Assembly: GCA_965205505.1 (NCBI GenBank)
Contig: CBDBHB010000009.1
Span: forward strand, 1,312,001-1,376,000
Length of the DNA: 64,000 nt
From: Acidobacteriota bacterium
GTDB lineage: Bacteria > Acidobacteriota > UBA890 > WLXD01
Reading direction: 5' to 3'
Below the pieces are notes generated by a model. That model saw only the letters and a program-made list of their open reading frames with translations. It did no database searches and was not told the origin of the DNA. Position 1 is the first letter of the stretch. The number at the start of each line of letters is the position of its first letter. Positions 1 through 64,000 of this stretch are shown here, piece after piece. The translations under genes and the position numbers were made by a program.

Positions 1-685
1 ACCGGATCACGTGCGGGTTCTGGCTGGTGGTATAGAGCGTCCGCTCGTCCTTGTCGGGGTCGTAAACACCGCTCGCCGCTCGCGGCTCGATGGCATTGGC
101 CACCAAGCGGTTGTTGACGACGTCGATGCTGACGATATGCTCGGCGCTCTCGAACGCCGCGTCGGTCGCCGCCGCGTCGCCCAGTTCCCAGTCGAAGCAA
201 ATGTTGTCGGGTGCATCGTCCCACACTGCCGCGGCACCGTCGGCAATCGCCTGGTTGAGGTGGGCAGCCGCCGGCAATGGCTCGTAATCGACCTCAACCA
301 GCGCTGCCGCAGCTTTCGCCTGCGCCTTGGTCTCGGCGATCACCATCGCCACCGGATCGCCGACGTGACGCACGCGGTCGGTGGCCAGCACCGGGTGCGG
401 TGGCTCGACCATCGGCGAACCGTCCTTGCTGTGGATCTGCCAACCGCACGGTAGGCCGCCGACGCCCTCCAGGTCGGCGCCGGTAATGATCGCCACCACG
501 CCTGCCGCGCTGGCGGTAGCGCTCGTGTCGATACCGCCGATCGCGGCGTGTGCGTGCGGCGATCGGACGATCACGGCGTGGGTCTGATCCGGAAGATTGA
601 TGTCGTCGGTGTAGCGTCCGCGTCCCGTCAGGAAGCGGGCGTCTTCCTTGCGGCGTACCGCTGCGCCTATGCCTTGCTCAACCAT
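1..685 (-). CDS. Xanthine dehydrogenase/CoxL-family molybdopterin-binding large subunit (5' part; runs off window start)
   Basis: Manual translation from ATG at 685: [32 protein letters not shown]..., the typical CoxL/XdhA N-terminus. Lies 5 bp downstream of the 2Fe-2S subunit. Absent from the ORF track because it is truncated. Confidence 0.9.
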
Positions 686-690
686 CGCGC

Positions 691-1158
691 TCACTCCCGC
701 GCCGCCGTCGCGGCGGCCTGAATCGCCTCGACGATGTTGTGGTAGCCGGTGCAGCGGCAAAGGTTGCCCTCGAGCCACTCGCGCACATCGGCCTCGTCAG
801 GGTCGGGATTACGGCCCACCAGATCGACAGCGCTCATCACCATGCCCGGTGTGCAGAACCCGCACTGCAGCCCGTGGTGCTCGCGGAAGGCCGCCTGCAT
901 CGGGTGCAGCTCGCCGTTCGTTTCGAGACCCTCGATGGTGGTGACCTCCTGGCCGTTTGCCTCGAGCGCCAGGCACGTACAGCTCTTGATCGACTGGCCG
1001 TCGAGCAGCACGCAGCAGGCGCCACACTGGCTGGTATCGCACCCCACATGGGTTCCGGTGAGACCGAGCGATTCGCGGATGAACTCCACCAGTAACGTCG
1101 GCGCCGCGACTTCGCCGCTCACCGACCTACCGTTAACTGTCATCGAAACGGTGGGCAT
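691..1158 (-). CDS. (2Fe-2S)-binding small subunit, CoxS/XdhC-like
   Basis: [18 protein letters not shown] and NLCRCTGY motifs. GGAGG just upstream of ATG 1158/1161. Confidence 0.92.
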
Positions 1159-1346
1159 CATGCCTCCGGCATCTCTGTCATCGTGTCGCGGCCGAACCGC
1201 CGCACCTGGCTCGCTTGAGGAACGGCAAGTCTGCGCGGCGCCCCACGGAATCGTCAAGGGGCTCCCGTGCCCGGTCTGTTTACCACAAGAGGCGGCCGGT
1301 GGTGGCGGGGCTGCGGTTGCGCGGTCGCGATGGTTGCTACGGCGAC

Positions 1347-3260
1347 TCAGCAGGATACGCAGTTATCGTTGTTCTTGGAGCCCAAGCGCTCCAGCAGCGC
1401 CACCGTCTCGGAAAACGCCTGGGTACGTTGCTGAGGGCCGTTGGCCATGTCCGCGGTAGTCTGCCCGGCCCGGTTGACGACCGTGACATCGGCTCCGCGC
1501 TCCACCAAGAAGAGGATCATCTCGTTGTCCCCTCGGGCTGCAGCGTTGTGCAAAGGCGAAAAGCCCTCGTGATCGCGAGCGTTCACATCGGCGCCGAGCT
1601 CGCCGACCAGATACCGCATCGCCGGCATCCAACCGTCGGGCACATGACGGTGCGAGTTGCCGGCGAAGCCGGTGCCGTAGCCGTGCCCCGAGGTTGCATG
1701 GATCGGCCAGACCGCGGGTCCGCCAACCGCGACCAGCGCTAGTCCGGAGGGGTCCTCGGTCGGCTCTTCTTCCTCGTCGGGCGCGTTGAACCGCCGCTTC
1801 GGCGCCTTGCGCGTCGGAGTGTCCGGCTCGGCGCCATATTCCACTAGCAGCCGCATCACCTCGACATCGAGAGCGTGAGCGGCGCGCCAGAACGGCGTCG
1901 CGCCACGGGTGTCGATCTCCAGGTGGGTGAACGTGTACTCCATGTACCAGAGGTGCTTGGTGAGCCTGACGTTGGGGTCGGCGCCGGCGGCCAGCAGCAC
2001 GCTCATGAGCTCGAGGTAGGTGGTTTGCTGCTGTAGATACGCCTGCTGCTGCGGGTAGCGTGCCTTGGGAGCCCACTGCGCGTTGATCGCAGTGAACAGC
2101 GGCGTTGCGCCGGCGTCGCTGGCGATGTTCGGGTCCGCGCCAAGCTCCAGGAGCGTCATCGCCAGATCGAAGTGCCCGTTGATCGTCGCCATCAGCAACG
2201 GCGTCGTGTGGTCGCCGGCGCTCGGCTGGTCGATGTCGGCGCCGGCGTCGATCAACGCCAGCGCGGTGTCGGCATGACCTTCTCGAACAGAGTGCAACAG
2301 GGCCGTCAGTCCGCCGTGGGCCCCGACCAGGTTCGGGTACGAAGCGTTGTAGGCGTCCGCCGATGCCGGCTCATCCGGGTCGGCCGGTTGGGCCGCCGTT
2401 GCCGCGAGCGTTTCCGAGCCTTGATCGGGTACGGTGCCTTGCGCGGGTGGAGCGCCGAGTGTTCCCAGATCCTGGTCGATCGGGAACTCGAAATCGTCGA
2501 GCTTGTCGGGGATGTTCGCGCCGGCTCCAGCGGGTGGGTCGTTGGCGGCGCGCACCGCTGCCTGCACCTGAGCCGGCATCGGCTGCCAGGAGGTACCTTC
2601 GGGCTCGTCGCCGCGGAACGACGCCAGGACCTGCTCCCGCACCTTGCCGCCGACCCTCCGCTCGGCCGCCAACGCGGGCAGGTCGGCGACCTGCGTGGTG
2701 ATGGTCATGTCGGCGCCGGCGGCAATCAGCTTCTTCGTCACGTCGAGCCGGCCGCGGGAGGTGGCGAACATGAGCGGTGTCTGCCCCCAGCGCTCCTCGA
2801 GAGCGTCGATTCGAGCGCCGTGTCCGAGCAAGGCGTCGACCGCCGCCACGCTGCCAGAGCTGGCCGCCAAGTGAAGCGGCGTGGCTCCTCCGCTCGTCGT
2901 CTTCGCCTGCGGGCTCGCGCCGGCACCGAGCAGCACCTCGACGACTCGAGCGCGGCCACCTCCGGCCGCCATAAGCAGCGGGGTATACCCACCGAGTCGG
3001 GTTGCCGCGGCGAGATTGGCGCCGGCGTAGATGAGGATTCGAGCTAGCTCCTCGTTGCCGCTCCTCGCCGCCCAGTGCAAGGCCGTCATGCCGTCGCCCT
3101 GTGCTGCATTGACGTCGACACCCCGTTTCAGCAGCATCCGCACCAGGTCAATGTCGCCACCCATGGCGGCGTCGGCGACGGGTGCGTCGAGTGACGCCAA
3201 TCCGAGCGTCAGCACGGTGCCCAGCAGTGCTGCCGCGGTCGTTAGTGACCGGGTCCTCAT
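1347..3260 (-). CDS. Exported ankyrin-repeat protein
   Basis: Signal-peptide-like N-terminus, many GxTPLH/TALH ankyrin repeats, C-terminal CVSC. Third gene of the DUF1592-DUF1552-ankyrin trio. Confidence 0.88.
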
Positions 3261-3283
3261 TGCTCTCAACCTGTGGCTCCCGT

Positions 3284-4696
3284 TCAGCCTGTCGACGGGG
3301 TTGCGGCTTGCATCGACAAAGACAACTCGCCAGTGCTGTCGCCGAAGCTGTCGAGATCCTCATGCCCGAGCGTGCGCAAGAGGGTCAGCATGGCGTTCGC
3401 CATCGGTGTGCCGTCGGTGGCCTCTACGTGCAGGTTTCCGTCCAGCTTGCCGTTGGCGCCTCCGAGGACGATCAGCGGCGCGCGCCGGTGATTGTGAATG
3501 TTGCCGTCCGCCATCGGCGATCCGTAGACGATCATCGTCTTGTCGAGCAAGTTGGCGTCGCCTTCCTCGATGCTGGCCAGCTTTTGGAGGAAGTACGGCA
3601 ACATCCCCACGTGGTACTTGTTGATCCGATAGAAGTCGCGGATCGCCTCCTCTTTGCCACCATGGTGCGATGCGGGGTGGAAGGGCTTGTCGGTGCCGCT
3701 CTCCGGGAACACTCGGGCCGAGGAGTCGCGTCCCATCTTGAGCGAGAAGACGCGGGTGGTGTCGGAGGCGAAGGCCAGCGCCTGTAGATCGAACATCAGC
3801 TTGACGTGCTCTTCGAACGAGTCGGGCACGCCGGCCGGCGCCTCGGGAAGCTGCCGCTCGGCGCCGCTGGTGTTGCGCACCTCGGTGCGCTCGATACGAC
3901 GCTCGATCTCGCGGACGTTTTCCAGGTATCGGTCAAGCCGGTGGCGATCGTTCGGTCCCAGGTCGCGCCGCAGCTCGGCCACCCGATCCGAGACCCAGTC
4001 GAGGATGCTGCGACTGGCGCGTCGTCGTGAGGCGCGATCCTCGGGCGTGCCGCCGACGCCGAACAGCAGCTCGAACGCCACCCGCGGATCGCGGATCACC
4101 GGCAGCGGCTCGGTTGGCGACGCCCAGCTGATCGAGTCGGTGTAAACGCACGTGTAACCGTACGCACATCCACCCGATTGGTTGATGTTCTCGATGCATA
4201 GCTGCATCGACGGGATCGGCGTGTCCTGGCCGAACCGTTGAGCGTAGATTTGGTCCAAGGATGGGCCTACGAAAACGTCGGACCCCTCGGTTTGCTTGGG
4301 GTGCGATTGGGTGAGGAACACGGCGCTCGAGCGGAAGTGATCGCCGCCGATCTCGTGCGGCTGGAAGGCCTCGGCCATGCGCACGTCGGTGTTGCTGATG
4401 ATCGTCAGGTATTTGCGCCACGGGTCGAGGGATAGCAGCGCGCTGCGGCTGAGGTCGAAGTCGCGACCTACCGCCGCCGGCGACCAGAAGTTCTGCGTTG
4501 CGCCCCATTGGTTGCAGCCGGCAGCACCGTGCACCATCTCGATCGCCACCAGGCGCGTCTTCTCCGATTGGCGCGTCGCCGCTGCCGCCAGGCGGCCTGC
4601 CGGCACCATCGCGTCGAGGAACGGTAGCGCCAGCGACGCGCCCGCGCCGCGAAGGAATGTCCGGCGTCGAAGGTGTTTCCCGGTGATGAGCTTCAT
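3284..4696 (-). CDS. DUF1552 (HXXSHH) family protein with Tat-like leader
   Basis: LRRRTFLRGAG leader; HPASHH motif; SGGCAYGYTCVYTDSISW. Confidence 0.88.
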   Translation of the reverse strand: MKLITGKHLRRRTFLRGAGASLALPFLDAMVPAGRLAAAATRQSEKTRLVAIEMVHGAAGCNQWGATQNFWSPAAVGRDFDLSRSALLSLDPWRKYLTIISNTDVRMAEAFQPHEIGGDHFRSSAVFLTQSHPKQTEGSDVFVGPSLDQIYAQRFGQDTPIPSMQLCIENINQSGGCAYGYTCVYTDSISWASPTEPLPVIRDPRVAFELLFGVGGTPEDRASRRRASRSILDWVSDRVAELRRDLGPNDRHRLDRYLENVREIERRIERTEVRNTSGAERQLPEAPAGVPDSFEEHVKLMFDLQALAFASDTTRVFSLKMGRDSSARVFPESGTDKPFHPASHHGGKEEAIRDFYRINKYHVGMLPYFLQKLASIEEGDANLLDKTMIVYGSPMADGNIHNHRRAPLIVLGGANGKLDGNLHVEATDGTPMANAMLTLLRTLGHEDLDSFGDSTGELSLSMQAATPSTG

Positions 4697-4738
4697 CTTC
4701 CAGTCCTCGGGTGCCGGAGTGCCTGGTGGCGTCAGTTC

Positions 4739-7198
4739 CTATTCGTCGGACAAGGCGTCGTCGGCGACGGCGCCGGCGCGCTGCATCTGGAAGGCGTCGC
4801 TGTTGACCACGCCCAAGATGAACGCCGAAATGCGGAAGCCTTCAGCCTCTGCTTGTCGAGCGATCCGCCGCACTGTTGGCTGATCGTAATACTCGACACG
4901 CCTTCCGAGGGCGTAGGCCATCAAATTTGCGGTGAAATTCCGCACCAACAGCACCGGTCGCCTCAGCAGCGCCGCCTGCAGCGAGGCCGGGCTGTCAACC
5001 GGCGTGCCGTCGTACATCTCGCCGCGAGTGTCGAGCGGCTCGCCATGCTCACGGATCCGCCAGCGGCCGGTCACGTCGTAGTTGTCAAGCGCTAGCCCGA
5101 TCGGGTCGATAAATCGGTGGCAGGAGCTACACGACGGGTTCGAGCGATGCTCCTCCATGCGCTCGCGAGTGGTCAGCGTGCGCCCGTTCACCACGCTTTC
5201 GGTCTCGTCGAGGTCGGGGATGCCGGGCGGCGGCGGCGGCGGCGGTGTGCCCAGCAACACCTCCATCACCCACTTCCCGCGCAGTACCGGTGAGGTTCGG
5301 CCAGCGTGTGATGTAAGCGTCAGAATGCTGCCGTGGCCGAGCAGGCCGCGCCGGGTGTCGTCGGGATAGGGAACCTGGCGGAAGTGTTCGCCGCTGACCC
5401 CGTCGATGCCGTAGTGCCGGGCGAGGCGCTCGTTCAGGTACGAGTAGTCCGCCTGGTACATGTCGAGAATACTACGGTCGTTCTGTACCAGGCCCGTGAA
5501 GAACAGCTCGGTCTCGCGGCGCATGGCATCGGCGAGCTGCTGATGGAAGTCGGGGTACAGCAACCGGTCCGGATGCACCTTGTCGAGGTCGTCGAGGCGC
5601 AACCATTGCGCCGCGAACCGCGTTCCGAGCGCTTCGGCGCGCGGGTCGGCCAGCAGCCTGTTTACCTGCGCCTCGAGCTCGGCCGTTTTCGAAAGCTCAT
5701 CGTTGGCAGCCAGGTTCAGCAGCTCCTCATCCGGCGGCAGCCCCCAGAGGAAGAACGACAGCCTGGTGGCCAGGTCCTCGTCGCGGAGGCGGTACACGGA
5801 GCCCGGCTCGATGCTCGGCGGCGCCTCCTCGAAGCGGAAGATGAAATCGGGGCTGGCGAGGATGGCCTCGAGGGCGGTGCGTACTCCCTGCTCGAATCCG
5901 CCCCGCTCGGCGCCCGCTTCATAAAACCGCATCAAGGCGTCGAGATCGTCAGGCGTCAGCGACCGTCGGAACGCCCTGGTGCCGAGCTTCGAGACGATCT
6001 CACCGGCGCACGGGCGTTCTTCGTCGCGCATTGTCGGTCGGCAGCTGAATAGCCTTTTCCGGATCGAGTTATCCGATACCCCCGTCACCCTGAAGGGTCC
6101 GGCAACCACCAGATCCTTCAGATGCGCTACCGAGGTGACGCCATAGCCGCTGACCCCGATCTGCCGATCGGTCAGCGACCACTCGTGCGGTGACAGTAGG
6201 TCCTCCATCGGACCTTCGCTCTGCATGATGAACGCCGCGGTCACTCGCCGGGGCCCGCCGCGGACGAAGATCGGCTCGGTGCGCATGTTGACGCCGTTGG
6301 GATCTGCCACGCTCATCCAACGGTCGACATCGAGCAACGCGACGCGCGCCCCGTCGATCGATACCTCGATCTGCTCACCCTTGGTGACGCCGCCGAAGTA
6401 ACCCCCTGTGGTGGTGTGCTCGAAGGCCATGCGGAACTCGTAGTCGCCGTCCGCAGGGAAGATATGGGTCACGCTGATGCCGCCGCGGGTGCCGAATGGT
6501 GCGCCCTCGACGCGGTCCCACTGCGACACGTAGCCGGGGTTTGTGTACGTCGACGAGGTTGCTGTGGTGTTCGGATCGCCCACCGCCAGCCGGCTGATCT
6601 CGGCGGCGGCGCTCAGGTAGGAGTTGAGCAGGGTAGGCGACAGCAACTGCACATCGGCGATGTTGTCGAAGTTGGCGCTCTTGGTATCGAGCGGCAGGTA
6701 GTCGGCTGCGTCGATCTCCAGCCCCAACAGGTCGCGAACGGATAGCGAATACTCCGCCTGGTTCAGACGCTGGAACGAGCGGCTGCCGGGGTTCGGGTCA
6801 GCGGCGCCGGCCGCGTCCAGATGTGACTCCAACGACTCCACCAGCGCGAGGAGCGACTCGCTCGGGGGGCGCCGTGCGTTCGGCGGCGGCATCATCCCGG
6901 CGCGTAGCTTGACGATCATCTTCTCGGCGAGCTCGGCGCTGACGTGCGGCGACGCCGCGTCGAAACGCTCCAGCGACATGTCGCCGCGCCGCAGCTCGTC
7001 GTTGTGGCAGCGCACACAGTACTGCTGGATCAACGCGTTGTCCGAGGCCGCGGCCCGCGTTTCGGGAGAACCGATGACCGGCAGCGCGGCCACCGCCACA
7101 CGCCGAGCTTCGACCGGCGTCTGCCGAATACCAATTGCATCGCCGGCATAGCCCAGGAACAAGCCCATTGCCGCCAACGCCCCGGTTAGCTTCTTCAT
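4739..7198 (-). CDS. DUF1592/PSD-domain cytochrome c protein
   Basis: Two CxxCH motifs (CVRCH, CSSCH); TSPVLRGKWV, PPPPPP and LASPDFIFR motifs; signal peptide from MKKLTGA. Confidence 0.88.
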   Translation of the reverse strand: MKKLTGALAAMGLFLGYAGDAIGIRQTPVEARRVAVAALPVIGSPETRAAASDNALIQQYCVRCHNDELRRGDMSLERFDAASPHVSAELAEKMIVKLRAGMMPPPNARRPPSESLLALVESLESHLDAAGAADPNPGSRSFQRLNQAEYSLSVRDLLGLEIDAADYLPLDTKSANFDNIADVQLLSPTLLNSYLSAAAEISRLAVGDPNTTATSSTYTNPGYVSQWDRVEGAPFGTRGGISVTHIFPADGDYEFRMAFEHTTTGGYFGGVTKGEQIEVSIDGARVALLDVDRWMSVADPNGVNMRTEPIFVRGGPRRVTAAFIMQSEGPMEDLLSPHEWSLTDRQIGVSGYGVTSVAHLKDLVVAGPFRVTGVSDNSIRKRLFSCRPTMRDEERPCAGEIVSKLGTRAFRRSLTPDDLDALMRFYEAGAERGGFEQGVRTALEAILASPDFIFRFEEAPPSIEPGSVYRLRDEDLATRLSFFLWGLPPDEELLNLAANDELSKTAELEAQVNRLLADPRAEALGTRFAAQWLRLDDLDKVHPDRLLYPDFHQQLADAMRRETELFFTGLVQNDRSILDMYQADYSYLNERLARHYGIDGVSGEHFRQVPYPDDTRRGLLGHGSILTLTSHAGRTSPVLRGKWVMEVLLGTPPPPPPPGIPDLDETESVVNGRTLTTRERMEEHRSNPSCSSCHRFIDPIGLALDNYDVTGRWRIREHGEPLDTRGEMYDGTPVDSPASLQAALLRRPVLLVRNFTANLMAYALGRRVEYYDQPTVRRIARQAEAEGFRISAFILGVVNSDAFQMQRAGAVADDALSDE

Positions 7199-7370
7199 TT
7201 GGCTCCGCTCCCGCCCCGCGAGCACCAAGTGCTGAACCGTTGTCGTTGCCGCGGCGCTCGGTCGATCGTCGAGCCCACTATTCCACAATCCTACGGCAGA
7301 TGCGCCTGATAGGCTCGGGTGCGATCAGAGACTCCTGACAGAGTTCTTCAGAACCCTGCTGAGAGAGGCC

Positions 7371-9779
7371 GTGCGCGATCTGAGGGAAGCCTTCCGCTCA
7401 CTGGTGTCGACGCCCATGCCGACGCTGGTGATTGTCGTCACGCTTGCCGTGGCCATCGGTGCGAATACCGCAATCTTCAGTGTCGTCAGCGGGGTGTTGC
7501 TGCGGCCCTTGGGCTATGCCGACGAAGATCGACTCGTCGTGGTGTGGGAAGAAAACCAGCAACAGGGGGTCGAGAAGTCGCAGGCCTCCATCGGCGACTA
7601 CCGCGACTGGAGGCGCCAGTCCGAGTCGTTCGACGGCCAGCTGGCTCTGTACCGGCAGCGCGGCTTCACCATGACCGGCCGCGACAGTCCGGCGCGGATT
7701 GGCAGCCTGCAGGTGTCGCCGCGGCTGTTCGACGTGTTGGGGGTGCCGCCGCTCATGGGGCGGACCTTGCTCGATACCGACGAGGTGCCGGGCAACGAGC
7801 ACCTGGCCGTGATCACGCATGCTTCGTGGAATAGCCGGTTCGGCGCGGCCATCGACATCGTTGGCACGCAGGTCGAGCTCGACAGCGAGTCGTACACCGT
7901 TGTCGGGGTGATGCCGCCAGGTTTCTCGTTTCCGCCCGGCGACGGTGGTGTGGAGATCTATTCGCCGCTCACCATCGGCGAGTCGAATCCCATGGACAGG
8001 CCGCATCGGATGTACGACGCCGTGGGCCGCCTGGCGCCCGACGTGACGCTCGGGAAAGCACAGCAGGAGCTCGACGCCGTCGCCGCGCGGATCGCGGCAG
8101 ACTTTCCGCGCTCGAACGAGGGTTGGGGAGTCTCGCTCGTACCGATCCGCGACGAGCTCATCGGCGATATCGGGGCGACGTTGTGGGTACTGCTCGCGGC
8201 GGTGTTCGCGGTATTGCTCATTGCCTGCGCCAACGTCGCGAACCTGCTGATCGCCCGGTCGACCGAGGTGTCGCTGGATTTCATGATCCGCGCAGCGCTG
8301 GGTGCCGGCCGCTGGGCGTTGATCAGGCGGTCGTTCGCCGATGCTGCGTTGCTGGCCGTGGCCGGTGGTGGTGCGGGCCTGCTGCTGGCGACGTGGGGCG
8401 TGGAAATGCTGAGCTCGGTGATCCCGCCTTCGATACCACGTGGCGACGCGATCGGTATCGACGCACCGGTCCTCGGCTTCGTGGTGGCGGCGTCGATGTT
8501 CGCAAGCGTCGCCTTCGGGCTGGTCCCGGCGCTGCGCGTGATGACGCCAAACCTTTCGGATGCGCTCAAGGGCGGCGGCGCCAGCGTGATGGCGGCTCGG
8601 TCGCGATGGCTCTCGGGCGCGATGGTGGTGGCGGAGGTGTCGCTGGCGATGGCGCTTCTGATCGGTGCGGGCTTGATGGTTCGAAGCTTCAATCGGCTCG
8701 GCGAGACCGATCCGGGATTCCGACGCGACGGTGTTGTCGCGTTCACCGTCCAGCTGCCGCCATCGCGCTACGACGCTTCCATGGATCGTCGAGCCTTCTT
8801 CGTTGAGCTGACGGACCGCGTCAGGGAGCTACCCGGCGTGATCGAGGTTGGGGCGGTGTCCGATCTGCCGATGAACGAGGTCGGAACCGCCTTCGAGATG
8901 CCGTTCACGATTCTCGGCCTCGACGTGGCGTCGCCTACCGAGCGACCGCGCGCCGATTTCCGTGGGGTGATTCCCGACTATGTCTCGGCGATGGGCATTC
9001 CGCTGGTCAGCGGGCGCCTGTTCGACCGCCTGGATGGCGAGGAAGGCCGTGAGGTAACGATGATCAACGATGCCCTCCTGGAGCGCTATTTTCCAGAGGG
9101 CGACGCCATCGGCAAGACTCTGCAAATGCCGATGGCGGGTGAGCTGGAGATCGTCGGCGTGGTTGGCAGCACCCGGCACGGTGGCTTGCAATCGGAGACC
9201 GGTCCGGAGCTCTACGTTCCATACGGCCAGCTTCCGGTCAGCGACATGCACCTGGCAGTACGGTCGGATCTCGAAACCGTCGTGTTGTCCCGCGCAGTGG
9301 GCGACGCCATCCTCGCCATCGACCCCGAGCTGGTTCCCACCGAAATCGCGCGGATTGACGATCTGCTATGGGAGTCGGTGGCTCAGCCGCGCTTCAACAC
9401 CGCGCTGCTGGTCGGCCTTGCCCTCTGCGCCGCCGTGCTTGCGGCGGTGGGCATTTACGGGGTGGTCAACTACACCGTGGCGCAGCGCACCGGCGAGATC
9501 GGCGTCCGCATGGCGATAGGTGCTGATGCGCGAGCCACGGCCTGGATGGTCATTCGACAGGCCATGGCCCTGGTAGTGGCGGGGTTGGTGCTCGGCGTTG
9601 GCGTGGCCTTGCTCATGTCACGGTTTCTCGCGGGAATGCTCTTCGGGGTAGCGCCGACCGACGTGGGCACCTACGTGTCGGTAACGCTGTTGATCATCGC
9701 CGTCGGCTTCGTGGCCTCGCTGGTGCCTGCTCGTCGTGCAACGCGCGTTGATCCCGTGGTGGCGCTGCGCAGCGACTGA
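7371..9779 (+). CDS. ADOP-type duplicated ABC permease (MacB/FtsX domains)
   Basis: IGANTAIFS, LLIACANVANLL, EIGVRMAIGA and RRATRVDPVVALR motifs; no ATPase gene adjacent. Confidence 0.9.
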   Translation: MRDLREAFRSLVSTPMPTLVIVVTLAVAIGANTAIFSVVSGVLLRPLGYADEDRLVVVWEENQQQGVEKSQASIGDYRDWRRQSESFDGQLALYRQRGFTMTGRDSPARIGSLQVSPRLFDVLGVPPLMGRTLLDTDEVPGNEHLAVITHASWNSRFGAAIDIVGTQVELDSESYTVVGVMPPGFSFPPGDGGVEIYSPLTIGESNPMDRPHRMYDAVGRLAPDVTLGKAQQELDAVAARIAADFPRSNEGWGVSLVPIRDELIGDIGATLWVLLAAVFAVLLIACANVANLLIARSTEVSLDFMIRAALGAGRWALIRRSFADAALLAVAGGGAGLLLATWGVEMLSSVIPPSIPRGDAIGIDAPVLGFVVAASMFASVAFGLVPALRVMTPNLSDALKGGGASVMAARSRWLSGAMVVAEVSLAMALLIGAGLMVRSFNRLGETDPGFRRDGVVAFTVQLPPSRYDASMDRRAFFVELTDRVRELPGVIEVGAVSDLPMNEVGTAFEMPFTILGLDVASPTERPRADFRGVIPDYVSAMGIPLVSGRLFDRLDGEEGREVTMINDALLERYFPEGDAIGKTLQMPMAGELEIVGVVGSTRHGGLQSETGPELYVPYGQLPVSDMHLAVRSDLETVVLSRAVGDAILAIDPELVPTEIARIDDLLWESVAQPRFNTALLVGLALCAAVLAAVGIYGVVNYTVAQRTGEIGVRMAIGADARATAWMVIRQAMALVVAGLVLGVGVALLMSRFLAGMLFGVAPTDVGTYVSVTLLIIAVGFVASLVPARRATRVDPVVALRSD

Positions 9780-9926
9780 ATGAAGGGGTGGTCGTCAGGG
9801 CAGAGGAGTTCGATGCGAGCGTTGCACCTCCTGGCGCGTGTTGGCCTCGCAAGAGAGAATGAGCACCGCTAGTGAAATGAGCCCCATTAGTGAGATAGCG
9901 CGTGGCCGGGGAACGCGGGAGCGATC

Positions 9927-10139
9927 GTGAGCGAGAAGGAAACCGTGAACAAGGAAGAAGTCGAGACCAAGGGTAAGACCGAGGGCATCAGCCGTCGCGA
10001 TTTCGCCAAGACATCGGTGACGGCCGGCGTCGCAGCGGTGGCGGCCCCGGGAACGTTGCGTGGCGAGGTTGCCAGCCGGATCATACCCGCCACTGGAAGG
10101 GCTCACCCGGCGGCGTGGTCGCACGGTCGCGCAGCGTGA
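9927..10139 (+). CDS. 70-aa ORF consisting mainly of a twin-arginine leader; probable truncated paralogue of the Rieske gene at 40322
   Basis: ISRRDFAKTSVTAGVAAVAAPGTLRGE versus VSRRAFAKTSVAAGAAAVALPKALRGD; GGAG upstream of GTG. Confidence 0.5.
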   Translation: MSEKETVNKEEVETKGKTEGISRRDFAKTSVTAGVAAVAAPGTLRGEVASRIIPATGRAHPAAWSHGRAA

Positions 10140-10151
10140 CAAGGCAGGCTG

Positions 10152-10604
10152 ATGCGGTTCACCATCACCGTCAACGGCACCCCCGAGACCGTCGATGCCG
10201 AGCCAGACGCGCCGCTGCTATGGGTGCTGCGTGATCACATCGGGCTCATGGGCACGAAGTTCGGCTGTGGCCTGGGCGTGTGTCGCGCCTGCACGGTGCA
10301 CATCGACGGCGAGCGCGCGCTGAGCTGCCAGACGGCGATCAGCGACGCCGCCGGAGGCGAGGTGACCACCATCGAGAGTCTCGCAGTGATGCGCCACGCG
10401 CTGCTGGATGCCTGGGTCGAGGAGCAGGTGCCCCAGTGCGGCTATTGCCAGCCGGGGATGATCATGAGTGCCGCCGATCTGCTGGCGCGAAACAAGCAGC
10501 CGAGCCGCGCGGAGATCGTCGCGCACATGCAGAACATCTGCCGATGCGGCACCTATCCACGCGTTATCCGTGCCATCCAGCGCGTCGCCGCGGAGTCGGC
10601 ATGA
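10152..10604 (+). CDS. (2Fe-2S) subunit, isoquinoline 1-oxidoreductase alpha-like
   Basis: GTKFGCGLGVCRACTV, QCGYCQPG, NICRCGTY; ATGA overlap with the next gene. Confidence 0.9.
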   Translation: MRFTITVNGTPETVDAEPDAPLLWVLRDHIGLMGTKFGCGLGVCRACTVHIDGERALSCQTAISDAAGGEVTTIESLAVMRHALLDAWVEEQVPQCGYCQPGMIMSAADLLARNKQPSRAEIVAHMQNICRCGTYPRVIRAIQRVAAESA

Positions 10605-12799
10605 CGTCGCTCGGCGCGGCGAACCGGGGTGGCGAACGACAGCTCACTCGCCGCAACGTGTTGCATACGGCCGCTGGGCTCACCTTCGGCCTGGTGGTCG
10701 CAGCTCCCGGCAACCCGTTTCGGATGGCCGCGGCCGCCGCTGCGACGTCGGAGCCGTTCGTTCCCAACGTCTGGGCAAACATCGCACCCGACGGAACCAT
10801 CACCATCCTCGCCCCCGCCGACGAGATGGGCCAGGGCTCGATGACCGCCTTGCCGATCATCTTCGCCGAGGAGCTCGATGCCGACTGGGACGCGGTTCGC
10901 ATCGAGTTCACCCCGGCGCAAGACGAACACTACGGCAACCCCGGTTACTACGGCCTGCTGATGACCGAGTCGAGCGCTTCGGTGGCCGGCTACTACGACC
11001 TGCTCCGACGTCAGGGCGCTCAGGCGAGGCGTGTCTTGTTGGATAGCGTGGCCTCCCGATGGGGCGTTCCGGTGGAGGAGCTGAACACCGAGCCGAGCGT
11101 TGTGGTGCACGCCAGAAGCGGCCGCCGCATCAACTATGGCGAGGTGGCCGCCACGGCTTCGCTGCCTGCCGCCATGCCCGAGATCAGCGACGCTGACCTC
11201 AAGGACCCGGCTGTCTTCCGGCTCATCGGTCACGATCTGCCGCGGCGCGATATTCCATCGAAGGTTACCGGGGCGGCGCAGTACAGCATCGATGTGAATC
11301 TGCCCGGCATGGTGTACGCGACTGTGGCTCGCGCACCGGTACCGGGTGCCGCGCTGCTGCGCGTCGACGACGAGGCCGCCAGAGCCGTGCCCGGGGTGCT
11401 CGACGTGGTGGCGCTGCCCTACGGCGTCGGGGTGGTGAGCGCCACGTACGAAGGCGCCATCGCCGCGGGTACGAAGCTGCAGATCGAATGGAGCTCCGCG
11501 GAAGGCGACGACTTCGACTCCGATGCGGAGCTCGAGGTGCACATGGAGATCGCCCGCGACCAGCCTACGCTGGCGGTTGAGGGCACGGGGGTAAGCACTT
11601 ACGAGCGGGAATACCGCACCGACTTCCTGTACCAGGCGCAGATGGAGCCGTTGAACGCGGTCGCCCAGGTCACGGACAACGGTCGGAGCGTCGAGATCTG
11701 GGCCGGCACTCAGGCTCCCACACACCTCGTCCACGCCGCCGCGGGCGCCCTCGGAATTCCGACCGACAAGGTCAAGTTGCATCGCATGTTCATTGGTGGC
11801 GGGTTCGGCCGTCGCAGCGACATGGACCATGACTGGGCCATCGACGCGGTGCTGCTGTCTCGTGCTGTCGGCCGGCCGGTGAAGTCGATTTGGACTCGGG
11901 AGCACGACGTCCAGTTCGGTCGCTTCAAGCCGATCAGCGCCCACTGCGTGCGTTGTGGGGTTGACGATCAAGGGAGGATCGTCGACTGGGGCCACCGCAC
12001 TGTCGGAGAGGACGTGATGAGCCGGGCCGATCCTCGCCTGGTCGCCGCGGTGCGAGACGGCACCCCCGAGCAGCACGCGGCGGTCTCCTGGGGTACGGGC
12101 GAGGAGTTTACCTACGACTTCGGACGCGCCTCGCGGCGGGTTCGCCGCCCGATCCCCACTCGCGTCTCTTGGATGCGCGGCGTCTCGTCAGCCCAGCAGC
12201 AGTTTGCTGCCGAGAGCTTCATCGATGAGGTGGCGGTCGCCGAGGGAGTCGATCCGGTGGAATTCCGCTTGCGGTTCCTGCTATCGGAGCAGGCGCGCAA
12301 GGTACTGCGAACCGTGGCCGACATGGCGAGTTGGGAATGGCGCGGCGAGCGAGCGCTGGGCGTTGCCTACACGCCCTCCTTCGGAACGATCATGGCGACG
12401 ATCGCCGAGGTCACGCTCGACGAGCAACGCGGCGCAATCCGCGTGCCGAACGTCTGGATGGCCGTCGACCTCGGTATCGCGGTGCAGCCGAGAAACGTCG
12501 TCGGCCAAATCGAGGGCGCCGTCATCTACGGCGCCAGCAACGCGTTGTACGAGCGCATTACGATGAAGAACGGGCGCGTCGAGCAGTCGAACTTCCACGA
12601 CTACGCCGTGATGCGAATGACCGACGCTCCCGAGACTCATGTCGAGCTGATCGACAGCGATCGCCCCCCCACGGGCATCGGCGATCGTGCGGTGCTCGGT
12701 ATCGCCCCGGCCATCGCCAACGCCTTCGCCGCCCTGACGGGTCGTCGCGTGTGCCACATGCCGATGAACCGTCAGCGTGTCCGGGAGGCGCTAGCCTGA
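10601..12799 (+). CDS. Molybdopterin-binding subunit, isoquinoline 1-oxidoreductase beta-like, Tat-exported
   Basis: LTRRNVL leader; EMGQG, AEELDADW, GGGFGRR, QSNFHDY, IAPAIANA motifs; start ATG 10601. Confidence 0.88.
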   Translation: MTSLGAANRGGERQLTRRNVLHTAAGLTFGLVVAAPGNPFRMAAAAAATSEPFVPNVWANIAPDGTITILAPADEMGQGSMTALPIIFAEELDADWDAVRIEFTPAQDEHYGNPGYYGLLMTESSASVAGYYDLLRRQGAQARRVLLDSVASRWGVPVEELNTEPSVVVHARSGRRINYGEVAATASLPAAMPEISDADLKDPAVFRLIGHDLPRRDIPSKVTGAAQYSIDVNLPGMVYATVARAPVPGAALLRVDDEAARAVPGVLDVVALPYGVGVVSATYEGAIAAGTKLQIEWSSAEGDDFDSDAELEVHMEIARDQPTLAVEGTGVSTYEREYRTDFLYQAQMEPLNAVAQVTDNGRSVEIWAGTQAPTHLVHAAAGALGIPTDKVKLHRMFIGGGFGRRSDMDHDWAIDAVLLSRAVGRPVKSIWTREHDVQFGRFKPISAHCVRCGVDDQGRIVDWGHRTVGEDVMSRADPRLVAAVRDGTPEQHAAVSWGTGEEFTYDFGRASRRVRRPIPTRVSWMRGVSSAQQQFAAESFIDEVAVAEGVDPVEFRLRFLLSEQARKVLRTVADMASWEWRGERALGVAYTPSFGTIMATIAEVTLDEQRGAIRVPNVWMAVDLGIAVQPRNVVGQIEGAVIYGASNALYERITMKNGRVEQSNFHDYAVMRMTDAPETHVELIDSDRPPTGIGDRAVLGIAPAIANAFAALTGRRVCHMPMNRQRVREALA

Positions 12800-12853
12800 C
12801 GTAGGCTGGAAGGTTAGCCTGGCCCTTTCTGAACCCCTGCTGACGAGGACCTC

Positions 12854-13513
12854 ATGCGCCCGCCTCGAGTTGCCGTTACCTTCGCCGTCGCCGCCATCGC
12901 CATCGCTGTTTTCGCTCTCACTGTGACCTCCGCGCCGGCGCAGGTAGGCATCAACCAGAGCCTGCTCAACCCGAACCTGGCCACCGAGCAGGAGCTCGCC
13001 GCGGTGCCGCACGTTGGTGTCGACGGCGCCGCGACCATCATCGGCGGAAGACCTTGGGTGAGCGTCGCAGCGCTCGACACGGCGATCGGCGGCGGGCTGA
13101 GCGACGAGCAGCGCGATGACGTCTACTCGCGTCTCTGGCTGCCAATCAACCTGAACGACGTGACCGACGCCGAGATTCAGCTGATTCCCGGGGTCGGCCC
13201 CCGTATCGCGCACGAGTTCGAAGAGTCCCGGCCGTATGCGGCGCTGCCGCAGTTTCGTCGAGAGATCGGCAAGTATGTCGACGACGACGAGGTCGCACGC
13301 CTCGAGCAGTACGTCTTCGTGCCGCTAGACCTGAACTCGGCCTCCGCGGAGCAGCTCGCAACGATTCCGGGAATTGGTCCGCGAATGATCCACGAGTTCG
13401 AGGAGTACCGTCCCTACGTGGCGATCGAGCAGTTTCGTCGGGAGATCGGTAAGTACGTCGACGACGACGAGGTGGCGCGCTTCGAGCGCTACGTGGTCGT
13501 CGAAGGCCACTAG
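12854..13513 (+). CDS. Exported helix-hairpin-helix (ComEA-like) repeat protein
   Basis: Signal peptide; three LNxA/HhH units (IPGVGPR, IPGIGPR); two near-identical ~60-aa modules. The stop TAG lies in the MITE-end CTAG. Confidence 0.75.
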   Translation: MRPPRVAVTFAVAAIAIAVFALTVTSAPAQVGINQSLLNPNLATEQELAAVPHVGVDGAATIIGGRPWVSVAALDTAIGGGLSDEQRDDVYSRLWLPINLNDVTDAEIQLIPGVGPRIAHEFEESRPYAALPQFRREIGKYVDDDEVARLEQYVFVPLDLNSASAEQLATIPGIGPRMIHEFEEYRPYVAIEQFRREIGKYVDDDEVARFERYVVVEGH

Positions 13514-14066
13514 TGGCCTGTAACAGATGATCGTTGCGTATCGTGGTGGCGAAATGGGTCCGGATGCCAGGCGCGACGACGAGACGATGTTTGCCCATCT
13601 TGGAGGAGGAGCAACGCCGCAGACGGGCCGATTTCGCAGCCATCCTGCGGACAGATGGGCAGTTGCGGGCGATATCGGCGTTGCGCCTCGTCGACGATGC
13701 CCCGGCAGGTCGTGGTGGAAGTGTGATGGGTCTGGTTACGCCGCCAAGGGCGCAGATCCAAGGCGCCGCGTCGCCGGCGATGCCCGTGCGCATCGTCTAG
13801 GAGCGGCAACGCCGGAGACGCGCCGTTGGCGGCGTAACCCGTAGGGCATAGGGCAAGTGGGAGTCACGGGCGATGGCGGCGTCTCTCCTCCTCGACGATG
13901 GCTCCAACATCGCCTCGTCGTCGATCCTTGCCCTAGCCCGTGAGTCCCACTTGCCAGACCCACCACACTTCCATCACGGCCTGCTAGCATCGCCTTCCTC
14001 GCCGCGCCTTGATCTCACCCGCAAATCCCATCTGCGATAGGCAACGATCATCTGCTACAGGCCACT
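13510..14066. mobile_element. MITE-like structured repeat, copy 1 (contains a nested element; right end interrupted by IS110)
   Basis: TIRs CTAGTGGCCTGTAACAGATGATCGTTGC ... GCAACGATCATCTGCTACAGGCCACT|AG; near-identical to the reverse complement of 27279-27556 apart from the ~285-bp insert. Confidence 0.85.
13702..13987. repeat. Nested second structured repeat/MITE with 31-bp inverted arms
   Basis: 13705-13735 versus 13954-13984 (28/31 complementary), ending in CTAG. Inner stems 13734-13747/13826-13839 and 13852-13871/13936-13955. Absent from copy 2. Confidence 0.8.
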
Positions 14067-14080
14067 TCTATGAGAAGGCC

Positions 14081-14326
14081 TAGTTCGGTCAAGGGCAATG
14101 TGGTGCCCAGCGAAGAATCGATCTGCACGCCATGCTCCTATTCGCACTCTGGTGGACGAGGATTCAGGTCGTCCGGTGCATTCTGGGGTCCGTCCCGATT
14201 CGAGGCGCTGCAATCTAGCTGCCGAGCTCGAAGCTCGTAGTGACCTTCGCAGTCGCCCGGACCGGGCGGTCAGATCGATAACCGTTGGGTCGCGTCGCCC
14301 TACCGACCTCCTGGTTGCGGGTTAGT
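14081..14326 (-). ncRNA. Putative bridge RNA/seekRNA in the 3' non-coding region of the IS1111-type element
   Basis: ~245-nt non-coding region downstream of the transposase. Stem-internal loop-hairpin carries AGGTCACTA (target AGGCCACTA) and CTAG; a second loop carries ATAGGAG (donor ATAGAAG). Boundaries uncertain. Confidence 0.6.
14087..14092 (-). promoter_or_regulatory. Outward-facing -35 (TTGACC) for a circle-junction promoter
   Basis: TTGACC-16 nt-TAGAAG at the IS right end, the arrangement known for IS1111-group junction promoters. Confidence 0.45.
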
Positions 14327-15373
14327 TCATGCTGCTGAAACCTCTACAGGTGCGCGCAACGGTTCGTACTCGTCTCCACTCAGCCACAGTCGGTGCAGCA
14401 CAACGGCGAGCTTACGGGCGACAGCAACTGCTGCCTTTTTGTTGCCATGAGGACCACCGCGTCCGGCCAGCTTGAGCCCCCAGCGTCTGAGCTCAGTATC
14501 GGGCCCGAAGGGGCCCAGGATGTAATGCGCCGAGCCCACCAACAGGCGTCGGAGCATTTTGTCGCCCGCCTTGGTTATTCGTAGCGCAGGGTCCTTGTCC
14601 CCCGACTGCCGTTTCTTCGGTCTCAGTCCCAGGTACGGGCCCACGGCTCTGGAGGTATTGAACCGCTCCGGCTCCTCGAGCGTCAGCACATACGCCAGTG
14701 CGGTCAGAGCTCCGACCCCGGCCACTTGCTGGAGCTGCTGTGTCTCCGGGTATCGCCCCTGGCACAGCTGCGCGATCTGACGCTCGTATTGCTGGATGTT
14801 GCCCGTCAGCATGGCGATCGTTTCAAGCACCGGCTCGAGCGCTCCCTTGAGCCGCTCCGGTATGTGCTCTGGCGCGGTGCGCGCGAACGCCGGCGTCGAG
14901 CACCTGGGAATACGACAACCGGCCGACTTGACCGCACCACGCACATGGCTCACCAACTGCGTGCGGCTCTTTACCAGAGCATCTCGGCTCCGAATCACGG
15001 CTAGATCCGCTCGCGCTTGTCTGCCTCGATGCTGCACCGTCTTAAGCAGCTTTGGGTCCATTCTGCCCACTCGTGCCAGGTGCTCGGCATCCAACCGGTC
15101 GGTCTTGTCGTGCTCGCCATAGATCAGCTTCAGCCGCCTCGGGTTAGCCACCAGCACCTCATGACCCAGTTGCTTCAACTGCTCACTCATCCACGGCGAG
15201 TGCGTTCCAACCTCCAGCACTACTCGAGCGGGCTCCTCGCACCCGAACCGCCTCGCCAGCCCCTCCGGGCTCGTCCTCACCCGCCCTTCCTCCATCACCC
15301 TGCCCTTACTGTCGAGCACGCACATACGGCTGTACCGGTCGCTTACGTCCAGTCCAATCGTTACACTCCTCAT
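14327..15373 (-). CDS. IS110-family transposase/recombinase
   Basis: RuvC-like DEDD residues (IGLDVS, VLEVG, KTDRLDA) and C-terminal Tnp domain with RQSG serine; KKAAVAVARKLA. Confidence 0.95.
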   Translation of the reverse strand: MRSVTIGLDVSDRYSRMCVLDSKGRVMEEGRVRTSPEGLARRFGCEEPARVVLEVGTHSPWMSEQLKQLGHEVLVANPRRLKLIYGEHDKTDRLDAEHLARVGRMDPKLLKTVQHRGRQARADLAVIRSRDALVKSRTQLVSHVRGAVKSAGCRIPRCSTPAFARTAPEHIPERLKGALEPVLETIAMLTGNIQQYERQIAQLCQGRYPETQQLQQVAGVGALTALAYVLTLEEPERFNTSRAVGPYLGLRPKKRQSGDKDPALRITKAGDKMLRRLLVGSAHYILGPFGPDTELRRWGLKLAGRGGPHGNKKAAVAVARKLAVVLHRLWLSGDEYEPLRAPVEVSAA

Positions 15374-15535
15374 CGGCCAACCTCCTTGGGCTTCGAGCCC
15401 GTTACGTTTGAAGAAACGTTTGCAGAGCCGTCAGGCTACTGCGTTCAGGAGGTTGGCCTTCTCATCTCATCTAGAGCTTGCCCCCATCTCGACCCAGCAA
15501 TATGCAACGAACCTCTGTTACAGGACACTAGCTCG

Positions 15536-16015
15536 ATGGTCCGACCGGCTCCTGCAGGTGGCGCCGGGATCACGAACGGCGTTGCCACGGCTGGCGGGCT
15601 TCGTCGTGGTGTGCTCGCGATCCTCCTGTTCGGCAGCATCGGGGTGCTCATCGAGCTGTTGCTGATAGGGCATACGGAGGACTGGTGGCAGATACTTCCG
15701 CTGGCCTTGCTCGGTGGCGTCATCGTCGTCGCCACGGCTGCTTGGTTTGCTTCCAGTGGCGCCGTGCTGTTGACGTTGCGCGTGCTGATGTGGGCTTGCG
15801 TGCTGAGCGGCGCGACGGGCCAGTGGCTGCACTATTCAGGCAACGCCGAGTTCGAACGGGAGATGTATCCGAACATTGCCGGGGTGGAGCTGCTGCGGGA
15901 GTCGATGAGCGGCGCCACCCCGGTGCTGGCCCCCGGAACGATGACCGTGATCGGTCTGCTGGGCCTGGTGTTCTCCTGGCGGCACCCCTCCTCGAAAGCT
16001 GGAGTTGAACCATGA
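15536..16015 (+). CDS. Hypothetical membrane protein (~4 TM)
   Basis: Hydrophobic segments, ELLLIGHTE and GATPVLAPG; overlaps the next start (ATGA). Confidence 0.65.
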   Translation: MVRPAPAGGAGITNGVATAGGLRRGVLAILLFGSIGVLIELLLIGHTEDWWQILPLALLGGVIVVATAAWFASSGAVLLTLRVLMWACVLSGATGQWLHYSGNAEFEREMYPNIAGVELLRESMSGATPVLAPGTMTVIGLLGLVFSWRHPSSKAGVEP

Positions 16016-17317
16016 GCATGAGACGTATTGCCCCTGTCGTTCTTGCCCTTGCCGCCACCCTGCCTGCGGTGAGTCTCGCTCAGGGTGGAGGGGCGGTGCT
16101 CATTCGGGCCGAGCGCCTGATCGATGGGCTAGGCAACGTCATCGAGCCCGGCCGGATCCTGATCGAGGGAGAGCGGATAGTCTCGGTTGGCCCGGAGCTT
16201 ACGGCGCCGGCTGGCACGCGGACAATCGATCTCGGGGACGCCACCATCCTTCCGGGCCTGATCGATTTCGCACACGCACCTCACCTCCGAGGTCGGGGTG
16301 CACTGGGAGGAGGTGCTGATCACCACGACTCCTGGTGAGTCGGCGTTGTACGGGGCCGCCAACGCGCTAGCGACGCTGCGTGCGGGTTTCACGACGGTTC
16401 GCGACATGGGCCCGGAATGGCCGTACACCGACGTCGATCTTCAGAAGGTGATCGACGCCGGTGTGCTCCCGGGACCGCGCATGCAGGTCGCGGGCAATTA
16501 CGTTTCGGCCACGGGCGGGGCGGGGGATGCGCGTCAGTTCTCCATCTACGTTGACGTGCCGACGGTGCGCAACCTTGCCGACGGCGTCGACGCTGTACGT
16601 GCCATGATTCGAACCAACTTCAAGCACGGCGCCAATTTTACCAAGATCCTCGCCACCGGCGCGGTGCTGTCGCGTGGGATTTCCCCAGGTGCTCAGCAGT
16701 ACTCTGACGAGGAGTTGATCGTCGCAGTGGAGGAGACAACCCGCCGGGAAGGGTTCGTTGCGGCCCACGCCCACGGGGCCGAGGGCATCAAGGCGGCCAT
16801 CCGTGCCGGGGTGCGCACCAGCGATCACGGCTCGATGCTGGACGACGAGGGCCTGGAGATGCTCGCCGCCAGCGACTCCACCTTCTACGTTCCGACCCTG
16901 TACGTCGGCGTGATCATTCCGCGCGACGGACCCAGCCTGGGAATTCCGCAGGACCAGATCCAGCGATCGCTGGAGATGATGAGGTTCCGCAATGCGACCT
17001 TCCGTCGCGCCGTGGAGCGCGGGCTGACGATCGGGTTCGGTACCGATGCCGGCGTCTTCGAGCACGGACACAACGCGCGCGAGTTCCAGGAGCGCACCGA
17101 GAACGGTGAGAGCGAGCTCGACGCGATCACCTCGGCCACCAGCGTGTCGGCGATGATAATGGGCTGGGAAGACCGAGTGGGCAGTCTCGAGGTCGGCAAG
17201 CTTGCCGACGTGATCGCGGTGGCCGGCAACCCGCTCGACAACATCACCGTGATGGAGCGCGTGATGTTCGTGATGAAGGGCGGCGAGGTCTACCGGAACG
17301 ACGGCGAGTCGCGCTAG
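16012..17317 (+). pseudogene. Exported amidohydrolase (Xaa-Pro dipeptidase-like), frameshifted near 16266-16268
   Basis: Removing one T from GATTTCG gives LPGLIDSHTHL in frame with AGFTTVRDMG, AHAHG and GTDAGV. May be a sequencing error. Confidence 0.8.
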
Positions 17318-17343
17318 CACAGGGCGCGGCGAGTCAGATGGAA

Positions 17344-19011
17344 TCAGGACGCCGCCGCGTGTGTGTGAAAGGGGGCCGTGGAGGGCTCCAGCAGCGTATC
17401 TCCGCGGATCATGTCGGCGGCCTTCTCGGCGATCATCAGCACCGGTGCGTAGATGTTGCCGTTGGTGATGGACGGCATGGCTGACGCGTCCACCACGCGA
17501 AGGCCGTCCAGGGCGTGCACCCGTAGCTCGGCGTCGGTCACCGCGCCATCGTCCGCACCCATACGACAGGTACAGCACGGATGGTAGGCGCTCTCGCCCT
17601 CGCGGGCGACGAAGCTCAGGATGTCCTCGTCCGTCTCGACCTCGACGCCGGGCACCAGCTCCTCACCCCGGAGCGGCTCGAGGGCCGGCTGGTTCATGAT
17701 GTGGCGCGCGCAGCGTATGGCCTCCACCCACTCGCGCCGATCCTGCTCCGTGGAGACATAGTTGAAACGAATGGAAGGATGCTCGTCCGGATCGGAGGAG
17801 CGGATCCGCACCCACCCGCGTGCGTCGGAAAGGGTGGGCCCCACGTGTACCTGGTAGCCGTGGCCCGAGTTAGGGGCCGAACCGTCGTAGCGGATAGCGA
17901 TGGGAAGGAAGTGGAACTGCACGTTGGGAATGTCTACCTGGTCGTTGCTTCGGATGAAGCCGCCAGCCTCGAACTGGTTGCTGGCGCCGATACCGCGGCG
18001 GCCGAAGAGCCACTTGGCGCCGATCCATGGCTGGCGCCACCAGGCCAGCGCCGGGTAGAGGCTTACCGGCTGGGTGCAGGCGTACTGCACGTAGACTTCC
18101 AGATGATCTTGGAGAGTCTCGCCCACCCCGGGTAGGTCCTGGATCACCTTGATTCCCAGTCGCTTCAGTCGGTCGGCGGGACCCACGCCGGAGAGCTGCA
18201 ACAACTGGGGCGAGTTGATGGCGCCGCCGCAGCAGATGATCTCGTTGCCGTATGCGGCATGTTGCTGCCCGCCGTGCCGGTACTCGACACCTACCGCCCG
18301 ACGTTCGTCGAAGAGGATGCGCGTGGTGAGCGCCCGGCACTTCAGGGTGAGGTTCTTGCGGCGCTTGATCGGGTGGTAGTAGGCGCGAGCGGTACTCCAG
18401 CGGCGTCCCCGGTAGGTGGTGCGGTCAAAGCCCGAGAAGCCCTCTTGCTGGAAGCCGTTGACATCCTCAGTCAGCGGGTAACCGGCTTGCTGCGCCGCCG
18501 CGAAAAAGGCCTCGACGAGCGGGCCGTCGCATCTCGGCGTGGTAAGAAACAGCGGCCCCGAATCGCCGTGGTAGGTGTCGGCGCCGGACAGCCGGTGCTC
18601 CAGGCGGCGGAAGTAGGGCAGGCAGTGCGCAAAGTTCCAGTCTGCCAGCCCCGGTTCGCGCCCCCATCTCTCGTAGTCGAGCGGGTTGCCACGGATCCAG
18701 ACCATGCCATTGATGGAGCTGGAGCCGCCGAGCACTTTCCCCCGCGGTTGGTATATCCGCCGTCCACCCATGCCGGGCTCCGGACCGGACTCGTACCACC
18801 AGTTGTACGTGTGCCCAGCCAGCGGCCACGCCAGGGCAGCCGGCATGTGGATGCGAAAATCCCAGCGATGGTCCATCGGCCCCGCCTCCAGCACCAGCAC
18901 CCGCGCGGAGGGATCTGCGCTGAGGCGATTGGCCAACACGCATCCGGCCGAGCCACCGCCGACGATGACGATGTCCCAGGTTGTTTCTTTGCTCGGCGTG
19001 CGCTCAACCAC
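17344..19011 (-). CDS. betA: Choline dehydrogenase (GMC oxidoreductase)
   Basis: GGGSAG, RIHMPAAL, GKVLGGSSSINGM, LQDHLEVYVQ, ESAYHPCCTC, ITNGNIYAPVLMIAEKAAD. Confidence 0.9.
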   Translation of the reverse strand: MVERTPSKETTWDIVIVGGGSAGCVLANRLSADPSARVLVLEAGPMDHRWDFRIHMPAALAWPLAGHTYNWWYESGPEPGMGGRRIYQPRGKVLGGSSSINGMVWIRGNPLDYERWGREPGLADWNFAHCLPYFRRLEHRLSGADTYHGDSGPLFLTTPRCDGPLVEAFFAAAQQAGYPLTEDVNGFQQEGFSGFDRTTYRGRRWSTARAYYHPIKRRKNLTLKCRALTTRILFDERRAVGVEYRHGGQQHAAYGNEIICCGGAINSPQLLQLSGVGPADRLKRLGIKVIQDLPGVGETLQDHLEVYVQYACTQPVSLYPALAWWRQPWIGAKWLFGRRGIGASNQFEAGGFIRSNDQVDIPNVQFHFLPIAIRYDGSAPNSGHGYQVHVGPTLSDARGWVRIRSSDPDEHPSIRFNYVSTEQDRREWVEAIRCARHIMNQPALEPLRGEELVPGVEVETDEDILSFVAREGESAYHPCCTCRMGADDGAVTDAELRVHALDGLRVVDASAMPSITNGNIYAPVLMIAEKAADMIRGDTLLEPSTAPFHTHAAAS

Positions 19012-19083
19012 CGGCCGACTCTATCAAGCTCGGAGCCCGTTGGCGCATTGTTGCCCGTGCGGCGCGCCGCACCGGCTGCGGGG

Positions 19084-20031
19084 TCAGCCCTGTAGCTTCT
19101 CCAGCAATTGCAGCGTCGGTCGCGGGTTCTGCATGACGTACAGGTGGATGGCCGGCACGTCGTGCGCCAGCAGATCCTCGATCTGCTGGCGTGCCCAATC
19201 GATTCCGACTTCGGTGACTGCGTCATCGTCGGCCGCTTCTACCGCATCGACGAGCTCGGGCGGCAGGTGGATGAAGAATGACTTCGGCAGTAACGTCAGC
19301 TGTCGCTTGGCGGTGAGCACCTTCAGCGCCGGGATGATCGGCGCCTCGATGCCCATCTCACGACACAGCCGCACGTAGTCGTAGTAGCTCTGGTTGTTGA
19401 AGAACATCTGGGTGACGACATAATGCGCGCCGGCGTCGAGCTTGCGCTTCAGCCAGCGAACGTCGGCTTCCAGGTTGGGGGCCTGGATGTGCTTCTCGGG
19501 GTATCCGGCCACACCGATCTCGAAGCGGATCGGAGAGCCCTCGCGAGGCGTCGATACGTACTTGCCCTCGCCCAGATCGCGAATCTGCCGCACCAGCTCG
19601 AGGGCGTTTTCGTTGCGGGTTCGATTGTCGGTGAGCGGCTTGTCGTAGCCGTGGTCGTCGCCGGCGATCGCCAGCACGGTTTCGATGCCGACGTAGCTCG
19701 TGTCGATGAGGAAATCCTCGGTCTCCTGGCGCGTGAAGCCCTTGCAGACGACGTGCGGGACGGTGGGGATGCCGTACTTGTGCTGGATCAGCGAGCTAGC
19801 CGCGAGCGTGCCGGGTCGGCGCCGGACGATGTGCCGCTTGAGCCCGTCAGGACCTTCTTCATACGTCACCACACCGGCGTGGCTGGTGACGTCGATGAAG
19901 GCGGGACGGTAAGGCAGCAGCGCCTCGACGGTCTCGAGCAACGGTGCGATGGTGCCGCCGCGTAGCGGCGGCAGCAGCTCGAAGCTGAAGAAGGGCGCTT
20001 CGGCCGCGGCGATTCGCTCGGTGATTCTCAA
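19084..20031 (-). CDS. metF: Methylenetetrahydrofolate reductase
   Basis: FSFELLPP, GVAGYPEKH, YVVTQMFF motifs; TTG start. Confidence 0.9.
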   Translation of the reverse strand: MRITERIAAAEAPFFSFELLPPLRGGTIAPLLETVEALLPYRPAFIDVTSHAGVVTYEEGPDGLKRHIVRRRPGTLAASSLIQHKYGIPTVPHVVCKGFTRQETEDFLIDTSYVGIETVLAIAGDDHGYDKPLTDNRTRNENALELVRQIRDLGEGKYVSTPREGSPIRFEIGVAGYPEKHIQAPNLEADVRWLKRKLDAGAHYVVTQMFFNNQSYYDYVRLCREMGIEAPIIPALKVLTAKRQLTLLPKSFFIHLPPELVDAVEAADDDAVTEVGIDWARQQIEDLLAHDVPAIHLYVMQNPRPTLQLLEKLQG

Positions 20032-20227
20032 GGCGTCGTCTCCAGAGGCGATAACGCTACTGCTTCCGGGCGGTTCGGGTATGCGGTCGCGGATGGACGC
20101 AGGTCGGTGCGCGTGCCGGAGATCGGCACCGGCTCCGTCTACCAGGCCGCCGTGCTCGGCGAGCTGGGCTCGGTGGTACCCAAGAGCGTCACCTGCAAGT
20201 TCTTCAACGAGGCGAGCAACTGACGGG

Positions 20228-20917
20228 TCAGGGCGTATCGACGGCCTCGATGCGGATTCTCTCGCCCACCCAGACGCCGCGGACGGCGACGCGCTGCCCG
20301 GCGTGGGCCCGGAGCTCCGCCTCGAACTCCTCGGCGTTGGTGAACTCGACGGCGAGCCTGTGGCGGCGGCCGACGATCAGCGCCAGGTCCTGAGGCGAAT
20401 CGACGCGGCCGATGACCCAACCTGCGGGGTCGGGGTGGTCGTCGGGAGGCTGTAGGTCAGTGCGGTGGCCGATGATGCCGGTGCGCGTGAAGTGGTACTC
20501 CTCGGGTTCGTCGCCGACATACAGCAGCGTATCGTACTGACGGAAACCGACGATCTGCCGCTCGCCCAGCGGGCTGACGACGGTTCCTCCGATGTCGTCA
20601 CCATCTATGTCGAGTGTGTACTCGTAGGCGCCGGACTTGACCGACATCACGCCGTCGTCGTAGTCGAACCTCTGCGCCGGCAGGAAAACACCGCCGATCG
20701 ATGTGATCTCGGCCTGAAGCTCGCCGTCGACCTCCTGGACCCGCAGCAGCACCGTGCGGATGCCACCCGTAGCCCGGTTCGTCAGATCGCCGGATTTCAG
20801 GTTCCACATGCCCGTAGGGTCGACGGAGGCCGAGCCCGAGCAGGCACCGGCTACCAGCGCTGCTGCCCCGAGACCCGCTAAGGCGACACCAGCTCCAGAG
20901 CGCCGGCCGAAGATCAT
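20228..20917 (-). CDS. Hypothetical lipoprotein
   Basis: Lipobox-like VAGAC; overlaps the stop of the upstream monooxygenase-like gene (ATGA). Confidence 0.65.
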   Translation of the reverse strand: MIFGRRSGAGVALAGLGAAALVAGACSGSASVDPTGMWNLKSGDLTNRATGGIRTVLLRVQEVDGELQAEITSIGGVFLPAQRFDYDDGVMSVKSGAYEYTLDIDGDDIGGTVVSPLGERQIVGFRQYDTLLYVGDEPEEYHFTRTGIIGHRTDLQPPDDHPDPAGWVIGRVDSPQDLALIVGRRHRLAVEFTNAEEFEAELRAHAGQRVAVRGVWVGERIRIEAVDTP

Positions 20918-22206
20918 CGCGCCCCGGAGTCAGAGCCCGAAGCGCTCTCGACGTTGTCGGGCACGATGGGCTCCTCGAGCTTCACCCGGTAGTCGAACCA
21001 GCCCTCCATCATCTCGTCGCGGGAATCGGCGCCCCAGATCACCTGCACGGTGGGATCCGGATTCCAGGGATTGCTCGAAGAGTTGTCGAAGTGGGCGACG
21101 ACCTCGAGCTTGGTCCCCTTGGGCATCGGGATCGGCTCTGCGAGCTCGTAGGAGATCTGCCAGTACATGTCGTAGTTGGGCACGTGCAGCAGGATCTCCT
21201 CGGTGCCGTCGGGGTAGATCGCCCGGTACGTCATGTCCTTGCCCCGGTAGTGCATGTGGGGCTTCATCAGCGTGAGCTCGGCGTCGACATCGAAGATGAA
21301 CTCGCCGCGGCTCGTGTAGTTCGGCTCGTGCGGAGGGATCTGCAGCGTCGAGTCGGCAACGACCGACGAGTGGATCGTGTGGCTGATGGGGTTGTCGACG
21401 AGCCACACCGCGACGCGGGACCGATCCCTCTCGACAGTGTTGCTGGGGTGGTAGTGCAATCCGTGGCGCAGCCGGGACCCGGCGGGGATTAGCTTGCCCG
21501 CGCCTTCGGGGAACCGATCCCATTGCTTGCCGGGAACGGCGCTGGCAAGCCGCCCAGACGGATCGTAGGTGCCGTCGGGGCGCATCACGGTGACGACGTT
21601 GTGGTGTACGACACGCGCGTTGCCGCGCACCTCGACGGCCTGCACCCAGATGTCCTCTTCGTGGGTGGTCGGGGCCATGATGTCGATGTTGATATCGGCG
21701 CCGCCGGCCGGCACTTCGAACTCCTCGTCCATCTCGAACACGTAGTCTGGAGGTCCGAGCAGGCCTCCGAGCAGCCAGCCCTCGGGGAACTCGGGTGGGA
21801 TGAAGTCACCCTCTCCGCGCGGCGCTCCCCCGTCGACCCACGCCAGGATCGTCTGCCGCTGCGCGTCGCTCAGCCGGCGATCGTTGCCGAAGTGGCCGTA
21901 GCGTGGGTCGGCGTGCCATGGGGGCATGATGCCCAACTCCACCATCAAGCGAATCGAGTCGGCCCACGGGCGCGCCTCCTCGTAGGTGAGCAGCGACAGC
22001 GGCGCTACTTCGCCCGGCCGATGACAGTTCATGCACTTGACGGCCATGAGAGGTCCGATGTCTTCAGTCCAGGTGGGCGCGCGCTGCTTGGACGAGTCCT
22101 CCTCCAACGCGGCAGGTGTTGCCTGTGCCGCGCCGGCGGCCGGCACTCCGTTCCAGCCGCAAATAGCAACGATCGAACCGATTCCGACCAGCAATGCTCG
22201 CTTCAT
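20914..22206 (-). CDS. Exported heme c + type II copper monooxygenase (PHM/DBH-like) protein, paralogue 1
   Basis: Signal peptide; CMNCH; MPPW; VVHH, LHYH, PHMH and DEMM putative Cu ligands. Confidence 0.8.
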   Translation of the reverse strand: MKRALLVGIGSIVAICGWNGVPAAGAAQATPAALEEDSSKQRAPTWTEDIGPLMAVKCMNCHRPGEVAPLSLLTYEEARPWADSIRLMVELGIMPPWHADPRYGHFGNDRRLSDAQRQTILAWVDGGAPRGEGDFIPPEFPEGWLLGGLLGPPDYVFEMDEEFEVPAGGADINIDIMAPTTHEEDIWVQAVEVRGNARVVHHNVVTVMRPDGTYDPSGRLASAVPGKQWDRFPEGAGKLIPAGSRLRHGLHYHPSNTVERDRSRVAVWLVDNPISHTIHSSVVADSTLQIPPHEPNYTSRGEFIFDVDAELTLMKPHMHYRGKDMTYRAIYPDGTEEILLHVPNYDMYWQISYELAEPIPMPKGTKLEVVAHFDNSSSNPWNPDPTVQVIWGADSRDEMMEGWFDYRVKLEEPIVPDNVESASGSDSGAR

Positions 22207-22368
22207 GGTGCCTCCTCGGAGCTACCGATACCTGAAGATAGCCGTGAAGCCGCCGAGGTGTCCAATGGCGGGGCGGAACAATTACCTCACCTGCGGCTCG
22301 GTAGGGTAGTGTTGCCGGGGTTGCTGCCGGAGTGCGCTGGCTCGCTGCCGTAGGAATCGGAGACGCAG

Positions 22369-22818
22369 GTGACAAAGACGGTCCTCAGCACGTTGGCGGG
22401 AACGCTGGCGCTCGCCGGGGTGACGCTCGCAGCCGACATCGCCGGCTCCGGGACGCCCCAAGCCACGGCCGAGGACGGTGTCTATACGGCCGAGCAGGCC
22501 GATCGGGGCCAGCGCACCTACGTACGCGAGTGCGGTACCTGCCACGGGGTAGATTTGCGCGGCGGCGAGGCCTCCATCGGATTGGTGGGCAGGGACTTCA
22601 TGCACTACTGGGCACAGGAGTCGCTGGGGATCCTGTACGCGATAATTCAGGAGACCATGCCTGAGGATGACCCCGGCCGACTGTCGCCGGGCGAAACGGT
22701 CGACCTCATCGCGATGATCCTGCGTGGCAATGGGTTCCCGCCCGGCGAAGAGGAGCTTGAGGCCGACCCTGACCCTCTGTTCGAGATCCCGCTCACAGCT
22801 GCCCAAGAGCAGCGATGA
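22369..22818 (+). CDS. Class I c-type cytochrome
   Basis: Signal peptide, CGTCH, distal TMP methionine; ATGA overlap with the PQQ enzyme. Confidence 0.88.
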   Translation: MTKTVLSTLAGTLALAGVTLAADIAGSGTPQATAEDGVYTAEQADRGQRTYVRECGTCHGVDLRGGEASIGLVGRDFMHYWAQESLGILYAIIQETMPEDDPGRLSPGETVDLIAMILRGNGFPPGEEELEADPDPLFEIPLTAAQEQR

Positions 22819-24764
22819 GAACGGGTGCGGCCTTCGTGGGAATGGCGTTGCTGCTGGGCTCGGCCATCGCGTCGACCGGCGGAATGCAGTACGGCGCCGG
22901 CGGCGGCGAGTGGCACTACTACGGCGGCGACGCGGCCAGCACCCGCTACGCGCCGCTCGACCAGATCGATCGAGACAACGTGGCGGAGCTGCAGATCGCT
23001 TGGCGTTGGAAGTCCGACAATTACGGTCCGCGGCCGGAGTTTAATTACCGCACCACGCCGCTGATGGTGAACGGCGTGCTGTATGCGACGGCGGGAACGC
23101 GTCGCGCCGTGGTGGCGATCGACGCGGCCACCGGCGAGACGCTGTGGTCGTACCGCATGGACGAAGGGGCGCGCGGCGACACCGCGCCGCGCCCCAACTC
23201 GGGCCGTGGGGTAGCGTACTGGTCGGACGGCGCCGAGGAGGCGATCTTCCTCGTTACGCCTGCCTACCACTTGGTGGCGCTGAGCCCGAAGACCGGGCGA
23301 CCCATGCCGGACTTCGGCATCGATGGAACTGTGGATCTGCGGCGCGGGCTGGACCGCGAGCTCGATGTCGATAAGGCAACCATAGGCTCGAGCTCGCCGG
23401 CCGTCGTGGTGGGCGATGTGGTCGTGGTCGGCAGCGCCTTTCCGGCCGGCGGCAATCCGGCGACCAAGGAGATGCCAGCCGGCCACATTCGCGGCTACGA
23501 CGCGCGAACGGGCGATCGCCTGTGGATCTTCCACACCATTCCCGAGGCCGGCGAGCTCGGCCATGACACCTGGGAGGAGGGCTCCGCCAGCTACACAGGC
23601 AACGTCGGCCAGTGGACGACGTTTTCCGCCGATCCCGAGCTCGGCTACGTGTATGTGCCGCTCGAGGCCCCGACCGGCGACTACTACGGCGGCCACCGCC
23701 CCGGCGACAACCTCTTCTCCCAGAGCCTGGTGTGCCTCGACGCCAGGACCGGCGAGCGCGTCTGGCACTTCCAGACGGTTCGCCACGGCATCTGGGACTA
23801 CGATCTGCCGGCCGCCCCGATCCTGCTCGACATCAACGTCGACGGTCGCTCGATCAAGGCGGTCGCCCAGGTCACCAAGCACGCGTTCACCTTCGTCTTC
23901 GACCGCGTCACCGGCCAGCCCGTATGGCCGATCGACGACCGCCCCGTCCCGCAGACCGATGTCCCCGGTGAGCGCACCGCGGCAACGCAGCCATTTCCGA
24001 CCAAGCCGGCGCCGTTCGATCGTCAGGGTGTCACCATCGATGACCTCATCGACTTCACGCCCGAGCTCTTCGAGGAGGCCAAGGTGCTGGCTTCGGGCTT
24101 CCGCCTCGGACCCCTGTTCACGCCGCCGTCGCTTATCGAGGAGAACGGGACCAAGGGAACCCTGGCGATGCCGGGAAGTGTGGGCGGGGCCAATTGGCCC
24201 AGTGCCGCAGCCGATCCGGAAACCGGCATCTTGTACGTGACCTCGACCACCAAACCGGATGTGTACGGGCTGTGGAGCGATCCCGCGAGCTCCAACATGA
24301 GGTACGTGCAGGGTCGGAGCGTGAGGCTGCCGCAGGGCGGCGGGCCACGCGGGTTGCCGCTAGTCAAGCCACCCTGGGGGCGCATCACTGCCATCGATCT
24401 GAATACCGGCGAGCATGTATGGACGCGACCGAACGGCGACACTCCCGATTATGTTCGTGAGCACCCGGTGCTCCGTGGGCTCGACATCCCGCCGACCGGC
24501 CGCACCGATCGTGGCGCCCCGCTGGTGACCAAGACGCTTCTGTTCGTTGGTGAGGGCTCCGGTCTGTTCGCTGCCTATGGAGGCGGTGGAAACAAGCTCC
24601 GCGCCCACGACAAGCTCTCCGGTGAGGTGCTCGCCGAGATCGAGCTGCCGGCCAATCAGAGCGGGGTGCCGATCACCTACATGCACGACGGCAAGCAGTA
24701 CGTGGTGGTCGCTGTCGGCGCGACCGCGCACGCGGGCGAGCTGGTGGCGTTGGCGCTTGAATAG
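22815..24764 (+). CDS. PQQ-dependent dehydrogenase (glucose/quinate dehydrogenase-like), exported
   Basis: RYAPLDQI, TPLMVNG, HGIWDYDLP, PPWGRITAIDL, PITYMHDGKQY. Confidence 0.9.
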   Translation: MRTGAAFVGMALLLGSAIASTGGMQYGAGGGEWHYYGGDAASTRYAPLDQIDRDNVAELQIAWRWKSDNYGPRPEFNYRTTPLMVNGVLYATAGTRRAVVAIDAATGETLWSYRMDEGARGDTAPRPNSGRGVAYWSDGAEEAIFLVTPAYHLVALSPKTGRPMPDFGIDGTVDLRRGLDRELDVDKATIGSSSPAVVVGDVVVVGSAFPAGGNPATKEMPAGHIRGYDARTGDRLWIFHTIPEAGELGHDTWEEGSASYTGNVGQWTTFSADPELGYVYVPLEAPTGDYYGGHRPGDNLFSQSLVCLDARTGERVWHFQTVRHGIWDYDLPAAPILLDINVDGRSIKAVAQVTKHAFTFVFDRVTGQPVWPIDDRPVPQTDVPGERTAATQPFPTKPAPFDRQGVTIDDLIDFTPELFEEAKVLASGFRLGPLFTPPSLIEENGTKGTLAMPGSVGGANWPSAAADPETGILYVTSTTKPDVYGLWSDPASSNMRYVQGRSVRLPQGGGPRGLPLVKPPWGRITAIDLNTGEHVWTRPNGDTPDYVREHPVLRGLDIPPTGRTDRGAPLVTKTLLFVGEGSGLFAAYGGGGNKLRAHDKLSGEVLAEIELPANQSGVPITYMHDGKQYVVVAVGATAHAGELVALALE

Positions 24765-24909
24765 TCACCGACGAGATCTTCGACGGTTGCGCGCCTGATT
24801 CGATTGACTTCTAGGGCGGCACCGATGACCCTCCGAAAGGAACGTGTGGCGGGAGCTTCGAGCACCGGAGGGGTTCCAGCGCTCAGTGCAGCTCTCCAGG
24901 AGGACCTTC

Positions 24910-25782
24910 GTGCGCAGACCGACATCGGTTGCCATCGTCGTGGCTGCCGGCTTGGTCACCGGGGGCGCAGCAGCGTTGTCGGCGACGCCATCGCCGCAGC
25001 TGCCGTTCGCTCCTGAAAGCGCCGCCGGGATGACGGTCACGCCGGCCTTCGAAGGGTGGTACGAGAACCCGGACGGCACGTTCAGCCTTTCGTTCGGCTA
25101 CTACAATCGCAACACCGAAGAAGAGCTCGAGATCCCCCTCGGCCCGAACAACTTCATCGAGCCGGCCCAGTTCGACGGCGGCCAGCCGTCGCACTTTCAG
25201 CCGCGCCAGAACTGGGGCGTGTTTGCGGTCAAGGTGCCGGCGGACCACGGTGATACGAAGGTCTACTGGACGCTGAAGATCCGCGGCGAGACATTCTCCA
25301 TTCCAGGCCATCTCAGACCTGACTGGCAGATTGACGCACTGGCCGGCGAGGCGGGCTCGGGCAACACGCCGCCGGTGCTCAAGTTTGGCGCCGCCGAGGG
25401 AGCCGGCCCGGCTGGTGTCATGAGCGCCCCGCTGACGGGGTCGGTGGACGAGCCGACGACGCTCACGGTGTGGGCTCACGACGATGGCCGGCCGGCCCCG
25501 AGAATCGCCAGCGCAGGGGTGGATGACGTTCCGATAACTCTCACCTGGTTCAAGCACCAGGGCCCAGGGAACGTGGTTTTCGACCCGCCGACCGCCGAGC
25601 TTCCAGTGAGCGGTGCCGAGATGGCTACGGCGGCGACCTTCAGCGCTCCGGGAGAGTACTTGCTCCGGGTACGAGCTAACGACGCATCTGGATACAGACC
25701 CGGATCTTCCGCCTTCGCGTCCGCCGGGCATGCGCAATGTTGCTGGACCAATGGTTTCGTGAAAGTAACGGTAGATCCGTAG
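24910..25782 (+). CDS. Exported hypothetical protein with PKD/Ig-like C-terminus
   Basis: AGGAGG before GTG 24910; signal peptide; FEGWYENPDG, FGYYNRN, ATFSAPGEY, QCCWTNG. Confidence 0.7.
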   Translation: MRRPTSVAIVVAAGLVTGGAAALSATPSPQLPFAPESAAGMTVTPAFEGWYENPDGTFSLSFGYYNRNTEEELEIPLGPNNFIEPAQFDGGQPSHFQPRQNWGVFAVKVPADHGDTKVYWTLKIRGETFSIPGHLRPDWQIDALAGEAGSGNTPPVLKFGAAEGAGPAGVMSAPLTGSVDEPTTLTVWAHDDGRPAPRIASAGVDDVPITLTWFKHQGPGNVVFDPPTAELPVSGAEMATAATFSAPGEYLLRVRANDASGYRPGSSAFASAGHAQCCWTNGFVKVTVDP

Positions 25783-25798
25783 ACTGCAGGAGAAGATC

Positions 25799-27226
25799 GT
25801 GATGAAGACAACCATGTTCGGTCGTCGCGGAATCGCTGTCGGTGTGATGGGGGTGCTGGCGTTCGCCGGGTTGCTGATCCCTCAAGGGCAGGCGGTATCC
25901 CAAGAGCGGTCGAGCGCTCAGATGGTTGCCGACGCCGCGGTGATGGTGGAAGAGAGCCCGGACGCGATTACCTTCGCCAAGCACGTGGCGCCGATCCTGC
26001 AGCGGAAGTGCCAGGTGTGCCATCAGCCGGATTCCATCGCGCCGATGTCGCTGATGACCTACGACGAGGTGCGAACCTACGCGGCAATGATCAAGGACAG
26101 GGTCGAAAGACGGCAGATGCCACCCTGGCATATCAACCGTTCCGTCGGTATCAAGAAGTTCAAGAACGATCGTGGTCTCACCGCCGATGAGATCGAGACG
26201 ATCGGTGCCTGGGTCGACGCCGGCGCCCCGTTCGGCGCCGCGGCCGACATGCCTCCGCCGGCCGATTTTCCTGATCCGGGTGCCTGGCGGCTGGTTGATG
26301 ACTTCGGCGAGCCCGATCTCATCATTCCGTCGAAGTCGTACACGCTCGCGGCCGTGACCCAGGACAAGTGGTTTCGCCCCCTGACTCCCACAGGCCTGAC
26401 CGAAGCGCGCTGGGTCAAGGCGATCGAGATCCGCCCGGTCGGCAAGGACGCGCGCACGATCATTCACCACGTGCTGGCATTCCTCGAGCAAGAGGAGGAG
26501 GAGGGCGAGATGAGCGCCGGAGCCGTGGTCACCAGCACCCGGGGTGCCATGGGTGGGCCGGGTCTGTTCATGGAGTGGGCGGTCGGGAAGGCGGGCGAGA
26601 TCTTCCCCGAGGGGGCCGGCAAGGTGATGCTGCCGGACTCCAAGATCCGCTGGGAGCTGCACATGCACGCCATTGGCAAGCTGGTCGAGGACGTACAGGT
26701 CGAGCTCGGTGTTTGGTTCCACGACAAAGGCAACGAGCCCAGGAACCGCACCAGGCTCAACTTTCTCGACGCGCGCGGCCGCACCGGCATCGACATCCCC
26801 CCGGGCAAGATCGCGGTCACTCAGCAGCACCATGTCATGCAGTGGCCGGCGCGTCTGGAGAACTTCCAGCCGCACATGCACATGCGCGGCAAGGCGATGC
26901 AGATGTCGGCGATCTACCCCAATGGCCGCGAAGAGATCCTCAGCCTGGTCGACAACTTCAATTGGAACTGGCACATCAACTACATCTACGCCGATGAGGT
27001 CGCGCCGCTGTTGCCTGCCGGCACCACCATCGTCATTACGGCGTGGCACGACAACACGGCTGACAACCCCAATAACCCGGACCCCGAGCAATGGATCGGG
27101 TGGGGCGACCGTACGGTCGACGAGATGGCCCACGCCTGGGTCGATGTGACGTACTTGCAGCAGGAGGAGTACGACGAGATCGTCGACCAGCGACAGGCGG
27201 CCGCGGAGGCGATCAATCCCGAGTGA
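25799..27226 (+). CDS. Exported heme c + type II copper monooxygenase-like protein, paralogue 2
   Basis: CQVCH; MPPW; IIHH, LHMH, PHMH and DEMA motifs. Confidence 0.8.
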   Translation: MMKTTMFGRRGIAVGVMGVLAFAGLLIPQGQAVSQERSSAQMVADAAVMVEESPDAITFAKHVAPILQRKCQVCHQPDSIAPMSLMTYDEVRTYAAMIKDRVERRQMPPWHINRSVGIKKFKNDRGLTADEIETIGAWVDAGAPFGAAADMPPPADFPDPGAWRLVDDFGEPDLIIPSKSYTLAAVTQDKWFRPLTPTGLTEARWVKAIEIRPVGKDARTIIHHVLAFLEQEEEEGEMSAGAVVTSTRGAMGGPGLFMEWAVGKAGEIFPEGAGKVMLPDSKIRWELHMHAIGKLVEDVQVELGVWFHDKGNEPRNRTRLNFLDARGRTGIDIPPGKIAVTQQHHVMQWPARLENFQPHMHMRGKAMQMSAIYPNGREEILSLVDNFNWNWHINYIYADEVAPLLPAGTTIVITAWHDNTADNPNNPDPEQWIGWGDRTVDEMAHAWVDVTYLQQEEYDEIVDQRQAAAEAINPE

Positions 27227-27278
27227 TCCTGGCGCGGCGAGGGGCGCGCTATTCCGAAAAGGGGCGCCTCTCAGGCCA

Positions 27279-27556
27279 CTAGTGGCCTGTAACAGATGAT
27301 CGTTGCATATCGCAGATGGGATTTGCGGGTGAGATCAAGGCGCGGGGAGGAGGGCGATGCAGTGGGCATCGTCGACGAGGCGCAACGCCGATATCGCCCG
27401 CAACTGCCCATCTGTCCGGAGGATGGCGGCGAAATCGGCCCGTCTGCGGCGTTGCTCCTCCTCCAAGATGGGCAAACATCGTCTCGTCGTCGCGCCTGGC
27501 ATCCGGACCCATTTCGCCACCACGATACGCAACGATCATCTGTTAGAGGCCACTAG
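27279..27556. mobile_element. MITE-like structured repeat, copy 2 (uninterrupted, 278 bp)
   Basis: CTAG-bounded ~28-bp TIRs; inverted relative to copy 1; lies between convergent genes and supplies the SDR stop codon. Confidence 0.85.
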
Positions 27557-28377
27557 ACGAGTCCTCCACCACAGATCACCAGCTGGCCGCTGATGTAGTT
27601 GGATTCCGGCGTGCACAGCAGGTACACGGCGCCGGCCGCCTCCTCGGGGGTGCCGGGGCGCCCCAGCGGGATTAGTTGGGGCGCTGCCTCGAGCAGCTGC
27701 CGGTTCGCCCCGGCCTTGATGGTCCGTCCCTCGATCTCGATCTGAGCGTCCTCGTCACCCCAAGGCCTGGTCAGGCGCGTGGAGATCAGCCCGAAGGCGA
27801 CGGCGTTGACGTTGACCTTGTAACGACCCCATTCCTTGGCCATTGCCCGCGTCAGGCCGAGGATACCCGCCTTCGCTGTCGAGTAATTGGCCTGTCCGGC
27901 GCCGCCGCCCGTGCCGGCAATCGAAGAGATGTTGACCACCTTGCGGAGCACTTCCTCACCGGCCGCGGCCTCCGCCTTGGCGGCCGGACGGATGAACTCC
28001 GCTGCGGCACGCAGAATGCGGAACGGCGCGGTCAGGTGGACATCCATGATCGCTTGCCACTGCTCGTCGGACATCTTCTGGATAACACCGTCCCAGGTGT
28101 AGCCGACGTTGTTGACAATGATGTCGAGCCCGCCGTAAGTATCGATCGCCGCGGCCACGAAGCGGCTGCCGAAATCCACATCGGTGACGTTTCGGACGCA
28201 TGCGGTTGCTTCACCGCCGGCCTCGCGGATGCGCGCCACAGTCTCTAGAGCGGGCGCTTCATCGAGGTCATTCACCACCACGCGAGCCCCTTCGCTTGCG
28301 AGCTTGCAAGCGATCGATTCCCCGATACCGCGACCGCTTCCCGAAACCAACGCAACTTTGCCCGACAAGTTGTTCAT
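27553..28377 (-). CDS. SDR oxidoreductase (FabG-like)
   Basis: SGSGRGIG, NNVG, YSTAK. Confidence 0.9.
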   Translation of the reverse strand: MNNLSGKVALVSGSGRGIGESIACKLASEGARVVVNDLDEAPALETVARIREAGGEATACVRNVTDVDFGSRFVAAAIDTYGGLDIIVNNVGYTWDGVIQKMSDEQWQAIMDVHLTAPFRILRAAAEFIRPAAKAEAAAGEEVLRKVVNISSIAGTGGGAGQANYSTAKAGILGLTRAMAKEWGRYKVNVNAVAFGLISTRLTRPWGDEDAQIEIEGRTIKAGANRQLLEAAPQLIPLGRPGTPEEAAGAVYLLCTPESNYISGQLVICGGGLV

Positions 28378-28426
28378 GCTCTCTCTTTCTCTTGGTTATG
28401 AGGTCGTGGCAGATGTCCTGCAGACC

Positions 28427-29194
28427 TTAGCGCGGTGGGGCGAGCATCAGCTGCCGCACGTCCACGGCGAATGAGTAGATCAACAGCAGCAGCGCACCGG
28501 CGCCCAATACCGTCGCCGGGGCCGCCGGAACGACCGGCGCGAGACAGACCAGCAACGTGATGCCCTGAACCACACAGATCGACTTGCGGCGCCGGCTGGG
28601 CGGCAGCTCGCCCCGCAGCGCCGGCCAGATCCAGCCGGCGGCCAAGAAAAGGTAACGGAGGACGCCGATCAGCAGCACCCACCAGCCGACCTTGTTGCTC
28701 GTCCAAACGAGTACCGACAACCCCAGCATGAGGAAGGCATCGAGCTCCATGTCGAAGCGACCACCGAAGTCTGTGCAGGTTCCAGTGCGGCGGGCCAGCC
28801 ATCCGTCGATGCCGTCGAGCGACAAGGCCGCCGCGCCCACCAAGATGATCCACCATTGGGCGCGATTGCCCGATGCCGCCGCCGGGTATAGCGCCAGCGC
28901 AGCCAACGGCATCACCAGTGCAGACCGTCCCAGCGTTACGCGATTTGCAACGCCGGCGCCGGGTGCGGGAAGGTCGGCAGGAACTGCCCGTAGCACCAGC
29001 GCGCATTCGAGCGCGTAGAGTGTCAGCGCAACCAGCACGTAGTCGAGCGTAAGGCCGAGAAGGGTCCGCAAGCCGACTGCCACCGCGAGCATCGGTAGCA
29101 GCCCGAGGGCGAGATCGTTGCGGGCGCGGCGCGCGGGGGTCTTTGACGGTACGGTTGCGCTCACCGGATCCTTGGCGGTAGTCAGAAGCTTCAA
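28427..29194 (-). CDS. CDP-alcohol phosphatidyltransferase family protein
   Basis: ANRVTLGR; DGIDGWLARR...GGRFDMELD. Confidence 0.88.
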   Translation of the reverse strand: MKLLTTAKDPVSATVPSKTPARRARNDLALGLLPMLAVAVGLRTLLGLTLDYVLVALTLYALECALVLRAVPADLPAPGAGVANRVTLGRSALVMPLAALALYPAAASGNRAQWWIILVGAAALSLDGIDGWLARRTGTCTDFGGRFDMELDAFLMLGLSVLVWTSNKVGWWVLLIGVLRYLFLAAGWIWPALRGELPPSRRRKSICVVQGITLLVCLAPVVPAAPATVLGAGALLLLIYSFAVDVRQLMLAPPR

Positions 29195-29218
29195 ACCTGT
29201 TTCGAGAGCGCAAGAACG

Positions 29219-30205
29219 ATGTCAGGAACCCACACCGCTCGCCAGTTTTGGATCGAGGCTCCCGGAAAGGGTGGGATCAGACAGGCACTCCTGCCATCCG
29301 CGGGCGACGGGCAGATACTCGTACGTACCCGCTACTCGGCGATCAGCCGGGGAACGGAGACTCTCGTGTTCCGCGGTGAAGTTCCACCGTCGCAGTACGA
29401 GGCGATGCGAGCCCCCTTCCAGGAAGGCGAATTCCCCGCTCCCATCAAGTACGGCTATATCAGCGTCGGAGAGGTCGTCGAGGGTCGGGAGCCGCTCCTG
29501 GGCCGCAACGTCTTTGCCCTATACCCACACCAGGATCTTTACCGGGTTCCCGCGGGCAGTGTGACACCGTTGCCGGACGGCGTTCCCGTCGAGCGCGCCG
29601 TGTTGGCGGCGAACATGGAAACGGCGGTCAACGCGATGTGGGATGCACTCCCCGGGGTGGGAGACAGGGTGGTTGTCGTTGGCGCCGGCGTTCTGGGCTT
29701 GTTGACGGCCTGGCTGTGCCGGCAGGTGCCGGGCACCGATGTGACGGTGATCGATATCAACCCCGAGCGCGAGACCGTCGCCCGGGAGCTCGGCGTAGCG
29801 TTTCTCGGTGAACCGCCCGACGCCGCGGACGCCGATCTCGTTGTCCACGCCAGCGGCCGCCCCGCGGGGCTCCGCAGCGCGCTGGCAGCGGCCGGAGTGG
29901 AGGGGAAGATCGTCGACGTGAGCTGGTACGGAAGCCTGGATGTCGCGTTGCCGCTCGGAGAAGCGTTCCACTCGCGCCGGCTGACCATCAAGAGCAGCCA
30001 GGTGGGCCGCCTGCCGCCGGAGCGCACCCCGCGTTGGAGCTACCGCCGGCGAATGGAGCTGGCTCTGCGGCTGCTCGCAGACGCGAAGCTCGACGCGCTG
30101 ATTACTGGAGAGAGCGACTTCGAGGATCTGCCCGAGGTGCTCGAGCAGCTCAGTGCGAATCCAGGGGACGCATTGTGCCACCGTATCCGCTATCCGACAT
30201 CTTGA
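29219..30205 (+). CDS. Zinc-binding alcohol dehydrogenase-like (MDR) protein
   Basis: YSAISRGTE, YPHQD, LAANMETAVNA, VGAGVLG, LGEAFHSRRL. Confidence 0.85.
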   Translation: MSGTHTARQFWIEAPGKGGIRQALLPSAGDGQILVRTRYSAISRGTETLVFRGEVPPSQYEAMRAPFQEGEFPAPIKYGYISVGEVVEGREPLLGRNVFALYPHQDLYRVPAGSVTPLPDGVPVERAVLAANMETAVNAMWDALPGVGDRVVVVGAGVLGLLTAWLCRQVPGTDVTVIDINPERETVARELGVAFLGEPPDAADADLVVHASGRPAGLRSALAAAGVEGKIVDVSWYGSLDVALPLGEAFHSRRLTIKSSQVGRLPPERTPRWSYRRRMELALRLLADAKLDALITGESDFEDLPEVLEQLSANPGDALCHRIRYPTS

Positions 30206-30277
30206 ATGCGATGACCTTGTTGGGCCTCGCTCTGGTATAGCCGCAACGGATCGAATCCGACGACGGGAGACACGAGC

Positions 30278-30676
30278 TTGTACAGCCTCAACGTTCGAGA
30301 CCACTTCATGATCGCGCACAGCTTCAGAGGCGAAGTGTTTGGCGCGGCGCAGGCACTCCACGGGGCGACCTATGTGGTGGATGCGACGTTCCGACGTCGC
30401 GAGCTCGATTCGGATGGTCTCGTCGTCGACATCGGTCTCGCTACCCAGCAGCTCCGGGTGATCTTGAGCGAGCTGAACTACACGAACCTGGACGACGCAC
30501 CTGCGTTCGATGGAGTCAACACCACCACCGAGTTCCTGGCGCGGGAGATCTTCGACCGCCTGGTCACGGCGTTGCGCGAAGGCAAGCTGGGAGAGGCGGC
30601 GCGCCGCGTCACACGGCTATGCGTGACGCTCAGCGAATCTCACGTTGCCTGGGCCAGCTATGAGGGCGATGTCTGA
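30278..30676 (+). CDS. 6-pyruvoyl-tetrahydropterin synthase/QueD-like protein
   Basis: [31 protein letters not shown]. Confidence 0.85.
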
Positions 30677-32615
30677 CTGCTTCGAGCTGCATCTGGTTGT
30701 TCCTGGATCCCTGGCCCGACGCACCGGCGGCACGATCTACGACGCCCGGATGACAGGCCGGCTTCGGCAGCTGGGATGGCGGGTCGTTGTCTACAACCTC
30801 GCCGGCCGTTTTCCGGACGCCGACGCCGCCGCACGAGAGAGCCTGGGGGGCGCCCTTTCGGAGGCACCGGCCGGTGCTCGTGTGATGATCGATGGGTTGG
30901 CCATGGGGGCCCTTCCCGACGTCGTCCGCGCCCATGGGGATCGGCTGCGGATCCTGGCCCTGGTGCATCATCCGCTCGCCGACGAGACTGGCTTGACGGC
31001 CAAGGAACAGGAACGGTTCGCGGCGCTGGAGCGAGCCGCGTTGGATGCTTGCGACGGGATCGTGGTGACCAGCGAGTTCACCGCGGCGCGGCTGCGAGCG
31101 CTGGGAGTCGCGGCCGAGAAAGTACGGGCGGTGCTTCCCGGCACCGAGCCTGCGCGATTGGCAGCCGGGCCGGGAGGCGAGCAGGCGCCGCGGTTGCTGA
31201 GTGTCGGGTCGGTGATCCCCCGCAAGGGATACGACGTTCTGGTGGATGCCCTTGCCCGATTGCGGCACCTGCCCTGGAGCTGCGTGTGCGTGGGCAGCTT
31301 GAGTCGCGATCCCGACTACGCGGCGGCGCTGGTCGATCAGGTTGCCGATAGAGGGCTCGACAAGACGATCGAGCTCGTTGGGGAATGCGACGAAGACGCG
31401 TTGGACGCCTACTACGACTCCAGCTCGCTGTTCGTGTTGGCCTCGCACTACGAGGGCTTTGGCATGGTCCTGAGAGAGGCGGTGGCGCGCGGGCTGCCGG
31501 TGGTCAGCACCACCGGTGGCGCTATCCCGGAAGCCGTTCCTTCGGAAGCGGCGGTGTTGGTCTGCCCGGGCGACGCAAAGGCGCTGGCCGATGCCCTGGA
31601 ACGTCTGCTGGCTGGCTCCGAAGGCGCCGAGCGCCGCAACGATCTGGCCGTCGGAGCTCGCCGTGCCGCGGCGCGATTGCCGGGCTGGGATCAGGCAGGA
31701 GGCGCATTCGCGGAAGCGCTCCTCGAGTTGACCCCGGAAGGGTCGGCCGCCTCACGACACCTGCCGCCGGGCGACCGCGCGGACCGCTTCGCCGCCGACT
31801 GGTTGGCGTTGCGCGAACCGGTTGATCATCGGTCGCGAGCCCACGAGCTGGCCGCCCGGCTGCAAGCAACTTGGCAGCAGCGACGATGGTCGCGTATCGT
31901 CGACCTGGGGAGCGGTACGGGCTCCAACCTACGGTACTTGTCTCCAAGGCTGGCGTTGCCTCAAGAGTGGACGCTGGTCGATCACGACCCCGGCTTGCTC
32001 GCCCGGGCCGTCTGTCCCGATCCCGACGCGCAGGTGACGCGCGTCCGCGGCGACCTTGCCGAGCAAGGCTTGGCGGCCGCCGAGACGGCCCATCTGGTTA
32101 CCGGCTCGGCGCTGCTAGACCTCGTGTCCGAGCAGTGGCTACGGCGCCTGGTAGACGTTTGTCGGAGTGCGGCAGCGGCGGCCTACTTCCCGTTGAGCTA
32201 CGACGGCGAGTTCCGCTTCGTGGCAGCGGGCCGGGCCTCCGGCGACGAGCTCGACCCCGACGAGGACTTGGTGCGTGCTGCTGTGAACTCCCATCAGCTT
32301 GGCGACAAGGGCCTCGGCCCGGCACTCGGACCCGGCGCCGGCCACACCGCGGCGGAGCTCTTTGGGCGGGCCGGGTATCGCACCTGGTTGCTGCCGAGCT
32401 GCTGGCGACTGGGGGTTGGTGACGACGATCTCGCTCGCCGCCTGGTGGATGGATGGCGCCAGGCCGCCAGCGAGGAACGGCCGGCATGTGCCAGCCGCAT
32501 CGACGGCTGGGCGGTGCGATGTCGGGTGGCGATAGAGCGCGGCGCATTCGAGGTCACCGTGGGCCATACGGACTTGCTGGCACTCCCTGCTGTCGACACC
32601 GTCGGGCGGGAATGA
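30669..32615 (+). CDS. GT4 glycosyltransferase fused to a class I SAM-dependent methyltransferase-like domain
   Basis: TGGTIYD, HHPLADE, RKGYD, YEGFGMV; then [27 protein letters not shown] in one open frame. Confidence 0.82.
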
Positions 32616-33640
32616 TCTCGACCGCGCTCGCCCGTGGCAGGCTGCCGCTGGTGCGATTCGGTGTCAGCGTCGGGCTGCTGGTCGTCCTCGCCACGTACCT
32701 CGACCTCGAACGGGTCGTCGGGCGCCTGCGCAGCATGGACACGCGATGGGTGGTGCTGGCCCTGGCGATCTCGTTGTTGCAGGTAGCTCTCTCGGCGTGG
32801 CGGTGGCGATTCACCGCCGGCCGGCTCGGGCTGCAGTTGCCGTTTGTTGCCGCCCTGCGTGAGTACGCTATCGGCACCTTCTTGAACCAAGTGTTGCCGG
32901 GCGGAGTGGCGGGCGATCTCTCTCGTGCGTGGCGACATGGTCGGGCGCTGGCGCCCGGTCTCGACGGTCAGGCGCTCCGCGCCGTCATGCTGGAGCGAGC
33001 CTCGGGGCAGATCGTGATGCTGGCAATCGCCGGGTTCTCGGTCGTGTGGCTGCCCCGACCGCTCGGCGCCGGTGCGCGTGCCGTGTTGCTGGGCGTGGCG
33101 CTGCTGTCTGCCGCCGTCGCGGCTGGGCTGCTCGTCTGGGCTCGTTGGCAACGCCAGGCTGACGATTCCCTGCTCAGACGCACTTGGGCCGACGCCCGAG
33201 CCGGGTTGTTATCGCCGGGTGCGTTACCGGCGCAGTTGCTCAGCTCCACTCTCGTCGTCATGTCGTACATCGCGGTGTATCTCGTTGCTGCGAGGACGGT
33301 GGGCGTCGACACCCCGGCGCCCACCCTATTGCCGCTCGTCGCTCCGGTGCTGGCGACCATGCTGATTCCCGCCACGATTGCCGGTTGGGGTGTGCGCGAG
33401 ACGGGTGCCGCGCTCCTTTGGGCAGCAGCGGGTCTGCCGGTGGCCGACGGCGTCGCGATCTCGGTGGCCTACGGCCTACTGGTGCTCGTTTCGAGCCTGC
33501 CTGGAGCGGTGATTCTGATCGGCGCTCCTGAAACGCGAATCAGCTCAGGTCGAGGTCGAAGACCACATCGTCGCCGAGACCGAAACGTCGCGCCTGAGGA
33601 CGCAACGCCTGATCGAGCGTCTCGATCGGATCCAGCATAA
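32612..33640 (+). CDS. Lysylphosphatidylglycerol synthase TM (flippase-like) protein
   Basis: SAWRWR, FLNQVLPGGVAGD, GWGVRE; multiple TM segments. 3' end overlaps the convergent RibD gene by ~100 bp. Confidence 0.85.
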   Translation: MISTALARGRLPLVRFGVSVGLLVVLATYLDLERVVGRLRSMDTRWVVLALAISLLQVALSAWRWRFTAGRLGLQLPFVAALREYAIGTFLNQVLPGGVAGDLSRAWRHGRALAPGLDGQALRAVMLERASGQIVMLAIAGFSVVWLPRPLGAGARAVLLGVALLSAAVAAGLLVWARWQRQADDSLLRRTWADARAGLLSPGALPAQLLSSTLVVMSYIAVYLVAARTVGVDTPAPTLLPLVAPVLATMLIPATIAGWGVRETGAALLWAAAGLPVADGVAISVAYGLLVLVSSLPGAVILIGAPETRISSGRGRRPHRRRDRNVAPEDATPDRASRSDPA

Positions 33641-34385
33641 AGCCACGGCACCCCGAGCCCAACAGCACCGGCGCCACGGTCACGTGCAAGCGATCCAAGA
33701 CACCGGCCTGCAGAAACCGCGAAACGGTGATCCCTCCACCCTCGACGAGCACGCGATTGAGGCCGCGCTCTCGCAGCGACGACAGCACGGAACGCGGGTC
33801 GAAGCCTTGCGGGCCGACCACCGGTAGCTTGATGACCGCGCTCGACGACGAGCGCGGCTCGCGGCCGTTGGTGGCCTGACGCAACACGATGGTGGGAGCA
33901 GCGCCATCGGTGAATACTCTGCTAGCCGGGTCCAGGCGGTCATTCGGATCGAGGACGACGCGGACCGGGTCCTCACCCTCGGCCTCCCGGACGGTGAGCT
34001 GCGGGTCGTCTGAAGCCACCGTGCTCGCTCCGACGATGACCGCATCGACCAGGGCTCGGAGGCGGTGGAGCCGGCAAATGTCGGCCGGGCCGGTAATGAA
34101 CTGAGAATGTCCGGCGACCGTGGCGATGCGGCCGTCGAGGCTCTGCCCCATCTGCGCGATCACCAGGCGGTGGCGGATTTGAAGCGGCAGGTACAGCTCG
34201 AAAATGTCTCGAGCCTCGTCGACCGGTGTAGTGGACGTCTGCCACGCACCGGCGGCGTCGACCTGGAGCCAGACGTCGGCCCTCGTGCCTGGCGAAACGC
34301 GCAATGGCGTTTCGGGGTGTACCGGCCCCGGTGAGATCGCCCGAACCAGATCCCAGGCCGTGCGTTCGTCAATCAAGCTGTTCAC
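33540..34385 (-). CDS. RibD C-terminal-type reductase
   Basis: QSLDGRIAT, DDPQLTVR, VLVEGGG; probable GTG start at 34385 overlapping the FkbM stop. Confidence 0.85.
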   Translation of the reverse strand: MNSLIDERTAWDLVRAISPGPVHPETPLRVSPGTRADVWLQVDAAGAWQTSTTPVDEARDIFELYLPLQIRHRLVIAQMGQSLDGRIATVAGHSQFITGPADICRLHRLRALVDAVIVGASTVASDDPQLTVREAEGEDPVRVVLDPNDRLDPASRVFTDGAAPTIVLRQATNGREPRSSSSAVIKLPVVGPQGFDPRSVLSSLRERGLNRVLVEGGGITVSRFLQAGVLDRLHVTVAPVLLGSGCRGFMLDPIETLDQALRPQARRFGLGDDVVFDLDLS

Positions 34386-35161
34386 GGGTCTCGTTGCGCA
34401 GTCTGTGGAGCCGGGCCGGTGGAAGGATGTACCAACACCGCGTACAGATCGCCGGAAGAGATTCCGCCGGCGCCGACAGTCAGCCACTCCACCACACCGT
34501 CGCCTGTCCGCCAAGCGTCGAAGAGGTATTGTCGTTCCTCGCCGGCGATGGCGTTGAACTCGTAGCGGCCTAGCCTGTCGAGCTGTCGGACGCAGTCAAC
34601 GGCAACATCGAGGGCGCCGGAGACGAACTCGAACGACAGGCTTGCCACCGGTCGACTGAGACCGGCGAGCACGTCCGCCTCGTGGCCCTCGACATCGATC
34701 TTGCAGAAGCGAGGCTCTCCGTAGGTTCGGATCAACACGTCCAGAGTGGTGACGGTGACGGTTGCCGTTTCATCCCAGCGTACCTTGCTGAAGCTTCTGT
34801 TGGTCTCGGGCAGGCGAGCCCTCCAGCTACTGGCCAGCGTCGAGACGGCGGGTGTGCGTCGGCTGATTGCCAGCTCACCGGACCCCGCCTTTCGACCGAC
34901 CGCCTCTGTCCGCACGGTGATTCGATCGCTTGACCTGACCAACCACCGCAGCCACCGGGCGGTGCGCGGCTGCGGCTCGATCGCGATGACTCGGGCGCCG
35001 AGGGCTGCGAGAGCCACCGATCGATCGCCCAGGTGCGCACCGACGTCGAAGACGAGGTCGCCCGGCCCGACGAAGGGGCGATAAAGGCGCCTGAGGCCGC
35101 GCTGACGCCCCGGACGCCAATACAGGATCAGCGAGCGGAGCAGACCCCACCAGGCCGTCAT
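34382..35161 (-). CDS. FkbM-family methyltransferase
   Basis: VFDVGAHLG, IEPQP, CKIDVEGHE. Confidence 0.9.
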   Translation of the reverse strand: MTAWWGLLRSLILYWRPGRQRGLRRLYRPFVGPGDLVFDVGAHLGDRSVALAALGARVIAIEPQPRTARWLRWLVRSSDRITVRTEAVGRKAGSGELAISRRTPAVSTLASSWRARLPETNRSFSKVRWDETATVTVTTLDVLIRTYGEPRFCKIDVEGHEADVLAGLSRPVASLSFEFVSGALDVAVDCVRQLDRLGRYEFNAIAGEERQYLFDAWRTGDGVVEWLTVGAGGISSGDLYAVLVHPSTGPAPQTAQRDP

Positions 35162-36783
35162 GGGGTGCTCAAGGCGCGGACGAACCAGTCGCGAAAAGCG
35201 TCCATGCGAGGCGGTGACTGGCTCGGATCAGGGATACCACCCTCGACGAAACCCCACTCCAGGAACGGCGCCAGGAGCGCCGGGCTGGCGGTGATCACGT
35301 GCACCGGGGAGGCGCGGCTGGCGTCATCCCCGGTGATTATCGGGGCGGGCTGGTGGTCGCCGAGCACCAGGAGCAGCGTGTTGTCGTCGACGTAGCGCTC
35401 GGCGTACGCCGTCGCCGCCTGAATGGCGTAGCCGATCGACAACGCATAGTTCTCCCGCACCCGATCATGATCTCGCCACAGGTCGCCCGGGCGCTCCCCG
35501 GCACCCTCCCAACGCATGAATACCGCCCCATCTCCGATCGTGTCCCAGTCGTCCAGGACGTTCAGGATCGGCGTCCACGGCGCGTGACTGCTGATCAGCC
35601 CAACCTCGGCGAACAGCGGTCGGGGATCATCATCGCGGCGCACTTGCTGCTCCAAGTACGACCAGGTGAACTGATCGGGCATCGTTACCCAGTTGAGGGC
35701 AGGCCCCGTGTAGTTGATGTCTTTGTACGCGTGGATGTCGTCGTAGCCAAGACGCTCACCTTCGGGCCACGCCAGTGTTATGGCCGGCATCAACGCTACA
35801 GTGCGGTACCCAGCGTGACGAAAGTCGTCGATCAGCGTCTCGCGCCGGCTCGCCAACAGCAGGTCGTATCGCAGTTGGTTCTCGAGCCACAGGCCACTCA
35901 GAATCGATCCGCGCCCGAGCCACGATTGGCCTCCTTGGATAGGCGCAACGAGTGCTCCGGTGGCCAGATACAGATTCGCCGCGGCCATGCGGCGGGCCAG
36001 CCCGTGGAGTCGGGGCACCACGATATCCGCGTAACGTGGGTCGGTGATTGCCGACATGCCGTAGGACTCGACGAAGCCGAGCACCACGTCGCGCCCCTCG
36101 AGACGCTCCAGCAGGCCTGGCAGGCTGGCGTAGCTGTTCTGCGAGGCTGCCATCTCGGCCTCGAAGCGGTCCCGCTCGTTCACCATTCGGGAGAAATGTC
36201 GGATCTGTTGCGTCGCCACCCGCACCGCCGGGCGCCCCATCATCTCTGTTACCCAGGGTGCCTGCTCGCCGAGGAACGCGAGCGCCGAGAACAGGATCAA
36301 AACGACGCCCGCGGCCCGCACGATCCACGAGCCTTGCGGCGTCTCCATCGGTAGCAACAAGCGCGCCACGAGCCAGGTGAGTAGGCCGGCGGCGAGCAGG
36401 GCGACGGGCACCGCGAAGGTCGCGACGACGGGGCCGAGGGTGCCGCGCAGGAGGTTCATGACGGCGCTCAGCAGGCTCAGATCGAGGTAGAGGTTGAGCG
36501 GACGTGCGAGACTTTGCCGCGCCACGGTATCGGCGAACACAACGATGCTCAGGACAACCAGAACGAGGGCAGTGAGGGTGGCGAGCGATCGGCTCCAGCG
36601 GCAACGTGGCAGCAGCGCCAGCAGCCCCACCGCCAAGCCCGACTCGGCCGCTATCCACATCCCGCCGATGGTGCCGGCCGCCAGCCATTGGGGCGCCAGC
36701 AACATGGCGTTGATGAGCATCCATGCGGACACGAGTCGCAGGAGAATGGCCCGGATGCTCGACGTCGAGGCGATCGTGGACAT
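35158..36783 (-). CDS. Membrane-anchored sulfatase/LTA-synthase-like protein
   Basis: N-terminal TM helices; FVESYG, GGQSWL, MPDQF, ISSHAPW, GDHQP. Start uncertain. Confidence 0.78.
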   Translation of the reverse strand: MSTIASTSSIRAILLRLVSAWMLINAMLLAPQWLAAGTIGGMWIAAESGLAVGLLALLPRCRWSRSLATLTALVLVVLSIVVFADTVARQSLARPLNLYLDLSLLSAVMNLLRGTLGPVVATFAVPVALLAAGLLTWLVARLLLPMETPQGSWIVRAAGVVLILFSALAFLGEQAPWVTEMMGRPAVRVATQQIRHFSRMVNERDRFEAEMAASQNSYASLPGLLERLEGRDVVLGFVESYGMSAITDPRYADIVVPRLHGLARRMAAANLYLATGALVAPIQGGQSWLGRGSILSGLWLENQLRYDLLLASRRETLIDDFRHAGYRTVALMPAITLAWPEGERLGYDDIHAYKDINYTGPALNWVTMPDQFTWSYLEQQVRRDDDPRPLFAEVGLISSHAPWTPILNVLDDWDTIGDGAVFMRWEGAGERPGDLWRDHDRVRENYALSIGYAIQAATAYAERYVDDNTLLLVLGDHQPAPIITGDDASRASPVHVITASPALLAPFLEWGFVEGGIPDPSQSPPRMDAFRDWFVRALSTP

Positions 36784-38446
36784 GCAGCTCGGTGGCGGGC
36801 TTGCGCGGCCGTTGGCGGTGCTCTTGGCGATGTTGGCGTTCTCGGCTTGTGGGTCGGACCCCACACTATCGACGGGCGGCCGCCACACCAAGCCGGGCGA
36901 GGACGAACCCGCGGTGGCAACGGCGCATCAGCGGCGCGCTGCCGAGTCACCTGTGCCACTCCCGCGCCCGGTCACCGCTGCCGCGCTGCAGGAGTATGTC
37001 GACGAGCGGGCGCGCCGGTTGGCGCAGCTCCCGTACACGGCAAGCGGGCGCGGTATGCCCGACGCTCTAGCGCAATTGGACGACGCGCAGTATCGCTCGA
37101 TCGAGTTTCGGCCGGAGGTGGCCCTGTGGCGCGGCGAGACGCTCTTCGAGGTGCAATTCTTCCATCCGGGCTTCCGGTATGAGCCCGTGCGCATTCACGC
37201 TGTCAACGACGGGCGCATCAATGAGCTGTTTCTCGACCGGGAGAGTTTTCGCTACCCAGAGATGCTCGCCGGTGTCGCCGAGATGCTCACGCCGGAGCTC
37301 GGCTACGCCGGGTTCCGCGTTCACTATCCCCTCGAGAGCCCTGATCGTAGCCAGGAGGCAGCCGTGTTCCTGGGTGCCTCGTACTTTCGCCTGGTCGGAG
37401 GCGGACAGGTTCATGGGCTGTCGGGTCGGGGCCTGGCTGTTGATGTGGTGCCGCCGGGGCACGAGGAGTTCCCGGTGTTTCGTGAGTTTTGGCTCCTCCG
37501 TCCGGCTCCGGCCGACACCGCGCTGGTCTTCTTCGCCTTGGTCGACAGTCCGTCGGTCACCGGCGCGTACCGCTTCGATCTGCAGCCGGGTGCGAGCACC
37601 GTTCTCCGGGTCGACGCCCGATTGCACGCCCGCCGGGACATTGCCAAGCTCGGCGTCGCCCCGCTGACCAGCATGTTCCTTTACGGCCCGAATCGAGCTC
37701 GGGAATTCGACGACTACCGTCCGCAAGTGCACGATTCGGATGGCTTGTTGATGCGGACCAGGGCCGACGAGTGGATCCTGCGGCCGCTCAGCAACCGTCG
37801 TGAGGTGCGCGTTACCTCGCTGCGCGACCGTGATCCACGTGGCTTCGGCCTGGTTCAGCGCGCCCGGCGGTTCGACGGCTACCTCGACCTCGAGACCAAC
37901 TATCAGCGCCGTCCCAGCCTATGGGTCGACACCGAGGATGCCGCCTGGGGCAGTGGTGGCGTGGAGCTCGTCGAGATTCCGACGAACTCGGAAACCAACG
38001 ACAACATCGTTGCCTACTGGGCGCCTGACCAACCGTTTCTCGCCGGGGAGAGCCGGCGATACCGTTATCGGCTCACGACCTTCGATAGACGGTTGGATGC
38101 GCAGAGCTTGATGCAAGTTGAGCGCGCTCGATTCGGATGGGATGCTTTGCCTGGCGAGAGCGACCCGCCGCCGCGCAGCCATCGGCGGTTCGTGATCGAT
38201 TTCGGTGGGCCGGCTATGCCAGCGCTCGAAGACGCGGGGCTCGTCGCAGCCGTATTGGAGACCTCGAGCGGGCAGACGTCGAGCCCGAGCGTGCAACTGC
38301 TTCCTGACGGCGCCGGATGGCGCGCGAGCTTCGATTTGATACCTGATGGCGAGCGTCCGGCCGACATGCGGCTCTTCCTCACAGCCGACGGCGCCAAGCT
38401 GACTGAAACCTGGACCTATGTCTGGTACCCCGACTCTTTGCAGTAG
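36782..38446 (+). CDS. opgG: Periplasmic glucan biosynthesis protein G/D
   Basis: FLGASYFR, GLSGRGLA, LGVAPLTSMF, RPQVHDSDGL, DNIVAYW, TETWTY; lipoprotein-like leader. Start uncertain. Confidence 0.88.
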   Translation: MQLGGGLARPLAVLLAMLAFSACGSDPTLSTGGRHTKPGEDEPAVATAHQRRAAESPVPLPRPVTAAALQEYVDERARRLAQLPYTASGRGMPDALAQLDDAQYRSIEFRPEVALWRGETLFEVQFFHPGFRYEPVRIHAVNDGRINELFLDRESFRYPEMLAGVAEMLTPELGYAGFRVHYPLESPDRSQEAAVFLGASYFRLVGGGQVHGLSGRGLAVDVVPPGHEEFPVFREFWLLRPAPADTALVFFALVDSPSVTGAYRFDLQPGASTVLRVDARLHARRDIAKLGVAPLTSMFLYGPNRAREFDDYRPQVHDSDGLLMRTRADEWILRPLSNRREVRVTSLRDRDPRGFGLVQRARRFDGYLDLETNYQRRPSLWVDTEDAAWGSGGVELVEIPTNSETNDNIVAYWAPDQPFLAGESRRYRYRLTTFDRRLDAQSLMQVERARFGWDALPGESDPPPRSHRRFVIDFGGPAMPALEDAGLVAAVLETSSGQTSSPSVQLLPDGAGWRASFDLIPDGERPADMRLFLTADGAKLTETWTYVWYPDSLQ

Positions 38447-40286
38447 CTTGTCGTCGGCGAGACCGCGCGGCGGACGTATCCTCAGCGCCGGGCGCATCGG
38501 GGCGCGCCGCTGCCTGTTCTTCGGGCTGGTTGGAATCACCACGCTGGCCGCTACCGCCATGATGCTCGGCATCTTCCGCATGGCCGGCCTGACACCTCTG
38601 GAGCTCGCGATCCTGCCGCTGTTCGCGCTGACGTTCGCGTGGATATCCGTGGCGTTCTGGAACGCGGTCATCGGTTTCGCGTTGCAGCTGACCGGGCGCG
38701 ATCCACTGTCGCCTGTGGCGTCGACGTCGAGCGACACTGCGGACAACACGATCACCACGCGAACGGCGGTGGTGATGCCGATCCACAACGAGGAGCCGGC
38801 GCGCGTCATGGGTGGTCTGACGGCGACAATTCGCTCGCTGGTGGCAACCGGCGAGGCGGGGCGTTTCGACATCCACGTCTTGAGCGATACGACGGACGCG
38901 GTGATCGCTCGTGACGAGCAGGTTGCCTGGGAGGAAGTGCGTGCCCAATGGGCAGGTGCCGTGTCGCTGCACTATCGGCGTCGGCAGGCGAACGTGGGTC
39001 GCAAGGCAGGCAATATCGCCGACTTTTGCAAGCGTTCGGGTGCACTCTACGACTTCATGGTAGTGCTCGACGCCGACAGCGTGATGAGCGGGTCGGCGCT
39101 GGTGGAGCTGGTGCTGGTGATGCAGTCCAACCCGACAGCCGGGCTCATCCAGACCGTGCCTGTGCCGAGTTCCCAAACGACGCTATTCGGTCGCCTGTTG
39201 CAGTTCGCGGCATGTCTCTACAGCCCCATGCTCGCGACAGGCCAAAGCTTCTGGCAGGGCGACGCCGCTAATTACTGGGGGCACAACGCCATCGTCAGGG
39301 TGCGCGCCTTCATCGACCATTGCGACCTGCCCGTGCTCCGCGGCAAGCCCCCTTGGGGGGGTGAGATCCTGAGCCACGACTTCGTCGAGGCGGCACTCCT
39401 GCGACGCGCGGGATGGCATGTATACGTGTTGCCGCTCGTTGGTGGAAGCTACGAGGAGCTCCCGGGCACCATCCTCGACTACGCCAAACGCGACCGCCGC
39501 TGGGCTCAGGGGAGCCTCCAGCACCTGCGGTTGCTGCTGGCGCGCGGCCTGCACCCGATAAGCAGGTTGCACTTCGTGCTGGGCGCGCTGGGCTACGTGT
39601 CGTCGGTTCTGTGGCTGTTGTTGTTATGGGCGAGCACCGCCTACGTCTTGCTCGACAGCGCCGACGTGAACCTCGTTGCTGTCGTGTCGTACGCCGCGCT
39701 TGCCAGGCTACCGTTGCCTGACGCGCCCCTGCTCCCGTCGCTTCTCGTCGTCACCACGCTGATCCTCTTCGTCCCCAAGCTCCTGGGCCTGACGCTCGGC
39801 ATCGCGCATCACCGGAGGTCCTTCGGTGGCGCCCGACGGCTCATCCTCAGCGCATTCTTCGAGATGGTCTTCGCGGTTGTTGCCGCGCCGCTGATGATGA
39901 TCTATCACGCGCGCTCGGTGCTCAGCGTACTGACGGGGCACACCATCCAGTGGAGCGCTCAGCAGCGGCACGGAAGAGACCTCTCGTGGGCGATCGCGAC
40001 CAGGAAGACCTGCTGGATTACCGTGATTGGCCTCGTCTGGGCCGGCGTCACGCTGTACTACAGCGCGGCGTTCGTTCTCTGGCTGACGCCCATCTTCGCG
40101 GGGATGCTCTTGGCGGCGCCTTTGGTGCGCTGCACCAGCAGCCGCGCCCTTGGCGATTGGACACGACGGCACGGGCTCCTGCTGGTGCCGTCGGAGACAG
40201 CCGGTCATCGGCACGCGACGTCGACCCGGCGAGCCTCGGAATCGGTGCCCCTTGTGGCCCCGAGCGCCGTCAAAATAGACTTCTGA
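38418..40286 (+). CDS. opgH: Glucans biosynthesis glucosyltransferase H
   Basis: MPIHNE, RKAGNIADF, VLDADS, NYWGHNAI, LSHDFVEAAL, RDRRWAQG. Start approximate. Confidence 0.92.
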   Translation: MSGTPTLCSSLSSARPRGGRILSAGRIGARRCLFFGLVGITTLAATAMMLGIFRMAGLTPLELAILPLFALTFAWISVAFWNAVIGFALQLTGRDPLSPVASTSSDTADNTITTRTAVVMPIHNEEPARVMGGLTATIRSLVATGEAGRFDIHVLSDTTDAVIARDEQVAWEEVRAQWAGAVSLHYRRRQANVGRKAGNIADFCKRSGALYDFMVVLDADSVMSGSALVELVLVMQSNPTAGLIQTVPVPSSQTTLFGRLLQFAACLYSPMLATGQSFWQGDAANYWGHNAIVRVRAFIDHCDLPVLRGKPPWGGEILSHDFVEAALLRRAGWHVYVLPLVGGSYEELPGTILDYAKRDRRWAQGSLQHLRLLLARGLHPISRLHFVLGALGYVSSVLWLLLLWASTAYVLLDSADVNLVAVVSYAALARLPLPDAPLLPSLLVVTTLILFVPKLLGLTLGIAHHRRSFGGARRLILSAFFEMVFAVVAAPLMMIYHARSVLSVLTGHTIQWSAQQRHGRDLSWAIATRKTCWITVIGLVWAGVTLYYSAAFVLWLTPIFAGMLLAAPLVRCTSSRALGDWTRRHGLLLVPSETAGHRHATSTRRASESVPLVAPSAVKIDF

Positions 40287-40321
40287 CCACCACGCGAGCC
40301 AGGCTTTCCGGGGAGATCGAT

Positions 40322-41875
40322 ATGGGCAACAGCGACCGCGACGACGCAGTAGCCGCTACCACAGTCAGCCGACGCGCCTTTGCCAAGACCTCGGTGGCCG
40401 CCGGTGCGGCTGCGGTAGCGCTGCCGAAGGCGTTGCGCGGCGACACCCTTACCGGGGTTGCTTCGACGGCCGCCGGCAAGGCGTCAGCGGCGAATCACGC
40501 CGCGCTGCCGGCGCCGCGCATCGCGCCGCCGAAGCGTGTGATCAGCTACGGGGGCGTCGGTGGGCACCCGAGCAAGGTTTCGGCCGCGGCCACGCGCCGC
40601 AGCTACCCGGATGGCTGGCAACCGGGCACGACCATCGCGGGCGAATACTATTTCGACGAGCAACACTACCTGAAGGATGAGGCGTTTCTCAGAGAGAGTC
40701 AGTGGATGTTCGCCGACCACGTCTCGCGGATTCCGACCGCCGGCGACTTCTTCGTCTTCGAATACGGCGGCAACGACAGCGTCATCATCGTGCGCGGCAA
40801 CGACGGCGACGTGAGGGCGTTCCACAACGTGTGCCGGCATCGCGGATCGCGGCTCTGCCGACACGAGGGCGACGCGGTGCCCGGGGACCCTCGCCTTTCG
40901 GTGAAGCAGCTCGGTAGCAGCGGTAGTAGCCCGGTCTTCCGTTGCCCCTACCACGCCTGGACCTACGACACCGAGGGCAGCCTCATCTATGCCTATGGCA
41001 TGCAGGAGGATTTCGACCCGGCCGACAACGGGCTCATTCCGTGCCACTTGCGTAGCTTCGAGGGCAACATCTTCGTCAATTTGTCTCAGGCGGACGAGCC
41101 ACCGGACTTCGACGAACAGATTGGTGGCCTGCGCCCGACGCTCAAGTACTACGGCACCGCCGATCTCAAGGTCGCCGTGCGGCAGAAGTACGCGATCTCC
41201 GGCAACTGGAAGCTGGCGCTGGAGAACTTTCAGGAGTGTTATCACTGCGGGCCGTCGCACAAGTCGCTGGTGACGACACACAACTACGACATGGAAGGCA
41301 CGCCCAACCAGCAGGCCCAGCGCGCCGCCAGCGTGCGTGCCTGGGTCAAGCCCGAGGGGCAAAGGAGTCTCGGAGGCGGTTTCGGCGGTGGCATGGGGAT
41401 GGGGAGTGGAGGTGGATCCGAGACCTACATGGTGTTCGGAAGGCTCAACTCCGGCTACATGACCGGATCGATCGACGGCAAGCCGCTGGCGCCGCTGCTG
41501 CCCAATATCGACGACTGGACGTACGGGACAAGGATCGCGGCGACGCGCTTCTTCTCCTACTACGCGCAGTGCTACGACGATCACGTTGCCATCGCGCGGT
41601 TCACGCCACGCGGGCCTGCCCTTACCGACTGTGAGCTGATATGGCTCGTGCACCCCGACGCGGTGGAGGGGCGCGACTACGATGGTGACGAGCTGATGGC
41701 GCTGTGGCACATCACCATCCAGGAAGACATCTGGGTGGTGGAGAACAACCAGCAGGGCGTGCGGTCGGGCAGCTACAGGTCCGGACGCTACTCAACCGGT
41801 GAGACCGGTCCGAGCGCTTTCGCCGAGTGGTACATGGACGAGATCGTCAGGGCAGGGCCTGCGCGCGCTAGCTAA
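40322..41875 (+). CDS. Rieske non-heme iron oxygenase alpha subunit with twin-arginine leader
   Basis: SRRAFAK leader; NVCRHRG...CPYHAW; NWKLALENFQECYHC..SH; QED. Confidence 0.85.
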   Translation: MGNSDRDDAVAATTVSRRAFAKTSVAAGAAAVALPKALRGDTLTGVASTAAGKASAANHAALPAPRIAPPKRVISYGGVGGHPSKVSAAATRRSYPDGWQPGTTIAGEYYFDEQHYLKDEAFLRESQWMFADHVSRIPTAGDFFVFEYGGNDSVIIVRGNDGDVRAFHNVCRHRGSRLCRHEGDAVPGDPRLSVKQLGSSGSSPVFRCPYHAWTYDTEGSLIYAYGMQEDFDPADNGLIPCHLRSFEGNIFVNLSQADEPPDFDEQIGGLRPTLKYYGTADLKVAVRQKYAISGNWKLALENFQECYHCGPSHKSLVTTHNYDMEGTPNQQAQRAASVRAWVKPEGQRSLGGGFGGGMGMGSGGGSETYMVFGRLNSGYMTGSIDGKPLAPLLPNIDDWTYGTRIAATRFFSYYAQCYDDHVAIARFTPRGPALTDCELIWLVHPDAVEGRDYDGDELMALWHITIQEDIWVVENNQQGVRSGSYRSGRYSTGETGPSAFAEWYMDEIVRAGPARAS

Positions 41876-41908
41876 GCTCACCTTGCACAAGCCGACCCTC
41901 CTGCCAGG

Positions 41909-42883
41909 CTAGCGCCGCTGTAGCACCAGCAGCGCCTGATCATCGCCTGCCGGCGCGCTGGCTCGGAATGCCTCGGCGGCAGACAGAGCCGTCGACGCCA
42001 GGGCGCTGGGCGCCAGGGCTCCCCACGCCTCGAGCTCGCACGACAGACGCTGGATTCCGTACTCGTCGCCCCCCGGATCAGTGCTCTCGACCAGGCCATC
42101 GGTGTAGAGCACGATCGACTCGCCCGCGGCCAGCGTGCGCTCGTGTACGCCGTAGTCGCTGCTTTGGAACAGGCCGGCAGGTAACCCGGTGGCGTCGAGG
42201 CGCTCGACTGCGCCGCAACGCGTCAGCAGGGCAGGCAGGTGTCCTGCGTTAGCGAGCTGCAAGCGGCCGTCGGGCCACGCCACACCGGCTACCAGGGTGA
42301 CATAGCGTGCCGGTCCCGTACGCTCGACAAGCTTGTCGCTGAGGTGCCGAACGGTGTCGGCGATCGGTCGCTTCTCTTCCACCAGGGCCCGGAAGTGAGC
42401 ACCGAGATGAGCCATCAGGAGTGCGGCTGACACGCCCTTTCCGGCAACGTCACCGAGTAGGAAATAGAGCGAGTCGTCGGGGCGAGCAACCAGGTCGATT
42501 ACGTCGCCGCCGACGGGTCCGGCTGGCAGATATCGGAAGTGGCTCGTCCAGCCGCCGACGCTGATGTCTTGCGCTGGCAGCAGACCGGCCTGGATGCTCC
42601 AGGCGGTCTCCAGGTCGTTTTCCAGCGCCCGGACCTGCTGCTCGGACAGATCACAGAGGCAGTAGCGACCCATCGGGTGGCGGTCGATCTCCTCGGGCAT
42701 CGACTCGTCGCAGACAACACAAAGGCCGTGCGTGCCGTGATCGACGCGATCCAGCGCGACATCGATCTCGGCGATCAGCCGCTCCAGGTCCGGAGCTGCG
42801 CCGACGCGGTTCGTCGCGTGCCGAAGCCGGCGCCGACGCTCGATCAGGGTTTCGTGAGTCGAAGCTTCGATCAAGGTGGCCAT
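41909..42883 (-). CDS. PP2C/SpoIIE-family phosphatase with N-terminal DksA/TraR-like Cys motif
   Basis: VGGD, GDVAGKG, NAGH, YTDGL, DD; N-terminal ALDRVDHGTHGLCVVC...YCLC. Confidence 0.85.
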   Translation of the reverse strand: MATLIEASTHETLIERRRRLRHATNRVGAAPDLERLIAEIDVALDRVDHGTHGLCVVCDESMPEEIDRHPMGRYCLCDLSEQQVRALENDLETAWSIQAGLLPAQDISVGGWTSHFRYLPAGPVGGDVIDLVARPDDSLYFLLGDVAGKGVSAALLMAHLGAHFRALVEEKRPIADTVRHLSDKLVERTGPARYVTLVAGVAWPDGRLQLANAGHLPALLTRCGAVERLDATGLPAGLFQSSDYGVHERTLAAGESIVLYTDGLVESTDPGGDEYGIQRLSCELEAWGALAPSALASTALSAAEAFRASAPAGDDQALLVLQRR

Positions 42884-42904
42884 AGCTGAGATCTCCCTCA
42901 CCGA

Positions 42905-42981
42905 TAACTAGTAAAATCATCTTTTGATAGTTACTAATCATATCACAGATAGTAACTTGTCAAATGTAATAATGACGGTTA
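42905..42981. promoter_or_regulatory. Two TAAC-N21-GTTA inverted repeats in an AT-rich divergent promoter region
   Basis: TAACTAGTAAAATCATCTTTTGATAGTTA (42905-42933) and TAACTTGTCAAATGTAATAATGACGGTTA (42953-42981). Confidence 0.55.
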
Positions 42982-43018
42982 TCTTGGGTGGCGTCATTCC
43001 GATAGTTGCGGAGATCAC

Positions 43019-43606
43019 GTGAGCATCGAGCTAGTCGCTGGAAATGTCGGGCTGGACCTCGCCAACAATCACCAGCGCATGCAAGAGTTCTGCCCGGGTC
43101 GCCCGTACCTCGGCCTGCTGGAGATCGCTCGGCGTGCGCGAACGCTCTCTGTCGAGGAGGCCGATCGGCTGGTGCGAGCGGCGCGACGACGACCTGCTGA
43201 GGCAACTGCGGTGGTTGCGAGAGCCGACGCCCTCGCCGTTGCGACTCAGCGCGTGCTGGAGGCGAGCATCGCCGGCCGCACCACGCCGCGCCAGGCGCTG
43301 GCGACGATCAATCGCGAGGTCGCGGAAGCTGATTCACGCGCCTGCATCATAGGCTGCGATGCTGGCTTCGAGCGTTGTTGGAAGATCGGGCGGCCGCTCG
43401 ATCTAGCGCGGCCCTTGTGGCCACTGGCGCCCGCCGTCGCCGACCTTCTGGTGGCCGACGATCTCCAACGTGTCAGGACGTGTCGGGCATCCGACTGCGA
43501 CTGGCTGTTCGTGGATGCCAGCAAGAACCACAGTCGCTGCTGGTGCGATATGGCCACATGCGGCAACCGCGCCAAAGCGCAGCGATTTCGGGCGCGCACG
43601 GCATAG
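43019..43606 (+). CDS. CGNR zinc-finger (ABATE) putative regulator
   Basis: LDLAN; CRASDCDWLFVDASKNHSRCWCDMATCGNRAK. Confidence 0.88.
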   Translation: MSIELVAGNVGLDLANNHQRMQEFCPGRPYLGLLEIARRARTLSVEEADRLVRAARRRPAEATAVVARADALAVATQRVLEASIAGRTTPRQALATINREVAEADSRACIIGCDAGFERCWKIGRPLDLARPLWPLAPAVADLLVADDLQRVRTCRASDCDWLFVDASKNHSRCWCDMATCGNRAKAQRFRARTA

Positions 43607-43738
43607 AGGTTTGGCGTGGCCCCGTCCCGTCGATGAGACGGCGGTTGTCCGGGGATGACCGCGCCCTGATAATCCGGCTGGCGCGCCCTTTTCAGGGTGC
43701 TGCGTGACCAACTCTCACTCCAGACTCAGGAGTCTTCC

Positions 43739-45160
43739 GTGCACCGCAAGAGCCCGCTGACCCCGTTTGCGATCATCCTCGTCGCTGCCACGGCCCTCTG
43801 TCTTTCCGTTACCGATGCCAGAGCTCAGGTGACCTGCTTCGGTGATCCGACCTGCATCCAGCCGGAGACTGGCCATCCGGTCGGCATGCCGGGCACGCCC
43901 AACATCGAAGTGGTGTCGCATTTGCCACTGCCCGGCATCCGATTCAGCCACGCCGACATCGAGATCGAACAGGAGATGTCGCGGCCCTTCGCCTACATTG
44001 CCCAGCGTTTCGGCTATTCGGGCTTCTACGCCATCAGCATCGAGAACCCGGAGAGACCGGAGGTCCTGTATCGCTGGATCATCGACGACCCAGACTTGCA
44101 TCAGGGCACCGGGTGCGTCGACATCAAGTACGCCAAGGACAACGGCCGCTACTACGTGGTGGTGTCGTGCCAGTTCGGGCAGGGCGGCCCGGATGCCGAC
44201 CTCGGCGCTGTGGTGTTCGACGTCACCGGGCTGCCGGATGCTGCGACGGTGCGCAAGGTGGCGGAGATTCGACTACCCGAGATGGTCGGCGGGATCCACA
44301 ACATCTTCACCTACAGGCACTCGAATGGTCGCGCCTTGCTCGCCGCGACCACTCAGTCCGAGGACGTCTTCCTGTACGACTTCGGACAGCTGGGCCGCGG
44401 CATCACGGAGCCGGTGTCGAACATTCGGGTCCCGACGCCCAGAGCCGAGCGCAGCCGTCAATGGCACGACATGTTCATGGGCTACCTGCCCGACGCCGAG
44501 CAGGATCGCTTCTACGGGGCGGGCACCGGCGGCTTCCACGTCTTCGACGTCACCAACGTCGAGAACCCGCGCCTGCTCACCACGGTCACCGGCATTCCGG
44601 GCGTCATGGATGGACACACCTTCACCCCGACGCCGGACGGTCGCTACGCTGTCGGCATGCCCGAGCCGACCTACCAGCACTCTCCGGTGCGGTTCTTCGA
44701 TCTTCGGCCGCCCGAATCGGACGGCCGCACGCCGAACGTCATCACCGGCTCCGGCATCGGTGCGTGGATCGCCAAGTTCGGCGGCTCCACCCACAACCAT
44801 GAGGTGCGCTGGCCGTATGTCTTCATTTCAGCGCAGGACGATGGCCTGCAGATCGTCGATATGACCGATCCTACCCACCCCTTCACACTGGGCTACTACC
44901 AGACGCGAATAGGGCCTCTGCTCTACGGCGACGGCGAACGACCGTCGCAGGCCACCACCGGCAACATCTACACCGGTGCTTGGGGTGTCGACGTGCGCGA
45001 TGCCGACGGCCTCATCGTGGTGAGCGACTTCAACTCCGGCTTCTGGGCTTTTCGTCTCCAGGGCTTCTCGGGCTGGAACGGCAACGACTGGGGCATGCCG
45101 AATATCTCGAGCGCGCAGATGTGGGACGAGGGTCCAGTCAAGGAGGAGCAGCTCTGGTAG
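43739..45160 (+). CDS. Exported LVIVD-repeat/beta-propeller protein
   Basis: Signal peptide; repeated VFDVT, HNIF, WHDM, HNHEVRWPY, GLQIVDMTDP, GAWGVDVR. Confidence 0.7.
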   Translation: MHRKSPLTPFAIILVAATALCLSVTDARAQVTCFGDPTCIQPETGHPVGMPGTPNIEVVSHLPLPGIRFSHADIEIEQEMSRPFAYIAQRFGYSGFYAISIENPERPEVLYRWIIDDPDLHQGTGCVDIKYAKDNGRYYVVVSCQFGQGGPDADLGAVVFDVTGLPDAATVRKVAEIRLPEMVGGIHNIFTYRHSNGRALLAATTQSEDVFLYDFGQLGRGITEPVSNIRVPTPRAERSRQWHDMFMGYLPDAEQDRFYGAGTGGFHVFDVTNVENPRLLTTVTGIPGVMDGHTFTPTPDGRYAVGMPEPTYQHSPVRFFDLRPPESDGRTPNVITGSGIGAWIAKFGGSTHNHEVRWPYVFISAQDDGLQIVDMTDPTHPFTLGYYQTRIGPLLYGDGERPSQATTGNIYTGAWGVDVRDADGLIVVSDFNSGFWAFRLQGFSGWNGNDWGMPNISSAQMWDEGPVKEEQLW

Positions 45161-45288
45161 ATGTCTCCCTGGCGCCATACCCCCGATAGCCAGCGCCCGT
45201 CCCCGCCATCAGGACAAAGGCCATGCACCGTGCCAGCCGCGTTCGTGCACTCGCTGAGGCCGCTATGTTCGTAAGCGCGGTGGTTCCA

Positions 45289-46317
45289 TCAGGCAGAAGC
45301 CAGCTGCCAGCCCGCCGCCGAGGTCGTCGCGACCATGTCCTTCATCTGTAGCGCTCGGGAGGACGCCGCGTTTCCCTGCAGGCCGCGCTTGTAGACGCCC
45401 TGAAGAATGCTCGCCAGCCGGAAAAACGAGAACGCCAAGCAGAAGTTCCAGTTGTCGATTCTGCTCCGCCCCACGAGCTCGCAGTACCTCGCCACGACCT
45501 CGCGCTCACCAGGCACATCGGGGTTTCCGCCGACCGAGCCGCCAGGTGCCTCGCCGTGGTACTTCATGCAGTTGTAGGCGAGGTCGGCCAGCGGGTGCCC
45601 AAGCGTCGACAGCTCCCAGTCCAGCACTGCCAGGGCTCTCGGCTCGGTCGGGTGGAACACGATGTTGTAGAGCTGGTAGTCGCCGTGAACGATCGTCGTG
45701 GTGTCGTCGTGGGGGGCGTTCTCGGGCAGCCACACCATGAGCCGGTCCATCGACGGGATGGAGTCGGTCTGTGCCGCCAAGTATTGCTTGGTCCAACGAC
45801 CGATCTGGCGTACGAAGTAGTTGCCCGGCTTGCCGAAGTCGAGCAGTCCCCTGGACTCATAGTCGACGGTGTGTAGGGCGGCGAGCACGCGCATCATCTC
45901 GGCGTAAATGGAGGGGCGCTCGGATGCGCTCGCGTCGGGCAGGTTGGGATCGGAGAAGATCCGCCCTTGCACGTACTCCATCACGTAGAACGGCGTGCCG
46001 ATGATCGATGCGTCGTCGCACAGCAGGTGCACGGCGGGCACCGGGACGTCGCTGTTCGCCAGCGCCTCGTATATGCGGTGCTCACGCTCGACCTGATGCG
46101 CGCTGGGTAGCAGCTTGCCGGGCGGTTTCTTGCGCAGCACCCACGACCGCTCCGCCTCGGTCAGCAAGAAGGTGGGGTTGGACTGCCCGCCCGAGAATTG
46201 CTGAATCTGTGCCTGGCCAGTGTAGCCGTGCAGTTCCTGGCACAGGTACTCGTGCAGCGCGCGTTCGTCGAAGCGGTGGTTGTCTCGAATCTCGATCAGG
46301 CCTTGCGGGCCGCTCAT
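45289..46317 (-). CDS. APH-family phosphotransferase (ACAD10/11 N-terminal-like)
   Basis: [37 protein letters not shown]. Confidence 0.9.
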
Positions 46318-47516
46318 TCGTACTTCTTCAACTCGAGCTTGGCGATCTGAGCCCGGTGGACCTCGTCGGGTCCGTCGGCCAGGCGAAGCGTGCGCTGCTC
46401 CGCCCAGGCGAAGGCGAGGAAAGTGTCCTGGCAGACACCCATGCCACCGTGTGCCTGGATGGCGCGATCGATGACGTCGAGCGACATCTGTGGCGCCAAT
46501 ACCTTGATCGCTGCGATCTCCTTCCGAGCCTCCTTGTTGCCGACCGTATCCATCAGATGTGCGGCGTTCAGCACCAGCAGCCGTGCTGCGTCTATCTCGA
46601 TCCGTGATCTGGCGATGTCCTGTCGAATCGCGCCCATGTCTGCCAGCCGTCGTCCGAAGGCGACGCGCTCGCGCACGCGTCGGCACATGAGCTCGAGGGC
46701 GCGTTCCGCTACGCCGACGCAACGCATGCAGTGGTGGATCCGCCCTGGGCCCAGACGGCCTTGGGCGATCTCGAAGCCACGACCCTCGCCCAGTAGCAAG
46801 TGCGATGCGGGAACCCGCACGTCCGTAAACTCGATCTCGGCATGCCCGTGCGGCGCGTGGTCATAGCCGAATACGTTGAGCGTTCGGAGGATCTCCACGC
46901 CCGGCGTGTCGCGCGGAACGACGATCATCGATTGCTGCTCGTACGGCGACGCCTCGGGATCCGTCTTGCCCATGAAGATGAAGACCTTGCAGCGCGGGTC
47001 GCCGGCGCCGGACGTCCACCACTTGCGACCGTTGATCACGTATTCGTCGCCGTCGCGCTCGATGCGCGATTGGATGTTTCTTGCATCCGACGAGGCGACG
47101 TCGGGCTCGGTCATGCAGAACGCCGAGCGGATCTCGCCGTTCAACAGGGGCGTCAGCCAACGCTCCTTCAGCTCGTCGCTGGCGTACCGCACCAACACCT
47201 CCATGTTGCCAGTGTCGGGCGCGGAGCAGTTCATTGCTTCACCGGCGATGCGGTACTTGCCGGTGAGCTCTGCGATCGGGGCGTACTCGAGATTCGTGAG
47301 TCCCGCACCGAGCTCGCTTTCGGGGAGAAACAGGTTCCACAGGGCGGCATCCTTGGCCTTCTGCTTGAGCTCCTCCATGATCGGAACGGGCGCCCATCGA
47401 TCCCCCTCGTTTACCTGCTGCTCGTACAGCTCCTCGTTGGGGACGATGTTGGCCTCTACGAACTCGAGCACCCGCTCGTAGTGGTGCCTCCCCTTGTCAG
47501 AGATCTCGAAGAGCAT
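46314..47516 (-). CDS. Acyl-CoA dehydrogenase (ACAD10/11-like)
   Basis: [48 protein letters not shown]. Confidence 0.92.
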
Positions 47517-47536
47517 GCCGAGGCTCCTGTTGCCGG

Positions 47537-48727
47537 CTACTGACAGAGCTCGAAGAGCCCGGCAGCACCTTGCCCACCGCCTATGCACATTGTCACTACG
47601 CCGTAGCGGGCGCCGCGGCGGACCATCTCGTTGGCCAGCGTGCCGACCATGCGCGAGCCGGTCATGCCAAACGGATGGCCTATGGAGATCGCGCCGCCGT
47701 TGACGTTGAGCTTGTAGGGATCGATGCCGAGTCGGTCGCGGCAATAGACGACCTGCACGGCGAAGGCCTCATTGAGCTCCCAGAGATCGATGTCGTCGAC
47801 CGAGAGGTCGTGCCGCTCCAGCAGCTTCGGCACCGCGAACACCGGGCCGATGCCCATCTCGTCGGGCTCGCATCCGGCCACAGCGAAGCCGCGGAACAGC
47901 AGCTTCGGCGTGATGCCCAAAGCCTCGGCACGCTGACGCGACATCAGCAACGTTGCGGATGCGCCGTCGGACAGCTGCGACGAGTTGCCGGGGGTGACGG
48001 TGCCGTGGCCACTGTCGCGGTCGAAGTACGGCTTCAACGATGCGAGGCCCTCGAGCGTGGAATCGGGGCGATTGCACTCGTCGGCCTCGAGGGAATGCTC
48101 TTCCTCGCCCACAGCGTCGCCGGTCTTCTTGTCGATGATGGCACGGGTCACCTGCATCGGTGCCAGCTCTTCGTCTAGCCGGCCCTCCTGCTGTGCCGCC
48201 GCGGTGCGCAGTTGGCTGGAGAGCGCGTACTCGTCTTGAACCTCACGGCTGATCTGGTAGCGCTTCGCCACCACCTCGGCGGTGTCGCCCATGACCATGT
48301 AGATGCCTGGTTTGTGTTCCTGCACCCACGGGTTCGCGTCGACCTTGGCCGAGAAGGTCTGGGTGATGCTCTCGACGCCACCGCCGATCGCCGCTGCGGC
48401 GCCCTCCTGGATGATCTGATGCGCTGCCATGGCCACCGCCTGCAGGCCGGAGCTACAGAATCGATTTACCGTGGTGGCCGCTACCTGGACTGGCAGCCCT
48501 GCCCTGATCGACGCCACGCGAGCGATGTTCGAACCCTGCGAGCCCTCCGGACGCGCACAGCCGGCGATGACGTCTTCCACCTCCGCGGCGTCGAGCTCGG
48601 GGGCCTTGGCGATCACGTCTTGAATGCAGTGCGCCAGATAGTCGTCGGGTCGCGTCATGTTCAGCGAGCCACGAAACGACTTGGCGAGCGGCGTCCGGGA
48701 GCTCGCCACGACAACTGCTTCACGCAT
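47537..48727 (-). CDS. Acetyl-CoA C-acyltransferase (thiolase)
   Basis: [28 protein letters not shown]. Confidence 0.93.
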
Positions 48728-48844
48728 CACTTACTCCTTCGGTCGGGAGCCCAGTTGCGCTCCGGCGCCGATCATCCTGTCTGTGTAAGCTCTCCCGAAC
48801 GTACGGGTCTTAGCACGAATCCTAACGTGGGAGCCATCGCGGAG

Positions 48845-50917
48845 ATGACCGACATGGTGCGAACGGACGTTCACGACGGCGTCGCGGTGATTCGCGTCGA
48901 CAATCCTCCGGTGAATGCTCTGAGCCGGGGAGTACGGGATGGGCTGCATGAGGCCGTCCTGACAGCCGATGCCGACCAGGCCGCCGACGCGATCTTGATC
49001 CTGTGCGAGGGCCGCACGTACTTCGCTGGCGCCGATATCAAGGAGTTCGGCCGGCCAACGGAGGGTGTGCCACTGTCGCAAATGCACGCGGTGATCGAGG
49101 GTGCGTCGAAGCCCGTCGTTTCCTCGATCCATGGCACTGCGCTCGGTGGCGGGCTGGAGACGGCGCTCTGTTGCCACTACCGCGTGGCTATCGCGACCGC
49201 CCGTTTCGGCTTGCCGGAAGTGAAGTTGGGGATCTTGCCGGGGGCCGGCGGGACGCAGCGGTTGCCGAGAGTCGTTGGCGTGCAGAAGGCTCTCGAGATG
49301 ATGGTCTCAGGCCGGATGGTGGGCGCTGATTTTGCCCTGCAGAACGGTCTCATCGACGAGATCGTCGATGACGTGTTCGAAGGCGGGCTGGCGTTCGCCA
49401 AGCAGGTCGCCGAGGAAGGTCGGCCGCTGCCGAAGGTGCGCGACCTTGAAGACAAGATCGAGGAAGCGAGGAAGGACCCGGAGCTGTTCGAACGGTTCCG
49501 TCGATCTATTGCGCGCAAGACGCGCGGGTTCGAAGCGCCCGAGGTGATCATCCAATGCGTCGAAGACGCCGTGTCCCAGCCGTTCGACGAGGGCATACGA
49601 GCCGAACGCGAGAGGTTCGACACGTTGCTCAACGTCGAGCAGTCGGCTGCCCAGCGCCACTACTTCTTCGCCGAGCGCCAGGCGGGGAAGGTTCCCGATG
49701 TTCCCAGGGACACGCCGAAAATTGCGATCAACAAGATCGGAGTCGTAGGCGCGGGAACCATGGGTGGCGGTATCGCGATGAACTTCCTCAACCGAGGGAT
49801 ACCGGTCACGATTGTCGAGACAGGACAGGATGTCCTCGACCGCGGTCTCGGGGTCGTGAGGAAGAACTACGATCGCACCGCCAAGCGCGGGCGGATCACC
49901 TCGGCGCAGGTGGATGAGCGCATGGACCTGCTCACACCCACCCTGTCGCTCGAGGGGCTCGCCGACTGCGACCTCATCATCGAAGCTGTCTTCGAGAACA
50001 TGGAGCTCAAGAAAGAGGTATTCACGAAGCTCGATGGCATCGCCAAGCGCGGCGCGATCCTGGCAACCAATACCTCAGCGCTGGACGTCGACGAGATCGC
50101 CGCGGTGACGCAGCGTCCGGAGATGGTGCTGGGCACCCACTTCTTCAGCCCCGCCAACATCATGCGGTTGCTCGAGGTGGTGCGCGCCGAGCGTACTTCC
50201 AAGGAGGTGCTAGCGTCGACGATGGCCCTGGCCAAGCACATCGGCAAGGTTGCGGTCGTGTCGGGCGTGTGTCCCGGTTTCATCGGCAACCGGATGCTGT
50301 TTCAGCGAGGCGCCCAGGTGGACCGCATGATCCTCGAGGGCCCCTTGCCTGAGGATGTCGACCGCGTCAACTTCGAGTTCGGCATGCCGATGGGACCGTT
50401 TGCGATGGCCGATCTTGCGGGTCTCGATCTTCGCTGGGATGGTGCGCCCGCCGGAGGTCTGACGGTGCGCGACCGACTGTGCGAGATGGGCCGGCGCGGC
50501 CAGAAAACCGGGGCTGGCTACTACAACTATGATCCCGAGACGCGTGCCAGCAGTCCCGAGCCCGCCGTGGAGAAGCTCATTGTGGAGGTCTCGGAGACAA
50601 TGCGGATAACACGCCGCGACTTCAGCGACCAGGAGATCCTGCAGCGCAGCCTCTATCCGATGATCAACGAAGGCGCCAAGATCCTCGCGGAGGGTGTTAG
50701 CAGCCGGCCCAGCGACATCGACGTGGTCTGGGTGTGTGGCTATGGATGGCCGGTGTATCGGGGAGGGCCCATGTTCTATGCCGACACCATCGGGTTGTCG
50801 ACGGTGCTCGACGCCCTGAAGCAGTTCGAGCAGCAAGACGAGGATGACTTCTGGCGACCCTCGCAGCTGCTCGAGCAGCTCGTTGCTGACGGCAAGGGCT
50901 TCGCGGACATGGCCTAG
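48845..50917 (+). CDS. Enoyl-CoA hydratase/3-hydroxyacyl-CoA dehydrogenase (multifunctional)
   Basis: NPPVNAL, GGGLE, PEVKLG, GAGTMGGG, HFFSPAN, GFIGNRM; GGAG immediately before ATG 48845. Confidence 0.92.
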   Translation: MTDMVRTDVHDGVAVIRVDNPPVNALSRGVRDGLHEAVLTADADQAADAILILCEGRTYFAGADIKEFGRPTEGVPLSQMHAVIEGASKPVVSSIHGTALGGGLETALCCHYRVAIATARFGLPEVKLGILPGAGGTQRLPRVVGVQKALEMMVSGRMVGADFALQNGLIDEIVDDVFEGGLAFAKQVAEEGRPLPKVRDLEDKIEEARKDPELFERFRRSIARKTRGFEAPEVIIQCVEDAVSQPFDEGIRAERERFDTLLNVEQSAAQRHYFFAERQAGKVPDVPRDTPKIAINKIGVVGAGTMGGGIAMNFLNRGIPVTIVETGQDVLDRGLGVVRKNYDRTAKRGRITSAQVDERMDLLTPTLSLEGLADCDLIIEAVFENMELKKEVFTKLDGIAKRGAILATNTSALDVDEIAAVTQRPEMVLGTHFFSPANIMRLLEVVRAERTSKEVLASTMALAKHIGKVAVVSGVCPGFIGNRMLFQRGAQVDRMILEGPLPEDVDRVNFEFGMPMGPFAMADLAGLDLRWDGAPAGGLTVRDRLCEMGRRGQKTGAGYYNYDPETRASSPEPAVEKLIVEVSETMRITRRDFSDQEILQRSLYPMINEGAKILAEGVSSRPSDIDVVWVCGYGWPVYRGGPMFYADTIGLSTVLDALKQFEQQDEDDFWRPSQLLEQLVADGKGFADMA

Positions 50918-50936
50918 CTCCGGGACGATTGGAGAG

Positions 50937-52053
50937 CTACTGCTCGAATCCGTCGCCCGCGTTTGTTTCCTGCGAATCTGCGATCTTGATCGCTGTGCCT
51001 CGTTCGTGGCTTTCGTAGACGGCGAGCAGTGCGCGCAGGGCTTTGATCCCGCTCTCGGCCGAAACCTCGGGCTCCTGGTCGGCCGCGATGCTGCGGGCGA
51101 ACGACTCCATTTGCATGGCGAACTGGGCTGGCGGCGGACGATCTGCTAGCGGGATCTGGCGAACGCCACCAGCGTCCATCAAGAACAGCTTGTTGGCGTA
51201 ATGGAAAATACGCAGCGCCCCCTGCGTTCCGTGCACTTGAATGGACCCCGGATGTTTGTGCCACGTCCCCGCCGGCTGGTAGCCGGCGAGGCTCCAGGCG
51301 GCCCCACGGCTGAACAGACCGTCGGAGGGCAGGTCGGTGCTGAATGTGAGGTCGTTGTACACCAGACGCCCTACGGCGCCGTTGGCGAAATCCATGTGCA
51401 TGGTCTCCGTCGTAGGTGTTTCGCCGGAGATGTTGCCGCGCCCCCGCACGGTGCAGATCTCGGTGTCCATTAGCCACGGGAACGTGTCGATCATGTGGAT
51501 ACCGTGGTCGACCAGCCCCATCCCGGAACCCCCCGGGGCCGCCGGCGGGATAGTGATCGAACCCCATGGGCTCGTGCGACGCGGGCCCGCCTCCGCCGAT
51601 CACGGATTCGGTGAGTAACAGAACCTCTCCGAGGGCACCTGCTCGAATCATCTCCCGAGCCTTCGTCAGTGCGGGAAGGAACCGATAGGAAGCGCCATAG
51701 AAGAGCTTCACGCCGCGCTCGCGGCACACCGACACCATGGTATCGGCGTCTTCCAGGGTCACAGCGATCGGCTTCTCGCAGAACACATGCAGGCCGGCGC
51801 CGGCGATTGCCTCGGTCACCGCGCGATGGGTGTTCACCGGCGTCAGCACACAGACCATGTCGAGATCCGCCTTCTCCAGCATGGCTCCGTAGTCGGAGAA
51901 CGGCTGAAAGGCGTGCTTCTCGGAGATCTCTCGCAGGCGTGACGCTTTGATCTCGGCCGCCGCTACGACGTCTATCTCGTCGATCGCCTCGTAGGCTTCC
52001 AGATGGGCCTCGGCCACAGCCCCCAGCCCGACGATGCCTAGCCGTAGAGTCAT
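50937..52053 (-). pseudogene. Gfo/Idh/MocA oxidoreductase, frameshifted in a G6 run (51529-51534)
   Basis: GIVGLG and CEKP in one frame, GLVDHGIH in another; removing one G gives GGPGGSGMGLVDHGIH. Confidence 0.8.
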
Positions 52054-52125
52054 GCGCGCCAGTGTACGCTTTGACGGCCGATGTCAGGCTCCGGTCGCGG
52101 AAGTAGCTCAGCAGGGAGGGGAGGG

Positions 52126-53577
52126 ATGAGTCGGACCTGGAAACATGTTGCCCTCGCCCTGGCGATTGCCGCCGCTGGCTGTGATCCGGCCGGACGAGAC
52201 GACGGGGCGCCTGCTGTTCGATCCGCCAACGAGGACGGCCGACTTGTCGCGGTCGACGAGCTGGTGACGCCGTACGATCTGCACGACGGACCAGGGGGTG
52301 TGCTCGGCGTGTACTTGGACGGCGAGCTCGTATACGCGCGTGGTTTCGGGCTCGCGAATCTGGAGTACGGAATCCCCAACACGCCGTCGACGGTGTTTCG
52401 GGTGGGCTCGGTCTCCAAGCAGTTCGCCGCCATGGCTATCGCGATTCTGGCCCGACGGGGAGAGCTGCAACTGGACGACGACATACGGAAGTATCTTCCG
52501 GAGATCCCGCTTTACCCCGAGGGCGTCGTGACCGTCCGCCACCTCGTGCACCACACCAGCGGGCTGCGAGATTACAACGAGCTGGCGGGCTTCGCTGGGT
52601 ACCGCTCGGATCAACTCGCCACAACCGCCGCCACGTTCGAGCTACTGGCGCGACAGCGGGGGCTCAATTTTCCTCCCGGCGATCAGTTTCTCTACAGCAA
52701 CTCGGGCTACTTCCTGATTGCGGTGCTGGTGGAGCGGGTTACCGGCAAGACGATGGCGGAGTTCGCGCGCAGCGAGATCTTCGAGCCGCTTGGCATGCGC
52801 AGCTCGCTGTTCAAGGACGACCACGGTGCCGTCGTTCCGGAGCGCGCCTATGGATACGTCCGCGGTCGAGACACCGACGGGTGGCGGCTCTACATGTCGC
52901 AGCGCGACTTCGTCGGCGCCGGCGGCGTGTTCACTACCGCGCAGGACATGCTCCAATGGTTCGTTCACCTCGAGCACGGCGACCCCGAGCTCATGGAGCA
53001 GATGAGTCAGCGAGGCGTGCTCAATAACGGCGACGAGCTGGATTATGCGTTCGGGTTGACGTTCGACGACGACCGGGGCCTGCGCCGTGTGCACCACTCC
53101 GGTGGTTTCGCCGCGTTCACCGCGCATACCGTCCGGTATCCCGAGCAGCGCCTGGCGGTGTTCACGGCGGTCAACGGTGGCAACGCCAACGCCGTTCGCC
53201 TGGCCCTCGAGATAGCCGATGTTTATCTACGACCGCTCGTTCCCGAGCTTGCGCCGTTGGCATCGCCAACGAGCAGCAGCACAGCGCAGGCTGAACCTGT
53301 GGCAGCCGTGCAGCTGACGACCCGTGATCTCGGCGGTTACGCCGGCACATACGATGGCGGCGAGGTCAATGCCACCTACGAGGTGGTGCGGACGGACGAG
53401 GGGCTCGAGCTTACGATCCCCGGCAGGGATCCAGTGCAGCTACAGGCCGTGGGTAGTGGGGTGTTCGCATCGTCGCGTCTGAGGGTTACCTTCGAGCGTT
53501 CCCCGGCTGGCCCGGTGACGGGGTTTACCCTGGATGGCAGAAGGGCCAGGGGCTTGGTGTTCGAGCGGGTGGACTGA
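52126..53577 (+). CDS. Serine hydrolase (beta-lactamase class C-like), lipoprotein
   Basis: AAAGC lipobox; GSVSKQF, YSNSGY, HSGG. Confidence 0.9.
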   Translation: MSRTWKHVALALAIAAAGCDPAGRDDGAPAVRSANEDGRLVAVDELVTPYDLHDGPGGVLGVYLDGELVYARGFGLANLEYGIPNTPSTVFRVGSVSKQFAAMAIAILARRGELQLDDDIRKYLPEIPLYPEGVVTVRHLVHHTSGLRDYNELAGFAGYRSDQLATTAATFELLARQRGLNFPPGDQFLYSNSGYFLIAVLVERVTGKTMAEFARSEIFEPLGMRSSLFKDDHGAVVPERAYGYVRGRDTDGWRLYMSQRDFVGAGGVFTTAQDMLQWFVHLEHGDPELMEQMSQRGVLNNGDELDYAFGLTFDDDRGLRRVHHSGGFAAFTAHTVRYPEQRLAVFTAVNGGNANAVRLALEIADVYLRPLVPELAPLASPTSSSTAQAEPVAAVQLTTRDLGGYAGTYDGGEVNATYEVVRTDEGLELTIPGRDPVQLQAVGSGVFASSRLRVTFERSPAGPVTGFTLDGRRARGLVFERVD

Positions 53578-53603
53578 AGCGTGCGAGTGAATCGATGAAG
53601 GAG

Positions 53604-54422
53604 ATGAAGCTCTACGATCACGCAGAACGTATTTACGACGAACTGCGGGCCGACGGCCTCGGTGACGGAGAGCCACTCGAGGTCAACGATCTCACCGCCC
53701 ACGATCAATACCACTATCACGGGCTCGAGGCGCTCGATGCGGCGATCGAGGATCTGGCGCTAACGTCTGACAGCCGCGTTCTCGACGTTGGCTCGGGCAT
53801 CGGCGGTCCGGCACGCTACGTGGCTGACCGGGCGGGATGCCTGGTCACGGCTCTCGAGTTGCAGTCCGATCTTCACCGATTGGGTAAGGACCTGACGCGT
53901 CGCTGTGGCCTCTCCGATCGAGTGCTGCATCGTGCCGGTGACGTGCTCGATCCCGATATCGACGGCGATCTGTTCGGCGGGGCTTTCGATGTGCTGTTGT
54001 CGCTCCTTGTTTTCTTGCACATACCCGAGCGCCGGCGCCTGTTCGGTGTTTGCCGGCAGCTGTTGAAGCCCGGCGGGAGCATCTGGATCGAGGACTTCAT
54101 CAAGCTCCAGGAGCCCAGCGACCAACAGTGGCGTCACTTGCGGCGGGAGGTCCAGTGCTCCTACCTTCCGTCGCCTGGTGAGTACCGTGCTCACCTGGAG
54201 GCGGCGCACTTCACCGATATCGTCGTACAGGACATGTCGGCAGCGTGGGCGGCGTTCACCTCGGAGCGCTCGCGATCGTTCGACGCCGCCCGAGAACGCA
54301 ACGTCGACGTCCACGGATCGGAGATCGTCGACGGCCTCGGGGAGTACTACCGTGTCGTCGCTGACCTGTTCGCGTCCGGAGCCGTGGGCGGCGTGCGCAT
54401 CTCGGCTACAGCAGGGGCCTAA
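53604..54422 (+). CDS. Class I SAM-dependent methyltransferase (sarcosine/dimethylglycine N-methyltransferase-like)
   Basis: DQYHYHG, VLDVGSGIGGPARY, LKPGG. Confidence 0.82.
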   Translation: MKLYDHAERIYDELRADGLGDGEPLEVNDLTAHDQYHYHGLEALDAAIEDLALTSDSRVLDVGSGIGGPARYVADRAGCLVTALELQSDLHRLGKDLTRRCGLSDRVLHRAGDVLDPDIDGDLFGGAFDVLLSLLVFLHIPERRRLFGVCRQLLKPGGSIWIEDFIKLQEPSDQQWRHLRREVQCSYLPSPGEYRAHLEAAHFTDIVVQDMSAAWAAFTSERSRSFDAARERNVDVHGSEIVDGLGEYYRVVADLFASGAVGGVRISATAGA

Positions 54423-54516
54423 CAGGGGCGCGTGTGGTCTCGGGATGTCCAGCAACGTACTATTTGCTGATACACACGGGGTCGTGTTCGTCGGCCGCTC
54501 GACTGGGTAGCAACGA

Positions 54517-56370
54517 ATGAAACCGACAAGCCGGTATTGGATGTTCGCTGCGACTTGTGGGTTCTTACTCGGTGCGGGGGGTCTCGCTCCTGCGGCGTGG
54601 GTTGAGGCGACCGTCTCGCCGCCTGCGACGTATGCTGCTCGGCAGCACCAAGCCTCGAAGGAAGATCCGGGGCGCGGGTTGCAGTATCGTGGTGCGCCGG
54701 TCGTCTTGGGCAATGATGCTGCCCGCGTCGGCGAGCTGATTCCCGATCTCGAGCTCAAGACTCTGACGGGCCGGACGACGCGGATCTCTGCTGTGACCGG
54801 ATCGCGAGGCCTCGTCATCGCCATGCGTGATCCGGGATGCCCGCTTTCGAAGAAGTATGGGCCCCGCCTTGCCAGCATGGAACGGGAGTTCGACGAGCAG
54901 GGCTTCGACTTCCTCTTCGTCGATCCGATGCCGTACGGCACTGCCGAAGAGGGTCACCAAGAGATCGAGTGGTATGGCTTCGCCGGCGAGTATGTCGTCG
55001 ATCCAAAGGGCCGCATCGCGGCAGCGCTGGGCGCGGTTACCTCGACAGAGGTTGCCGCCGACCAGGAGTTTCTGCGGAGTGCGCTCGCAGCGACGGCCGC
55101 GGCGACGCTGCCGGCGGTGCGTGCGACGCTGGCGCCCGGATGCTATCTGTCGTTCGATGAAGCTGTCCTCGCCGCGATGTCGGCCGCACCGCCCACCTGG
55201 CACAACCGGGTAAGCCGCATCGTGCAGGCGCGCTGTCAGCGCTGTCATCGCGCCGGCGCCGCCGGCCCCTTCCCGCTGGTCGAGTACCGGGACGTCGTGC
55301 GACGCAAGGACATGATCGAATGGGTGCTTGCCGACGGCCTCATGCCACCCTGGTTCGCCGAGGGGCATGAGGAGTGGGCCAACGACCCATCGCTCAGCGC
55401 CGAAGAGATGGCGACGTTCAAGCGGTGGCTCACTGCTGGCACGCCGGAGGGAGATTCTGCCGACGCACCGATTCCGATCCGCTGGACCGAAGGCTGGACC
55501 CTCGGTCAGCCCGACGCGGATCTGCCGATCCCCGAGGGGTTCACGGTGCCGGCCGAAGGCGTGGTCGACTACCAGTACCAGTACATCAAGACGGATTTCG
55601 CCGAGGATCGCTGGGTGCAGGCGGTGGAGATCCTCCCCGGTGCTCCCGAGGTGGTGCACCATGTGCTGCTCTTCGTCGAGGAGCCAGAGGTGCGTGAGCG
55701 GGCCCTTGAAGGCGACCCCGACGCACAGAACGTGCAGCAGGGTGGAGCGCGCGGCTACTTCGCCAGCAACGTCCCCGGGCAGGACGGCGTCCGGTTTCCC
55801 CAGGGGTTCGGCAAGCTGTTGCCGGCTGGCGCGTGGCTCAAGGTGCAGCTGCACCACACGCCAAACGGCCGCGAGTTGGTCGACCGCACCAGGATAGGCC
55901 TACACTTCGCCGACGAGCCCGGACACACCGAGGTGCGCACCAACTCGGCGCTGAACATGCGCTTTACGATTCCGCCCGGAGCGGGGCGCCACCAGGTGGT
56001 CGCGGACTATACCTTCGACGAACCGTCGAAGCTGCTGTCGCTGCTGCCGCACACGCACGTCCGCGGCGTCGCCTTCCGCTATGAGCTCGTCTCGCCCGGT
56101 GGTGACGTCGAGGAGCTACTGTCGATTCCTCGGTACGATTTCAACTGGCAGCTCAACTACGAGCTTCGGTCACCGCGTTCCGTTGCTGCGGGCACGATTC
56201 TTCGGGCCACCGCCTGGTACGACAATAGCGCCGACAATCTCGCCAACCCCGACCCGACGGCGGAGATTTCCTGGGGCGAGCAGACGTTCGAGGAGATGAT
56301 GATCGGCTACGTCAACTGGGTGCCCCTGGGCGCTGCGGCGGAGCCTACGTCGGTTCCGGATGCTCATTGA
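54517..56370 (+). CDS. Redoxin + heme c + type II copper monooxygenase-like protein, paralogue 3
   Basis: Redoxin-like GCPLS; CQRCH; MPPW; VVHH, LHH, PHTH, EEMM. Confidence 0.8.
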   Translation: MKPTSRYWMFAATCGFLLGAGGLAPAAWVEATVSPPATYAARQHQASKEDPGRGLQYRGAPVVLGNDAARVGELIPDLELKTLTGRTTRISAVTGSRGLVIAMRDPGCPLSKKYGPRLASMEREFDEQGFDFLFVDPMPYGTAEEGHQEIEWYGFAGEYVVDPKGRIAAALGAVTSTEVAADQEFLRSALAATAAATLPAVRATLAPGCYLSFDEAVLAAMSAAPPTWHNRVSRIVQARCQRCHRAGAAGPFPLVEYRDVVRRKDMIEWVLADGLMPPWFAEGHEEWANDPSLSAEEMATFKRWLTAGTPEGDSADAPIPIRWTEGWTLGQPDADLPIPEGFTVPAEGVVDYQYQYIKTDFAEDRWVQAVEILPGAPEVVHHVLLFVEEPEVRERALEGDPDAQNVQQGGARGYFASNVPGQDGVRFPQGFGKLLPAGAWLKVQLHHTPNGRELVDRTRIGLHFADEPGHTEVRTNSALNMRFTIPPGAGRHQVVADYTFDEPSKLLSLLPHTHVRGVAFRYELVSPGGDVEELLSIPRYDFNWQLNYELRSPRSVAAGTILRATAWYDNSADNLANPDPTAEISWGEQTFEEMMIGYVNWVPLGAAAEPTSVPDAH

Positions 56371-56510
56371 GCATCGGTGCCAAAACTCGCCGGCTCCTGT
56401 ACGCTACGTCACGCGGTGGTCGTGCAGCGTGACACGCTCCAGCCGCAGGGTTGCTAGCCTGGGAATGGCTCCAATCCACCACGATTCCTTCGACTGAGGA
56501 GTATTTCCCT

Positions 56511-56867
56511 ATGAAGCGAGTAGCTTCGGCCCTAGCGCTAGTCATGATCGTCGCCCCCGTGGCGGTCGCCGCGCCGATGCAGGAGACCATCTCCGGCAGG
56601 GTGATCGACACCGCCTGCTACGCTGCCGATGCCCACGGCCCGGAAGAGGTCGGTTGCACCGAGATGTGCCTGGAAATGGGGGTCCCGGCCTCCTTGTTGA
56701 CGGATGACGGCCAGGTGCTGGTGCTGATGCCCGACAGCGATGAGATGGACGCCTTCAAGTCGCTGAGCAACCACGCGGCGCATCAGGTCAACATCACCGG
56801 CACGATGATGGAGCGCGACGGCCTCAAGGCCATGAAGGTCACCAGCGTCGAGCACGTCAGCAAATAG
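56511..56867 (+). CDS. Small exported hypothetical protein (Cys/Met-rich)
   Basis: GAGGAG RBS; signal peptide; IDTACY..H..GCTEMC. Confidence 0.7.
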   Translation: MKRVASALALVMIVAPVAVAAPMQETISGRVIDTACYAADAHGPEEVGCTEMCLEMGVPASLLTDDGQVLVLMPDSDEMDAFKSLSNHAAHQVNITGTMMERDGLKAMKVTSVEHVSK

Positions 56868-56893
56868 CCCCGCGATCAGACTTGCCGAGACTT

Positions 56894-56930
56894 ACCCCCG
56901 CGGGCGATGTCCGCGGGGGTTTTCTCTTTT
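56894..56930 (+). terminator. Rho-independent terminator
   Basis: ACCCCCGCGG...CCGCGGGGGT stem followed by TTTCTCTTTT. Confidence 0.75.
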
Positions 56931-56961
56931 CCTCTCCATGACCCCTCGAGGGGGGCAGGAC

Positions 56962-57699
56962 ATGAACCCCGATCCGCTGTCGGATGGTGTGCGATCGACG
57001 GGCGCGTGCCTGGCGGCGGCATTGTTGCTGGCGGCGTCGAGCTGCAGCCCGAGTACCCCGCCGATTCCGCCCTCGGTGGCCAGCGCGGCGATCGATGGCT
57101 GGTTGCCCGGTGCCGAGGTTGCCGTCGTCGACTCGACGTCGGCCGATGGGGTGGCGCTGGTGGAGGCGGACGTCAGCGACGAGCAGCTATACTTTCGGTT
57201 CCGCTATGCGGACCCGGACTGGGTGCTCGAGGGGATGGTGGTCGAGGACCGGATTCTGGATCACCGCGCCAGTCGGGATGTCTGGCTGGACATCGTGCGC
57301 ACAGCGCAGAGGGTCACCCTCGCTGAGATCGCCGCCGGTGACCGTCCGCGCTCTCGGCTCGAAGTCGTGGTCACGGATTTGCGCGTGGTATCGGTGGAGC
57401 CCGAGCGTATGGAGCTCGAATCGATTAGCGCCCCCGCCTCGGGCGCGGTGGTGGTTCGCGGGCGTCACTTCGACCAATTGCCGGTGAAAGTCGGCGACGG
57501 CGTCGCCCTGCAGGTACAGGATCTGGCCCGTGAAGGCGATGGCTGGGTCCCTCAGCGCAGCGAGCTTCCCGGTGAGCTGCTGGTCGAGCTCGATCCGATC
57601 GACGTTACCTTCTTACAGCTGCTCAAGCTGCGGCTCGCCGAGCAGGTCATCCCGGTGCCCTACAACATCCCCGACATGGCACACGAGCACTTGCCGTAA
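56962..57699 (+). CDS. Hypothetical lipoprotein
   Basis: LAASSC lipobox-like leader; GC3-rich frame. Confidence 0.6.
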   Translation: MNPDPLSDGVRSTGACLAAALLLAASSCSPSTPPIPPSVASAAIDGWLPGAEVAVVDSTSADGVALVEADVSDEQLYFRFRYADPDWVLEGMVVEDRILDHRASRDVWLDIVRTAQRVTLAEIAAGDRPRSRLEVVVTDLRVVSVEPERMELESISAPASGAVVVRGRHFDQLPVKVGDGVALQVQDLAREGDGWVPQRSELPGELLVELDPIDVTFLQLLKLRLAEQVIPVPYNIPDMAHEHLP

Positions 57700-57744
57700 C
57701 GTTGGGAGGATCAGCAGCTCGAGGGCCTGCCAGGGCTCGATGTC

Positions 57745-58858
57745 ATGAAGCCTGAGATACACCGCGCTAAGACAGATGACGAGCGTGAAGCCGTCTATCG
57801 ACTTCGGTATGAGATTTATGTGGAGGAGATGAATCGCTACGGCTCGATCGCCGACCCCGACAGACGTTTCCTGATCGAGCCCGATGATGCGGTGAGCCGT
57901 CTCTACTACGCCCGCGACCAAGAAGGCCATACGGTCGGTACCATGCGTTTGACCTGGGGCGGAGACGGTGAGTTCAGCGACCGCGACGTCGAGCAATATG
58001 GCCTGGCGCCGTTTCTGGAGAAGATTCCCCGCCAGCAGATGCTCGTCGGTGAGCGCTTCATGGTGACGCCAGAGCAGCGTGGTACCGACCTCGTATTCCG
58101 CATGTTCGAGAGCTACCTCGATCTCGTCAGGGAGAAGCGGATTCAGCTGATGTTCGGCGACTGCGAGCCGCACCTGCTCAATCTCTATATGGGATGGGAT
58201 TTCGCACGTACTCGAGCACCAACGTCAACAGCCCGGAGACCGGATACCTGATTCCGCTGGTGCTGGTGCCCGAGGACCTGGAGTACATGCGGGCCATCGG
58301 ATCGCCCCTGGTGTCGATCCTGCCGAATTTCGGCACCGACTCGCGCCTGCCCGCTTGCCTTGCCGATCTGCTGGCTGACCAGGGTACCGTAGCCAGCCAT
58401 ACTCTCACCAACAAGCAGCGCTACTGGTCTGACATCGACCACGCTCTCGAGCTGTCCCAGAACCCGATCCACCTCTTCGATGGCCTCGACGACACCGAAC
58501 AGGAGCGGTGCCTGTCCAAGAGCAACACCATCGAGTGTCGCCAGGGCGACCATCTGATCAAGGAAGGCAACGTGGCGCAGAACCTGTTTGTTGTGCTCGC
58601 CGGTTTGCTGGAAATTCGGGTGGATGGCCAGTTGGTGGCGGTCTGCACCTCGGGAGACGTGGTCGGCGAAATGGCGTTCCTTCTCGAGTGCCCGAGGTCG
58701 GCTGATGTCTACTCTACGCTGCCCAGGACGACACCCGCGTGCTATCGCTGAGCGAGAGTGCCCTGCGCGAGCTCATGGCGGAAGATCCGGTCGCCGCGAG
58801 CAAGCTGCTGCTGAACCTCTCCAAGCTTCTTTGCTACAAGTTGTTGCGCAGCAAATAG
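57745..58858 (+). pseudogene. GNAT/FeeM-like N-acyltransferase fused to a cNMP-binding domain, with two frameshifts
   Basis: AVYRLRYEIYVEEM, GTMRL; then GDVVGEMAFL..RSADV. A missing G at 58191-58193 and a TCTAC duplication at 58708-58717; the third frame ends KLLRSK*. Confidence 0.75.
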
Positions 58859-58965
58859 TGTCGCGGCTGCGCAGGCCTTGACTATCGGCGGTTGTTCCGC
58901 ACTATGAGGGGCGGCAAGGTCGACTTTCGCGGCGTTCGAGACAGAGCTCGCAAAGGGAGAACCCG

Positions 58966-60090
58966 ATGACGAAACGGCTCGGCTTTCTCACGGTGGCCGT
59001 AGCATTGAGCAGCGTGGTGGCGTTCGCCCAAGAGCGGGCGATCGAGTTCCCGGACGTCCCCGGCTATCGGACGCTCGCCGTCGACCTGCACACGCACTCG
59101 GTGTTCTCCGACGGCCTGGTGTGGCCCTTCATTCGAGTGGACGAATCGGATCGAGACGGGCTCGATCTCCTGGCGGTCACCGAGCATCTGGAGTATCAGC
59201 CGCGCTCCGAGGACATCCCGCACCCGGACAGGAATCGCTCGTTCATCGTCGCCAGCGAGTACGTCAAGAGAGCTGACTCCGATCTAATCGTCATCAACGG
59301 CGCCGAGGTCACCCGCGACATGCCGCCCGGTCACGTCAACGCGGTGTTCATCACCGACGCCAACGCGCTGCTGGCCGACGATCCGATGGACTCTTTCCGA
59401 GCGGCCAACCAACAGGGCGCGTTCGTGTTCTGGAACCACCCTTCCTGGACGTCGCAAGCTCCGGACGGTGTTGCGCTACTTCCCGACATGCATCAACGAC
59501 TGATTGCGGATGGGCAATTGCATGGTATCGAGGTGGCCAACGAGTACATCTACTCGGCCGAGTCGCTGCAGATCGCGCTCGATTACGACCTGGCGATTCT
59601 CGGGGTCTCGGATATCCACGGTCTGATCGACTGGGACTACGCGATTCACGACGGCGCTCATCGCACCGTGACGCTCGTGTTCGCCGAGGAACGCAGCGCC
59701 GAGTTGGTGCACAGGGCGCTCCGCGCCAACCGCACCGTCGCCTGGACGGACAACTCGCTGATCGGTCGCGAAGAGGTGTTGATGCCGCTGATCCAGGCTT
59801 CGCTGACTGTGTCGAGCGTGGGGTATCGGGCCGACAGCACGCTGGTCGACGTTACGCTGTCGAACGTTTCCGACGCCGCGTTCGAGCTTCGGAGCATCGA
59901 CGGACACCGGTTTTACAATCACCCGTCGGTTTTCCGAGTGCCGCCGCACGGCCAGGTAGTGCTTGGCCTAACCGGGGAGGACCGATCCAGCTTCGACCTG
60001 CAGTTCGAGGTCTTGAACGCGATCATCGCGCCGGAAACTCACCCGTTGCTGAGGCTGGGCATCGAGGTTCCGCCGGAAACCGATCAATAG
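58966..60090 (+). CDS. Exported PHP-domain phosphoesterase
   Basis: DLHTHSVFSDG, TEH, GHVNA, WNHP, SDIH. Confidence 0.85.
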   Translation: MTKRLGFLTVAVALSSVVAFAQERAIEFPDVPGYRTLAVDLHTHSVFSDGLVWPFIRVDESDRDGLDLLAVTEHLEYQPRSEDIPHPDRNRSFIVASEYVKRADSDLIVINGAEVTRDMPPGHVNAVFITDANALLADDPMDSFRAANQQGAFVFWNHPSWTSQAPDGVALLPDMHQRLIADGQLHGIEVANEYIYSAESLQIALDYDLAILGVSDIHGLIDWDYAIHDGAHRTVTLVFAEERSAELVHRALRANRTVAWTDNSLIGREEVLMPLIQASLTVSSVGYRADSTLVDVTLSNVSDAAFELRSIDGHRFYNHPSVFRVPPHGQVVLGLTGEDRSSFDLQFEVLNAIIAPETHPLLRLGIEVPPETDQ

Positions 60091-60146
60091 CGCTTCGACT
60101 ACGCTACGCGTATGAGCTTCAGATACGCCAGAGAAGAGAGCACGCC

Positions 60147-61082
60147 ATGACACTCAAGGTTGATTGGAACGGGGTGTTCCCCGCCGTTCCCACGCAGTTC
60201 CACGACGATTTCTCGCTCAATCTCCCGGCCACCCAGGAACACGTGGAGGCCTTGCTCGACGACGGCATCCACGGCCTCATCATGCTGGGCACGATTGGCG
60301 AGAACTGTTCGCTGTCGCTCGACGAGAAGGTCGAAGTGTTGAAGGCGACCAAGGAAGTCGCCGGCGATCGCGTCCCGATCCTCAACGGCGTTGCCGAATA
60401 CACCACTCAGGGTGCATGCACCACCGCGCAGGCGGCCGAGGCGGCTGGCATGGATGGGCTGATGCTCATGCCCGCCATGGTCTACAACTCCGACCCGCGC
60501 GAAACGGTGAACCATTACCGCACCGTGGCAGCTTCGATGAGCTTGCCGATCATGTGCTACAACAATCCGCCCGTGTATCGCGTCGACATCACGCCGGAGA
60601 TGTTCCAGGAGCTGGCCGACGTCGACAATATCGTCTGCATCAAGGAAGCCTCCGGCGACGTGCGGAGAATCACCGACCTGTTCAACACGCTCGGCGACCG
60701 CTACCCGATCTTCTCGGGCCTCGATGATGTCGCGCTGGAGAGCATCATGCTCGGTTGTACCGGGTGGATCTCCGGCTTGGTGGACGCGTTTCCGCGCGAG
60801 AATCGCCTGATGTGGGACGCGGCGATGGCCGGGGATTGGGAGCGAGGGCTGGAAATCTACCGGTGGTACATGCCGATGTTGCACTTCGACAGCCATCCGA
60901 AGCTGGTGCAGTACATCAAGCTCACCTGCGCCGAGATGGGCTATGGCACGGAGACGGTTCGCGCGCCGCGCCTGCCGCTGATTGGCGAGGAGCGTGAGCG
61001 CGTGTTGCAGATCGTACGCGACAGTGCCGCGACTCGACCGAGTGCGGAAGCGGTGAGTCAGGAGCCGGTGGCTACCGCGTAA
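60147..61082 (+). CDS. Dihydrodipicolinate synthase-family lyase (possibly hydroxyproline-pathway deaminase-like)
   Basis: GTIGE, YNNP, IKEASGD, GWISGL, KLVQYIKL. Confidence 0.85.
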   Translation: MTLKVDWNGVFPAVPTQFHDDFSLNLPATQEHVEALLDDGIHGLIMLGTIGENCSLSLDEKVEVLKATKEVAGDRVPILNGVAEYTTQGACTTAQAAEAAGMDGLMLMPAMVYNSDPRETVNHYRTVAASMSLPIMCYNNPPVYRVDITPEMFQELADVDNIVCIKEASGDVRRITDLFNTLGDRYPIFSGLDDVALESIMLGCTGWISGLVDAFPRENRLMWDAAMAGDWERGLEIYRWYMPMLHFDSHPKLVQYIKLTCAEMGYGTETVRAPRLPLIGEERERVLQIVRDSAATRPSAEAVSQEPVATA

Positions 61083-61116
61083 CCAGACCCACCACACTTT
61101 CACCGCAGCGTCCTAG
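61077..61116. repeat. Solo end of the nested repeat family
   Basis: GCGTAACCAGACCCACCACACTTTCACC...CTAG resembles the reverse complement of 13705-13741 and the sequence at 13954-13987. Confidence 0.65.
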
Positions 61117-62195
61117 TGTAGCGTCTCTAAAATGGCTTTACAGCGATTAACTTTGTCGATGATCTGCTGGGCGGAAGCACTCCAAACATAGGGCTTGGGA
61201 TCGTCGTTGTAGTTGGCAATGAAGTTCTCGATGTTTTGGATGAGTGCTTGGACGGAAGGAAACGCAGCTCGTCGGACGCTTTTTGTTGTCAGCTCAGCGA
61301 ACCAGCGCTCCACCAGGTTCAGCCACGAGGAGCTTGTTGGAATGAAGTGCAGGTAAAAGCGACGATGCCGAGACAACCACTTCTTCACATTGGGGTGCGT
61401 GTGGGTGCCGTAGTTGTCAACGATCAGATGCAGATCTAGTTCCTGGGGGAACTCGCGGTCGAGCTTGCGTAGGAACTTCAAGAACTCTTGATGCCGATGA
61501 CGCGGCAGACACTGACCGATGACGGTTCCGTCCAGCATGTTCAGGGCGGCGAAAAGGCTCGTCGTACCGTGGCGCTTGTAGTCGTGGGTCATGGTTCCGG
61601 CACGGCCCTTCTTGAGCGGCAACGACGGCTGCGTGCGGTCCAAAGCCTGAATCTGAGACTTCTCATCCACGCACAGCACTACAGCCCGATCTGGCGGATT
61701 CATGTACAGGCCGACCACGTCGGTGAGCTTGTCCACGAAGTGGGGATCCTTGGAGAGCTTGAACGTCTTGACCAAGTGAGGCTTGAGTCCGTGAGCGTCC
61801 CAGATCCGCTGGACCGTGGCGGCACTGACCCCTTGCGCCTTGGCCATCGTTCGGCACGACCAATGAGTGGCGTTGGGTGGCTTGGTGTGCAACGTTGCTT
61901 CGACGATCTGTTTGATCTTGTCCCGGGAGATGGACCGGGGTCGTCCACGTCCCGGCCTGGTCTGCCCCAGCGCCACGGGACCTGCTTTCTCGAACCGCCT
62001 TCTCCACATGATCACAGTCGGCCGGCTGATGCCGAGCTGATCAGCAATCCCGCTATTGGACTCGCCATCTGCCGCCAGCAGGATGATCCCGGCACGAGTC
62101 GCTACTGACTGTGGTGTGCTGGGGGCTCGGAGCCAGGCTTCCAGAACGTCTCGATCCTTGTCCGCGAGCGCTATCGGTTCTGCTTTTGTGGCCAT
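61113..62195 (-). CDS. IS630 transposase
   Basis: HTH; VDEKSQIQAL, DNYGTH, SWLNLVERWF DDE motifs. Confidence 0.95.
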   Translation of the reverse strand: MATKAEPIALADKDRDVLEAWLRAPSTPQSVATRAGIILLAADGESNSGIADQLGISRPTVIMWRRRFEKAGPVALGQTRPGRGRPRSISRDKIKQIVEATLHTKPPNATHWSCRTMAKAQGVSAATVQRIWDAHGLKPHLVKTFKLSKDPHFVDKLTDVVGLYMNPPDRAVVLCVDEKSQIQALDRTQPSLPLKKGRAGTMTHDYKRHGTTSLFAALNMLDGTVIGQCLPRHRHQEFLKFLRKLDREFPQELDLHLIVDNYGTHTHPNVKKWLSRHRRFYLHFIPTSSSWLNLVERWFAELTTKSVRRAAFPSVQALIQNIENFIANYNDDPKPYVWSASAQQIIDKVNRCKAILETLH

Positions 62196-62255
62196 GCGAA
62201 GCACAATACAATGGTCTTCATCTAATGTAAAGCTATTTACGATACGCTATACTAG
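61113..62255 (-). mobile_element. IS630-family insertion sequence
   Basis: Ends CTAGTGTAGCGTCTCTAAAATGGCTTTACA and TGTAAAGCTATTTACGATACGCTATACTAG (25/30 inverted match); CTAG/TA target. Confidence 0.92.
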
Positions 62256-63322
62256 CGACAGTCTATCCAGCCTCCGCCAGTGCGCGCAGATTGCCGCGCC
62301 GCCTCGAGGATGCGTACGTTGCTCAAGCCGTCGGCAAACGTCGCTGCCTCCTCCAGCTCGGTCCTTCCGTTCGCCACCGCGTTGACGACGGCCTCGAGGA
62401 AAGGCGCCTCGAGGGCGGCGAATGGCCCGCGCCCTTGAATCCCGTAGTGTTCCGGCGGGTGCCAGGGGACGTCTGTGACGATTGGCGCCAAATCGTCTCC
62501 GTGAGGGCCGCCGGTCAAGTGCTGTTCGCGCTCCAGGCAGAGTGTTCCCTCGCTGCCGGCGATCTCCAACAACCAGCGCGCCACGCCGGGCAACGCCAGG
62601 CTGGCTGTCAGGCTCACCTGTGCGCCACTCCCCAGTCGCAGCCAAAGCTCGGCGAAGTCATCGGAGGTCACCGGCTGCGTGACCCCCTCGGCATCCTCGC
62701 GTTGCTTGACGAACGTCTCGAGACGCGCGCTCACGGCCTCGATCGGACCGAGCATCCACTGCACATTGTCGATCAGGTGCGTTCCCGTAGCGCCTAGCAC
62801 GCCACCGCCACACGACGTCTGCGACCACCAAGTGTACGGTCGGTGCTGAAATCCAGGCGTGTTCAGCAGCAGGTCGGCGCGTAAGTGCAGCACCTCGCCC
62901 ACTAACCCGTCCTGGCACAGCGACCGCATCTTGCGGCGGTTGGGGTTCCAGCGTAGCTGATAGTTGATCAGGGCCAGGCGGCCCTCGGCGAGCGCCGCGA
63001 GCTCTTCCGCGTCTCGTACATCGAGTGTGAAGGGCTTCTCACACAGCAATGCGGCACCGGTACTCAGTGCTTCGCGCACCATCTCGGCGTGCAGATGCAC
63101 CGGCGTGGCGATGATCACGAGATCGGGATCGAGCTCTAGCAGCTCACGCCAGTCGGAAGTCGAGCGACCGATCCCCCAGCGCCGTGCACTCGCCGCGGCC
63201 TTCTCGGCATCGCGGCCGGCGATCCCGACCACCTCGTTGCCGCCGATATGCTTGAGCGCGGGCAGCTGCACGCCTTCGGCATGCGAGTTACCGAGCAGTG
63301 CGATCCGTACCGGCGATGCCAT
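62252..63322 (-). CDS. Gfo/Idh/MocA oxidoreductase
   Basis: LCEKP, GGGVLGATGTHLID; stop TAG lies in the IS630 target CTAG. Confidence 0.9.
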   Translation of the reverse strand: MASPVRIALLGNSHAEGVQLPALKHIGGNEVVGIAGRDAEKAAASARRWGIGRSTSDWRELLELDPDLVIIATPVHLHAEMVREALSTGAALLCEKPFTLDVRDAEELAALAEGRLALINYQLRWNPNRRKMRSLCQDGLVGEVLHLRADLLLNTPGFQHRPYTWWSQTSCGGGVLGATGTHLIDNVQWMLGPIEAVSARLETFVKQREDAEGVTQPVTSDDFAELWLRLGSGAQVSLTASLALPGVARWLLEIAGSEGTLCLEREQHLTGGPHGDDLAPIVTDVPWHPPEHYGIQGRGPFAALEAPFLEAVVNAVANGRTELEEAATFADGLSNVRILEAARQSARTGGGWIDCR

Positions 63323-63376
63323 GAGGTCGAACCCCGGGAAGGTAACGAGATGCCGCGAAGCGGCGGGAGATGCATC

Positions 63377-63410
63377 CTAGCAGGCCGTGGTGAAAGCGTG
63401 ATGGGTCTCG
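63377..63410. repeat. Solo end of the nested repeat family
   Basis: CTAGCAGGCCGTGGTGAAAGCGTGATGGGTCT versus the reverse complement of 13956-13987, CTAGCAGGCCGTGATGGAAGTGTGGTGGGTCT. Confidence 0.7.
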
Positions 63411-63589
63411 CAACAGGGTCTTGCGAGGCGAATGCAAGGAGCGCTGTTAGGGTCTGTCGGCGGCACGATCAAACGCGGCCGGCTCGCGATGGCGCCGTGC
63501 TGTCGTTCAAGCCCCAGCGGGGTGTTGGCGTGATATACAAGCGGAAAGCGACGCAACGGCAGGAGACGTCAACGCTGGAGGATGACACC

Positions 63590-64000
63590 ATGAACCGACG
63601 ACATCGGACCGCGGCCACGTGTCTCTTGGCGGCGTTGGCAGCCACTCCGGCGTGCGCCAGGATGGAGCAGGCACCGATCACCGTTCTGTACGTCGACCGC
63701 GTTGTAACCGTCGAGAGCACCCTTGCAGACCCGTCCGATCTCTGGGTTACACCCGCAGATCTGACCCGGATCAACGGTTTCGAGCTCAAACCGGAAGGCG
63801 CGTGCCTGGACACCCTGTGCATTCCGGTCAATCAGGCCGACGACAGCGACATCGTGGTTACCCGCGATGGTCAGCGGTGGTTCAGCTTCACGGCCTTCGC
63901 TCGCAAGCTCGATCAGGCCTACGTTGTCGATCGTACACATCGGACGTGGAGCTTCGGCGAGGTCCCGATTCTGCGGAGCGGCTTGATCGACCACGCTGTG
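63590..64000 (+). CDS. Exported protein, probable N-terminus of a redoxin/TlpA-like protein (runs off window end)
   Basis: GGAGG RBS; MNRRHRTAATCLLAALAATPAC...LWVTPADLTRINGFELKPEGACLDTLCIPV...WSFGEVP; open to the window end. Confidence 0.7.
   Translation, partial: MNRRHRTAATCLLAALAATPACARMEQAPITVLYVDRVVTVESTLADPSDLWVTPADLTRINGFELKPEGACLDTLCIPVNQADDSDIVVTRDGQRWFSFTAFARKLDQAYVVDRTHRTWSFGEVPILRSGLIDHAV

Follow-up and report, generated by a model that had tools for sequence, protein, structure and literature searches.

An insertion sequence lies exactly at the terminus of a MITE in the 64,000-nt stretch of DNA analysed here (the window; Acidobacteriota bacterium, contig CBDBHB010000009.1), and the locus raises the question of what directs an element to so precise a site. 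The original prediction, made from the letters, was that an IS1111-type recombinase is guided by its own non-coding RNA to a MITE serving as a safe landing pad. The best explanation of the data is very probably that the copy in the window is one of 27 in the genome, with target and donor read by an RNA from the non-coding region.

Boundaries and classification of the element

The core dinucleotide is present at both junctions (14065-14066 and 15471-15472), reading AG in the IS orientation and CT on the window + strand, so that the element boundary can be shifted by two bases either way. In-silico excision of 14067-15472 joins ...CAGGCCACT, which ends at 14066, to the AG at 15473-15474 and gives AGGCCACTAG, the same 10-mer that stands uninterrupted at 27547-27556 as an outer MITE tip, confirming the claim that the exact MITE end is regained when the element is removed. 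The coordinates of all features are collected in Table 1.

Table 1. Features of the insertion sequence, its putative guide RNA and its target, in window positions
Feature	Coordinates	Strand	Remarks
Target: 549-bp MITE variant, outer tip ...CTGCTACAGGCCAC	13511..14066	+	last AG of the site now at 15473-15474
Insertion sequence, IS1111-group	14067..15472	-	1406 bp; delimited by 27 full-length copies that agree in their ends and differ in their flanks
Transposase gene, 348 aa	14327..15373	-	DEDD RuvC-like domain and IS110-type C-terminal domain
Left subterminal inverted repeat ATGAGAAGGCC	15455..15465	-	7 nt (AGATGAG, 15472-15466) inside the left end; repeat and spacing the same in related elements
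Right subterminal inverted repeat GGCCTTCTCAT	14070..14080	-	3 nt (AGA, 14069-14067) inside the right end; same in related elements
Guide-RNA module, candidate bridge RNA / long seekRNA	14124..14269	-	146 nt by conservation; alignment A1, 18 distinct elements
Closing stem of target-binding loop, 5' strand GGGCGACUGC	14249..14258	-	pairs with 14204-14211; helix 1, 9 pairs, 6 changed on both sides
Closing stem, 3' strand GCAGCGCC	14204..14211	-	consensus fold and pair counts
5' target guide AGGUCACUA	14238..14246	-	pairs with IS-orientation top strand T-AG-TGGCCT; one U-G wobble
Variable hairpin inside target-binding loop	14223..14237	-	helix 2; loop content 32 to 60 nt among relatives
3' target guide CUAG	14215..14218	-	equals last two left-flank bases plus core; directly before AUUGCAG stem strand, as in relatives
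RE-side donor guide AUAGGAG	14135..14141	-	equals RE end plus core (ATAGA-AG) at 6/7; mismatch permits G-T wobble
LE-side donor guide, candidate CCCCAGA	14182..14188	-	homologous to CCCAUC of relatives, which complements the first left-end bases
-35-like hexamer TTGACC	14087..14092	-	faces out of the right end

The subterminal repeat pair (ATGAGAAGGCC / GGCCTTCTCAT) is 11 bp long, within the range of 7-17 bp given for the IS1111 group (PMC11208160). It could be located in 22 of the 29 homologue loci; seven were cut by contig ends, split or missed by the search pattern. The non-coding region downstream of the transposase gene is the longer one, as in the IS1111 group, with 260 nt (14067-14326) against 99 nt upstream (15374-15472). 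As is typical of IS110-family insertion, all 27 copies stand in one orientation relative to their site, with nothing but the core dinucleotide duplicated. The transposase carries both Pfam domains (PF01548, E 1.1e-17; PF02371, E 5.6e-17) and scores 206.9 bits against a cut-off of 140 with NF033542, 'IS110 family RNA-guided transposase', while its matches to the transposase structures of ISCro4 and IS621 are weak, and plasmid-borne relatives reach at best 36% protein identity. For IS1111-group transposases a length of 330-350 aa and a motif GL-P----S(t)G are described (PMC11187229), to which the 348 aa and the stretch GLRPKKRQSG of the translation conform. The IS1111-type identity originally proposed is upheld by these domains, repeats, non-coding region, motif and length, and with every testable sequence feature in agreement, the element is most probably a new IS1111-group member of the IS110 family, of the RNA-guided type.

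Copies and site use in the genome

The genome holds 27 full-length copies with a mutual identity of 98.7-100%. Their flanks were tabulated, as had been proposed as a check: AGGCCACT adjoins 26 copies and AGGTCACT one, with no scatter over unrelated sequences, and the opposite side carries AG in 25 copies, AA in one and a 5-nt duplicate of the IS end followed by AG in another. The empty 10-mer site occurs 109 times in the genome, compared with about 13 occurrences expected from base composition. Cognate sites are occupied in 25 cases and empty in 109, while one-mismatch sites are occupied in 2 and empty in 337 (Fisher p 7e-13). At the base facing the guide U, sites with G or A are used in 26 of 137 cases and sites with T or C in none of 93 (p 6e-7), 87 of the latter being ends of a sibling MITE with T at this position, all of them unused. 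Such site use fits the pairing rules of the guide U, with G as a wobble partner or A. Within the window, the five further intact sites that had been listed are all present (13504, 13510(-), 27273, 27279(-) and 27547), and a one-mismatch site, AGGACACTAG, lies at 15522; with the guide as read here, AGGCCACTAG and AGGTCACTAG would be usable and AGGACACTAG would not.

The transposase gene is broken in 17 of the 27 copies, and an identical 4-nt deletion is carried by 12 copies. This deletion was considered as proof that a defective lineage had been amplified by transposase supplied in trans, which was rejected: markers are mosaic among the copies, and gene conversion could therefore equally have spread the deletion.

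The putative target-binding loop

On the minus strand the non-coding region reads GGCGACUGC, GA-AGGUCACUA, the hairpin CGAGCU-UCG-AGCUCG, GCAG-CUAG-AUU and GCAGCGCC, reproducing as written the predicted order of stem, guide, hairpin, CTAG and stem. The matches to target and donor likewise stand; what had to be corrected is the naming of left and right, which followed the window + strand and is antisense to the transposase. In the orientation of the element the core is AG, AGGUCACUA pairs with the core and the right flank, CUAG corresponds to the left flank and core, and AUAGGAG matches the RE end and core. The pairing of AGGUCACUA spans 1 nt of the left flank, the core and 6 nt of the right flank, and the 3' guide matches here over just 2+2 nt, the flanks farther to the left differing among copies. 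The target loop is unchanged across all 27 copies.

As in an IS621-type bridge RNA, a stem closes an internal loop here, and each side of the loop holds a guide. The top-strand match (AGGUCACUA) lies 5' of the bottom-strand match (CUAG), and the two overlap in the target, which, as far as sequence can tell, is the order described for IS1111 seekRNAs (PMC11187229). An Rfam scan of 13400-15700 at E <= 1 returned no matching family.

Covariation and structure among relatives

The homologue set was assembled by genome search and comprised 29 loci, with 23 loci giving 18 distinct guide pairs once five loci whose pairs were identical to those of another locus had been merged. These 18 distinct relatives show 43-58% protein identity; a single-protein search of the genome contigs had returned only one locus (L031, 43%). 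Seven loci in which the search pattern gave no repeat pair were left out before covariation was counted, namely L063, L070 and L075 (short contigs), L071, L073, L033, which is a split copy and was handled separately, and L034, with 32% identity.

The loop follows the flanks of each element. When the 5' guide was compared with the reverse complement of the right flank, core excluded, the mean longest exact run was 5.94 for cognate pairs and 3.30 for non-cognate pairs, and the 3' guide and left flank showed 4.67/7 identities for cognate pairs and 1.84 for non-cognate pairs (18 elements each). None of 20,000 permutations matched the cognate value on either guide side, figures that overstate independence because the relatives are kin and mostly known from a single insertion each. 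The result was unchanged without L065 (unpublished). By exact-match scores the element of the window ranks among the weakest rows (5' guide, longest run 4; 3' guide, 2/7), because one position pairs as U-G and its guide for the left flank extends over just two bases and the core. Its closest relative (G006, 68% aa identity) has the same scaffold, and the guide there, CGGACUCUA, matches its own, different flank at 9/9. The assignment of AGGUCACUA and CTAG as target guides is thus supported by the covariation of loop and flanks in 18 elements, by this closest relative and by site use that follows the guide U.

The fold and covariation check proposed at the outset gave a consensus of 18 pairs over the 18 elements, 95.1% paired against 84.4% in shuffles (0/500 shuffles reaching it), with compensatory change at 10 of the 18 pairs and 24-47% paired in slid controls. 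One pair of helix 3 is U-G in 15 of 18 rows and is compatible with this strand only. Two further stems, an outer one pairing CCCGGU with AUCGGG and a closing one pairing CGCC with GGCG, can be recognized by eye here and in several relatives; they were not counted because the MAFFT columns there stand one base out of register between rows.

Donor guides and a possible junction promoter

The donor match ATAGGAG of the original prediction sits at a register where, in 16 of 18 relatives, the element's own RE end and core recur without mismatch. The position three bases from the RE end is A or G depending on the element, and the guide has the corresponding base in 18/18. The RE-side donor guide is confirmed by this family covariation.

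The LE-side guide, which had been judged unconvincing from the start, stays weak in this analysis as well. The candidate CCCCAGA complements its own left end poorly, with the same mismatch in the G006 relative; the segment is supported in L077, L076, L078, L085, L068 and L079, and unsupported in this element, the G006 relative and L081. When the non-coding regions were searched for exact matches to the reverse complement of core and left end, a recurrent spot emerged in only 4 of 18 elements, about 42-44 nt before the RE-side guide, the other hits being scattered, and a recurring 'CUCA(U/C)C' after a small hairpin was dropped as an LE-side guide for inconsistency. The bases that match the donor stand on either side of a separate hairpin (14180-14143), apparently within a multi-branch loop, whereas in the IS621 type a second simple internal loop holds the guides for both halves of the donor. 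A speculative and rather doubtful reading is that in this sub-clade the RNA supplies three of the four guides and the protein reads the left end via the subterminal repeat, given that in this element and its closest relative alike the corresponding segment of the RNA fails to match the left end; as part of the same reading, the U at guide position 4 would act as a wobble that admits G/A and excludes T/C and would decide which of two MITE subfamilies (134 vs 87 ends) is colonised.

In 18/18 elements a TTGAC begins 25-26 nt from the RE end, which would place a hexamer across the circle junction 17-18 nt downstream; a simple promoter scan found 0 sigma-70-type sites in the integrated copy. A junction promoter, Pjunc, is reported for IS1111/IS110 elements (PMC12288879). 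The element turns up in several data sets, among them assembled contigs from two RNA libraries (X16 and X17) belonging to one study, in which strand and ends are unreadable and DNA carry-over is possible, so these contigs count neither for nor against expression. No joint of the IS ends (circle junction) was seen in four runs, all consisting of contigs, which drop rare forms, and this too is not evidence either way.

Proposed mechanism and alternative explanations

In the proposed mechanism, the partner of the DEDD transposase (348 aa) would be an RNA that is transcribed from the 260 nt following the transposase gene and bound by the protein. The RNA is predicted to fold into a stem closing an internal loop, of which the 5' side, AGGUCACUA, would pair with the top strand of core and right flank and the 3' side, CUAG, with the bottom strand of left flank and core, such that both guides together would specify AGGCCA-CT-AG on the window + strand, that is, the MITE inverted-repeat end and the flanking TA-G. 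Recombination would take place at the core dinucleotide, the second, multi-branch part of the RNA with AUAGGAG, matching the right end and core of the element, may hold a circular donor, and only after excision as a circle would the -35 box of the right end become part of a promoter.

Two other explanations would remove the RNA or weaken the counts. The protein itself might read a partly palindromic site (AGGCCACTAGTGGCCT or half of it), the RNA-like matches being incidental, as many recombinases read inverted half-sites, the full palindromic site occurs at 3 places in the genome and the RNA itself is a prediction from sequence. Most used sites, however, are not palindromic beyond CTAG because their right flanks vary; transposases of 43-68% identity stand at unrelated sites that each match their own loop, and a single-base difference between two MITE subfamilies decides use as the guide base predicts, leaving a purely protein-read site extremely improbable. 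It is also unlikely, though less so, that many of the 27 copies come from segmental duplication, assembly redundancy or homologous exchange, in which case the flank statistics would overcount events. The copies at C6:11751 and C6:191362 have 40 nt of left flank in common with different right flanks, those at C6:424494 and C6:512432 have the right flank in common with different left flanks, and copy haplotypes are mosaic (26 haplotypes over 9 variable columns). Against this, the left flanks are repeat ends, in which coincidence is expected, the 27 copies show 27 distinct flank-pair combinations with at least 24 distinct right flanks over 40 nt, and exchange between copies alters flank pairings and cannot create a conserved 10-base junction.

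Whether the match to the MITE tip has adaptive meaning is a separate matter. The MITE is chromosomal, about 268 bp long and present in roughly 70 copies, and 21 of the 27 insertions lie at MITE-type ends. It was found in 4/4 other genomes of the genus and 18/26 of the order, while the IS, searched among the 26 order genomes at E <= 1e-40, occurs only in this genome, two distant relatives aside; of the two, the MITE has the greater age and the wider distribution. 'Landing pad' stands as a description on these grounds, while 'safe', and with it a benefit of landing on MITEs, is what we infer. The chances are slightly short of even that the element inserts wherever its 10-base site occurs, that the resident MITE has multiplied this site and that the 'safe landing pad' is an unselected by-product. 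In line with this, 6 of the 27 insertions have no MITE-like flank and 9 more lie at other TIR-like ends, only 8-10 bases being common to all, and the distribution of MITE and IS looks like a recent arrival at a pre-existing site. On the other side, insertion into repeats (REP, transposon ends, attC) recurs among relatives of the element and among published IS1111/IS110 members, and, from the examples described in PMC11187229 and PMC12288879, this suggests selection for multicopy, mostly intergenic sites. A guide that is imperfect (U-G) for so abundant a site is compatible with a recent shift towards the MITE or with no selection.

Significance

RNA-guided IS110/IS1111 recombinases are under development as programmable DNA-insertion tools, and the genome comes close to being a natural specificity experiment, in which 27 insertions stand against 109 perfect and 337 one-mismatch sites left unused. 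From these counts, which include 87 mismatch sites differing only opposite the guide U, one can estimate within a single genome how far a guide of the IS1111 type tolerates mismatches and wobbles. The conserved scaffold common to the 18 distinct elements could serve in annotating RNAs of this kind, which went unmatched in Rfam. The locus is also a case in which the tips of an older mobile element are colonised by another, with the result that most insertions stay outside genes and MITEs are split from their flanks.

Comparison with known systems

The mechanism has been known since 2024, and the literature already covers both RNA guides in IS1111 and insertion into repeats or the ends of transposons; to this the element adds a clean natural example. 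IS4321 and IS5075, IS1111 members that are said to go back to work by Partridge and Hall in 2003, reportedly insert in one orientation into the 38-bp terminal inverted repeat of Tn21-family transposons on plasmids and have subterminal repeats 7 and 3 bp from their ends. One-orientation insertion into the terminal inverted repeat of another transposable element is shared with them, and the target is different, being the tip and flanking TA-G of the chromosomal MITE of about 268 bp with its roughly 70 copies instead of the Tn21-family 38-bp end.

The seekRNA elements ISEc11, ISPa11, ISKpn4 and ISPst6, as described by Siddiquee et al. 2024 (PMC11187229), have the same downstream non-coding region, subterminal repeats and 330-350 aa transposase with GL-P----S(t)G, and the same two short target matches, the top-strand one 5', overlapping at the crossover. 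The element of the window, compared with them by features rather than protein identity and from its DNA alone, differs in targeting a MITE tip and in a left-flank match of two bases plus core.

Like the IS621 bridge RNA in the account of Durrant et al. 2024 (PMC11208160; structures 8wt6 and related), the two sides of the target loop would pair with opposite strands around a 2-nt core and the donor would be read by a second RNA part. In contrast to IS621, whose RNA is described as lying upstream at the left end (PMC11208160), the RNA here would lie downstream of the gene at the right end and the order of the matches is reversed; long subterminal repeats are present, and the protein similarity is weak (E 4.5e-08, C-terminal half). 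A multi-branch donor-binding loop, as seems to be present here, was noted for many IS1111 orthologues by Durrant et al. (PMC11208160).

With ISPpu9 and ISPpu10 of Pseudomonas putida (IS110 family), the element has in common a multicopy intergenic repeat as target and recombination at an invariant AG, according to the descriptions in PMC12288879 and 10.64898/2026.03.19.712850, which also report circular intermediates and defective or modular copies that need transposase in trans. Circles of ISPpu9 are reported not to make a stronger promoter (PMC12288879). Different from the element analysed here, ISPpu9 and ISPpu10 are described as IS110-group members lacking subterminal repeats and targeting REP sequences (PMC12288879).

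The element and its transposase

The IS on the minus strand of the window is, judged by its sequence, a new and well-behaved member of the IS1111 group. Its ORF contains both IS110-family transposase domains (PF01548 and PF02371), scores 206.9 bits against NCBIfam NF033542 'IS110 family RNA-guided transposase' (cut-off 140) and shows weak similarity to the solved transposases of ISCro4 and IS621 (E 4.6e-09 and 4.5e-08). In IS orientation, that is, transposase sense, the left end (LE) reads AG-ATGAG followed by ATGAGAAGGCC and the right end (RE) reads GGCCTTCTCAT followed by AGA, so that the inverted repeats are subterminal, 7 and 3 nt inward from the ends. The non-coding part comprises 260 nt downstream of the transposase gene versus 99 nt upstream, and the protein carries GLRPKKRQSG. 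Subterminal repeats, a downstream non-coding region, a protein of 330-350 aa and the motif GL-P----S(t)G are the group marks named in the excerpted text of PMC11187229 and PMC11208160, and all of them are present.

Positions of the element and neighbouring features in the window
Feature	Position	Strand	Remarks
IS1111-group element	14067-15472	-	1406 bp
Transposase ORF	14327-15373	-	348 aa; sole long ORF of the element
Frame lesions of other copies, window-equivalent	15105-15108 and 14964		listed with the 4-nt and 1-nt deletions
ORF with two internal repeats	12854-13513	+	219 aa
Palindromic site at a MITE left tip	13504-13519
Solo end of sibling MITE subfamily	15475-15531		adjoins the IS

Insertion into MITE tips

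Excision of the element joins ...CAGGCCACT to AG and restores AGGCCACTAG, a ten-base site found intact at 27547 and in four other places in the window; all strings and coordinates quoted in the original prediction proved correct. Its 'left' and 'right' referred to the window + strand, on which its sequences hold, but in IS orientation the core is AG, the dinucleotide given for ISPpu9 in the excerpted part of PMC12288879.

In the genome to which the window belongs (G000; 5.98 Mb, 9 contigs, 64% G+C), BLAST matched the element in 33 pieces, of which 27 are full length and 98.7-100% identical. In window + orientation, AGGCCACT precedes 26 of the 27 copies and AGGTCACT the other one; AG follows 25, AA follows one, and a 5-nt repeat of the IS end plus AG follows the last. 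Outside the ten-base site the right flanks differ; on the left, 12 copies abut ends of one MITE family, nine abut ends of other similar repeats and six abut unrelated sequences. The copy at C9:2703637-2702236 has the 5-nt tandem repeat of left-end bases between the element and the site's AG. An A-to-T change in the right subterminal repeat (CTCAT to CTCTT, equivalent of 14071) occurs in six of the 27 copies, at different sites.

The MITE, mostly 268 bp long with variants of ~346, 448 and 542 bp, has terminal inverted repeats ending ...GCAACGATCATCTGTTACAGGCCAC and C-TA-G flanks on each side; the IS site therefore consists of the last MITE-repeat bases plus the flanking TA-G. TA duplication at CTAG is known for IS630-type elements, which the flank pattern of the MITE would fit. 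CTAG is rare in G000 (5,853 occurrences versus ~19,700 expected from base composition), yet it is central to both the IS site and the flanks of the MITE. The MITE was found in each of the four other genomes available for the genus (52-64 matches in the three with good assemblies) and in 18 of 26 from the order, whereas the transposase (E <= 1e-40) occurs in only three of the 26, namely G000, G006 (a broken copy, 68% identical) and G025 (a relative, 35%); the MITE is hence older and wider than the IS. Beside the IS in the window lies the solo end of a sibling subfamily (...GCAACGAACCTCTGTTACAGGACACTAG), whose tip is one base off the IS site and empty. The 219-aa ORF, with two internal repeats (...RPY..L/IxQFRREIGKYVDDDEVAR...), ends ...GAAGGCCACTAG, which places its TAG stop codon within the palindromic site in which a MITE left tip starts.

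The 348-aa frame is kept in only 10 of the 27 copies. One 4-nt deletion is present in 12 copies and a 1-nt deletion in five, both in one, and one further copy is broken elsewhere. Since haplotypes over nine variable columns are mosaic among the copies, the spread of the shared lesions may be due to amplification by a transposase acting in trans, to gene conversion between copies, or to both. The copies at C6:11751 and C6:191362 share 40 nt of identical flank on the RE side with the other side different, and those at C6:424494 and C6:512432 display the reverse pattern; this may be the outcome of sequence exchange among IS copies or of flanking elements that are themselves repeated.

A conserved predicted RNA scaffold with target guides

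A search of 401 sampled genomes of the phylum (E <= 1e-60) found relatives in 20, giving 29 homologue loci in total, with L031 added from another search. Both subterminal repeats were located by pattern in 22 of the 29 loci and in the window copy, the other seven being cut by contig ends, split or missed. In the retained loci, 6-8 nt (mostly 7) precede the left repeat and 3 nt follow the right one, and the core is AG, or AA in three (L087, L074 and L084). In these three, AA also appears in the 3' guide of the target loop and in the donor guide, a change coordinated between DNA ends and RNA.

The downstream scaffold begins with GGGCGACUGCG, after which come two variable stretches on either side of a variable hairpin, the second stretch ending in the core. 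AU(U/G)GCAGCGCC, GGACCCCA.., AUGCAC, a small hairpin, GUGCG and (A/G)AU(G/A)GAAGC follow in this order, with CUUGACA ahead of the right repeat near the end. RNAalifold predicted three helices from an alignment of 18 distinct downstream sequences. Paired cells amounted to 95.1% of 324 versus 84.4% in shuffles, and 10 of 18 pairs changed on both sides versus 4.9, values reached by none of 500 shuffles; partners slid by 1-3 columns left 24-47% of cells paired. A U-G pair in 15 of the 18 rows fits the transposase-sense strand only.

In the relatives, GACUGCG is followed by the reverse complement of core plus right flank (IS orientation), and AU(U/G)GCAG is preceded by a stretch identical to left flank plus core. 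Over 18 distinct pairs, the mean longest exact run of the 5' guide, core excluded, was 5.94 with the cognate flank versus 3.30 with non-cognate ones, and the 3' guide in fixed register scored 4.67 versus 1.84 identities of 7. Neither was equalled in 20,000 permutations, a figure overstating independence because the rows are kin and mostly represent one insertion each; omitting the row of an unpublished genome left the result unchanged. The loop sides thus follow the flanks; the finding holds, and the mechanism originally proposed, an RNA-guided recombinase, is its best explanation.

The window element is among the weakest rows, with exact-match scores of 4 (5' guide) and 2 (3' guide): its 5' guide is one base off the common site, and on the left flank only CU ahead of the core matches. 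The G006 relative has the same scaffold and register, and its guide CGGACUCUA matches its own flank at 9/9, with a 3' guide CGAGU-AG against the flank AGAGT-AG. This closest transposase relative (63-68% aa; L036 and L033, G006:C1:3908161-3911885) lies in two pieces with ~2.7 kb between them, which suggests an insertion; apart from this, its ends, its guide RNA and its flanks are complete.

The target loop does not vary among the 27 copies in G000. Opposite the U of its guide AGGUCACUA, the common site has G, which gives a U-G wobble, and AGGTCACTAG has A. Sites with a pairable base facing the guide U were used in 26 of 137 cases and non-pairable ones in 0 of 93 (Fisher p 6e-7); the cognate site differed in use from all one-mismatch sites with p 7e-13. 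The 109 empty cognate sites, compared with ~13 expected from composition, lie mostly at both MITE tips.

Occupied and empty sites in G000
Site	Occupied	Empty	Remarks
Cognate AGGCCACTAG	25	109	copy with 5-nt end repeat counted as occupied
AGGTCACTAG	1	2
AGGCCACTAA	1	7
AGGACACTAG	0	87	sibling MITE subfamily tips
AGGGCACTAG	0	6
All 30 one-mismatch variants together	2	337

Donor guides and the predicted circle junction

The segment after GUGCG copies the element's own RE plus core, perfectly over 7 nt in 16 of 18 elements; guide and end agree in the A/G state three bases from RE in 18 of 18, and the two listed core-AA elements have AA in the donor guide. AUAGGAG of the window element is one base off its RE plus core, with a G-T wobble possible there. 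The match of this second loop to a donor end, already picked out as ATAGGAG, is real and homologous, as the same segment carries RE plus core in relatives. For LE, the only recurrent candidate is a CCCA(U/C)C segment ahead of AUGCAC, which complements the first LE bases in several relatives and covaries in L068, L085 and L079. Such complementarity was found neither in the window element (CCCCAGA versus LE starting ATGAG), in line with the reservation originally made about one donor guide, nor in the homologous segment of the G006 relative and L081. The donor-matching bases flank a separate hairpin and form no simple internal loop.

A simple scan found no sigma-70-type promoter in the integrated copy. 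TTGAC starts 25-26 nt from RE in all 18 elements, and the predicted circle junction would place a hexamer, composed of the last two RE bases, the core and the first two LE bases, 17-18 nt downstream of it. Such junction promoters are described for IS1111/IS110 elements in the excerpted part of PMC12288879. Near-identical copies occur in at least 20 run rows from 10 studies among the matches listed. Two RNA-library assemblies of one study, among four runs checked, contain the greater part of the element; each of the four consisted of contigs and therefore bears on neither transcription nor the circle junction.

Comparison with known systems

Published work already covers RNA guidance in the IS1111 group, junction promoters, and insertion targeted at repeats and at the ends of other transposons; the present analysis adds a family scaffold that covariation defines, a view from natural insertions of how far mismatches and wobbles are tolerated, and an example in which the target is a MITE tip. 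According to the excerpted text of PMC11187229, IS1111 seekRNAs have their match to the top strand 5' of that to the bottom strand, with an overlap of the two in the target, the same order and overlap as in the window element. Its donor-matching bases around a hairpin likewise fit the multi-loop donor binding that the excerpted part of PMC11208160 describes for many IS1111 orthologues.
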